A stretch of 64,000 nucleotides of DNA from Octopus vulgaris (Eukaryota). The position numbers were made by a program, and so were the translations under genes. The notes under the pieces were generated by a model. It was given only the letters and a program-made list of their open reading frames with translations, was not told the origin of the DNA and did no database searches. The stretch is taken from assembly GCA_951406725.2 (NCBI GenBank), contig OX597816.1, positions 35,898,001 to 35,962,000 on the forward strand. Reading direction: 5' to 3'. This document shows positions 1 through 64,000 of the stretch, piece by piece; positions within the stretch are counted from its first letter, which is position 1; every line of letters begins with the position of its first letter.

Positions 1-362
<362 letters not shown>

Positions 363-754
363 TTCTACCGACCGATAAACTATGAATTGGTGCACTATTT
401 ATCTACGAGAGGTACACAAATACACTACTATTTAAAACCAAAATTCCTGTAACCTAATGAAGGTGGTTTTTAAAATCTTGTTCTCCTGGAAATCGTTAAT
501 GATGCTACAGAAGGCCTCCAGGGCCTGCAGATACTGTGCACTATTAAGATAGTTATATTCAGTTCAAAGAACTACACGCTAGTGCTGCTGCGGCCAAGCA
601 ATAATATATATCCAAACTAGCTATCCATATATGAATACACACACAGATGCACACACACATACACACACACATACATACACACACACACACACACACAAAG
701 ACACACATGCACATGCATGCACCCTATCGTGGATACAATGTATACATACCTACA

Positions 755-799
<45 letters not shown>

Positions 800-873
800 A
801 ATATTAGGGAATAAATCCAAATTTAAGGAAAAAAATCAGATTTAAGATTAAATCCAATTTTATAGTAAAATAT

Positions 874-1113
874 TATAAAATATTATTAGAGAAAAACACT
901 ATTGCAAAACAAACAAGGAAAGACTTAATCAATACATAAAATTTTAATAAATAGTCAAAAAATTTGAAACTGACTTATTGAAGTCCACCTGAAGATTGTC
1001 GATCAAGACAAGAAACGATTGTAGTGGCGGTTTTTTGACTATTTATTAAAATTTTATGTATTGATTAAGTCTTTCCTTGTTTGTTTTGCAAAATAGTGGT
1101 TTTGTCTCTAATA

Positions 1114-1123
<10 letters not shown>
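874..1123. repeat. Imperfect inverted repeat (arms 874-962 / 1031-1123) enclosing a hammerhead; PLE-tail-like mini palindrome between (TA)n tracts
   Basis: tataaaatattattagag...atagtcaaaaaa is the reverse complement of ttttttgactat...ctctaataatattttata with a few mismatches; (TA)n lies upstream (to ~797) and directly downstream (1121+). Confidence 0.9.
985..1027 (+). ncRNA. Minimal type I hammerhead ribozyme
   Basis: ccac-CTGAAGA-ttgtc(gatcaa)gacaa-GAAAC-gatt-GTA-gtgg: stem I ccac/gtgg, stem II ttgtc/gacaa, intact core, GUA cleavage triplet at 1021-1023. Confidence 0.85.
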
Positions 1124-1150
<27 letters not shown>

Positions 1151-1868
1151 TTAAGTGCATGCATATGTATGCCAATATTCTGTAAACGTCGGAATAAATG
1201 ACTGAACTTATTCTACACACACACACACACACATACACTAAAACACACACATGCACAAGCATACACCTCAACGTCGATGCAATGTATATATATATACTTA
1301 CATGCCAATATTCTGTAAACGTCGGAATAAATGACTGAATTGAAATGTTTATAAATTCTTCATAAGTTGTCACTTTATTACACATTTACATCTTTAACTC
1401 TGACAGGTTTGGGATTCGTTCTTAAACTAGTTCCATGGTAATATTGATATGCCTATTTGTTTGTTACAATACAATTGGAGATATGATTATATATAGCGTA
1501 AATTATTATACTATTTTTCATAATGATTGAGTCTAAACAGATGCAGAAATATCCATATCTGTCACTAAGAAATATGTGTAAATATTCCGATGTATTTATT
1601 GTCTAACAGACAGTGAGCCATTCGTTAAAACTTTGTTTAAATGACTATCCTTTCTCGATAGCTCATGAGAGGAAACCGTTTTGCAAATTCCATACGTGTA
1701 TTGTTCAAGTAATAAGAGAGATGTGCACCACCAGGAACGACTAAAGTGTACATGAGAAGACCAACAAAAAATATCAACTAATAGCAAAAGCTAAAGGTGA
1801 TGATCAATTTACATATTAGTATATATTGTTTGCAAAATATTCCTATTCCCAAGTATTCATATATATGT

Positions 1869-2383
<515 letters not shown>

Positions 2384-2419
2384 ATATATATGTGTGTGTG
2401 TGTGTATGTTTGTGTGTGT

Positions 2420-2900
2420 GGAGGTAGTTAGGGCAGCAGACTCGCGGTCGTAAGATCGCGGTTTCGATTCCCTGACCGGGCATTGTGAACATTTATTGAG
2501 TGAAAGCACCTAAAACTCCACAAGGCTCCGGCAGCGGGGTGGTGGTGAATTCTGCTGTACTATTTCACCACAGCTTTCTGTCACTCTTTCCTCCTGGTTC
2601 TGTTGTACCTGTATTTCAAAGGGCCAGCCTTGTCACACTTCGTGTCACGCTGAATCTCTTCGAGAACTATGTTAAGGGTACACGTGTCTGTGGAGTGCTC
2701 AGCCCCTGCACGTTATTAAATGAGTACCAAGCTGTATCAGTCTTTGTCCTTCCCTGGGATAACATCGGTGGCGTGGAGAGTGGAAGCTGGCATGTGTGGG
2801 CGACTGCTGGTCCTCTATAAACAAACTTGCCCAGACTTATGCCTCGGAGGGTAACTTTCTAGGTGCAATCACATGGTCATTCATGACCGAAGGGGGTCAC
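2420..2900 (+). mobile_element. Second tRNA-derived SINE family
   Basis: tRNA-like head gtagttagggcagcagactcgcggtcgtaagatcgcggtttcgattcc (A/B boxes), followed by a unique body, flanked by (TG)/(TA) repeats. Confidence 0.6.
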
Positions 2901-2991
2901 ACAATATATATGTGTATACATATTTATTTATATATATATATGTGTGTGTATGCATGCGAGTGTGTGTGTGTGTATGTGTGTGTATGCGTGC

Positions 2992-3044
<53 letters not shown>

Positions 3045-3045
3045 G

Positions 3046-3600
3046 TCAACCCTGCAGCCCTTATGATATCGGATTTGATGAGATCGAGTATACGTGTGCT
3101 AATGATACCTCTCTCACTCTTAGAGCGGTTGATCAGCCTGCATTTGGGAAGTTGAGCTTACGGTCCTTAAGTGTAATATTACTGGAGTTGGGGGTCGACG
3201 TGGTGAAGCAGTCCTTAGCTTCTGTGTTTATGCCATTGTATGTGAAATTACAGGTTTTCTTGTATGTTTGGGTGATGGCGCTTCTAAGAAGTATTGAGTG
3301 CAGGGAAGTGTTTATTTATTAAATGATTTTTGTTCTGTCTGCAAGGCTATTTATTTTCGGTGATTGATTAATGCATGTCATATAGTCATTTTGGAATTTA
3401 AGGAAGGGGTTAGAATAATGCCCAAAGCTTACCTTATATACAATGTTCCATAGGTAAGCTTACCTTATATACAATGTTTCATAGGTAAGTCTTGAAATGA
3501 TCAAAGACTTTCATACGTGGCGGGTTTGAAATTCGCAGTGCTAACGAATGTGAATCAAAATATTTTGATCCATATAAAATTGTTTATCCCAATAAATTTG
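3046..3600 (-). pseudogene. Nematis-like PLE reverse transcriptase N-terminal fragment (inverted piece)
   Basis: Manual minus-strand translation across stops/frameshifts gives LADRT...AITQTYKK and ITLKDRK...KCRLINRSKSERGIISTRILD, matching the ADKT / ITLKDHK...CRLINPAKSE motifs of this PLE group. Confidence 0.7.
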
Positions 3601-3692
3601 TTGAGTGACCTTCTCCCATTTGTCCACTGACTCTTAAAATTGCTCCATACTCTGTTGAGCGACATTCGCGAACGTCTGATCAACAGTTTGCA

Positions 3693-4570
3693 TTGGAGAG
3701 ACAATGCCTATCGTTCTCTCTGAGCAATCACCTAATACCTCCAAGAAACATCTACATGACGCGACTTACGGAAAAGACGGAAATTGTCTGCAAATGCATG
3801 CGCTGGAAGGCTTCCTTCTACGAGAATCCGTCCACCACCATATATATGGATATCTACGCTCCTAGCAAAAACGTCTTACAAAAACGTTTTGGCTAGGAGC
3901 GAGATTACTGAGAGGCAAACGTATATAGACAATCTTCAAACACCCTCTACTCACATCAAAAGGTTTAGGAACAGGGAAATTATATGATATAACCCCTCCT
4001 GCAATCTAGAAGTTCCCACCTATTTAGCTAGGGGATTCTTGTCGTTAATTAAGAAAGGCTTCCCCAGAGGCCACATGTATTTCGATTCTTCAACCCCCAT
4101 TATGTCATGGTGAGCTACTCCTGCTTAGACAGTATGCAGACAGTAACATCAGAATAAATACACGCACACCAACCCCAACACCAACTTTCAACTTCCTAAT
4201 CCCCACCATGTGCCCTCTAGAAATATCCTGCCTCTCAAGGGCTGTAGTATACAAAACCACCCTTAGACCATCCGGTAGCGTTACCAGGCACTATACGAGT
4301 GTGACAGCTAATGACTTCCAGGAAAGATACTCCCAGCATATGCACTCGTTCAGATCCAGGGACAGAGATAACTGTACTTTCCTGTCTCACTTTCTCCGCA
4401 GACTCCGTGACCTCCACGAAAACTGCATATCCTTCAAACCGGCTGTATCCCCCAAAAAGAAATACGATTTATGGTTTTGCTGTCACCAGAGGTATGCCCT
4501 GGACCTTTAAACGCAGACCGCAAAGACAGAAGAAATGCTGCCTAGCTTTTCGTCCAACGCAGCAATAATT
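3693..4570 (+). pseudogene. Nematis-like PLE fragment: N-terminus fused to linker and GIY-YIG endonuclease, RT core deleted
   Basis: LTEKTEIVCKCMRWKASFY; REII*YNPS...FLSLIKKGFP...VSYSC; ORF 4208-4510 CPLEISCLSRAVVYKT...HYTSVTANDFQERYSQHMHSF (degenerate GIY-YIG). Confidence 0.75.
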
Positions 4571-5678
4571 TTCCCAGATCATCGCAATTCTACTACTATT
4601 ACTAATAATAATTGCTTTTTCTTACTTTAGCTCAAGACTTGCAATTTGAGGGTAAGTTGATTACATCGAGTTACCGAGTGCTCAACTGGTATTTTTATTT
4701 TATCCACCTCTAAATGAGGAAAGGCAAAGTCAACCTCAGCAGAATTCGAACTAGAGAACGTGAGGACGGACAACATACCACTAAAACTGTTATCCGCGTG
4801 CTAACACTTCCGCAAGCTTGTTGCTTTAACATACACTGAATAGTAATTTTTTGTTAATTCTGTTTTGTAGAACACAGGCTTCTATTTAATATATTATATT
4901 CCAACCATCAATTTACCATTAAATGATTATATTTCAAATCAATAGTTTATTGTTCAAATGTGTTTCAAGTTTTTGACTATGTTTCTAATGTTTATTGAAA
5001 ATTGACTGTTAATTAATAGTTTTTAATAGAATGCTCTATTTATGCTAAAACAACTTTAGGCGGCGCGCTGGCAGAATCTCCACCACGCTAGCCAAAATGC
5101 ATTTTTGGCAACTTTACGTTATGCATTCAAATGCTGCCGAAGTTGACTTTTACTTTCACCATTTCGCAATCGATAAAATAATCACAATTTGAGCTCTGGG
5201 GTCGATGCAATCGACTAAACCCCTCCCACGAAATTGCTGGTTTTGTACCAAAATTTGATGCTAATATATATACACTTTCAAATAGAAATTTTGAATAAAT
5301 TTCTCAGCTTAAATTTGTTTCCTTTCTTTTTTTATTTTCTGTTTTAAGTAACGAATATACTTGCAATGTAAAGATGAAAAAACTTTGTCCATTTTAACGA
5401 GGATGGTTTTAATATTGTATTTCGCAAGAAGTGATTGTTTCCTACAGGAATCTTGTGTATGACACCCGTTTAAATCAAATATCTTGTATTGTCACGGTAA
5501 ATCAAATTCTTGGTCACATGTTACAAAATAGCTAGAGGTTGTCCATGAATAATGGTGTCAGAAAAGCGAAGTAAACACAAAGGCCTCCTATTGTTAACGT
5601 ACAATGCGTATTCAAAGTTATATTATATCTTTACAAATTTAGAATCGATAAATCATTCAGCTCATTTTCGCTGTTCTA

Positions 5679-5715
<37 letters not shown>

Positions 5716-5817
5716 TCGGGGTGAGTACTTGATAATTATAAGCACCTGTGTATACCGTTTGGTGGTGTAGGTGGTGGAGTAAATTGATCAAAATAAAAAC
5801 ATGATGCCAAGGATTCA

Positions 5818-5895
5818 GCGGTACATATGTTTCGGGCCTTTATTAGACAGATTTATAACAATGCATAATGTATGTCTGTGGCCTTCTTCAGCCGC
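5818..5895 (-). ncRNA. Type I hammerhead ribozyme, left arm (mirror copy)
   Basis: Reverse complement of 6094-6171. Confidence 0.75.
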
Positions 5896-6093
5896 GCACA
5901 ACAGCTTCCACAAGGACATGTGTTACATCAAAAATTCTTGGTTGGGGATGCAAATCCTCTCATTCGAGAGAAGAAAGAGATGGACGCTTCAATTCTATGC
6001 TGTTGCCGCATTATGTCGTACGCGAATGAGAGGATTTGCATCCCCAACCAAGAATTGTTGATGTAACACATGTCCTTGTGGAAGCTGTTGTGC

Positions 6094-6171
6094 GCGGCTG
6101 AAGAAGGCCACAGGCATACATTATGCATTGTTATAAATCTGTCTAATAAAGGCCCGAAACATATGTACCGC
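6094..6171 (+). ncRNA. Type I hammerhead ribozyme with long loop II, right arm
   Basis: gcgg-CTGAAGA-aggcc...ggccc-GAAAC-atat-GTA-ccgc; stem I gcgg/ccgc; palindromic stem-loop III ACATATGT typical of PLE minimal HHRs; the base of stem II is imperfect. Confidence 0.75.
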
Positions 6172-6202
6172 TGAATCCTTGGCATCATGTTTTTATTTTG
6201 AT

Positions 6203-6269
<67 letters not shown>

Positions 6270-6619
6270 AAACAGATTCATAGACAGACACACAGACAGA
6301 GAGAATACATATAGATATCTAAATGATTTTATGCATTTGTATGTATATACGTGTATGCATATGGGAGAATGAATTTTGAAGCAGAGGATTCCCACCTTTC
6401 AACACGTATCTCTCTGAGTTTGGGAAAGATATATGGAACATAGTTAGGAACATTAAATTCCCGCACGACCCCGCCCGCTTAAACGGAATCCACACGTAAG
6501 GATATTACACAAAATATGCAAAGAATTGGCTATGACGAAAGAAATATTTATATCCTTCGGTCGTTCAATTTTCAACTGACCAGCAGACCAATTGTGTAAA
6601 CTTATCACCATGTGTAAAC

Positions 6620-8335
6620 CTATCATCCAGGAAGGCAGCTGATTGTCTTCTTCCTTTTCCAATGTGAACTGTGTGGATGTCTTTATTGAGTTCACATGAT
6701 CTAACAACACTTGTACATCTTTCTGGTGGGGCCAAAGTATAAAGATGTCATCAACATATCGCAGCCATAGGGTTGGTTTAGTAGTGTTGATCCTAAAGTC
6801 AAATTCTCAAAGTATTCCATGTATATGTTGGCGAATATCGGTCATAATAGCGAACACATACCTAACACTCTTTTTGTCGATATATATCACTGTCCATACT
6901 GAAGTAGATAGTTTCTACCCAGATGGTCAACGTTTCCATCAAGTTCCTTATTGGTACACTAGTGCGTTCTTTTAGATGGGTTTCTGTCACTACTTTCTCA
7001 TAAATCACCGATAGTGCTTCACCAATTGGGACGTTGGTGAACATACTTATCACACCTAGACTTACAATCTAGTTGGATTCAATTCTGTGACGTGAGTAGA
7101 ATTCTTCACGAACGATGTTGACTTTTCTGTTAATGGACTGATTATATCTACAAGGAAGCGGCTCAGTGGATGACATGGTGAACCTCTACGGCTCACTATA
7201 GGTCTTAATGGAATACCATCCTAGTGAATCTTAGAGAGAACCTACATGTGTGGTAGTTTAGTGTAGAGTTGAGTCGGTTGTCTGTACTTCATTGGTGTAA
7301 AGTATACTTGTTCTTAGTCAAGATCTGTGACAACTTTCTCTTTGTTTTCAGAGTTGGGTCTTCCTTTACTTTACTGTAGCTACCATCACTTGTAAGTCTT
7401 GCCAATTTTTCCGAGTAGTCAGCCTTGTTTATCACCACTGTAGCATTTCACTTGTCTGCTGGAAGTATTATGATGGAATTGTCACTATGTAGTCTTTTGA
7501 TAGGGAACTTTTCTTCCTTAGTGGTTTAGGAAGTTTCGCTTTTCCTAGTACCTGTCTCACTTTCCACTTTAGTTCATCTCCCTGAGGTTTTGGTATCTTT
7601 ACGGTTATCTCTTCAATAGGGGCTATTATATCCAAATATAGAATGGGCTTGATGGTTGTCGCAATGTTGAGACCTTTGTTTAGTAGTGCTTTTTCAGATC
7701 TTTCTAGATGTCGGCTACTTTAATTAATGCTTTCACGGGTGGGTGACGGATTTCAGTCTTCATTCTCTGACGTTTGAGTTTCATAAACTTCATAACCTGG
7801 CTAGTCTTCACCATTTCAAATTCTTTCAGGTACAACTTTTCTTTATCTTGTTGGATTCTCTTTCCTTCATCATCACTGTTTATTTTCCTAAGTAATGAAG
7901 ACAACCTCTCTTTGATTTGTTTTTTTTAGTTGATGTTTTTTCCAACGGTTGTAATGGATCTTCTCACGGACGAGGGTGTATCCTGCCCTTTCCGCCACTC
8001 TTCTAGCTTTATATGAATCCGCTGATATCATTATATTCAAGCCAGGTGACTTTAGCTTTGAGTCTACTTTTACACATAAAAGTTAGATGGTTTGAAAGAC
8101 GAGCTAGTTTTTGATGGAGTTTATCTCTATATCTCCATTGAAGTCTAATTAGAAAAAAGACTTCTATTTTTAAGAGATGAAAAATTACGTACTTTATTTA
8201 CATTTGATGGATATTTGTCCTCATCATGTTTGTTGTTAACACAACGTTTCGGCTGATATACCCTCCATCAGGTGTCTTGGGGAAATTACGAAACTGGGTT
8301 CTCATTCCTAATGTATTTGTCAATGTTGTTATAAT
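6620..8335 (-). mobile_element. Penelope/Poseidon-like PLE, degenerate RT with 5' pseudo-LTR remnant
   Basis: Minus-strand motifs KLARLSNHLTF, ISMFTNVP, YRQKE, LWLRYVDDI, QFTLEKEEDNQLP; many stops and frameshifts; HHR remnant just upstream (8238-8276). Confidence 0.85.
8238..8276 (-). ncRNA. Broken hammerhead in the 5' pLTR (A9 and 5' strand of stem II missing)
   Basis: Reverse complement gacac-CTGATG-[gap]-gagggtatatcagcc-GAAAC-GTT-gtgtt; stem I gacac/gtgtt; palindromic AACGTT. Confidence 0.6.
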
Positions 8336-8339
8336 TATT

Positions 8340-8912
8340 GAGCGAGGGAGTAGTGCATGCCATCAAAGTGACATTGGGGTAAAATATACGAAGCCCAGTA
8401 TACCCATCATGACTACCTGTCTTATAAGGGTAAACTAGGCACAAGCATCACAACCATATGTGCGCGACATGGTGATCTCATATCAAAATAAACAGCATAT
8501 GACATGCAGGTCGGGCCAAGTTAGAATTTTCTTCTGGTCGAGTAACCCATCCCGTTCAAAAGGTCCCTGAATAAGGGTTGTTTAAGGTTGTTGAACGAAA
8601 CACCCATGTTTCCAGAGGTGAATAATTCAAACCCCAAAGAATCCCTCTCAACACATGGCTATGATGCTCTCCCACTACTTATGCTCGTGATTAGAGATGC
8701 ATATATCGTTAGCCACTAAGGGACATGCTCAACTGGTTACGGTCAAACAACTGACAAGCAAATCTGTGGTATTGAGCAGAAAATTTTCTGTAGCCCATCT
8801 TTTATACCAAGACAAAACAATGTACATGATAACACTTCCAATCAGTTAAGATCACAAGACACGTGCATCAGGGCAACGGTATTGCATCAGGGCATGGTAC
8901 TGCATCAGGGCA
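8340..8912 (-). mobile_element. (TAA)n-associated non-coding retroelement (family uncertain, possibly R4/Dong-related)
   Basis: Same sequence recurs at 21083-21310 + 23975-24070 and 24136-24250, next to (TTA)n-type sequence; the end motif gcatcagggca is triplicated at 8865-8912. Confidence 0.6.
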
Positions 8913-10065
8913 TATTATTATTATTGTTGTTGTTGTTGTTGTTGTTGTTATTATCATTCAGGTCGCTGCCTGGAATCGAACTCGGAATCTTGAGCATATA
9001 GTGTAGTGGTTAATAGCGCGGCTTACTAACCAGTGACTTGAATAATAATTGCCCCCAATATCAACCTAATGTCACATCTCTATAGATAATCATTGTGGTT
9101 TGGGGAAAAATCTCATTTTAATTATTTACCACTATATATTTATCTATTCATACGCCTTAATAACTTATCCCATTACATCATTTTTCACTCTATCTCATTA
9201 GCTGCTTCTATGTGTAATATATATTGAACTGAAGATTGTTCCTCTTCCCACGACTGTAGATTTAAAATTCTCGTAAAGTTACGTAGTTTTCTATCTATGT
9301 TTTCAATTCGTTATCTACAGAAAAATGCTACTGGCAATATTAAATTTATTACCCCAAAAGATATATATTTAACTTCTGAATACTTTGTTAATTTTTATGT
9401 ACATATAGATACTTCATATCTGTCTGTAAATGCGACTTATGTAAACCATTGTAAAATTTAACACTTCGCTTTTATGCATAATCTATAATACAAATTTATA
9501 CTAGTTCATACTTCTTTCTGTTAGGCAACTCTATTTCCTTTCTCTTGTATGTTTCATTTCCTTATGTATACGAATAGAAGAGAATATGATCAAAAACTGC
9601 GTGTACTCCATCCCATGCAGCTGTGGTAAGCCATACAATGTAACTAAATGTATTAGAATTATATTCTAATACATTTAGCTACTTCTCATCCAATGCTAAT
9701 TTATATTATATCCATTCTCCTCTCTTTGGAACCTGTCTAGTTACTCAAGTAAAAATCCAACCAATATAATATTATAAATAGTATATTGTCCGATGTATAT
9801 GGTTCAAACCCGAAAAAAAGCTTACAAACATAAATGCGCTAATGAACAGTATCTATTACATTCCGGTTACTAAAATTTTCGTGTTGGCTTTTCAACGTCT
9901 TCATATATTCGATCTCATTCATATAAATCTGTTTGAATTTGTAATATATATTGAACTGAAGACTTTTCCTCTCCCCACCACTATAGATTTAAAACACATG
10001 TTTCATAATTTTGTATTATGGCAAAATTATTAGTACCCAGAGCGAAGAGTTTTCATATGCACAGG

Positions 10066-10152
<87 letters not shown>

Positions 10153-10285
10153 TGCATTTTGAAGACTCTAATCCAATGATATATTTGTGTGAATGTATCT
10201 GGTTATATATGCGTGTATGTGTGTGAGAATGCATATATATAAATATATATATATATATCAATATATATATATATTTGTGTGTTTG

Positions 10286-10336
<51 letters not shown>

Positions 10337-10632
10337 CAAGAAATAATGTTTACTCTTTTACGGACACAAAGTGGTTTATAGGACTGCAAGTAAGAAGCAC
10401 TCAAAAGAACTGAGACATAAGAAAAATATTGCTTGTAACATATTAATTAAAAAGAAAAACTTTTCTTTTAGTCGAGAAATTTGTGGCGAAAGTGTACCAC
10501 AAATTTCTCTCAATCTTTCTTCTGTTGGCCTGCTCCTTAGCCAGCCATGTGGCATCATTTGAAGGCTAAAACGTTGCGAAGCGCATTGTGACCAGCGATG
10601 TGTAGCAACATATGATAGCCTGGTCGGTCACG

Positions 10633-10702
<70 letters not shown>

Positions 10703-10888
10703 CATGTGTGTGAGTTTGCATAGATCAAAGCAGAAAAGGCAAACAGTGCATTTAATTTATCTACATTATAAAACGTTTATATAAATATTTCTAAAATGTA
10801 CCAGTTATTGGAACGTCATGTCGAGGGATGATCCTATAGGCTGAGTCTACCGTCATCGGAGAAACAAGTCAAACAACCCATATTCACA

Positions 10889-10960
10889 AAATTGACGAAT
10901 GTTGCCGATGTGCGTGTGTGCGATCCCCCACACACGCACATCGGAAACATTCGTCAATTT
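10889..10960. repeat. Hairpin (~32-bp arms)
   Basis: aaattgacgaatgttgccgatgtgcgtgtgtg / cacacacgcacatcggaaacattcgtcaattt, one mismatch. Confidence 0.85.
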
Positions 10961-11105
10961 CTTGACAATCGAATCCTAAACTCGAAATATTGAATATAAA
11001 GTAAGTGTACATTAAATCACATATTTGTTTTGTTGTGATTTACCTTGCATTTACTTCGTATTGACTTGGCGTTACCCACGACCCTTTATAATATACATAT
11101 ATATT

Positions 11106-11168
<63 letters not shown>

Positions 11169-11334
11169 ATTACATGTTTATAAATTATTACCTGTGCATA
11201 AAAGGTAGTTCAGAAAAGCCATTTCTATTCATTTTTTGAAATATTTAATAAACTATCAAGTATAATTTGTTACTTATTTTAACAATATATATGTGTGAAT
11301 GTATATATATGTTTGCACACGTGTGTATTTGTGT

Positions 11335-11374
<40 letters not shown>

Positions 11375-14300
11375 GTGTATGTGTATGTGTGTGTGCACAA
11401 TATCCTTCTCTCTGTCTCCTTCAACAATATACGCTCACAATTCTTAGGTCGGCCAGAGGTTTTAGTAGAAAACATTTCCCCAAGGTGCCACGTAGTTCGC
11501 CTAAATCCGGAACCATGTGGTTGGGAAAACAGTTTCTTACCACACAGCCACGCTTTTGCAACATTTCATTAGGTATATCTTCTTCTCCTTGGAGGAAATC
11601 TGTAGCGGTGAATTGATTGATGGAACCAAATTTGACTATTATTCACTGCTTCCACGTTACTAAACATGTTCTCTTCGACAGTGTAACAGAGTCTTGATCA
11701 ATTCCTCAATGGTATTTCTTTACATCTTTGAATAGGTAAAGCAGATATATCCACTGAAAATTTTATTACTAAGGCTGTGAACAGATATGTTCTTATGCTG
11801 CAAAAAGCGAGCGATATATTTTACAAAATAATTTTTTTTCATCTTTTATTAATATTTTCCAATATTTCGTCAAATACATTTTAACAGAGCTGGGAGCAAT
11901 TACATACAGTCGCAACCTACCATGTTATGCGATATTGTGCAATGTGACAGCTACATTCTGAAATGCATGTTTTGTATGACATATAAGTTTTGGAATCTTC
12001 AAGATCATATCATTCATTCATATTTTACAACGTGTGTTTCTTTAAAATCTTATTTGCGAAATGAAAGACGTCAGTATTATTATCATTTTAGTGCTTATGC
12101 TATGTATTATTACTATTAGTTTATTGTGATGTGAATGTATTTTGGGTTTATATTTTAAGATTTTTTTTTATATGTACAACTATTCTAACTTAAATAACCG
12201 TTATGAAGTCTTATAGCAAAAAGACTTAGACTTTTGTAATTGCAGTGCTTGGAGAAGATGAGTGCCTGTAATATTTTGGAGATGATATCAACAGTGCCAC
12301 ATTGTCTCGATATTAATTATGTCAGATAAAATAAATCAATATTTTAGTACATTGAAATTCTCAAACAAGTTTTCATAACTGAGCATATGAACACAAGTTT
12401 ATAGTATTGCAAAGAAATGTAATGCTTGATGCGTATCAATAATTGCTGTAGTCTTGGGAATTATGCTTTCATTAGTGAAAAGTCAATTCAATTATTTCGG
12501 AAACGGAAGGAAGTTAAATAAGTTGCTGTAGTGCACTAACTACTATAGAGTGTAAACAACATCAGAGAGACATATGAAGAGATTCCCATGTCATGCATAG
12601 TAATTAAAAGCAATCCCAAGGGATTCATTTATAAGCGGAAGTTTGGAAGTACATTATAAATGAACTTTTCACATTTAGATTGTGAACTCTGCTATAAACA
12701 TAGCTCTATAATACAACTGAAGCCTTTTCCTTTAAAGTATTTGAGTGGAAAATACAATCCGATTAATAGAATGCTAAATGCGATTTAGGTTTCGTGCAGA
12801 AATAATATAACAGGTGTAATTCTTGTAAATAGCTACAAACAATTATTTAATTATTTAAACTCTGGCACGATTTGCCTACCATTTGTCTGTAGAAAAGTTT
12901 TCTTTTCCGTTTATTAACCTTCATTCACTTGGTAGTACGGTTATTTAATTTATTTCAACACTGCGTATCATTTTGTTTCGTTAAACATTTTGTTGCTTTA
13001 TTCGTTGAACTGCAGCCATTCAGGGGCTCCGTCGTAAATGGTGTAGTAAGATTGACACTACAACTATAAATTAAGTTCGCTAGTTGATCACTTTTCGTAG
13101 AGCTTCTAATTTATGAGGATGTAAACAAATATACATCCATTATCAAGCAATGCATAAACAACTGTTGCATGCACCTACATTGTGAATTTATTCATGATAT
13201 TAATAAGAATGCAATATATTTCTCCGCCAAAATGTATTAAACATCTCATATAACCTATGTAGTCCAATGACCGATTTAGAGGAAACCTTGTATATTTATC
13301 TCAGTAGGTAAACGTGACTACACACAGGAAAGCACGCACATACGCACCCACACGCATTCATACACTCACGAACATAAGCGTACACACACAAAATCTCATT
13401 CAAACACATAAACACACAGACAAATATAAATATAAATCACAGATCTAAAATATTGTACGTTATATGGCTTTCCACTTTAGAAACATCCAGCACTTTGAAA
13501 GGAAGAATAGGTCAATAATATTGAGTCTAGTACTTGAATAGTATTTGTTATTGAATCAGTGAAGAAAGACGAAAGACAAAGCTGACCTGAGGGCAATTTG
13601 AAGTCAGAAGCTACGTAACCGGAGACAAACACATTTTCCACTGGTCTAACAATTTTGCTATTCCACCGCCCTTAAAAATATGCTGTATATAAAATGGAGT
13701 GTTTAGCGTTTATGCATTGGAGAGGTATGAGAAATTTTTATGAAGCCAAACGTAAGATATTTTCGAAACAACTTGCTAGTGTTTGCAATAGTTTTATATG
13801 AACAATCATGCGTAATTCATTTCGACAGGTATTTTATATGTATAAAAGGGAAGAAAAGAGATTATATGCACTCACATTCAAGCAACTTTTGAAACAGAAC
13901 ACTTTTGAAACAGTACACTTTTGCTTCCGCAAAAAGGTTTTTATGTAATGGGCAATTCAGAATATATACAGATTTTTTTTTTTTGATATGAGAAGATTTT
14001 TTAAACATGTAATTTATTGTTTGGCCCTTTTGAAATGCATAAAACAAAATATATAATTTGTTATCATCCTGATGGATTGATAGTCAGATTCCAGATCCAA
14101 TCACATTCAATTTATTACAATGAAACAAATTTTTTTATTCGAATTGTTTAAAACATGCTACGAAGAAAAGAAAATAAGCAGAAAATGTTTGTGACATTAT
14201 GTTGAAAGTAAAGAAATACAATAAATATGCAAATTGTGAATGATTTCACAAACACATACAATTTAAATGCATGTATTCAGTGTTATGGAAGTAAAAGCTT

Positions 14301-15017
14301 TTCAGACCAACTTCGCTTAGTGGGATATTTTTACATATCGGTAGTGTTCGTTCAAATATGTGTATGTATTTGTGCATCAGCACCACACGTACACGCACAC
14401 GCACACACACAGACGCACACACATCAAACACAGATAAAGAGAGAATTATTATATTGTAGTTGACACGTTGGTTTTAGTACTAGAAAAATAAATCGTCCAT
14501 TTTAGAATAAGAGATTTGTTGAGTAAACTGAACAGTGCAGCGATTACAAAGGAGCAATGTCACATTCATTTGTAAAATATACGAACAAATAAAATTTTGG
14601 AGGGGAAACCCTTTATTAAACGCTCATCGAAAGTATGTCAATGGTTTAGGGCCCCGTTTTCTTCCCTCGAGAGCATCCATATACATAGACCATTCGTTCA
14701 TACACGGACCAATCTTTCAAGTTTTGTTATTTAATCGTTATATCACAGTTGCGATGTAGACATAACTTATTGTCTTGATGTTCAGAAATGCTGAAGAGTT
14801 TCCAGTAACAAGACTCCGCACACTTTTCATCTTCTAATCAGAAAATTAAATGACCAGCTAAGCTATCGTAGAGAAAACTCGGTTTAATCAATGACTGTAT
14901 TTCGCAAATATTTATGTCATCAACCAATCAATCAGAAGGAAACATATTGTCGGACTCCAGATACAACTGAAGACGATAAAGAGAAGCGTCCCTCACCCAA
15001 GGTATACAGGCATGGAG

Positions 15018-15049
<32 letters not shown>

Positions 15050-15053
<4 letters not shown>

Positions 15054-17895
15054 TGTATGGGTGTGTCCGTGTATGTGTGTATGTATGTGTGTGTATGTAG
15101 CTGTGTGGGCGTGTGTATATGTGTGTGTATGTAGGTGTGTAGGCGTGTGTATATAGGTGTATGTATGTATGTCTGGGTGTGTCCGTGCATGTTTGTGTGT
15201 GTGTGTGTATGCATGTGTATGTAGGTGTGTGTGTACGTGTGTAATGTATGTGTGTATGCGTGTGTATGCGTGCGTGTGTGTATGTAGGTGCGTGTGTATG
15301 TGTGTGGGAGTGTAGGTGTGTGTGTGCGTGTGCGTGTTTATGTTGGTGTGTGCGTATGTGAGTGTGAGTGTATGAGTGTTTGTCATGCATGTGTGTGCGC
15401 GTGCAGGTGAGTGTGTGTGTAAGTATGTGTGTGTGTATGTTTGTGTGAGTGTGTATGTGTGTATGTCTGTGTGTATGTATGTGCGTATAGGAGTATGTAG
15501 GTATGTGTGTGTGTATGTATATGGGTGTATGTATGTATGTGTGTGTGTGTGCACTCCTCTCTGATGCCCTCACCCGCGCCCGTCGCATCGACCGCACTAC
15601 CGCCTTGTCTCCTTCCCCCCGCCCACCCCCCAACCGCACCCCCTTCCCCCTCCTTTCCACCCCTCTACCCTACCCCTTCGTCGCAAGATACTACGTGCCT
15701 TCCGTCGCCTCCAGCTTGATCCCACCACCCGCCCCATTTTCCCTAACCAACCCCTGTCCTCTTTCAAACGAGCCCGCAATCTGCGTGACCTCCTGGTCCA
15801 CAGCACCCTCTCCCCTTCCCCCTCAGCCCCACACGGATCATTCCCTTGCTCTAGATCCCGCTGCAACACTTGCCCCTTCATCACCAACACCACCGCTGTC
15901 ACCGGCTCCAACCTGCATACTGTACGCATTAGGCACTCTTTTACGTGCACCTCGTCTGGCCTTATTTACTGCATTAAATGCAACCTATGCGGGATGCTGT
16001 ATGTAGGTCAGACGGGACGCCGGTTGTCCGACCGTTTCACTGAACACTTGAGGGACGTTCGCCTACACTCTTTTTCTCCCGTCGCACGCCACTTCCGCTC
16101 GGCCGGCCATTCCCGAGATGACATCTCAGTGTTTGGTCTCGCCCCCCACAATGGTCGCCCACTTTCCAGGCTCCACTTGGAGCAACGCTACATCTTCACC
16201 CTACAAACTGCCACCCCACACGGACTTAACACAGCCCCCTCCTCTTGAGACCGTTTTTTTTTTTTTTTTTTTTTCCGGACACACCACCCACACACACCCA
16301 CCCACCTACCTCCCACCCACCTACCTACCTCCCACACGCCTGTTCACACACACACATACGTAGACCCATCTACGTACATACATTCACACATTTAATCACA
16401 CACACTTACAGACACACATGCACATACACACACACATACATACATACACACACGCATACATACTTACACACACACACACACACACACAGACATACATACA
16501 CACATACACACACACATACATACGCACATACATACACACACACTCACACACACACACCGCACGTACATACTTGACACACACACACCGCACGTACATACTT
16601 CACACACACACATGCACACATACATGTAGGCACATACATACATACATACCCACACATGCACACCCGTACACTGAATGCACACACACATACACCTTTTTGC
16701 ATCCAGGCAGCCCCCCTCTTTTCTGCTTTCCGGTTTTGGCTGATGGATCCTCGGTTCCCGCGTAGCGGGGCGTTCGAGGGCCTTTGCGCTCGCGCGCCTT
16801 GGCGCGCGCTGGCGGCTCGGTCGGCCCCTTTGGGCTTGCGTTGCACTGCTTGTGCGTTGTGTGCGCGAGCGCGCTTCGTGTGTGTGGGCTTGCTTCGGAT
16901 GTGCGCTTGCGTATGTTTGCATACATACCCACACACTCGCATGCATCCCTACCCACATACATACACGCACACCTACTCACACACACACATACACACACAC
17001 ATACCCACACACACACACACACATACATACATACACACACATACCCACTTCAGACATACACACACACAGACATACACCCATACACCCACACTCACACGCA
17101 TACACACACACACATACACACGCACACGTACACATACACACACACACACACCCACATACATACATTACACTTGTATACACACACACTTACATTCATACAC
17201 ACACACACCTACACAGCCATACCCTCACTCAGACACACACATCTACCTACACACACACAAACACACACTGACACACACCCATACATAGATACATCTACAC
17301 ACTCACGCCTACACACATACATACACACATACATAAACACACACACATACACATACACACACATACGCACACACGCATATACTTATACACATGCACACAC
17401 ACACACATACATACATACACCCATATACATACACACACACATACCTACATACTCCTATACGCACATACATACACACAGACATACACACATACACACTCAC
17501 ACAAACATACACACACACATACTTACACACACACTCACCTGCACGCGCACACACATGCATGACAAACACTCATACACTCACACTCACATACGCACACACC
17601 AACATAAACACGCACACGCACACACACACCTACACTCCCACACACATACACACGCACCTACATACACACACGCACGCATACACACGCATACACACATACA
17701 TTACACACGTACACACACACCTACATACACATGCATACACACACACACACAAACATGCACGGACACACCCAGACATACATACATACACCTATATACACAC
17801 GCCTACACACCTACATACACACACATATACACACGCCCACACAGCTACATACACACACATACATACACACATACACGGACACACCCATACATACT
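15050..17895. repeat. 504-bp inverted duplication (15050-15553 vs 17392-17895) of cryptic (CA)-rich PLE 3' UTR
   Basis: Identical irregular pseudo-translations on opposite strands (ORF 14928-15554 minus vs 17391+ plus); the left copy abuts (TA)n on one side and the PLE 5' truncation point on the other. Confidence 0.9.
15655..16248 (+). CDS. PLE zinc-linker plus GIY-YIG endonuclease (open frame upstream of the track's Met at 15994; frameshift near 15650)
   Basis: FKRARNLRDLLVHS...CSRSRCNTCPF...FTCTSSGLIYCIKCNLCGMLYVGQTGRRLSDRFTEH...PVARHF...EQRYIFTLQTATPHGLN. Confidence 0.88.
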   Translation, partial: FHPSTLPLRRKILRAFRRLQLDPTTRPIFPNQPLSSFKRARNLRDLLVHSTLSPSPSAPHGSFPCSRSRCNTCPFITNTTAVTGSNLHTVRIRHSFTCTSSGLIYCIKCNLCGMLYVGQTGRRLSDRFTEHLRDVRLHSFSPVARHFRSAGHSRDDISVFGLAPHNGRPLSRLHLEQRYIFTLQTATPHGLNTAPSS

Positions 17896-19145
17896 TACAT
17901 ACATACACCTATACACACCTACACACACACATGCACACACACACACATGTACGCACATACACACACATATACGCACACACATATATACCCACACACATGC
18001 ACACACACACACACATACGCACATACATGCACGCATGCACACGCGCACACCTACACGCATACACACACACACACGCACGTACACATACATACATACACAC
18101 ACGCATACATACACCCATACACATACATGCATCCTACACACACATACATACACACTCACACATACATACACACACACGCACTCACTCACACACCTGTATG
18201 TTCGCGCACACACATGCACATACACACACTTCCCCACACCCACACGTACATACATACACACTCATACACACACACACACACACACACGGACATACATCTA
18301 TGCACACACATATATACACACATACTCACATACATTCATCGGACACACTGCCACCCAGACATACACACAGACACACTCACACATCCACACGCACACATAC
18401 GTACGCGCACACTCGCAGGCTCGCGCACACACGCGTTTGCGCCGGTTCGCGCACGCATGCGCCCCGCATGCACCTCGCCCTTGGACCCGACGAGACCTCC
18501 CGCCCGTTCCTGGGATGTCGCTTGTCGTTGGGTTTTCCCACGCCCGTCTCCGCGGGACCACTCTTCCATCTTCCCCTCCGCTGGAGTCCTTTTCCTACCC
18601 CCCCCTTTTTTTCGTTACACACGCGCGCACACATATACACACATTGCTTAAACATATACATCACTCTTACACACATTCAATCTACTCGCCACTAATACTA
18701 CCACGACACTGGACACACACACACACTACTACTCAACACACGCTGGCACGCTACATACGCCCCCACCCCTTCCCTCCCTCCCTTCCTCCTTCCTCCCTTT
18801 TCTCACTACTGACCTTTGTCTGCTATGCTGCTGCTATGCTGACCACCGTCTCGCCCTACCTCACACGCCTACACACAGACGCACACACTAACACATACAT
18901 ATATTTTTTGTTTTTTTACCTCGCCTCACACACACACATACACACACGCACACGCACACACTCACACATACACACACATCTGTTGCGTTACCAACCTTGT
19001 CTCCACTCTTTTGCCTTTAAAAACCCACTTTGCTCTTGTTATCGTAAACATCCGCCTTTCACCATGTGCTACTCCTAACACCAGCCGTTTTTTCTCTATC
19101 TCCGTTGCCCGCTCCGGGATCTTTCTTTCCTCTCTCTTCCTTCTT

Positions 19146-19184
19146 TATGTTTCCGACGAAGAGCTCCGCTCGAAACGTCATACC
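19146..19184 (+). ncRNA. Minimal hammerhead, U4C variant, at the PLE 3' end
   Basis: CCGACGA-a-gagc(tcc)gctc-GAAAC-GTC; stem I is weak. Confidence 0.6.
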
Positions 19185-19218
19185 ACCCTGCTTCCATTTC
19201 CTGAGCGCCTATTAATAA

Positions 19219-19276
<58 letters not shown>

Positions 19277-19372
19277 TATATGTATGTATATACATATATA
19301 CGAATATATGTATATATGAATGCGTGAGCGTGTGTATGTGTATGAATAAGGGTGCATTTATATATACATATA

Positions 19373-19403
<31 letters not shown>

Positions 19404-19463
19404 GTTTATACATATGCGCACGTAGGCACACACACGCACATACACACAAACCCACAGAGATAT

Positions 19464-19555
<92 letters not shown>

Positions 19556-19903
19556 GTTAAGACGGCAAGTAAATTCACTCAGAAAATGATTGCTCATTTG
19601 CCTTGGGCTGTATTATTATATACTTCTCCAATATACCCCAAAGCATAACAGTTCCGAATTTCGTTGTATCTCGGTTGTGATATAATGAACCTCTACAGAT
19701 TTACCATGCTATTAATATGCATCAAGCATATTCAGACTGATGATAGCATTGCAATTTTACTTGCCACTGCTTTGCGTTCAAACTCCATAGTTTACTTACG
19801 GTGATCCGCCGCCGTATAGCGCTGCCAGTCATAGCACGCTCATTGAAAAAAGTATTAGAAATGTAATCTCTGAACTCAACTCTTAGTGTCGTCTGTTTAG
19901 TGT

Positions 19904-19951
19904 CTGTGACCGATGAGGAGTTAATTACTCCGAAATGCTAGTATCTCACAG
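19904..19951 (+). ncRNA. Orphan type I hammerhead, U4C variant
   Basis: ctgtga-CCGATGA-ggagt(taatt)actcc-GAAAT-gcta-GTA-tctcacag; perfect 5-bp stem II. Confidence 0.7.
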
Positions 19952-21311
19952 CCTAGGTAGATGGCACTGCGAGCTGATCTATATGTATACACGCCATTTG
20001 TCAACAAGCAAATATATTCTCCCTGACAAAACGAAGTGAGTAGCTTGTTCCCCAGTTCGAACATGCATCGGACTGATAATAACATTGCAATTTTACCATA
20101 CTACATTTACCATTCAACAACTCAATATGTAATCTGGCCCCTATCAAGCTTAGAGTATGATTTCAATCTCTCATTGGTTTTGCAATTTAAATTATAATGT
20201 TTCATTTCTGAAGAGCTTGCAGCCTTTCTCATTAAGATGAAATGATTACTTATTCAACGTGTTTATATCACACCATTTGTACATTAGTCGATTGCTAATT
20301 GACTTCCTACAACGTGTTTCCAAACTCATATCCCATATGTTAATCCTTTAATGCATATCTGCCTCTTATACTTTCGGCATTTAGATGATTGTCATCTATG
20401 AATAGCAAGTATTTCTAGATCCTCTTAATACTTTCGCTACATCTCTTTATGGAATTAAGATACAATTAAGGGACAAATACCTGCCTGACCCCTTTTTCTA
20501 TATAGAAGTTTTGATCATTCCGAGATTTAAGAATGAATTTCAACTTATAAACTACTTACTATAAATCTCGCTCTTTATCGCATACACTATGATCAGCTGA
20601 AATAAATTATCAATTACTTAGTTATGATTTAAGCTCATTATAATGCATGTATTACGGTAACTTATTTTAAGTGATTGCTTTTTTAACTGGGTTATCATTT
20701 ATAACTTATAACTTTGAAATAAATGCTACCTAGGTAGTTTTGTATGTGTTTTTATATTACTGCAAGATCACATTCTTTATCGAATATACAACGTAATATT
20801 CACATGAAACATAAATATTGCAATCCAATATACATTCCCATACAATATAAATATTGTAATATTCTCCTATGCTATTTCAGCAGATAACGTTTGACCTTCA
20901 GTATTTTCTCTGAGATATATTACCTGCTGGTTATTATAGCCATCAGCACAGAAAACAATATTTAATTACATCTTGCTTTAGATAGGTGTTATGTTTTATT
21001 TGTTTCAGCCATTAGACTGCAGATATGCTGACATACGGCGTTGAAGAATTTTAATTCAACATATCGACACCAGTACATATTATTGAGTGAGAAAGCAGTG
21101 CATGCCATCAAAGTGAAACTGGGGTAAAATATACGAAGCCCAGTATACCCATTCTTTTCAACACAGGGATATGATGCTCCCCCACTACTTATGCTCATGA
21201 TCAGACATGCACATATCGTCAGCCACTAAGGGGCATGTTCAACTGGCTAAGGTCAAACAACAGACATACAAATCTATGGTATTGAGCAGAATATTTGCTG
21301 TAGCCATTCTT

Positions 21312-23980
21312 TGAAGAGTGCCTTAGCAAAGTCAAGTCCTTCCTTCGGAAGTACCCCTCCGGAAACATACTGGTGATGGGTGATTTTAACTTCCCTCATG
21401 TGAACTGGCCCACAAATACTCTGAAGTTAGGCAAGTGCTCTACATCAGATAGAGCAGCAGCAGAACTGCTCTTTAATCTGATGGATGAGTATTTCCTGAC
21501 TCAGCTAGTGCTTGAACCAACGAGACAGAATAAAACGATCTTGGATCTGGTACTGACCAATCACTCTAGCTACGTTCACAGCATTTCAGTCGAAAAACTC
21601 TCCTCTCAGACCACGACATGGTACTCTGCAATCTTAATTCCCGACGTATAAAAACCAAACCAGCCAATCCCACTCCATAGCACCCATTTGACAACATAAA
21701 TTTCCACAAAGGATCTGTCTTCCATCGACTGGTCTTTTACTCTCAATTCCCCTCATATTGAGACCGCGTGGCAGCACTTTGAAACCATTGTCACCGACAC
21801 ATGCTCTAAACACGCTCCCAAGAAATCTACTAACACAAACAGAAACCGGCTCCCTAAAAAGAAAAAAAACACTCATCAGGCGCATCAAAAGACTCAACAA
21901 AAAAATCAACCAATTAAAATATTCCCACACGCAACATCCACATTCAACAACAATGAAAAGACTAGAGCTGGAAAAACTTCATCTGCAGACTAACATGAAA
22001 ACCTCCATTGAAAATCAAAGAGCTGTGGAGGAACAATGGGTAATCAAAAACATCAAACAGAACCCAAAAGTGTTCTATTCTTATGCAAATAAGCATAGAA
22101 CCACTGTCTCACCTATTGGGCCATTGATTGATGAAAACGGCATTCCCCAACAGAAATACTGCAGAAACAATATTGCTCTGTCTTCAGTGTTCCCACTGAT
22201 ATTGATGTGAGGGAAACGAACGAAAGCTGACTCCCAACACAAAATCGCAGACATAACCTTCACTGCCACCGACATCGTAGCAGCAATAAATGAGGTCAAA
22301 CATTACTCTGCTGTAGGCCCTGATAGATTTCCCGCCAGTCTCCTGAAGGAATGTAGATATCAACTTGCAGTCCCTCTGACCAACCTCTGGAGAAACTCGT
22401 TAGACGCAGGTTATATACCGAAAAAGTTTCTATCCCAGTCGGTCATCCCGGTTTTCAAACAGGGAAACAGATCCCTCGCAGTCAACTATCGCCCAATCTC
22501 ACTCACCTCCCACATCATTAAAGTGTTTGAAAGAGTGTTAAGATCAAGGATAGCTGACGTCCTGGAGACCGACAAACTCCTAAATTCAAATCAGCATGGC
22601 TTTCGCTGTGGCAGGGACTGTCTAACACAGCTCTTACACCACATTGAAGATGTACTCAAAGCCTTGGGAACAGGTTCGAACTCTGACGTCATATACCTTG
22701 ACTTCAGTAAAGCGTTCGACAGGGTAGACCATAACATCCTACTCTCAAAATTGGCAAATGTTGGAATCCGTGGAAAAGTTCTACACTGGATTCAGTATTT
22801 CCTAGCGAATAGAACACAACATGTTGTAGTTGATGGAGTCGACTCAAACCCAGCAAAAGTCACCAGCGGTGTTCCCCAGGGAACTGTTTTGGGTCCGCTA
22901 CTCTTCATAATTTATGTAAACGACCTTTCCAGTGTCGTACATCACTGCAAAGTGAAAATATTCGCTGATGACACTAAGCTCCAGCAAATCGTCAATGAAG
23001 AAGCAGACCGAACTCAACTCCAGTCTGACCTATATGCTGTGAGTCAATGGGCAGACAGAAACAAAATGCAACTGAATGAGGGAAAATTTGAGCTGATGCA
23101 TTTTGGAAGAAATTCCTCACTAAAACAACCATACTCTCTTCCTTCAGGGGAACCGCTCACAGCCTCTAACAATATCAGAGACCTGGGTGTAATTGTTGAT
23201 GACGATCTCAGTTGGAGTGCACACATCAACAAGAAGGTCGATACAGCTCGTAGGATGAGTTCCTGGATCTTAAGAACTTTCCGGTCCAGAGAACAAGGTG
23301 TCATCATACCACTTTTTTCATCCTTTGTACGGCCACACCTTGAATACTGCTGCCCACTGTGGTCTCCTCACACAAGACAAAACATCTCCAGAATTGAGTC
23401 ACCCCAGAGGGCTCTCACTAAACAAATTGAAGGCATGGCTGCTCTCGATTATTGGGATCGCCTTAAAGCCTTGAAACTTTACTCCCTCCAGCGTCGCCGT
23501 GAGCGGTACATCATTTGTACGATGTGGAAAATATACCGCCAACTTTGCCCAAACGACCTAAACATTAGCTTCAAGGTTCATCCAAGACTTGGACCACGGG
23601 CTATACGTCCCTTGCCAAATTCAAGATCACAACATACATGTACACTGCAACATAATTTCTTTTCCTCAACAGGCCCTGCCCTATTTAACATTGTCCCGAG
23701 GGAGATCAAAGAGGAAAAGGATCCCATCAACTTCAAACAGAGTCTGGATAGATTCCTTCAAAGAATACCAGATAAGCCACCCATAATTGGATACAACTCA
23801 CCCAACAAGAACTCACTACTTGAACAAAACTGGATACAACTCACCCAACAAGAACTCACTACTTGAACAAAACTTGACTTAAACAGGATTCGAATAATCC
23901 TATCAGGTGGTGCTATTAAGTTAGACATGGCCTGGACCAATCTCTGGTCGAAACATATCTAAGTTTTATCTAAGTTTTAT
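21312..23980 (+). mobile_element. 5'-truncated CR1-group LINE (APE endonuclease C-terminus + RT), nested in the TAA-associated element
   Basis: VMGDFNFPHVNW...TR..ILDLVLTN; RT ORF; 3' tandem tail atctaagtttt x2; host sequence resumes at 23975. Confidence 0.9.
22523..23866 (+). CDS. LINE reverse transcriptase domain (upstream part frameshifted)
   Basis: QHGFR, YLDFSKAFDRVDH, SGVPQGTVLGPLLF, IFADDTKL, HLEYCCPLWSP, LYSLQRRRER; ~43-bp tandem duplication at the C-terminus (~23790-23875). Confidence 0.92.
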   Translation: MFERVLRSRIADVLETDKLLNSNQHGFRCGRDCLTQLLHHIEDVLKALGTGSNSDVIYLDFSKAFDRVDHNILLSKLANVGIRGKVLHWIQYFLANRTQHVVVDGVDSNPAKVTSGVPQGTVLGPLLFIIYVNDLSSVVHHCKVKIFADDTKLQQIVNEEADRTQLQSDLYAVSQWADRNKMQLNEGKFELMHFGRNSSLKQPYSLPSGEPLTASNNIRDLGVIVDDDLSWSAHINKKVDTARRMSSWILRTFRSREQGVIIPLFSSFVRPHLEYCCPLWSPHTRQNISRIESPQRALTKQIEGMAALDYWDRLKALKLYSLQRRRERYIICTMWKIYRQLCPNDLNISFKVHPRLGPRAIRPLPNSRSQHTCTLQHNFFSSTGPALFNIVPREIKEEKDPINFKQSLDRFLQRIPDKPPIIGYNSPNKNSLLEQNWIQLTQQELTT

Positions 23981-24069
23981 GCCAATACAAAACAATGCAC
24001 ATGATAACACTTCCAATCAGTTGTGATCAGGAGCCAAGAGAGCGACTGCCTGGTACAACATTAGGGCAT

Positions 24070-24137
<68 letters not shown>

Positions 24138-24436
24138 GAGTGAGAGAGCAGTTCATGCCATCAAAGTGACACTGGGGTAAAATATACGAAGCCCAATATA
24201 CCCATCATGACTACCCGTCTGATAAGGGTACACCAGGCACATGCATCAACTCTCCTAACCCCTTCATCCATTTCTACGCTCCTCATCTCTTTAATTATCC
24301 TTATTATACGTCATTATTATTATTATTTTTACCATTATCATTATCATCATTATTATTATTGTTATTATCATTATTATTGTTATTATAATTATTATTGTTG
24401 TTGTTGTTGTTGTTATTATTATTATTATTATTATTA

Positions 24437-24544
<108 letters not shown>

Positions 24545-25479
24545 GTATCATCGCTGTTGTTACAGAGATTTGTTTTCTTCGGGTTTCTTTCCCCTTCTTA
24601 TGTTATTCTATCTTTTTATTTGTTTTTGTTTTTGTTGTTCTTGTATATATTTATTCCTTTTTTTAATTTGGTTATTTCTCTTTGGTGTTTGAATTTCCTG
24701 TTTCATGTTTCCTTAACATTGTTGTTTTATTCCTCAGGGTAAATTCTTTGAGTTTTTCCAGGATATTATCTTAAATATCAAATAAGCGATGTGTTAAGTT
24801 GTAATTCTTAAGAAGTCTAATCGATAATACCATCAAATAGATTGACATTTTCAGTATTACTCCGAATTATTTTGTCTATCAGTAGTTACATCGTGCGCTT
24901 CTTCTAATTCGTTCGTTCTCGCAGTAATAGCGCTGATTACGCATAGTACTTTCCTTCTTTAAGATATTATGACGAAACGCAGAACACGACGAAATAGTGA
25001 AGCTAATAAGACGAGTGACTGAATTTTTATTCTTCTGAACACACACTTTATGGAAAGAAACTACGGCTTTGTCTAAGGAACAAAACGCAGTTAGAGTTTA
25101 ACATTCTGCAGATTAATTATTCGTGCGTTGATTAATAATGAGGTGTTTAACAAAAGCGGATCGTAAGTCACTCTGTTTAGGGATTTTAATCCTGTACTTA
25201 GGAGAAAAAAGATGCAGGTGCAATGGCATTGACAAAATAAAGAACAATATCATGACGTAATTGTTTCAATGATTCAAAGGTCCTATAATCCAAGGGAAAT
25301 TTTGGGCAATTTCGTGGCTATCCTAATTGTGTTAGTTGCATGTAAGATAGGCGCGAGTGAGTCACATGACGCAATGAATCGTTTAAATATCACTGTAATG
25401 TTCTTACAAGAAACTTCTTTACTAGAAATAGCAACTAAATCTCCATAACAACAGGCGTTAGTTAGTTAGTTAATTTGGC

Positions 25480-27381
25480 TCAAAAACAAATAGCAAGGCC
25501 ATGTAGGGGGACATGGGCGAGAATGAGATCACCACGGCGGCGGCGTTTTTCAAGAGAATAAAGGTCGAGCGTCCTCAGCCTTTCTTCGTAGGACAAATTT
25601 TTGAGACCATGAACCATGCGGGTAGCCAGCCCCTGGACTCTTTCGAGATGCTGTATGTCTTTGAGGAGATAAGGAGAAGAGGCTTGAATCCCATACTCCA
25701 ATATGGGTCTCACCAGCGTGACATAGAGTGGTAGGAATATGGCTGCTGTGAGCATTCCGAATGACCGTCGAATCAAGAACAGAATTCCGCGTGCTTTGTT
25801 GGCAGCATGGACGCACTGGGCCGAAGGCGAAAAGGAGGAATCCACCAAGATACCTAGGTCCTTTACCTGATCGGTCCTCTCCAGCAGCAGACGACCCGGC
25901 TCGAAATCAAGTTGAGTCGCAGGAGTAGAGCCGACAGGCAGATGACAGCACTTTGACACGTTCAGACACAGGTCCCAATTGTTAGACCACTTCCAAATTT
26001 GGTGGAGGCATCGACGAAGATCCTCTATATTACCGCGAGGAGCGAACAGTTTGATATCGTCGGCAAATAGAAGGGTGTGTTGCGTGAGGTCGTCGGGCAA
26101 GTCATTTATGAAGACTAAGAACAACAAGGGCCCAAGCACTGAACCTTGAGGCACTCCACTGCTCGCACTGGAGACGTCGGACCGCGAACCATTAACTTGG
26201 ACTTGGAAGGAGCTATCTGAGAGGAAGGCACCAACCCATCGTACAATATCCTGATGGAAACTATATGCTTGAAGCTTGACAAGCAAGAGGCGGTGGTTTA
26301 CCGAGTCAAAAGCTTTGGCAAAGTTCAGTAAAACGATGTCAACAGCATCACTATCATCGAGGATGGGCGTCACCAATTCTTCCATTACTAGTAGGTTGGT
26401 CAAGCATGATCTCTTCGGCACGAAGCCGTGTTGGGAATCAGAGATAGAGGCTGTGTTTAGGAGGTGGAGCATCATACTTTTCTTAAGGATGGTTTCGAAC
26501 ATCTTGCTGATAATTGATGTAAGGGAAACCGGTCGGTAGTTAAGCGGGTCTTCGCGGCTCCCTTTCTTGAAAATTGGGCAGATTATCGCTGTTCTCCAGT
26601 CAGCAGGTATAACACCCGTCGCCAATGACATATTGAATAGTCGTGTTAAGGGCTCGCAGATGACCGGAGCCAACGCTTTGATAACCCGTGGGTGTATGCC
26701 GTCAGGGCCGTGACCTTTGTTGACATCGAGGCCTTGAATAACACGTTTGACTTCGTCCCGCGTGATGACCAATCGAAGCATTGGAGGTACTGATCTATCA
26801 AATGGAGGGGGTTCACGACCATCATCTTGTTTGAAAATAGTTGAAAAAGCCTTGGCAAATAATTGACTCTGTTGATAAGGGTCCTCAATCGATACGCCTG
26901 TTGAGTCTACCAACGTTGCAATCTGGTTGTTCAAGCGGGAATTCCGCTGGACATGGGCAAAGAAGGTTTTTGGATTGCTACTGGCATTTGCCGCGATTTT
27001 GTATTCGTAACTGAAGCGTTCTTTCTTTTCAATTTTCACGGCTCGGTCTCGTTGAGTTTTGTACACCTCAAAAGCTGCAGTCGAATCCAGATTTTTGAAT
27101 TCAGCCCAAGCAATATCTCTGAGTCGACGTTCTCGTTTAACCCTCTTCGTCACCCAGGACTTGTGTTTCTTCCTCTTGGGAAGCCCAACGGGAACTGCCT
27201 GGTCAGTCAAACAGATTACATATGCTTTGAGGGATGACCATAGTTCGTCAACTGAGGACAACGTCATCAGGGATCGCCAGTCCAGAAGCGCGAAATCCTC
27301 GGTTAGAATTTCAAGATTAATTGCAGAGAAGACTCTACGTGGCAGCGAAGTAGTCGTGGGCGTAGAAAAAGTTGTGTGCAT
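25480..27381 (-). CDS. CR1-group LINE ORF2 fragment (RT), truncated at both ends; first catalytic Asp replaced by Asn
   Basis: GPDGIHP, NYRPVSLTS, QHGFVPKRSC, LLNFAKAFDSV (canonical LDF), SGVPQGSVLGP, LFADDIKL, LYSLEKRRRRGDLI then an abrupt end. Confidence 0.92.
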   Translation of the reverse strand: MHTTFSTPTTTSLPRRVFSAINLEILTEDFALLDWRSLMTLSSVDELWSSLKAYVICLTDQAVPVGLPKRKKHKSWVTKRVKRERRLRDIAWAEFKNLDSTAAFEVYKTQRDRAVKIEKKERFSYEYKIAANASSNPKTFFAHVQRNSRLNNQIATLVDSTGVSIEDPYQQSQLFAKAFSTIFKQDDGREPPPFDRSVPPMLRLVITRDEVKRVIQGLDVNKGHGPDGIHPRVIKALAPVICEPLTRLFNMSLATGVIPADWRTAIICPIFKKGSREDPLNYRPVSLTSIISKMFETILKKSMMLHLLNTASISDSQHGFVPKRSCLTNLLVMEELVTPILDDSDAVDIVLLNFAKAFDSVNHRLLLVKLQAYSFHQDIVRWVGAFLSDSSFQVQVNGSRSDVSSASSGVPQGSVLGPLLFLVFINDLPDDLTQHTLLFADDIKLFAPRGNIEDLRRCLHQIWKWSNNWDLCLNVSKCCHLPVGSTPATQLDFEPGRLLLERTDQVKDLGILVDSSFSPSAQCVHAANKARGILFLIRRSFGMLTAAIFLPLYVTLVRPILEYGIQASSPYLLKDIQHLERVQGLATRMVHGLKNLSYEERLRTLDLYSLEKRRRRGDLILAHVPLHGLAICF

Positions 27382-27470
27382 TACGAACTTCAGGACCGCA
27401 TGATCACTTGAACTATACTTTAAGGAATCTTTTTTTTTTAACTATTGTCTACATGAATGTATTTCCTATA

Positions 27471-27865
27471 TCTTTATATATAAAAGTGAGGTTGTGTGCT
27501 GTCTGTCTCCTACTATTTAGATTCCTAACTACACTCACATTTTGCGGTGCAGTTTAACCAAAACCGGGTATCTTATAGTCGTGATTCAAATCGAGCCCTT
27601 CTGGGTATTAGCGCGCATCTACGACGAGTCTACGGTTTAAAAAAAAATTGCCATCAATTTTTCCCATTTGAATGCATTTTTGGCATATATAAGGGAAATA
27701 ACTCTCTAAAAATTTATTATTAAATCTCAGAACGTAAAAAGCTACAGTAACACCCCCCCCTTTGTGGTTAGCCATATTGAGATGGCTATTATACTTTACA
27801 TCTGTAAAAATGCTTATATAGTTATATCCCTTACAAACCCGAGCAACGCCGGGCGATGCTGCTAG
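27471..27865 (+). mobile_element. Non-autonomous Helitron
   Basis: A|TC start, subterminal hairpin cccg-agcaacgc-cggg, CTAG|T end, no target-site duplication. Confidence 0.8.
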
Positions 27866-28760
27866 TTTAGTATACATGTTGCAAGCTACTGTATCTCGAA
27901 TCTTAAGGCAGTGTGCTGGCAGAATCATTAGCACGCCGGGCGAAATGCTTAGCAGTATTTCGTCTGCCGCTACGTTCTGAGTTCAAATTCCGTCGAGGTC
28001 GACTTTCATCCTTTCGTGGTCGATTAAATAAGTACCAGTTACGCATTGGGGTCGATATAATCGACTTAATCCGTTCGTCTGTCCTTGTTTGTCCTCTCTG
28101 TGTTTAGCCCCTTGTGGGTAGTAAAGAAATTTGTATTTCGAATCTTAAATTTGACATACCATCTGGTCCTCAATTATTCTGGAGATGTGTAACGCGACGC
28201 TGTTCATAATATAAACGACCAAGAAATGGTATTTTTACATTGCATGGGATAAAAAAAAATTGGAGCCGATGTAGATTTTTTTCAGTAGATAGGTGTCGGT
28301 AACATTTCCCTCTATTTTATGTATCAGTTTCTCTTCGGCAGTTTATATTTTACATTCCAGATTACTTACACCTACGTGTTAACATTCCCGATATAATAAG
28401 ATTATATATTCTATATTTTATCTTTACTGACAGTATCTATATATGAAGTACTGAATCTGGGTATTTTTCAAGAATAGGTTGTATATAATGAAATAATACA
28501 TACCAACTTAAGCTAGCAGTAGAAACGGTCGAGATCCCTGTCTGATCTACGTAGTTATATTAACTCTGCATAATTATACTATGTGTACTTCTTGAAGTAG
28601 TGATCTTCCTGGCATCAGCAGCACTGGTATCTCGGACACACGGAAACACGCATGCACACACGCGCGCACGCACACACTCATACACACACCGTACACAAAG
28701 ACACACAAATAAAATACATATTTAAGTATAGCCTCTCAACTATCGAGACACCTCTGACAT

Positions 28761-28972
28761 TTTACTCTTTTACTCTTTCAATTGTTTCAGTCATTTGACT
28801 GCGGCCATGCTGGAGCACCGCCTTTAGTCGAGAAAATCGACCCCGGGACTTATTCTTTGTAAGTCCAGTACTTATTCTATCGGTCTCTTTTGCCGAACCG
28901 CTAAGTGACGGGGACGTAAACACACCAGCGTCGGTTGTCAAGCAATGCCAGGGAGACAAACACAGACACACA

Positions 28973-29003
<31 letters not shown>

Positions 29004-29170
29004 CATATATACGACAGGCTTCTTTCAGTTTCCGTCTACCAAATCCACTCACAAGGCATTGGTCAGCCCGGTGCTATAGCAGAAGACACTTGCCCAAGAT
29101 GCCACGCAGTGTGACTGAACCCGGAACCATGTGGTTGGTTAGCAAGCTAGTTACCACACAGCCACTCCCA
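28761..29170 (-). mobile_element. tRNA-derived SINE (third family)
   Basis: Reverse complement starts ggagtggctgtgtggtaa...ggttccgggttcagtc and ends in an agagtaaa-type tail; copies at 32433-32840(-), 11403-11555(-, partial), ~55790-55970(+, partial). Confidence 0.8.
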
Positions 29171-30017
29171 ATGATTTTCTCCCATTTCGATCACGGGCTT
29201 TATTTACGCATTCAAGAGGTTTGCTACATACTTAAATCTGTGAATAATTCTTATTCAAGTGTATATTTAGGTTTCCTTAATTTTGTGTCATTATTTCTAA
29301 ATGTAAGATAGATCTCTAGAAAGAAAAGTAACATTCTCTGGCAAGCAATAATCACATGAGATAGTTGACATGAATAATTCAACAACTAATCCTCAGAGAG
29401 CATATCTATAATTTCTCGGTTATATAACAATTCAAATTTCCCCGTCGATAAATAATATGAAATAGAAAACAATATATTATATTACGTTACTTTACTAGCG
29501 ATGAAGATTCAAAAGCGACGTCTAAGTTTATTACGATAATATATTTTGAATGACTAATTTACAGTTAAAGTAAAATGTCTGTATATTAGTTCCAATATTG
29601 AGACACCAGTTCAGTGTGAATACCATACTATTTTATATGTATGACGTAACCATGTTGTGGTTCAACAGATTACAACTTTGAAGACGCGTTCTGTGGTTAG
29701 AACTTAATTGTATGTATATGAGATATTACCAAACAACATAAGGATACAAGTTGAAATATGAAGTATGGGTACAAGCTGAAATATTCTCAGCTCCTTTTCC
29801 AAATTATTCTATGAATTTTCTTTCCAGCAATAACACTTAGTACTAATGCAAATAACCCATGCGTAATCAGTGGACGTAGATTTATCTCTAATTTTGTACT
29901 GTGAGTTTCATCAATTTCTTTCAGAAAAGTACTACAAATTCAGTCCATCGATTGCAATGTATCATGCCTCATTAGTTACTTTAAATGTTCAGTAGCCACC
30001 ATATTTTAACTGCAAGT

Positions 30018-30071
<54 letters not shown>

Positions 30072-30074
<3 letters not shown>

Positions 30075-30165
30075 ATTGGCTAAACTGGCAAAATGACCAT
30101 TCGAAATACAACATTGTCTATTTCAACACACGACTTCACATATAAAATCTTGCACAACAAATACA
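30072..30165 (+). mobile_element. Solo 3' tail of the Naiad-like PLE family, within (TA)n
   Basis: Homologous to the reverse complement of 34600-34695. Confidence 0.75.
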
Positions 30166-32432
30166 TATATATATAGGAAATATACTAATACCTTCAATCT
30201 ATAAATATTTAGTAACACATTCCTTTGGTTTTCTTTTTTAAAGCCACTCCTTTTCCTATGCAAATATATATATAGCCAGAATGTTATAAAATACGTTCAT
30301 TAAAGTAACAATATCACGATGTACAGTATATACTCTCTGCATATTACGCACGCTATCATTTGCTTACATACCCACATCTACTTCATAAATATAAGACTGA
30401 ATTTGCGTTATGGACCACAAATGTCCCCAAAATGGCTCTTTATAGGGAATTAAACTTTGTTGAGATATATCAATGTAGCAGAAGTGAAACCATAATTTGA
30501 TAATGTTACATTACAATGTGCGAACAGAAGGTACGGAAAAACAAATGCTCAATGACTATTTGTTAGGTTTTTTACTAATGCAGTTTCCTCTCCCCAAGCG
30601 CGCTTATATTGTCCCAACATCTCCCAATGTTTCCATATTACAAAATATTAAAACAGACTCTCTGAGGTTATATTCCTTTCTATTGCATAATACGAATACT
30701 ACAACATTATGACGAATAAAAAGCAGTTTCTAAGTATTCTCAATACGAAGTTTTGACTAAACATCCATGTATTGAACCGTTTAGACGTAGTGTTATTTGA
30801 CGTTATTAACGGTAAATGTCAAATGAAAGAAATGAAAATAAATCCGAAATATTTATAACGTCATTTAATTAAAACCGAGCTAAAAATATTACAAAATTCA
30901 GTCTGTTGAAAGAGCTATGAGTAAATATTGTTTCTAGGCTAGTAGTTGTTTACAAGCTTCTTGAAAGATGATCTTGAATTTTTTTTTTCTCTTAGGTATC
31001 CGGGATTTTATAAATACACTACGCTGCACTAATAATTAATATACATTATTACGTCCCCCCGCCAAAAAACAACAGAATAAATAAATAGATATTCAGTAAA
31101 GCGAATATCAAATGTGTTTGGATATTAGTCTTTACATTTCATATAAAAAAAATATCATATTTTGGATCCAAAAGTATTTTCGTTTTAGTTATATTCAATT
31201 TACTACTTAATTTCGCATTCTGTTTCTCAAGTTAATTTGATGTATTGTTTCGATAACAGTATAACGTTTGTGATTATCAAATGGAGCATCAATTATTATT
31301 GTTCAACTGACATTGATAAATTATATCTAGAATATATTGAAATCTAAAACGATTTGATGAGAAACAATGGAATTAGAAGTTTTCACTACTGCAAGTTTGT
31401 CCCAGTAACGAGAGACGTCGATAATATTGACTTGCAGATATAATTTTTATATGAGATGATTATTAGTTTGTATACTGATAAATCACATAATTAGCTTCAT
31501 CCAAAATCGCTGACTGTAGTTGAAGGGACACTGATCATTGCAGAGCAACTTCATAGGATATGAACTTATGATAGTCATAGATACCTTCTTTACATCAAAG
31601 TTCACATATCAATTTTTCCCATCAGATGATTCATGCATTCTTGATTGTTATACTGAAAATCCGGAAAACTTCCGAATATTGAACTTGTATTCTCTAGACA
31701 GTTTCAAATCCCCTGTACAGACGCTTCTATCTGAAGTATTGAAAACTCATATTAAATGCAGACATTCCTCATAAAGAACGTCGAAGTTAACAGTGCAAGC
31801 AAATTTATGTTAAGGTAGCAGTTCTAATTAAGCCTAAGCTGGTACTTTAATATTTTCAGATGTAATGTAAATATGTTGCCGCATTTCGTAATTATCTATG
31901 GAATGTTTACTGAAGAAATGTAAATATCTTTACTATCTACATTCATCCGAGGTTGCAAAACAGAACAATAAATCATGTATGCAATTGAAAAGACTGCAAT
32001 TTATCAAGTCCGACTCATGAATTATACTGAACTTGTAATAAACCAACACAATACAACTAATTAAAGGATTAGCAGTCACTGATTAACAACTAATGAAATT
32101 ATCATCCGCAATAAATAATGCCTTGTACATTTTAATCTTAAGGGGTAATTCTAAAAGCATTTCGAATTCAAAGTGATTCTAAACGGAACAAATGTAAGAT
32201 AATTTATGGTGACTTTCTATGTACGTAAACTGTTGTATACCAGCATAAGATATGCTCGTATACAACATACTGTAAATTTTCTGAAAGTAAAACTCTGCAA
32301 GCATATGTTATCTTTAAACATACTATGGTTTTGTATTTCTGTACATAAATTACAGAAACTTAGAAAAGTTCTATATTTAAATGAAAAACATGAAAATATT
32401 TTAGGGAGAAAATAATAGAATAAACTGTAATA

Positions 32433-32840
32433 TACTCTTTACTCGCTTGTTTAATATTTTACTTGTTTCAGTCATTTGACTGTGGCCATGCTGGGGCACC
32501 GCCTTTAGTCGAAGAAATGTACCCCAGGACTTATTCTTTGTAAGCCTATTACTTATTCTATCGGTCTCTTATGTCGAACCGCTAAGATACGGGTACGTAA
32601 ACATACCAGCATTGGTTGTCAAGCGATGTTGGAGGAGACACACACGCTCATATATTTATACATATTCATATATACGACGGGCTTCATTCAGTTTCCGTCT
32701 ACCATATCCACTCACAAGGCTTTGGTCGGCCTGAGGCTGTAATAGAAGACACAGTTGCCCAAGGTGCCACGCAGTGGGACTGAACCTGCAACAATGTGGT
32801 TGGTATGAAAGGTACTTACCAGAGAGCCATTCCCGCGCCT
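32433..32840 (-). mobile_element. tRNA-derived SINE, same family as 28761-29170
   Basis: Near full-length similarity to 28761-29170. Confidence 0.8.
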
Positions 32841-33204
32841 ATATAAAATTATAGGGAGACTGCCGTGACCAGGCACCTTAATCATAGGAGGGAGAAGAAT
32901 TTAGTTTTTCAGGGTCTTCGAGCGCTAACCTGGCGAGCATCTAGGAGATTATACTCCGATAAATGTATGCATGAAGCAGGTAGTGGTATTAATATAGGCA
33001 ATGCATTAAATCAACAACTCATTCAACAGCTTAAAATTGAGAGGTTCGTTTTATATTCAGGAAATACTCAATCATAAAAATACTGTATGTAACATATGAG
33101 AAAATACAATGAGAAAAAGGAAATAGATTTGGTGACAGTTCAAATAATACAAAACATAAGACATAATCTTTAAAACAATGAAACAGATTTATTCATTGCA
33201 CACA

Positions 33205-33257
<53 letters not shown>

Positions 33258-33351
33258 ACACACAAACAAACAAGCATATTCACAAGCACACATGCTCATT
33301 CATACATACATACATACGTCCATATACATATATATACATACATATGTATAT

Positions 33352-33412
<61 letters not shown>

Positions 33413-33481
33413 TATATAATTAGCAGAATGAGATAAAGATCCGAGGGTATGAAAGATTTCAGAACATTTATAAATAGAATG

Positions 33482-33527
33482 TCTTACTGCTGTTTCCGGG
33501 ATATTTCACATATCCCTTAATCGGAGA
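33482..33527 (-). ncRNA. Degenerate hammerhead (U4C, G8U) in a putative PLE 3' UTR (~33420-34140, minus strand)
   Basis: Reverse complement tct-CCGATTA-a-gggatat(gtgaa)atatccc-g-GAAAC-agca-GTA-aga; 7-bp stem II. Confidence 0.65.
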
Positions 33528-34147
33528 TAGTGTGAGAGATTGGTTGAGCAATAATTACTCTAGAGGAGATATGGTATAGAAAGTGAAGTAGAGGAATGAA
33601 AACAGGCGTGGGATATGCAGGGATATTGTATCTGCAGTTCCATTATTTAAGGAGAATGGTTTACACACATCAACACATAAATACGCATACAAAGGCCATG
33701 TATATAAGTTTCCTGTACCTTGTGTGAAAGTTCTAATAGCATTTAAAATTGATCATTCGAAGCACAGAGTGTGTAAAAGGTGTTATTGAATCGAGGGCTT
33801 TTTGAAGTGATTTAAAAGTTGGGAATGTGTTTGTAAGGTCAAATCAAAAACAGGAAGAGAGGGAGAAAAAAGAAAGAAACAAAAGAAAAGCAGGGTGAGA
33901 GATAATAAAGTAATGGTCAGTCAAGATAAATTGATAGAAGGAATGAGAAGGTGAGAGTGATAGAGAGAGATAAGTTATGAGATTGTAAAGAGACAGGAGG
34001 ATAAAGAGTAAATGAGTGTCAGGTATGTAGTGAGAGAGCCTAAGTGAAGAGCAGAGAGAGAGCAGGTATGGTAGTAAAATGGTGGAAAGAAGAATTTGGA
34101 AATATAGTTTAGGTTGGTTAGAAGACAGGTCAGTGCTTAGTAGTAGA

Positions 34148-34214
<67 letters not shown>

Positions 34215-34261
34215 TAATCCAAACAAGAAAACAAAAACGAAAAGACAACGCAAGGACGTGG

Positions 34262-34320
<59 letters not shown>

Positions 34321-34554
34321 ATGTGTGTGTGTGTAAAGATGTATACACATACATATATTGAAAATCTATATAGATATTTACACACATCAACACATAAATA
34401 CGCATACAAAGCCCATGCATGTTACATATATGCACTCTTATTTGTATCTAATTTTTACATACATAAAAATTCCTGCATACACAGAGGCATTCATATAGGC
34501 TTGCAGATGGGCATAATTGTATGTGAGTATACACATATATACACGTACACATGC

Positions 34555-34595
<41 letters not shown>

Positions 34596-34771
34596 CGTTT
34601 AAATATTTGTTGTGCAAGATTTTTTATGTGAAGTCGTGTGTTGAAACAGATATTGTTATATTTCGGAATGGTCATATTGCCAGTTTAGCCAATAAAAACA
34701 CACGCACTATATATTTGGTGTTATTTTGCTTCAGTGATATTTATTTTTTACATTAATCTTAATCTTATTTC

Positions 34772-34816
34772 GGCCAAAGTTCTTTCGTCACACTCCTGTG
34801 ACCGCATCAGTGGTCC
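34772..34816 (-). ncRNA. Hammerhead-like motif (A9C variant), left arm
   Basis: Reverse complement of 37070-37114. Confidence 0.6.
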
Positions 34817-35340
34817 TTTGTTTTCTTCTCACTTACTTGTGTCTCTCCTTACTAACCGTCAGCCATTTTGTATTTCTATTGTATGTCTTCATTTGCGCAT
34901 GCTTATATCTCTATGTGCGTCTATGTTTATTTAGTGTGTGGGGGGGATGCCTGTAATATTTGTATCTTCTGGTTATATACATTCTTGTAATTTGTATTTT
35001 GTTTTTGTTGTTGTTGCTTTTGTTCTAATTTTATTCATGTGTTTACATCCACCCATTATTATCATTACATATGCTTGTATGTATGTATAACAACAATATT
35101 AGTAATAATAATAATAAATCTAATCGAGAAAAAAAAAAAAAAAAAAAAAGAATATACATATACATATATATATATATACATACATATACATATACATATA
35201 TATATATATATATATACATATATACACACATATATACACATATACATATACATATATATACACATATACATATATATAGATATTCATTTCTATTTCTTTA
35301 ATTACCTGTGTATTTATTATGTTTGCAGGATCCACTATTG

Positions 35341-35962
35341 TCATATGTTGTGGTGTGCGCTATTGCTCCATTCTAGTTTTCTATTCAGGCTAGGTTTATT
35401 TTCTATTATATGTGTAGCTTCTGTAATTTGTCTAATTGTTGCATCTGTTCTATGTGTGGACAATATCTTAATCTCTATGTTATTGATTGATCCCCCGTGT
35501 TCTTGTTCGGCGTGTTGGTACAGAATCGATGAGCTTTTACCTTCCTTGAGTTGTCTCCAATGTTCATTCACCCGCTCACCAATGCTTCTTGCAGTTTCCC
35601 CTACGTATGTTACTGTCTTGTTACTGCATCGTCCCTCTATACATCTTATACTATAGACCACATTTCTGGCTTTACAGTTCGTTTGTGGGCTAAATCTACA
35701 TACAGTGCAATAGTTATCCGTACAGAGAGTTCTACTAAAAGGATAGGTTCTACCAATTATAGATCTGATAGGGTTGCCTGGCTTTTCAACAACCTTAATT
35801 CTTAGTTTAAGTTTATCTAGGGTCCTTCTAAAGCGGTACGCTAGTTCACCTCCAGGGGTGGTGTCAACGAACATGACACTCTGGTATTTATGGCTATCAT
35901 ACCAAGAGTTGGCCTTCCTTATTTTCTTTTTTGTTTTTTTTGTCCTTTCTATAGTGTTCCAT
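35341..35962 (-). CDS. Naiad-like PLE zinc-linker plus GIY-YIG endonuclease, 5'-truncated
   Basis: [13 protein letters not shown]...IKVVEKPG...PF...CTDNYCTVC...[10 protein letters not shown]...C...[16 protein letters not shown]...RQITEA...PSLNRKLEW; the first ~12 aa of the track ORF come from the opposite arm. Confidence 0.88.
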
Positions 35963-36547
35963 AGAAAATAAGGAAGGCCAACTCTTGGTATGATAGCCAT
36001 AAATACCAGAGTGTCATGTTCGTTGACACCACCCCTGGAGGTGAACTAGCGTACCGCTTTAGAAGGACCCTAGATAAACTTAAACTAAGAATTAAGGTTG
36101 TTGAAAAGCCAGGCAACCCTATCAGATCTATAATTGGTAGAACCTATCCTTTTAGTAGAACTCTCTGTACGGATAACTATTGCACTGTATGTAGATTTAG
36201 CCCACAAACGAACTGTAAAGCCAGAAATGTGGTCTATAGTATAAGATGTATAGAGGGACGATGCAGTAACAAGACAGTAACATACGTAGGGGAAACTGCA
36301 AGAAGCATTGGTGAGCGGGTGAATGAACATTGGAGACAACTCAAGGAAGGTAAAAGCTCATCGATTCTGTACCAACACGCCGAACAAGAACACGGGGATC
36401 AATCAATAACATAGAGATTAAGATATTGTCCACACATAGAACAGATGCAACAATTAGACAAATTACAGAAGCTACACATATAATAGAAAATAAACCTAGC
36501 CTGAATAGAAAACTAGAATGGAGCAATAGCGCACACCACAACATATG
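35963..36547 (+). pseudogene. Mirror copy of the GIY-YIG ORF with a 1-bp deletion
   Basis: cacggggatc (4 G) here vs 5 C in the left arm, so the ORF ends at 36414 (GDQSIT). Confidence 0.85.
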
Positions 36548-36654
36548 ACAATAGTGGATCCTGCAAACATAATAAATACACAGGTAATTAAAGAAATAGA
36601 GATGAATATCTATATATATGTATATGTGTATATATATGTATATGTATATGTGTA

Positions 36655-36697
<43 letters not shown>

Positions 36698-37069
36698 GTA
36701 TATGTATGTATATATATATATATGTATATGTATATTCTTTTTTTTTTTTTTTTTTCTCGATTAGATTTATTATTATTATTACTAATATTGTTGTTATACA
36801 TACATACAAGCATATGTAATGATAATAATGGGTGGATGTAAACACATGAATAAAATTAGAACAAAAGCAACAACAACAAAAACAAAATACAAATTACAAG
36901 AATGTATATAACCAGAAGATACAAATATTACAGGCATCCCCCCCCCACACACTAAATAAACATAGACGCACATAGAGATATAAGCATGCGCAAATGAAGA
37001 CATACAATAGAAATACAAAATGGCTGACGGTTAGTAAGGAGAGACACAAGTAAGTGAGAAGAAAACAAA

Positions 37070-37114
37070 GGACCACTGATGCGGTCACAGGAGTGTGACG
37101 AAAGAACTTTGGCC
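37070..37114 (+). ncRNA. Hammerhead-like motif (A9C variant), right arm
   Basis: ggacca-CTGATGC-g-gtcaca(ggag)tgtgac-GAAAG-aa-CTT-tggcc; 6-bp stem II, stem I cca/tgg, located in the 3' UTR where PLE HHRs lie. Confidence 0.6.
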
Positions 37115-37228
37115 GAAATAAGATTAAGATTAATGTAAAAAATAAATATCACTGAAGCAAAATAACACCAAATATATAGTGCGTGTGTTTTTATTGGCTA
37201 AACTGGCAATATGACCATTCCGAAATAT

Positions 37229-37292
<64 letters not shown>

Positions 37293-38192
37293 TTATGTAT
37301 ATATATGAAATAATATTGTATGTATTACCGTTTATTATGTTTTTCAAGTGCTAGATCATCCCAGGAGGAAGCGTGCATACCGTCATTGCTCATGCTCCTT
37401 CTTGCATACATTTCCTAACATGATATAATATAGCCAGTGTGGTAAAACTAAAACGCAATGACTATTATTGCATTATCATTAATATCAGCGCTTTTCGTTC
37501 AGATTGTTTTTACTGTATTACAACTACTATCTCACATATACCTACTCACGTACCCACATGCATATGTACGTACATGCACACTATCGACGATACAAACACA
37601 AAGTTGTTGAGTACATACACACAATACGCACATATCTTCAAATGCACATACAATTCTCTCATTACAAGATAAGAATTACCAAGTAAATATGGAATTAACA
37701 CGGAGAAATACTCACCGCACACAATTCTTTTCTACTCTAGGCACAAGGTCCGAATTTTTTGGGGAAGGATGGCCAGCGGATTAGATCGATCCAGTACGCA
37801 AGTGGCACTTACTTTATCGACGATCAAAAGATGGAAGGCAAAGTCGACCTCGGCGGAATTTGAACAGATGAAATACCGCTAAGTATTTTGCCCGACGTGT
37901 CAGTCCCAAAAATTAAGAGAGTATGAATTTATAGAACGAAACATGCGTTCGGTATTTGCTCTACCTATTTGCGTCACCTCCAAACCTTATTCTAGCTGAA
38001 CATCCAGGACGTGCAGTTCGAGATAAGGAACAAATAAGGCTTTCTAATTAGTCAGTTGATGTGTGATGACCAATTAGGAACTGGATTGCTTTACCTGACA
38101 TGAGTGAACCAAATACCGACAGCACAGCCACAGGGACAGCAAAGTTATCATACTATACATTAACATACTATATATATATAAATACATATACA

Positions 38193-38239
<47 letters not shown>

Positions 38240-38242
<3 letters not shown>

Positions 38243-39280
38243 GTGAATTGAAGAAATGGAGTTGAACGAAGATTGAACAGAAATCGTTTTATTGCATTCT
38301 ACACGTGTTTCGAAAGCCACAATTTACCAAATTCCGATTGAATAAGGAGACCATATTGTGTCTTTCTCTTCAGGAAGAAATAGGAAATCCGTTGGAAAAA
38401 ACAAAAACAGAACAGAGGCGGAGCAAAACAAATCGAACGAGGCTCCTAAGAGCCCATGGCCAAACTGTTTATCAATGTATGTTGAAATCGGGTGGTGGGT
38501 GCGTTGAAGATTTTAACAGGTCAGGCAGCGGTCATTCCGGTGGGTGAGAGCACGGGGTGCGTAGATGTTCTTTGTGACCGAGACTAAAGTTCTGACTATT
38601 TAAAGAATATTAGGTGTATTATATGGGGCGAGCCAAAATCTACTTAGAAACATGTGTGTGTGTACTGTTCTATATGTGCGCGGCTGCGAGTTGGTAAGAA
38701 GCGCTACACACTGGTCACTGCTGAGAAATCCGTCAGGGGGTAGAAAATATTTTATGTGTTCGTATGTGCGTTTGATCGCGCGGCCGACAGTTGGTAAACA
38801 GCCCTACACAATGGTCACTGCTGAAAAATCCGTCAGGCGGCAGAAAAATATTTTATGTGTGCGTGTGTTCGTCTAATCATGCCTTGTCAAAGAAACACCC
38901 CGTCGTCAACACAAAACACCATTCGTCTCCTGGGAGTAATTCCCCTTGCAATGGTTAATCATATTTCTTTTAAAAGCTTTTTCAAAATTTATTTCCAAGG
39001 GCTATTTTCATATAAGTAGTGTAACCGGGTGCAGGTATTATTTATAAGCGTTATTTATAAGCAAGATAAGTATAACGCCGCCAATGGGGGCATCGAAAAG
39101 CCGACTGTAAAAGTTCGTTTACCATCCGGTCTCTGGCGAACAATATATGGAAGAGCTCGGAGATACAAAGGTTGCACTTCCTTCTGCCCCTATCAAATGG
39201 GAGGGCCACCGACAAAATTGACCATTCCAGCCTGTAGCTTGAGTTCGTATTCTTCAATCGCCATATTAGCTTGCTAAGTC
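38240..39280 (-). mobile_element. 5'-truncated Nematis-like PLE 3' end (EN C-terminus, 3' UTR, HHR, ending in (TA)n)
   Basis: YRLEWSILSVALPFDRGRRKCNLCISELFHIL...FRCPH (39051-39250); ~75-bp direct repeat at ~38704/38803. Confidence 0.75.
38297..38376 (-). ncRNA. Canonical-core type I hammerhead ribozyme
   Basis: Reverse complement ttc-CTGAAGA-gaaag.cacaat...attgtg.ctttc-GAAAC-acgt-GTA-gaa; extended stem II; palindromic ACACGTGT. Confidence 0.88.
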
Positions 39281-39313
39281 CCGTGGTCTGGCTTTTATTC
39301 ACGTCTCGAAAAC

Positions 39314-39397
39314 ATATACTGGAGACAAGGAAAATATATACTGGAGACAAGGAAAATATATACTGGAGACAAGGAAAATATATACTGGAGACAAGGA
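39314..39397 (+). repeat. 22-bp tandem repeat, ~4 copies
   Basis: ctggagacaagg at 39319, 39341, 39363 and 39385. Confidence 0.9.
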
Positions 39398-39630
39398 TTA
39401 TGGCAGCATTCACCAACTTAAATATTGATACCGTCCAGAAGAGTTGCAGGAGATTCCGAAGTCGTCTAAAGTTGGTGGTTGAAGGCAATGGCGATTTTAT
39501 TGAATAAATTTGTTCTTTCGTATTTCAAGATATTAAAAATTAATGTTGGTAAATATATCTGTTAAATAGATATATCTGTTATTTTCATTTTTGTTTATTT
39601 TAGATTAGAATTTATTCACCGCACCCTGTA
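39392..39630 (+). mobile_element. Tc1/mariner 3' relic with terminal inverted repeat
   Basis: RIMAAF...KSCRRFRSRLKLVVEGNGDFIE*; ends ...caccgcaccctg|TA. Confidence 0.7.
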
Positions 39631-40799
39631 TATATACATGCATATACATACACAAGCATACGCACACACGCGCACGCACAGACACACTCGCGCGCGCATG
39701 CATGCACACACAAACACACCCACTTACGCACACACTCACATACACACATCCATATACACACAGACCCACACACGCGCATGCACACAGACACACACACAAA
39801 CACACACACATATTTATATGTGAACAGTCCCAGACTCTTCAATTGCTTAGCATTATTTTCCATTCTATTAATAATATATGCACATATTATTTGTCAAATT
39901 TTGTCCGTTTGAAAGACTGCCCCAAGATATTGACTAGAATGGAAGGGATTTGTGAGGAAACATCACCGTTCTATGGATTCTAAATCCTAAAAATCGTCCG
40001 GCATCTGGTGTACCGTACACGTTCGAGGCACTAATGATACAAAAGAGCATAGTGTTAACACTAGTTGCCCGTAGCCTTCAGTAAGTCGAGCATTTAACAG
40101 CTACATTTATCAAGAAGCCGAGATACAATTGACTTGTAGACGAATGTTAAGAAACAAATTTCTTTCTCGTTTGACTAATGAGATTACAACGTTGTTCTCG
40201 ATTCACAGCAAGGTTAATACCAATTCCTTAAGAAAATGACTCTTATAAAACAGCATTCTTGTAAAAGCATTTGACAGCTTTAAAGAAGTAGCCTTGTGTA
40301 AGACTGAGTTTATCTCCAAACAGCAATTAAACAAATGAGTTAAAATACTTCATAAACGGTACGACATTTATGTTCTGTAGTATATATATTTAATTTTAGT
40401 AGTGTATTTTACAAACGGCAGCTGTAACATTTCTAACACTATCGTTACAGGAAGGTCTGATATGTGGCAGAGAAACATGCATTTACTGCATGTGAAATAT
40501 GACGGTTATCATCATAGAAGGAGAATATTTGATAAAATTTTACAGAGTACAATTGTACTGAAAAATATTCATGTGTTTTCTGAGGGGAACAGAGAAATCA
40601 CTAAAAAGAATTTAATATGATGATTGTGTGAAACGTATCGGATCACACAATTAAATGCATGAGTGCGTAAAGTATTTAAATGCCTAATACATAAACTCAT
40701 AGGCAGAAAACATCAGGTTCTTAATGAGATCAATGTTGCATCCATTATCATACATACACAAATCATATCTATACATTCAGGCCCCAGCTGTTTGCTGTG

Positions 40800-40894
<95 letters not shown>

Positions 40895-41078
40895 TATGCT
40901 TGTGCTTGTATATGTACGTTAATATATCAAGTACAATTAATAAAGCTCTTTAAGGTATCATAAATCCAATTAAAATACTGGATAATTAGCAATCTATAGA
41001 AAGACCATCTAAACCGTGGTTCATATATATATATATATATATATGTATGCGTGTGTGTGTGTGGGGGGGTGTATGTAT

Positions 41079-41115
<37 letters not shown>

Positions 41116-41178
41116 AAGAATAAGGAGAAAAGGAAAAGGGAATTAATGAAATTATTTATTAATTAGAAAATACGACAT

Positions 41179-41261
41179 CTCTGACAACTCTTTAGATTCA
41201 GAAAACTTTAGATAATTAATTTATAAAATTAAAATCATTTTAAGATGAATCTCTTCAGAAG
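41179..41261 (-). ncRNA. Degenerate hammerhead (G12 mutated)
   Basis: Reverse complement ctt-CTGAAGA-gattca...tgaatc-TAAAG-agtt-GTC-agag; 6-bp stem II; close to (TA)n. Confidence 0.45.
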
Positions 41262-41319
41262 TAGTACGGATATACCGATTAGAAATACATGTTTAGATAA
41301 CGGCTATAAAACCATTGAT

Positions 41320-42345
41320 ATATTTTTGGTGAATGCACTCGTCAAACCGAAAGAGATTTCAAGAATAGTTGGAGTGTCCATAAAGACTGTTTATAATGTA
41401 AAGAATAGAACGACTATGAGCAAAACTATTACGAGGAAGTCTGAAAGTGGAGGAATCAGCAAAAAAGTACCAAAGCTTTTATTAAATCTCTCAAATCCAA
41501 AATCCGAAGTCCATGAGAAAAATGGCAATTGAACTTGAGGTAGACAACAAGACCATTAGAAATGCAGTAAAACATGATTTGAGGGTAAAATCTTACACAA
41601 GAACGCCAAAACACGTGTTGATAACAGCTATGAAGGAAAAGAGATTGGAAAGGTGCAAGAAAATTGTCACATGGTTCAAGAAAAAGTCTTCCATTTTAAA
41701 GATCTTTTCAGATGAAAAGATCTTCACTGTCGATGCTGTTCTGAATCGCAGAAATGACAGATTTATCGCAAAACTGACAGCTGAGATCAAAGGGGCATTC
41801 AAACAAAGCATCCTGCTCAAGTTATGGCTTTTGGTGTTGTCGCTTCCGATGGAAAAAATGCCTATACAATTCTACAAAGCTGATGAAAAGATCAACGTTA
41901 ATACTTAGTAGAAGACTATGAGATATCAGGTATTGCCATGGCTTAAAGCAAACTACCCAGATGGTTTTATGTATGGACACAGGATGGTTCTCCAGCCCAC
42001 ATAGCTAGAAAAGCACACGATTTCTGCAAATCCTACTTTAGCAATTTTTTTTAATCCTGTTTATGACCGCCTTCTATCCCAGATCTAAACCCTCTGGATT
42101 ATGCTATTTGCTAGAACATGCTACCAATAGAACATCACGCAGCAATGTCGACTCTCCTAAATATACTATTAAAGAAGAATGGGAGGAGTTGTTTCCTGAA
42201 TATTTGAGGAACACTTGTGCAAGATTCAGGAAGCGTGTGAAGGCAGTTATTGAAAAAGAAGGAGAACACATAGAATAAAAACATTTTCTATTAAGTAAAT
42301 TTTCTTGTGGCGAATAAATTCTCATGACGTTCAATAAACTAATTG
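41320..42345 (+). mobile_element. Tc1/mariner (DD37D/maT-like) transposase pseudogene
   Basis: HTH GVSIKTVYNVK; IFSDEKIFTVD...NRRNDR; WTQDGSPAH; PDLNPLDY; CARFRKRVKAVIEKEGEHIE; frameshifted. Confidence 0.85.
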
Positions 42346-42699
42346 TGCTTGTGTATGTGTGTGTGAGTGTGTGTTAGTATGTGTGTATGCTTGTGTATAT
42401 TAATTATTAATTATAGGATTCTATTGAATCTAGGCTCATCAACACGTTGGTCGCCAAAAATGTCTAGGTAAATAACATAAAGTTCCCAGTGCGGTAAACA
42501 ACAATGAAAATATCAAGTGCTCGCACGATACCGTAGATATGTAAGCACCAAATCCAATTTAAGCTATACATCCGATTTTGTTTTTAAACATGGCATAGTA
42601 TAAAATGAGAAGAGAAATGCAGATTCAAACTAATGACCGCTCTCTTGGTAGAATTTTATAGGTGTAGATTACACCATTACATACTATACACCATCTTCA

Positions 42700-43030
42700 C
42701 ATAATAATCAAGCGAGGCGCAGTCTGGAAGTAATGTAATCGGATGTTAGGTGTCATGTGGTCGCAGAAATTGTCCGTGCACGGTGCAGATCCCTGTTGCT
42801 AAAAGTATGATCTTCCAGCAGAAACCGACTTGACCCAGACCAGTACAACCCATACATACACTTGAAGTAGGTTGTCGTGTTTAGTGAGATGTCATGAGGG
42901 AAGATGACTGGAGGCATAGCAGCGCCATCGGTTGCAATCTCTCGAAACACCATGTTGTTGACTGGATGCTTTATTTTTATCACGCTTGGTGCATGCCCTA
43001 AGATTTCATTTTCCCATGAGTGACACACTC
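42700..43030 (-). pseudogene. Mariner-like transposase relic
   Basis: IKIKHPVNNMVF..IATDGAAMPPVIFPH. Confidence 0.55.
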
Positions 43031-43606
43031 TCTGTCTCTGTCTGTCTGTGCGTCCCTCTCTTTTTCCCTCTCTCTTTATATATATATATATATATATATG
43101 AATATATATATCTATCTATCTATATATATACACACATACATAGATGCATATATACAAATATATATGTACACGCCTAAATAAATTCACACGCGCACACACG
43201 TATATATTCCCAACCCAAATATGTGCATATATATATATATAGTTATATATATTTATATACCACATACTTATGACGGGTGCGTGCGGACGTACACAGACAT
43301 ACCATTGTATACATATACACTCACACATTTACACACACTAACATAAAACATTAAGATTTGAAATAATATAAAGAAATCATGCGAAAATGACAGGGGGTTA
43401 GGAGGTCATACACTAGAATAACAAATATTTCACTAGTTAATTAATATAGATTTTGCTAACCAATATTGTGAAAATAAGTTACCAATAGCTCAATGTGGCA
43501 CATAGTATAGATACAATTTAGATATTTAAAAAATATTTAAATAAGGCGAGGATAAATAAATATGTTACATAGTATGGTTAAACAGAAAATAAGTAGTTAA
43601 AGATAT

Positions 43607-43666
<60 letters not shown>

Positions 43667-44065
43667 ATTGGAGCCTATTAGAATTTTTAGGTTAAAATTA
43701 TGATAATATGCTTCTAATAAAATGAGAAGATTTTAAGTTCATATGCGTTAAGGATATTACCTGAACATTTAATTATTCCCCATAATGCAACGCAGTAAAG
43801 AGCAAACCCATATTTATAATTTGAATGGGTAATGCATATGTCATTATTCTCCGGTTAATTTGGAATCTAGATTTTATGGTTATATTAATTCCTCATCTGC
43901 TTAAATGTTCAAGAAGTGAAACCGATGTTGGTAAAGGCAGTTATTATATTACATCTATAGATGATATTCTTAGTGGGGCGTATGATTTTGATTTTGATTT
44001 TTCCAGTTTCAGCTAATGAGCTGTGGCCATGCTGGGGCACCGCCATTTATATGTATATTCTCTTT

Positions 44066-44097
<32 letters not shown>

Positions 44098-44116
44098 GAA
44101 AGAAGGAAAGAGACTA

Positions 44117-44157
<41 letters not shown>

Positions 44158-44158
44158 T

Positions 44159-44389
44159 ATTGTTATATTTCGGGATATAATTTTTTTTTGGTCAGATAAA
44201 TACGCGCATTATGTAGATGTTTTTCATTTCAGATTTGATATTGTTCTTATTTTGTCCTTTGTCTGGAAGGATTTCCTGACAGAGGACAACAAAAAAAATA
44301 ATAATAATATATCTGAAGAGAAGAATGAATATACAGAACTTGTGTTTATTTATTGTTTAAAATATGACCATCCTGAAATATAACGATAC
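44159..44389. repeat. Diverged tail-out palindrome of Naiad-like tails
   Basis: Outer ends tattgttatatttcggga / tcctgaaatataacgata; central hairpin ttgtcctttgtc / gacagaggacaa; the right side continues with a tail resembling 30115-30160. Confidence 0.55.
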
Positions 44390-45330
44390 CTGGTTCCAAC
44401 TCATGATTTCACACCAGGAATCTTGCAAAACAAATACAAAATCGTATATATATATATATATATGCGTGTCCGATTTTTGTATTTTTTATATATAAAATAT
44501 AGCGGTAACTGGTGTCTTGTATATAAGAATATATATCTAAATTTTGTACAATTCTATTGTTCTTTGTATTCTTTCATTCTTTCATTCTTTCTATCAGCCC
44601 TTTCACTCTTCGTTCATTTCACTCTTCGTTCTTTCGTTCCCCTTCTCTAACATTTCATGGCCTTGTCTTCATGCTCGCTTTCCCTCTTTCACTTCATCGT
44701 GTCTCTTTCATTTTTCTCTCGTCCTTCCTTAATTCTTATCTCTCTCTCTCTCTCTCTCTTCTTTCCCTACGTGACCGGTGTTCGGCCAGGCTTGACTTTT
44801 CATTCTTAGTTGGACTACTGTCCATGAAAAATCTCTATTCCTGCCTGTTCTTGTTACATCTTATGTCCCTGTCGTAATGATTTACTTCCACACACGCCAG
44901 CTTAATTCAATTCGTCCTTAGTTGAAAGACACCTGTTGTTATGTCCTGTTATTTGTATTTGTGTAACATTTCTCTGGGTTTTCTTTCGTCCTTGTTTTCT
45001 TTGTATTGTCTGACTGGATATTCTGTTGTTCCTTTTTTTTTGTCCCTTTATTTTTTTTTTACCTGTCTGGATGTTTTGCGTTCTTGTCCCATTTTTGTAT
45101 TATGTATACATATACGTGTGCCTGCGTTCGTATGTTTGCTTTTGTATGTGTGAGTGTGTGTGCATAGGTGTAAGTGTTTGTGTGTCTGTGTGTATTTGTG
45201 TGAGTGATGCTGTCTATGGGTCTGAATGTAAATACGTGGATACCTATGCAAACTAATTTGGATGGAACGAGGTAAAACTTGAAGACAGTCTCATAGCGGA
45301 ATTTTTGTGGATTTGGGGTAATCTGTCGGA

Positions 45331-45382
<52 letters not shown>

Positions 45383-45385
45383 GTA

Positions 45386-45452
<67 letters not shown>

Positions 45453-45479
45453 CTATCTATCTATCTCTCAGCCTATCTA

Positions 45480-48400
45480 CCTACCTATATTTTTATGTAT
45501 CCATCTCCATTGTCTTGGAACCTCACTCCAAAAAACAAAAAACAATTTTTTTCTTCTAAACAAAGCACCAAAAATATGTTTTATATAAATAAACAAGATA
45601 TTTGTACATTCACAAAACTGTATTTCGCAAGTTCTAGAGAGGAACAAAAGCGCTAATATTAATGAAGAAATAAAAGGATTTTTTACAAAATTCTCACGAC
45701 ATTTTTTCTCAATATTCAATTCTGTACATCACACCTAACATACTATACATATCACCGTGGATGTACAAGACGCCAAAATGAATGGAACACAATCAAAGTC
45801 GCAGCCGAGAAACACCAAAAGTATAGAACCTCTCACAGAAATATATAAGTTAAATTTACTTATTTCAAACTGGATGCAATCTTCACGAATACAGACAGAA
45901 CTGTGACTGATACCCATACTGAAGGTGCACCAACAACAGACACGAACAAGAAGAAAGTAGTAAGAACAAACCCACTTGAAACCACATCTCTGGACCTACA
46001 ACATAATACATTGAAACGATATATCTGGAAGTAACTCCTGAATCAAAGGAAGCATGCACATTGGAAGAGCATTTTATGCAACAATATAGCAAACACCTAC
46101 CAGAATTGGCGAAGTAAAGAAAGCCCAATGCTACCCAGAAAATTTCTTAATAAAGAAATAAGAAATAAATCACTCGAAGAGACAAGGATACGTGTGAGTT
46201 TAGCTCTATGACGACTGGAAAAATAAATCACTCTTCTACAATCGTGTAAAACAAGACTCGGAGTAAAAGAGGAAAATGTTGACGCAATTATGTTTACTGA
46301 AATTGCTGAGCGGAGCGATAATCAATGTCATGAAAATCTGCAAAACAAACTATGGACAGAAGACACAAAGCGGGAAGAAGAAAAATCCATAAAGATGTAG
46401 GAAAAACAAGAGTGGTTCACTAACTATCCAGAAAAAAAAAACTATGGAGACAAAACCATTATGAAAACGAATCCAAAACAACAAAGAAATGCGAGGGAAT
46501 CGAGAAAAAACATAGACACTATCCCCAGAGGTACTGAACTAAGGTATCCAACCTCTAATTACCTAAAAACATACGCAGAAATGGCGGCCATCTCACCACA
46601 AGTACAGAGTGGAAACCCATATTCTACAATGCATAAAACTGCAAATAAGCAACAAATGAAATATAGAAGACAACCATCATCCCATAAGTCCAAACTCCAT
46701 AGATGCATAAATGAAAAAAAAAAAATGACATGAAAGACAAATAACATACAGACAACTACCAACCCGTAATAACATGTACTCCAGATGGATGAATACATGG
46801 GAAGAAAAGCAAATAGAATACAAGCAGCAGAGGTGCAATAATCGGAATAATAATCATCATGATAATTCAAACAACTCACGATTTATGACTAAAATCCCAT
46901 ATATCTTGCATAGCGTAAAAAGCATGGATGATGGAAAGAAAACGAAACTTATAACCAATGGAATTCGTATAAAAGACATGAACCATCCTCTCAGCTATAT
47001 GGAAATCAGAATGCCGAGATCAGAAAACGGAGAGGTGATAACACAATTCCTTTTTTAGGGACAAAATACCAAAACCACTCACCGGGCCTGATAATACACA
47101 ACATTTAATTAAACACACACAACATATAGCGTCGAAGATCATAAATTTGTCAAATAGGCACCTCAACATAAATGAGATGATCCTCCTATTAAGACATTTA
47201 CCTCGACATCCACCCCTAATCTCATTGCACTGAAATCTGATATTGAAAACTTCAACCGTCGCCTCTGTCTTATAGAATTCTTCAGCAATAAAAATTAAAA
47301 TGATGAATCAATAGTCAGATATAAATCCCACTTCACCCCCTACGAAGAAAAGGACAAATATTTAGACGCGTATATAGACACGGTTTCTGATTTTCCCTAA
47401 ATACCCACAGATGCAAACAAAATCTACCTAAAGTAGAAAAGGAAGCCTTACAAACACTACAGAATAACATCTCAGTCATCCTAAAAGAAGCCGAGAACGG
47501 AGGGGTGATAGTAATCATGTACAAGGACTATTATAAAGATAAAATATTGGAAATGTTAAAAAACCAATCCTAATACAAGGAAGAAAAAAAACACTTCGAA
47601 AAAAAAACGATAATGGATAAAAACAGAAGACTGATTAATGAATTCCAAGATTCCTTCACAGATAAGGAGAAAAATTATATGTGCAACTCTGTAATCATAA
47701 AGAGCACTTTCTACGTATTACCCAAAATCGACAAAAGCTGCTAAATACATGTCATAAATAAGCAGAAGATCGAGTACGTAAAAATAGTAAGACCTGCTTA
47801 CCTCAAACTAAAACCAATATTTGCTAGACCTCAAGCGCCAACACAACAACTAAGTCATTTTTTAGATATACTCCTAAAACGTTTGTGCCTTTTAAGACCC
47901 AGTTAATACGGAGTGGCAGATATTTCATCCATCACATCCCTCCCACTGTCGCAGAAGGTACTATACACGAAAGCTTTGATGTCACTAATCTATATACTAA
48001 TATACCTCACACATTAGGTCTAGAAGCAATCAAATACTGGGTAGGCAAACATAGAGAACGGATAAAAGAACACTTCAAGACTGGCTTCATCACCAAGGCT
48101 ACACGCCTAGTACTAGAGGGAAATACCTTTAGATTGAACAATGAAACATATCGACAGAAAAAAGGGCACATCCATGGGTACCCTAGGCCCCCTCATATGC
48201 AAACTTTATTATGGGATACTTTGAAGACAAAACTTTACGAGGAAGTAGGATAGGTATTTTGATCAGGAATACAAGAAATATATCATTAAAAATTGGAAAC
48301 GCTTCCTGGATGATTGCTTCATCTTCTGGGTCAAATCCAATGAAGATCTGAATATATGTAACAATATAATGAACACACTTCACCCATCCATCAAATTCAG

Positions 48401-49694
48401 AACAGAATCCAGTTGCAATGAACTGCCAATACTGGATATCTATATAAATATACAGAACTCCACAGTCACAACAGATATATTTTCACAAAAATACTGGCAC
48501 ACATCAATATTTAAATTTCTACTCTGGCCATCTATCACACATCAAAAGAAATATTCCATACATCATGGCAAGGTATATCTGTGCTATAGTAGCTGACCCC
48601 AAAATACGTGAAATCCGACTCAACGAACTCATAGGTTTCTTCACAATGCAGAAATACCAATTAGGATTAATTAATGAGGGAATTAAAAAGGCGATGAAAC
48701 TGAACATCACCAAACTACGGACACCTAAGGAAAAAGTAAATGAAAACACGATTCCGTTCATTAACACATACACTCCTGGAATAACCATAACATCGAACTT
48801 ATACTCCTACAGAAAACATATACTCCTGCAAAACTCCAAAAAGAAACTCTGGTTGAAAAAAACACCTTACAGAATAGCAGACGCCAACCCAAAAATCTTT
48901 AAAAAAACACCTCACAAGGACAGAATTCAAATCAGAGAATGCATCAGATAGGACATGTGGAATATGCAACAATATCAACAACTGCAAATACTTGGAAAGT
49001 GGTTCCCACCTAAAATTCAAGAGTGATCCCTTTTCAAAATAAATGCAGATATGAATTGCGAAATGCAAAACCTCAAAAACTGCATTAATTGCTCAAACTG
49101 AAAAGAAAATTACATTGGTGAAACAAATAACTCCTTCTGCCAATGTGCAAGTATCCACAGGCAACGTATCCGACAAGAAGAATTACGCAAGATTCCATGA
49201 TTATGCATCTGGAAATATGCGACGACGGAAAACTCAAAATTTTTCACTTTTACAAATGTGCACGGGACGATCCGCAATACCAAAAAATTATGGAACAATA
49301 TTTCATAAAAAAATTATCTCCAAAGCTGAATGTTTGAAAGAAAAGCAAAGACTACATTTTGTTAGTATAATTATACTAATGTTCTCTAACGCAAAATTGA
49401 AAGAGGCGTGGAATTGAAAGAGGCCTAATCAAAGTAACACATTATAAAGAAGGACATATTCCCAACCACACACACGCACACACACACACACAAGCACACA
49501 TACATACACATACACAGAAACATGCACACACGCGCCTGTGCGCACACACATACATACACTTCATCAAGGAATCCTCCCGAAAACGGAATGTTTGATGGTA
49601 AGGTGGAGAATTTGAATACTTTATTCCAAACGTTGCTCATCTCTACAAATGTTCGGGCATATCTGTGTTGCACTGGGATGTTCTAGCTTTACGT

Positions 49695-49725
<31 letters not shown>

Positions 49726-49818
49726 GACACACACACACACACACCTGAGCGCATAATAATAATAATACTGTAATTGTTCCACGTGTTGTTGTTTTTTTCT
49801 GTTTTCCCGTTTGGATTA

Positions 49819-49823
<5 letters not shown>
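45480..49823 (+). mobile_element. Near full-length degenerate Neptune-like PLE (RT + GIY-YIG)
   Basis: ILKEAENGG, SFDVTNLYTNIPH, YRQKKG, WKRFLDDCF, LHPSIKF...ELPILDI, NYIGET; riddled with stops; PLE tail at ~49743-49823 before (TA)n. Confidence 0.85.
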
Positions 49824-49885
<62 letters not shown>

Positions 49886-50355
49886 GTATATATTCATTTA
49901 ATTTAATTTACTGATTGATTTTTCAAATTGTTAATTTACAAATATCATACTAATACATTTTCATGCACAACTACACTTTATCAAAAATGTCCCTCTAAAA
50001 ATGAATATTTGGAAGGGATATATACTAAATATAACTCATACAGGTGAAAAAGAAAGAAAGTAGGAAAAAGGAAGGAAAAAATAGAGGGATAGAAAGAAAG
50101 TAAAAAGAAAGTAAAAAACACTTGCTTTTTATTTTTATTTATTTTTTAGAAGAGGTCATCGTCCTTTGACTTATTCCAATACAATGGTAAAAGGAAAAAT
50201 TAATTAATAGAATAAATGGTGAAGAGAAAGGTGGATACTCCTATCTATCTTACCCTCTACTGCTCTGTCTATCTGTTTGACTATCTATCCAAATTTCTAT
50301 CTATACAGATATCTATCTATCTATATATCTATATATCTATCTATCATCCTACCTA

Positions 50356-50731
50356 CCTACCTATATTCTTATGTATCCATCTCCATTGTCTTGGAATGTC
50401 ACCCCAGAAAACAAAAACAATATTCTCTCCTATGCAAAACCCCCAAAAATCATCTGTTTTATATAAATGAAAAAGCTATTTGCACATTCAAAAATTGTAT
50501 TTGACATGTTCTAAAGAAGAACGAGAGTGCTAATAATAATATAGAAGTAAAAGGTTCTTCTCAAAAATTCTGACTTCTTTCTCAATATTCAATCCTGCAC
50601 ATCACACCTAGCACGATATATATATATATATAGGAAAAACGGCAAATACTTGGAAAAATGTTCCCACATAAAATTCAAGAGTGATCCCTTTTCAAAATAA
50701 ATGCAGATATGAACTGCGAAATGCAAAACCT

Positions 50732-50733
<2 letters not shown>
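50356..50733 (+). repeat. Fragments of a related PLE copy
   Basis: 50356-50610 is similar to 45476-45737; 50643-50733 is nearly identical to 48984-49074. Confidence 0.75.
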
Positions 50734-50802
<69 letters not shown>

Positions 50803-50807
50803 ATATA

Positions 50808-50838
<31 letters not shown>

Positions 50839-50925
50839 GTGTGTGTGTATAATATATATATATATATATGGGAAAACGTCAAGGTAAAAATGAAAAATGT
50901 TAAAATAATTTTATTAAAAGCATTT

Positions 50926-50961
50926 CAGTACCGTTTTCAGTGATTGAGACTTTTTCAACTG
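50926..50961 (-). ncRNA. Hammerhead-like motif with U3:A8 compensatory core
   Basis: Reverse complement cag-TTGAAAA-agt(ctcaatc)act-GAAA-acg-GTA-ctg; stem III has one mismatch. Confidence 0.55.
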
Positions 50962-51126
50962 TAAATATGGAAAACAATCACATTTTTGAAAAATTATATA
51001 AACAGACTTTTTCTAAAGATTATTAGCATTGTATTCAAATACAAGGGGCATTTTGCTTGCTTCTGCCTGTTTATCTCTCCCTTGTTTACTCTTGTGGCTT
51101 CGACGTCGTAGTGAATTCTTGGCAGA

Positions 51127-51193
<67 letters not shown>

Positions 51194-51464
51194 AAGAAGA
51201 AGAAGGAGGAGGAGGAGGAGAAGAAGAAGAAGAAGAAGAAGAAGAAGAAGAAGAAGAAGAAGAAGAAGAAGAAGAAGAAGAAGAATTATTATTCACAACG
51301 ACCTTGAACCCACAAGAGTAAACAAGAGCGACAGAGACAGACAGAAACAAGGAAAATGCCCCTTGTATTTGAATACTATGCAAATATTCTTTTAAAAGCA
51401 CTTTTCATTTAATTTTTTCAAAATTTAATAGTTTTCCATACTTACAGTTGAAAAAGCCTCAATC
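50943..51464. repeat. Imperfect tail-out inverted repeat around (AAT)n(GAA)n
   Basis: Arms ~50943-51120 / 51280-51464, e.g. gtattcaaatacaaggggcatttt / aaaatgccccttgtatttgaatac; the right arm ends within the mirror HHR (cagttgaaaaagcctcaatc). Confidence 0.85.
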
Positions 51465-54400
51465 TGTCAGGGATGCCAGACATCAGTGTTTCGAGACGTT
51501 TGCAAATTTTTCAACGGTGTTGACTTAATTTTATATCGTGCTATTGTTTTTTATGGTTGTTTAGAGTTGCCTCTCTTATGTACATCCCATTGACAAAAGT
51601 CAAAAATCTAGAAAGATCGACGTCTGGGATTCCTGATAGATGGCGACACTGAACAAACCGGGTGTTTTCACGCCTTTTTACCATAAGGGAGAGATGATGC
51701 ATGTACGTATGTAATGTATGTATGTATTCATACATACATACATATTCATGCATTTATGCGAATGAGTATATGTAATTTGGTAAAAATCAAATATCGCACA
51801 TTCGTTCAAAAAATGGCAAGATTGTTTTCGTCTTTTAGCAGACTCTTAATCACATATACTTGCAAATACTCACACACGCTCATTTCTGTGTGCACGTGTG
51901 TGTATGTGTGCATGTGTGTATTTTTTGCTTGCTTTCTGATCTCGTTTTTTCTTGTAGCGCTTTTAACTGCATATGTACTAATATTCGGTGGGAATTATCT
52001 ACACCGTATAAAACTATATATTTAATGTATGTTAAGTATATGCAACTTCAGGAACATGACATGAATTCAAAGCATACTTCTGTCCGCGAAACAACCAAGT
52101 GAGACCGAGTCTAGCCGTTTAAATAGTTTAAACAAATATATAACAATATTCAGCTAAGACAGAAACATTAAACAATATCGATTGGAAACCAAAGAATAAC
52201 TGCAATTTCTTTGTCAGTATAGATATTAAATTATTGAGCTAAATGTGTCGAATTAAATCATATAAAACCACTATTTCAGAAACTATATCAAAGGAAGCAA
52301 TTCTAAATAGATCTTTTAAAAGTTACTGAAGAAATATCAGAACTAGTGCTTTATATATTTATACGCACACACAGAGATACATATATAAATACATACATAC
52401 ATACAGCCACACATACATATAGCGTCAGGAATTCGAAATAATTACGGGCGTTTTATCTATGAAAGTAGTATCACTGCACCTGCCAAAGCAAATGTTTTGC
52501 GGTATTTGCGTGTTCTGATGAAAATAAAGATATAGTTAAAATGGAAAAGCGGGTGAAATCATGATCCTGCATTATTTTCCTACAACGAAGAAAAAACAAA
52601 AAGAATTACTATAGAGGTAGAACTACTCTACCAACACCCACCTGCAATATAGATGCTAGTACAACTAACTTACGTCATTTGATAATACGTTATGCTTGTT
52701 TTTACCCTCATATTTCTCCCTCTCTCTCGATCTCTTTCCCATTTTCTCTCTCCTCTTCTCTCGCTCCCTCTCTTTCTCCCCCTCGCTCTGTAGCTACGTA
52801 TATAAGCAATAATGAATACATAAATACCTGTACATATTCAAACTAACGCATACACATACATTCACACATACACACACACACACACACACACGCTAGCACA
52901 GTCACACACAGAATTATATCAAATGTAAGATTTGTGGGAATGGTGTATGTGTATATATGCATCTACAAAAGAAGTAAAGGCAGTGGCGAAATGGAAGAAC
53001 ATTGTTGCTCTTTGAACACAATCATTTGCGATATTTTTCACGGAGTTACACATACGTTATTCTTTACCTACTGTGATATACAATATACAAATTAAGATAG
53101 ACTTCAATACCTACAAACTCTAATTCGTATATACTGGAAGTAAGACATGGTTGCTATCAATACTTTTGCTGTACCGATGATTAATTGATCGTGCCCCGAG
53201 AATGTTGTAAAGCAGTGCTGCTTCCTACGTTTAGTATCTAATATCAGAAAGTAATGATGTTTAGGAACATATGCCGAATATATTTGTTTGGTGCCCCAAT
53301 TATTCTGCATATTGAAGCACTATTCCATATAGGGAAGAGGTTCTTGTGAAGGTTTCTATTTCTTTCAGATCTCTCATGCCAGTTAACATCTAACACAAGA
53401 AATATAAGGGCATTCATTTATTGTTGCCTTGTGTGAGATGCATAGCGATTTAGATATTGACAACTTTTCAAACGTTACAAGATATTTTGTACAAGAATTT
53501 CGTTTGGAATTATAATTCTTTGGCGGGAATGTTTAATCTATATCAAGAGAAAACATCATCCTAAATATTGCCAAAAATGTTCGGGGTAGTGGAGTGAACT
53601 ATCAGAATGTATCGATACAAATAGTATATACTGAGCAGATTAACTTCATGTCTAAGATACAGGAAAAACGTTTGATTCTTTTCAAGTGATACTTAACAAG
53701 TTTTAAAAAGCCCACAAACATGGCATGCTTTGGTTCTTCTCTGCTAAGAAAAATCATTTACCAAAACTAAAAGCATAAGAGGAAAAATTTCAGATGTTTA
53801 TGTGCCAATAATTCTGATGACCCGAGAGTTGAGCACCCTAAATTTTAGCCAACTAAAATGATTTTTAAGAGAGGTAAGTAATGAAGGTGATGCCACGCCA
53901 CCTCAAAGCTTTCCATAGGATCTTAGAATTAATGTTGCTTCATATGTTGAAGCACTGGAGACAGATTTTAAGTCCCGGATTGTTGAAGTACACAACAGAA
54001 GTTAAGAAGTGTTTCATCAAGTGTCAATAATTTCTCACAGATCGCAAGTATTACAGGAAATGGTATTAGGCGATCATTACGATCTTCGGACACCAAACAA
54101 GTGTCCTTCAAAGCCAGAGTTAAGTCTCGTAACTGCTACGTTTGGAGCGTTGCAGGAAGGGAAACTAATCGACATCTTTAGAATAATTCATAGACTACAA
54201 CAGGTGATGTTCCGAATGGATAAGTGTCATTTAGCCTGGGCTTCTCAAGGATTCCAAGTCCCGCATTGGAACTGTTGTCGAAGCAAAAGAAAAATTCATA
54301 AAATACGCTTATAAGATGGATTATCCAGAATATGTGCACAATTCTGTATTGAAATACTTTAATTTGTTGCTAGATTAGAGTTGTTTTATCATATTATCAA

Positions 54401-56950
54401 ATATGTCTTTACGCATCTTCGCAAATTGTCCTTAAAGTGTGAGACACAACATCGGCATCTAAATGAGACAACATTGTTAAATAATTGGTAGCTATACATT
54501 AAACAGTGAGAATCAAGAGACAGATTAAAAACATGTAAATATCATGAGCTAAATGATTTTAAGTCTCGTCAAATTTCAAAATTATTAAATTCAGAAATAA
54601 TCAATTTGGTGTGGGGAATTATAACTTCAGTGCTTAATAGACGCGCCTATAAATCTGAACAGGTTTTGAATTTAGTGAACGACCTCTGTGATCTACATTC
54701 ATTTAGGATATTATCTGAAGAGTAGAGATGAAATAATGTTTGCTTAATGACCACAGATCAATTGGTCCAGCGTTCAAACTGTGCAATTATGATATAATGG
54801 TAAATATGAAAGGAAGAAAGACAAGAAAAGCATATTATATAAAATTAATAGTAACAGAAATGTGACGAAAAGCAGCATTTATCAATTGGCAAATATAATT
54901 CTTCGAAGTATCAGATTTTAGCTGAGGTGAATGTCTCACTGCATAGTTGAAAATATATGCGGACACAAGGAAATATAATACTGTTTATACAGATATTCTA
55001 AGTTGATATTCTAAGGATTGCTCAGCTAAGTTTATTTATTGACTTAAAGTGAAATCGAATATTTGGTCATTTTATAATTTCATAAAAGCATTCCAAAATG
55101 ACATCTGCATGTTCTTCTGTTAGATAAACATATAATTCTTGCGTTGCATAGCTTCTGAGAAATTTGTCTCTGTACTGACCAAAATGTATAAATGAAATCC
55201 AAATTGTGACATCAAAACGAAAATATTCAACAAGTTGCAATTAATGCTCTAACCTTCACAAAACGGAAATATTAAACACGCGATCGTATTAAGCGCTTTT
55301 GTATCCATTTTATGCTCCATTTCAATGCTTTCCCTTTATTCTTTTTGTATTTCAATTTTAGTGAGCAATTGAACAACGTTCGAATGTAAAGGAATCAATA
55401 GCAATTAGTATCATATTTTATTATCCACAACCTTTGTTGAACTGTTTGAGAAAACATGGACAAACGAATATATGTATTTCACGTCATCCGGTGAAATTCT
55501 GCTCCTAAGGAGAACGTACGTAGATAAATGTTGTGTATTGTCGTCACAGTCATTGGGTCTGTTTTTATATTGGGACCAGACTATGCTCAAAACAAGGTAC
55601 TTTATATCACGACGACCCATTTGATATAGCTAAACGGGAGTAGTGTCATTTACGATGCATTGGTATCATGGACAGGGCGTTGACATTCCGAATAATGTCT
55701 TGGTTTTTGTGAGCCTAGTTTTGAAGATTACGTTTTCTCTGCCAAAGTTAATGAAACATCGTTAAATAATCAAAACAGCAGTTAAATTACCCCAACCACT
55801 AAGCACCGTTTGCTGGTTTGTGCAAGTCCCTGTAAGTTAGTGGCTCGACAAAATGAAGCGATAGAACCTTTACAAAACCATACTAAATTCGACTAAAATT
55901 CGACGAAAATTCTTCAAGACTGTGCCCCAGCACGACCATAGTCTGATGACTGAAAAAAGCAAAAGAAGAGATAAAATGTACCTTCGTAATATGATGTTCA
56001 TTGAACCAATCAACCATGTCACGCCTCAAACTGTTCATAGGGAATACTTTACAATACGTTTATTGACCAGATGATGCCTTGTACATTTGTTTCAATACAT
56101 TGTTCTTCTTTGAAAAGAAGGTTCTATGCAGAAGTGCGCATAGAACAGTGATTCTCAACGGGGATCCATATGGCTTCAGATGCTCCATATAACAATTTGT
56201 GGGTCCACGCAACAAAGTAGTCAATTGGGGGTCTAACATGCTGTTGTAAGGACCCATTTATAAATTTTGCCTTGGATGTATGTATTACAAAAAATAGGTA
56301 GTTTTCTTTCTCTAACATTTTACATAGTTCACCCTACAGAAGTTAATGTGTGAAAAACAAAGTAAGAATTTTGAAAGATGTTTCGATAGAACTAGTTTAA
56401 AACATCGATTGGCTATGAGGGTCCACCAGGAAAAAAAATGATAATCGAAGGAGTCCATACATAACAAATGGTTGAGAATCCCTTTTCCAGAGTAATGGTT
56501 TACTCCATCCGTGATCAAGATATACATTCGCAGGAAACTTTTACGCTATAAACTCAACGCATACACATACATTATGATATGCACGTTCTGACACATGGAC
56601 TCATACACTCTTACTACACAGAAACATCTATATAGATTTCTTTAATAATACGAAAATATCATATACAATAAAACGCAATGAATCTCATCGGTCACGCTAA
56701 GAAAAGAAGAGTAAAACAGCAAACGGGATGGGAGTGAGTGACAGTCAGAAGCACCAAAGCAGGAGAATGGCATACAAACGTTGTTCTCTGAAGACGCTGG
56801 TATTTTAATCAAAATATAACTGCAAATTTTCATCGTAAGTTGTATTTAGATGATCAGTTTGCCTCACGTACACAAATATAATACTAAACAGATTTCTTTT
56901 CAAAATATTATCATTCACTTAGCGCAGGCGCCCACACACACAGAGACACA

Positions 56951-57013
<63 letters not shown>

Positions 57014-57124
57014 CAGAGAGAGAGAGAGAGAGAGAGAGAGGTTGAAGGAGATGTTATACGAACGAGACTATACATGTGTTTATGGCACTGTGTGTGCATA
57101 TGTGCGCGTGTGCTTGTTTGCGTA

Positions 57125-57234
<110 letters not shown>

Positions 57235-57439
57235 CTCTTCATTTTATTCTTTCATTTTAGACCATTTTCCATGCTTGCCCTTTCTCATATAAACCCTTAT
57301 TTCTTTTCACAAGTAAAGGATGATATATTTTACTGATTTCATCGAAAGAGAGAGAGATGGCTTTGTGTGTATGTATATGTTCGTATATATGCCTATAAGT
57401 ATTTATGTACATAAATAGATGTTTATATTTATACATACA

Positions 57440-57823
57440 CTAGCAGTATCGCCCGGCGTTGCTCAGGTTTGTAAGGGAAATAACTATAAAGCATTTGTAG
57501 ATAGTTATAGCCAAAAAATAGCAAAAAAATGGAAAAAAATGATGGTAAATTTTTTTTGAGATTTAAAAATGGTTGAGTTGCGTCCCCTAGATAGTTTTTG
57601 GTTCGTGTTTCTGATTCTCGACCCCATGTCGAATTTATCGATTTTTTTCAGAACTGGGGGAACTTTTCAAAATTTTTGCTGCGTTAGTTTTGAGTTATGA
57701 CATTGGGCTATGTGTGTGTCAAGTTTCATCAGAATCGGTTGAAAGCCGTGGTCAGGGTGAGGGTACAAGCAAACAGACACACAGAAACACGCACAGACAA
57801 ACTGCCGTTTATATAGAGAGAGA
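57440..57823 (-). mobile_element. Non-autonomous Helitron
   Basis: Shares the 3' hairpin + CTAG end with 27471-27865; different interior; TC start on the minus strand. Confidence 0.75.
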
Positions 57824-58840
57824 TACATACACGTACATTATGTGGACGATATTTTGAAACGAAACAGTACAACCAAATTAGCTACTTCAAGGGCTTCAGT
57901 TATGTATATGTAGATATATTTACTATATTGCTGACATTTATCAATGGCTTCTGCTATTTAGCTGATACGCCATTTTGTATCATTGACGTCTTGGGTTTGC
58001 TAATGTAACAATAGTAACCACTGTGTTGTCACATGTATATCTCCTACCGCTTTGGGGGCACAGTTCCATCAACGCCTCATTAATATTCGTAATGATTTCA
58101 GCTATTCTATTTCCGAAATGATTTAAAAGTATAGAATGGTTCAGAGGAATGTTAATAATAAGACTGTTATTTGCAACTGTTAAGGTGCATCAGATAGCCA
58201 TTTAAAAGAAATCTGAACAAATTTTCTTTTCGTCTACATAAAATTCTTTTTAAATGCACATGCGTTCCATAGCCACTACAAATGCATTTTTCCGTTAATT
58301 TTGTTCGGTGATTGGAATGTTTATACATTAGTCCGAGATGAAATGATCTACTAGTAATAAACAAAATAATTATTAAGAATGATATTCCCATTTTTTTCAG
58401 GCTCAGCCAGAAAAAAGTTTATACATTTCTTTTGTACTTATTCCGAACTCAAGGTACTTCAGGAAAACTTTTGCATTTGAGACACCTTCTCTATAACACC
58501 TTCTCTATAAAAGTATACTAACATGCATTCATTAGAAGACAGTAAAAAGAAATAACAGTCTACAAATATATAGAAACGATTTCCTTCATTACTTAAGCGA
58601 TTCTCTTTCTAAAATATTGACGTTTTACGAGATTTAATGTCATGGCTCAAATTTTTGTGCAACTTTTTGTGTAAGTCAGATTCGAAATTATTATGCATGG
58701 CAGATTGTCAGACAAACTTACGCAATAAAAATATACAATGATATTGATTAGCTTCTCCTTTTCTATATTTTTGCTTCAATCAATTTGACACCTTCAACAT
58801 TTTTTCTATTACTTTTGAATTGTTATTCGTTATAATGTAA

Positions 58841-58896
<56 letters not shown>

Positions 58897-58947
58897 TGTA
58901 GGTATATCTATATATCCATATTTGCGTATCTATCGATTTCTATATAC

Positions 58948-58989
<42 letters not shown>

Positions 58990-59664
58990 ACACACATATG
59001 TGTGTGTATGTCTGTCTGTGTACAGGTATAGTGGTTCAAGAAATCCAGGTGAATGCTTCATTGTACTTTTATGCTAAATCATGGTAACACAATGTTACGG
59101 TAGGAAAGGAGAAGTATCCCAAAAAGATGTTTGATAGAAATGGAAAATCTAGGGGAATATATCAGTCACAATCTATGAACGCAAGAAAACGGTTGCAGAT
59201 GACGGTATTACAGTTATTAATCAGTTTTGCTCGTTTCGATAATTTGAGGAAAGGTTACATTAATTAACATGTTATGTTATACACATAAAAAAATATTTTG
59301 TAGAACCATGTAATTTTCCGCGAAACATCTCTTGTAAGTTTACGTATTGAACTTTCTTAATTTCACTGATAACATTGGGGTTAATTAACAATAGAAAATC
59401 AATTGGGAGCGAACTTTTAAGATTTTATTTAGCAAATTCAATTGTAGAGTGTCTGGAAATTTTGTATCTAGCACTCATAGGTTGTTTTTTCCCCCCTGCA
59501 ACAAAGTAGTGATATTAAATTCTCAGTGTTTGTAACTGAAGAGATCAAGCTAAATACTCTTTCAACAACCAATGACTTAGTGGGTAATTGATGTTAAAGC
59601 AAATAATGAAGTTCATTATTAAATTACTGGCACATTATCAAAATTCAAATAGAATCACGTCTAT

Positions 59665-60660
59665 TCAATAAAATCCGTTCTGTCTGTGTGTGTGTGTCTT
59701 CTAGGATCTCGGGTATCCTCCATCTGATTGCGCTCAAATTTGATATGTAAATAACGACGGTATCAGGGCATGTATAAGTCTTGAAAAAATTACAAAAATT
59801 GATTCCAGGTGAGAATGCGATCGATAAATCCGTGGGAACGTGCATTTGTACGCGCAAGGACATCAGCTGTTGCGAACAATACTACGCGTACTCGAGAAAA
59901 ATGCACGTGCAGTTTGCGCAAAAAAGCCGGCTGGCTTCAAATAATGCCACAAAATGCAGTATATTTAAGAGAGCAAAAAAATAAGATACAAAAGAGATAT
60001 TTTCTTCAAACTTGGCATGAAGGAAGGAAATACTATTTGGTTTCTCAAAAAAGATCTTTATTTTTTGCCTTAACTTCGTTTAACAAAACCAAAGAATTTA
60101 TTGAAATAAAGGCATGCTTAATTATTTTTTAATGAAAAGAAAACACTGATTGATTTTTATTCAGCAGATATGATTCAGCAACGTCCATTGGACGGGGAGC
60201 GTTTCGCTCATTATCATATTCATTCATTTGATAATAAAAGGAATATGCTAAGCACTGCACAAGCTAATTGTATGTGAGATTTTTAAAGAAGTATATTGAT
60301 TACTCAACTTTCTGTTCGAATGCATATACATCTTATGCAAAAAGACTTGGGGAAATATAATTTATGTTCTATTATGGAGGAGGAGGAGGAGGGGGTGATG
60401 ATGATGACGATTATGATGATGATATAAACCATGTTATTTTTTTTCGAAGAAAAGAAATGACGGAGATGTACTTGCGCATACAGATGCACATTCCCACGGC
60501 TTTATCGATCGCATTCTCACCTGGAATCGATTTTTGAATTTGTTCGAGACTTACACACTCCCTCATACCGTCGGTATCTACATATCAAATTTGAGCGCAA
60601 TCGTATGGAGGATGCCCGAGACCCTAAGAGACACACAGACAGACAGAACGGATTTTATAT
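59665..60660. repeat. Inverted pair of Helitron-like 5' segments (~59665-59865 / ~60465-60660)
   Basis: ataaaatccgttctgtctg...gcgctcaaatttgatatg...ccaggtgagaatgcgatcgataaa is mirrored, with divergence. Confidence 0.7.
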
Positions 60661-60670
60661 AATTTTATAT

Positions 60671-60738
<68 letters not shown>

Positions 60739-60751
60739 TAGATAGATAGAC

Positions 60752-60820
<69 letters not shown>

Positions 60821-63800
60821 TTTATATACATACATACATGCATACAGACAGACATATTCATTGAGTTATACATAGTATCCTTCCATGTCACGGATGGTTA
60901 TATTTCAAATATCCTGTACACCTTTATATTTCCCAACATAAATATCTTCACGTCGTAATTAATTTTTTAATGATTTTTTTTTCAGTTTCAAATCTACGTG
61001 ATCATTTAATCATACAATATCTTGGTGATTTCATAGCCTTATTCTGAGCTTTTATTCTATTTATATCTCTTCATTTTTTTCAAATCTTATCAATATCCTG
61101 ATTTCCTATGTATATTGCTTTTTGGTTTCAATGCTACTACCAGGAATAAAGTAAAAAAAAAAAAAAAAAAATTGTGGTTGCTTTGAAAATTACTCTTGTG
61201 AATTACAATTCATATAAAGAGTGGTTTAAGAGGAAACTCCTCTTAAAAGTTCCCTATGCGAGGGTGATACTTCAATAGTGTAACAACATACTATATAATT
61301 TACTGCTACAAACTTCTAAACGCGTTTCTCCCTCATTATTTTTATTTAACCAAATACGCTAGTATTACACAAAATCTAACAAGGTGAACGGTAGATAATT
61401 ACATTTACTATGAAATCGTTTAACATTTTTTGTATAATATAATATGACAATCGACGTAATATGGTTACTAATTATAGAGACGATTGTATCTAATCGATGT
61501 CTCACCATTTCTGCGACTTTTCAAGATAAGTAGCTGAATCGAAGCGGAGGCAAATTGAATACCCTCTATGTGTGTATATGTGTATGTGTGTGTCTGTTTG
61601 CATGTGCGCGCGTACTTGCGTGCTAGAGTGTGAGTGCGCGTGTGTGTGTGTGTGTATGTGTGTGTGTGTGTGTGTGTAGCTATATATAACTGGTTGCGGG
61701 TTTATCTTCATAGGAGTGTGAAGGACAGGACCCATATTATAAAAAAAAATATCGAATCCGAAATTCATAAAAATGTTTATTTCTATGTTCTTTTTTTTTT
61801 CTAAGGCATGGACTTGGCATAAGCATTTGGGATTTACCAAGAACCTTGTGTAGGATTAGATTTACGAATAAACGAACGTTTTTGTTCATACAGAAATCTG
61901 TATTGCTAGAAGTGTTGGTAGGTTCATGATTTTATGTAGGTGATAGAGTATATAGTGTTATGATCTGTAGTTCTGCTGAAAATATTGAGTGGTGAAGATC
62001 ACTGTGACATCTTCGAAAGTTAGTGGTGAATGTGACATATATTGTGCTAGAGGGCGATAGAACCGTTGTTAATGACGGTGAGTACAATATGGGTGCTGAT
62101 AGTAGCATTTTGTATAAGATTTCATAGATATAATCGCAATAATATCGTTAAAATGCAAGCAAAATTGAGAGTGGTAAAAATAATATAACCAGGTATGTTT
62201 GTAATGAAGTTAGGGTTGATAAATACGTTGATGATATGTATAGCTGTAATATAGGCGAGCTTACCGTTTGCTGATTGAAAAAAGGAAGTGACACAGGGGA
62301 AATATAATGTTGATGATGAGGATGAAGAGGTTGAGGGGAGGTTGGTGATGATGATGATGATGAGGAGGAGGAGGAGGGGGAGGAGGGGAGGAGGAGGATG
62401 ATAGCAGCACAGATGGAAATGAAGGTGGCGATCGGCTCTGAAAGTTACTGCGATGGTGTCGATGAGCAAGGCGAGGATGTTGATGATGACGATGATCATG
62501 ACGAAGAGAAGGCACATGGTGATGTTAATGATGATGATGACCATGATAATGATGATGATGATGATGATAAGGAGGAGGGGGGATGATGATGATGATGACG
62601 ATTATGATGATGATATAAACCATGTTATTTTTTTTTTCGAAGAAAAGAAATGACGGAGATGGGGATGAAGGTGAGCGTAGGAAATATATTGGAAGGAAGC
62701 ATACATTGAATGGCACGATGTATATTTCTGTGATTAACGATTGCATTTATAAACGTAAAAGGCAAAACTAAGGCATTCAGTACAAAGGTATTCGAAAACA
62801 CTGCTTTAAGATCTGAGATCAAATATTAGAGAAAGACACTGACACATCACATTCTGACAACTACCATGGGGGATCAGGATTTTTTTTTTACACTGCTATC
62901 ACGTTCACAATCAGTGTAGCTTTCTTTTCTATAATAGCAGTGACAAAGGAAACAAGAATTCACTGTTAACTCATGTAGAGTTTGATCTAGAAGCAGGAAA
63001 TACAATTGTCATCAATATAACCATTGATTATATTATAAATATGCTATATATACTGAACTGAGAATATAGCACGCGAGCCTTGGATGATGCATTCGTTACA
63101 GACATCCGCATCCCTTGTGACTAGCGTGGAAAAAGTTTGTTTTATACGTTTTTGACCAAATATTCACCATTGAATATAACGCTACACAGTATAACGTATA
63201 ATGTGTATGCAATAAGGATTAATATATACATATATGTCTTTGTGTGTGTGCGTCTGTGTATGTGTGTGTGTGTGTGCGTGTGTGTATCTATGTCTATGTA
63301 TTTGTCGAGGAACAGATTTAACAATGAATAACTCAAACAAGAAACCGGAAGAGAAATCGATTGGCCGTAATTTAATAATATATGTACATGTTTGAATAAA
63401 TATCAATTGGAGCGTCAAGATTCCTGGCGTTACGAATAACGTCGTTCCTCGGAGGGACTCTATTAGAATATATTGATAGCAAAGAGAATATGTATGTTTG
63501 AAAAATCTGCGCGTGAGGAGGAAGCTATAAAATGACAAAGAAGATTTGAAGGGTATTATATAATCAGATGAAAAGATATCTATGTTTAGTGTCCTCGTTG
63601 TCAAATATAAGTGATTTTAAGCAATTCCGACGTTTTAGGAAATTCTATATACGCGGTCCGCAGTTTAGTATTCTGATACATAAAGCAATGACTAAAAGCT
63701 ACTCTTCATGAAAAGAGATCTAACTGCTGCAATGTTTCCATTTATCTAAATCGGTGAAACATATATCCGTTTACTTCTCTGTTTCATGATTTCATTTCTC

Positions 63801-64000
63801 TTACATTCCGTCTATTTACTAATTTTAGGGTTTGAATTATAACTGCAACACTAAATACTAACACTTCCGTACTAAATTAAACTCAGCCTACGTTAAATTT
63901 TGTTCACATGCACACATAAGTATTCATTCCCAGCCTTCTGATATACTATTTATACATACTTCCCTAATTTTCTGAAGTGTTTGTACATGTAGGAATATCG

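Follow-up and report, generated by a model that had tools for sequence, protein, structure and literature searches.

The palindrome at positions 5711-6206 of the window (the whole stretch of 64,000 nucleotides of Octopus vulgaris contig OX597816.1 analysed here) is very probably a single young insertion from an abundant PLE family, in which a TA microsatellite has received two 5'-truncated, hammerhead-bearing ends in head-to-head orientation, the join having been made on site and not copied as a unit. Most likely it represents a new family member with a known architecture, and the locus itself is an ordinary one. Its placement among the PLEs rests on structure, namely on five features that the sequence appears to display: a minimal hammerhead; an inverted, head-to-head, 5'-truncated copy; a one-sided tail with two 3' ends; a microsatellite target; and a dispersed multi-copy family with variable inversion and truncation points (9 joints in 4 runs).

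These features have precedents in the literature. An inverted 5'-truncated copy, a one-sided tail and (TA)n targets are standard for PLEs (PMC8557442), and in the Penelope elements of Adineta the inverted pLTR is 37 bp shorter than the direct one, the tail is one-sided and the head-to-head arrangement is the commonest (PMC3846280). Inverted pLTRs are a routine feature in curation (PMC8969392). A 2014 study that read most such motifs as truncated PLEs described dual minimal hammerheads on opposite strands, with a spacing of 100-700 bp (PMC4209133). An earlier note on this DNA proposed that the inverted hammerhead arrangement, if it amplifies as a unit, would constitute a distinct class; the arrangement is, however, an already published PLE feature (PMC8557442, PMC3846280, PMC4209133).

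A search of the 64-kb window recovered an inverted repeat of 187 nt (5780-5966 and 6023-6209) with 98% complementarity and 56 nt between the arms. Its core, 5783-5966 against 6023-6206, contains 2 mismatches in 184 positions, making the arms about 99% alike and bearing out the 184-bp arms and 56-nt spacer described earlier. The unit is asymmetric, a point that the earlier note does not make: the left arm is prolonged at its 3' end by 72 nt (5711-5782) that are not part of the repeat; this tail is 65% A+C and ends 111 nt beyond the predicted hammerhead cut. Nor does the note mention the (TA)n tract that adjoins the palindrome at both ends. The two hammerhead cores are 207 bp apart, and the unit has no other 14-mer copies in the 64-kb window, so that the inverted pair stands alone at the locus. 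The features, with hammerheads, cuts and target site as read from sequence, are as follows:

5683-5710, no strand: (TA)n microsatellite, left half of the likely target site.
5711-5782, minus strand: 72-nt 3' extension (tail), present in the inverted arm only; likely marks the distal RT start, a role suggested by PMC11167929.
5783-5966, minus strand: inverted copy of the repeat 3' end (pLTR-like), its 5' end 56 nt shorter than that of the direct copy.
5818-5895, minus strand: type I minimal hammerhead, left copy, with the cut predicted to fall between 5822 and 5821.
5961-5966, plus strand: inversion junction, with G5966 compatible with both sides.
5967-6022, plus strand: 56-nt spacer, which is native repeat sequence immediately 5' of the right arm and not foreign DNA.
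6023-6206, plus strand: direct copy of the repeat 3' end, ending 39 nt beyond the predicted cut, a short 3' end as in other copies.
6094-6171, plus strand: type I minimal hammerhead, right copy, predicted cut after 6167.
6207-6243, no strand: (TA)n microsatellite followed by (GA)n, right half of the likely target site.

Each arm carries the motif CUGAAGA ... GAAA-C-AUAU-GUA with a 4-bp stem I (6098-6167 on the plus strand, 5891-5822 on the minus strand), both copies pointing outward. In the plus-strand copy stem I pairs 6094-6097 with 6168-6171, and the CUGAAGA core at 6098-6104 is followed by an extra A at 6105 and by a G-C closing pair (6106/6155) that encloses a 51-nt helix II region. GAAA at 6156-6159 then leads into a 2-bp stem III with a palindromic loop (6159-6166 being self-complementary) and the GUA triplet, with the predicted cut after 6167. 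At the level of sequence this upholds the identity and geometry that had been claimed, i.e. one hammerhead per arm, in divergent orientation, with a predicted cut after 6167. A type I minimal hammerhead within a terminal repeat is, as judged against the features in PMC4209133, characteristic of PLEs. A descriptor for the motif found two matches in the 64-kb window, both in the unit, and none in 100 dinucleotide shuffles; it was composed post hoc from the motif and its two matches are copies of one sequence, thereby counting as one independent instance. Rfam returned no match in the window at the gathering score, leaving the hammerhead motif uncalled, and 4 weak matches at E up to 10, all of them to unrelated families, were dismissed as chance. 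The constrained hammerhead fold of the isolated motif has an energy of -13.7 kcal/mol, 1.4 higher than the minimum-energy fold at -15.1 kcal/mol.

Single minimal PLE hammerheads show no cleavage as monomers (PMC4209133), and the hammerhead of the anole PLE cleaved only with protein (PMC11167929); on this basis the hammerheads in the octopus unit are predicted to need a dimer or a protein for cutting. Failure of a single arm to cleave, which the earlier note had proposed as grounds for rejecting its reading, would consequently be non-discriminating, because monomeric minimal PLE hammerheads do not cleave in any case (PMC4209133). The whole unit folds as one hairpin of -365 kcal/mol, and in a read-through transcript this hairpin is predicted to mask the ribozymes. 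The suggested self-inhibition thus survives as a predicted masking effect and fails as a built-in function: it would be a by-product for which no functional explanation is needed.

Our picture of the family comes from contigs of four (X1, X2, X3 and X8) out of 24 public sequencing runs. At least half of the sampled words are contained in 19 of the 24 runs, which span five organism codes, and runs guessed as RNA also contain family words, contigs being unable to reveal circles or strand. In the four runs 4720 contigs aligned to 5711-6022, covering all bins and, in every one of the runs, the tail; single family contigs reach depths of up to 4833 and 4975, where neither single nor summed depth gives a copy number. 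Contigs arriving at 5966 from the arm continue, in all four runs, as the reverse complement of the spacer, and upstream of those arriving at 5966 from the spacer side stands a different, common sequence. Because the contigs thus continue natively to either side of 5966, it is the spacer with the right arm that represents the native strand of an abundant repeat, the left arm being an inverted copy. That the spacer is native is also seen in loose ends at 5966 and 6002 and in an opposite-strand joint at 5968/6020. The native sequence continues upstream of 5966, with a median loose end of 41 letters in X8, and the parent repeat is readable for only about 30 letters upstream of the spacer. By eye, the loose ends show CATT before the junction both in the arm and, with a one-base offset, in the native upstream sequence.

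The same contigs place a second 3' end in the family. Loose ends occur at 5787-5793, two being pure TA runs or ending in them, and an A>T variant at 5782 is present at about 5-6% in 3 of the 4 runs; on these grounds other copies end where the right arm ends, and the family has a short 3' end, about 30-40 nt beyond the cut, and a longer one, which in the octopus locus lies 111 nt beyond it. At the two arm-mismatch sites of the left arm no alternative letter reaches 5% in the contigs, and the two arm differences fit either later mutation or the use of two templates. Judging from the loose ends behind 5837, 5869 and 5901, one or more subfamilies of the hammerhead repeat have diverged, the changes lying upstream of stem I and within the helix II region. 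Separately, the last 15 letters of the tail (5711-5727, minus strand) resemble the native upstream sequence in about 12 of 17 columns, by eye in X8; if this resemblance is real, a tandem monomer of roughly 325 nt would be conceivable for the family.

Eleven joints were tabulated, of which nine are inverted arm-to-spacer joints (left points 5740-5962), one is a returning joint and one shows native continuity. Each of the nine inversion joints is a single contig in one run, at a depth of 13-49, and the arm lengths vary; eight of the nine have a short side of less than 30 letters aligned at 85% likeness and are accordingly less reliable. The junction 5966/5967 itself is crossed by none of the 32 pieces listed, the longest among those from 432 contigs aligned to 5925-6005, a gap that proves no absence, as the insertion could be polymorphic and fragments that form hairpins could be lost. 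Merging of two rows at 5816 leaves 8 distinct joints. One of these coincides precisely with the base that follows the predicted cut (p about 0.1), three fall within 5808-5822 (p about 0.01, for an interval picked afterwards), and for seven the entry into the direct copy lies at 5964-5971 (p about 0.002, on an assumed detectable range of 5958-6000), entries upstream of about 5958 not being detectable with the aligned stretch. We take this clustering as a weak hint and a lead only; that the joints record the RNA 5' start (near 5960-5971) and hammerhead cleavage in vivo is a rather doubtful proposition.

In the reading that we prefer, a PLE GIY-YIG endonuclease would have nicked both strands of the (TA)n tract, and each freed end would have primed RT at an internal site of the element RNA. 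The right arm would derive from RT at a proximal start, about 30-40 nt beyond the hammerhead cut, and the left arm with its tail from a distal start, 111 nt beyond it. Both copies would then have extended toward the RNA 5' end, halted early and been sealed head to head via short microhomology (G5966; CATT), with the hammerheads as passengers from the pLTR. Priming from both target strands is suggested by two considerations: the anole PLE, which has an AT-rich preference, cuts and extends both target strands and starts RT from two internal AC-rich sites that delimit its tail (PMC11167929); and fold-back of the right-arm copy, itself devoid of the tail, could not yield the 72-nt tail. Set against this assignment to a PLE insertion are the tail length of 72 nt versus the usual 30-40, a target-site duplication that is unreadable within (TA)n, and the lesser reliability of the eight joints mentioned above; a further count is that no RT or GIY-YIG ORF has been linked to the family, and another that the neighboring decayed PLE pieces have no 14-mer in common with the unit. 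Twin priming is a term from work on L1. In the literature we found no PLE paper on it, judging by title and the start of the abstract.

The search for a coding parent consisted of three protein searches, none of which linked an RT or GIY-YIG ORF to the family, the upstream sequence being readable for about 30 letters. The frame from 5966 gave 6 candidates, none at E<=10, with 0 matches in 1.84 billion representatives, and the frame from 5967, with stops as X, gave 3 candidates and no match; two of the three frames were thus covered. No ATG inside the hammerhead or the tail opens a reading frame. Pfam applied to 5 ORFs produced weak matches only, with RVT_1 at E 0.033 for the neighboring sequence. 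Translations of loose ends yielded by-eye readings of the endonuclease C-terminus that conflict, one Hydra-type and the other Neptune-type, and were set aside as a guide to clade. Pattern scans gave 0 matches in viral contigs and initially 0 in metagenomes, where 4 later loci matching over 20-24 nt only were dismissed as chance. Judging by titles, none of the papers listed in the literature on octopus, Penelope, Neptune and hammerhead deals with this family, and the PMC8557442 supplement gave no match to 4 nucleotide and 2 peptide strings. Hydra-1_Obim was set aside, its hammerhead being a different one.

Decayed PLE sequence does lie nearby. A decayed piece of a GIY-YIG endonuclease at 4200-4510 (plus strand) looks Hydra-clade-like by eye when set against Fig. 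S7 of PMC8557442, with no call by Pfam. At about 6600-8000 (minus strand) there is a decayed PLE-type RT, interrupted by many stops and frameshifts and missing its 3' part beyond the YVDD region, which matches two uncharacterized Octopus sinensis proteins at 70-81% identity over most pieces and at 79-82% over 66 aa. These remnants were considered and rejected as the parent, having no 14-mer in common with the unit and being heavily decayed in comparison with arms that are 99% alike. Elsewhere in the window the sequence at 8326-8960 has matches at 21079-21312 and 23975-24248, dispersed pieces 70-92% alike that probably constitute a SINE-like family. Furthermore, a 504-nt inverted repeat of degenerate (CA)n/(TG)n, 100% identical, occurs at 15050-15553 and 17392-17895, 1838 nt apart, and is either a recent inverted duplication or an assembly effect.

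The alternative that survives best concerns the parent alone and is compatible with a PLE-type insertion at the locus: the parent could be a non-coding, PLE-mobilised hammerhead repeat, either a pLTR-only derivative or a non-LTR retrozyme. Non-autonomous PLEs have been described (PMC8557442), and retrozymes are derived from pLTRs and are likely PLE-derived (bioRxiv 10.64898/2026.07.22.740005). The three protein searches without a match agree with such a parent, as do the entry of seven of the eight distinct joints at 5964-5971, as though many copies start there, and the contigs that start in TA repeats at or shortly before 5966-5969. Yet the native sequence runs on upstream of 5966, joints entering upstream of about 5958 would not be visible, no tandem copy is present at the locus, and the hammerhead is of the minimal PLE type and not of the canonical retrozyme type (PMC7229834). 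On balance we lean slightly against a non-coding parent while regarding it as a serious candidate.

A second alternative retains the PLE and replaces two-strand priming with self-priming, i.e. fold-back, at a native hairpin, of one cDNA or of an antisense template. Priming of the latter kind has been proposed for Adineta Penelope (PMC3846280), which tells against double priming, and by eye the native upstream sequence matches the left-arm end in 12 of 15 letters (5951-5965), so that an imperfect 15-bp stem enclosing the spacer could form in the native RNA. The inverted arm, however, has 72 nt that are absent from the direct arm and hence were not copied from it, and the left points of the other joints are scattered over 5740-5962 instead of marking one hairpin. 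This makes self-priming unlikely at the octopus locus, and two-strand priming at the target remains our preferred account of the inversion.

The earlier note had raised the idea of a distinct class, a double-hammerhead element that is palindromic and self-inhibited and would amplify as a unit. Its arms are indeed 99% alike, its cores intact and its fold a single hairpin. In all four runs, however, contigs at 5966 continue into native sequence, the family has nine different joints, and the layout is that of a known PLE by-product, making amplification as a unit very improbable. It is just as improbable that the palindrome is a non-coding mobile unit recopied whole by PLE machinery, with the hairpin silencing its ribozymes and the junction lost from contigs through poor snap-back sequencing. 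Were the palindrome amplified whole, it would represent a non-autonomous ribozyme element of a new kind, but the evidence points away from that. What that note had set against its own proposal, a one-off truncated insertion of an autonomous PLE, largely describes what we find, except that the ORF of an autonomous parent was not recovered.

An assembly or library fold-back artefact would account for a junction bridged by no contig among the matches listed and might be suspected from the presence of the second, perfectly identical inverted repeat in the window; but there are 2 differences between the arms, 72 nt of genuine family sequence are present in the left arm and missing from the right one, and comparable joints occur in independent short-read runs, leaving an artefact with very little probability. 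Least probable, and largely refuted by asymmetry, is a DNA transposon of the MITE or foldback kind, its ends formed by long terminal inverted repeats and its target duplication being TA; the notion of a MITE mimic is likewise not supported. Despite the long inverted repeats, short non-coding middle and TA flanks, the terminal repeats are not symmetric, with 72 nt of family sequence beyond the repeat at the left, the middle is the native continuation of one arm, and hammerheads with short and long 3' ends are features of retroelements.

A single PLE-type insertion with ends joined head to head on site hence remains the best account of the octopus locus, and minimal inserts of this kind may be useful as a class. 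The origin of inverted pLTRs and tails is named as unresolved in PMC8557442, and the work on the anole found no RNA reads with an end at the hammerhead cut of the PLE (PMC11167929). A tally of arm ends in an abundant young family could separate double priming from self-priming, and the same tally could reveal whether cleaved RNA ever serves as a template.

Among known systems, animal non-LTR retrozymes resemble the octopus unit in being short, apparently non-coding and PLE-related with a type I hammerhead (PMC7229834; bioRxiv 10.64898/2026.07.22.740005). Retrozymes are direct tandem repeats with mostly canonical hammerheads and are expressed as circles (PMC7229834), whereas the octopus locus holds an inverted pair only, with minimal-type hammerheads that have a 4-bp helix I and a 51-nt helix II region in place of the 6-bp helix I, 4-bp helix II and loop contact of the canonical form. 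Poseidon_Ac of the green anole likewise has two AC-rich 3' ends downstream of the hammerhead and an AT-rich target (PMC11167929); its ORF begins within the hammerhead, unlike in the octopus unit, which has no such frame. The dual hammerheads of Schistosoma mansoni and the minimal hammerheads of metazoan PLEs (PMC4209133) share with the octopus pair the opposite strands and a spacing within 100-700 bp, together with the 4-bp helix I, the extra base after position 9, the G10.1-C11.1 pair and the palindromic helix III loop. They differ in host and family, and the 51-nt helix II region of the octopus motif lacks a stable closing stem in the minimum-energy fold. Pen2a_Av (PMC3846280) differs from the octopus locus in that the latter is without an ORF between the repeats and has a tail of 72 nt, not 30-40. 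It shares with the octopus locus the pLTR-sized arms of about 200 bp, the microsatellite or AT-rich target and the hammerhead within the repeat, and in both the head-to-head inverted copy is shorter at its 5' end and only one arm bears a tail (PMC3846280; PMC8557442 Fig. 2).
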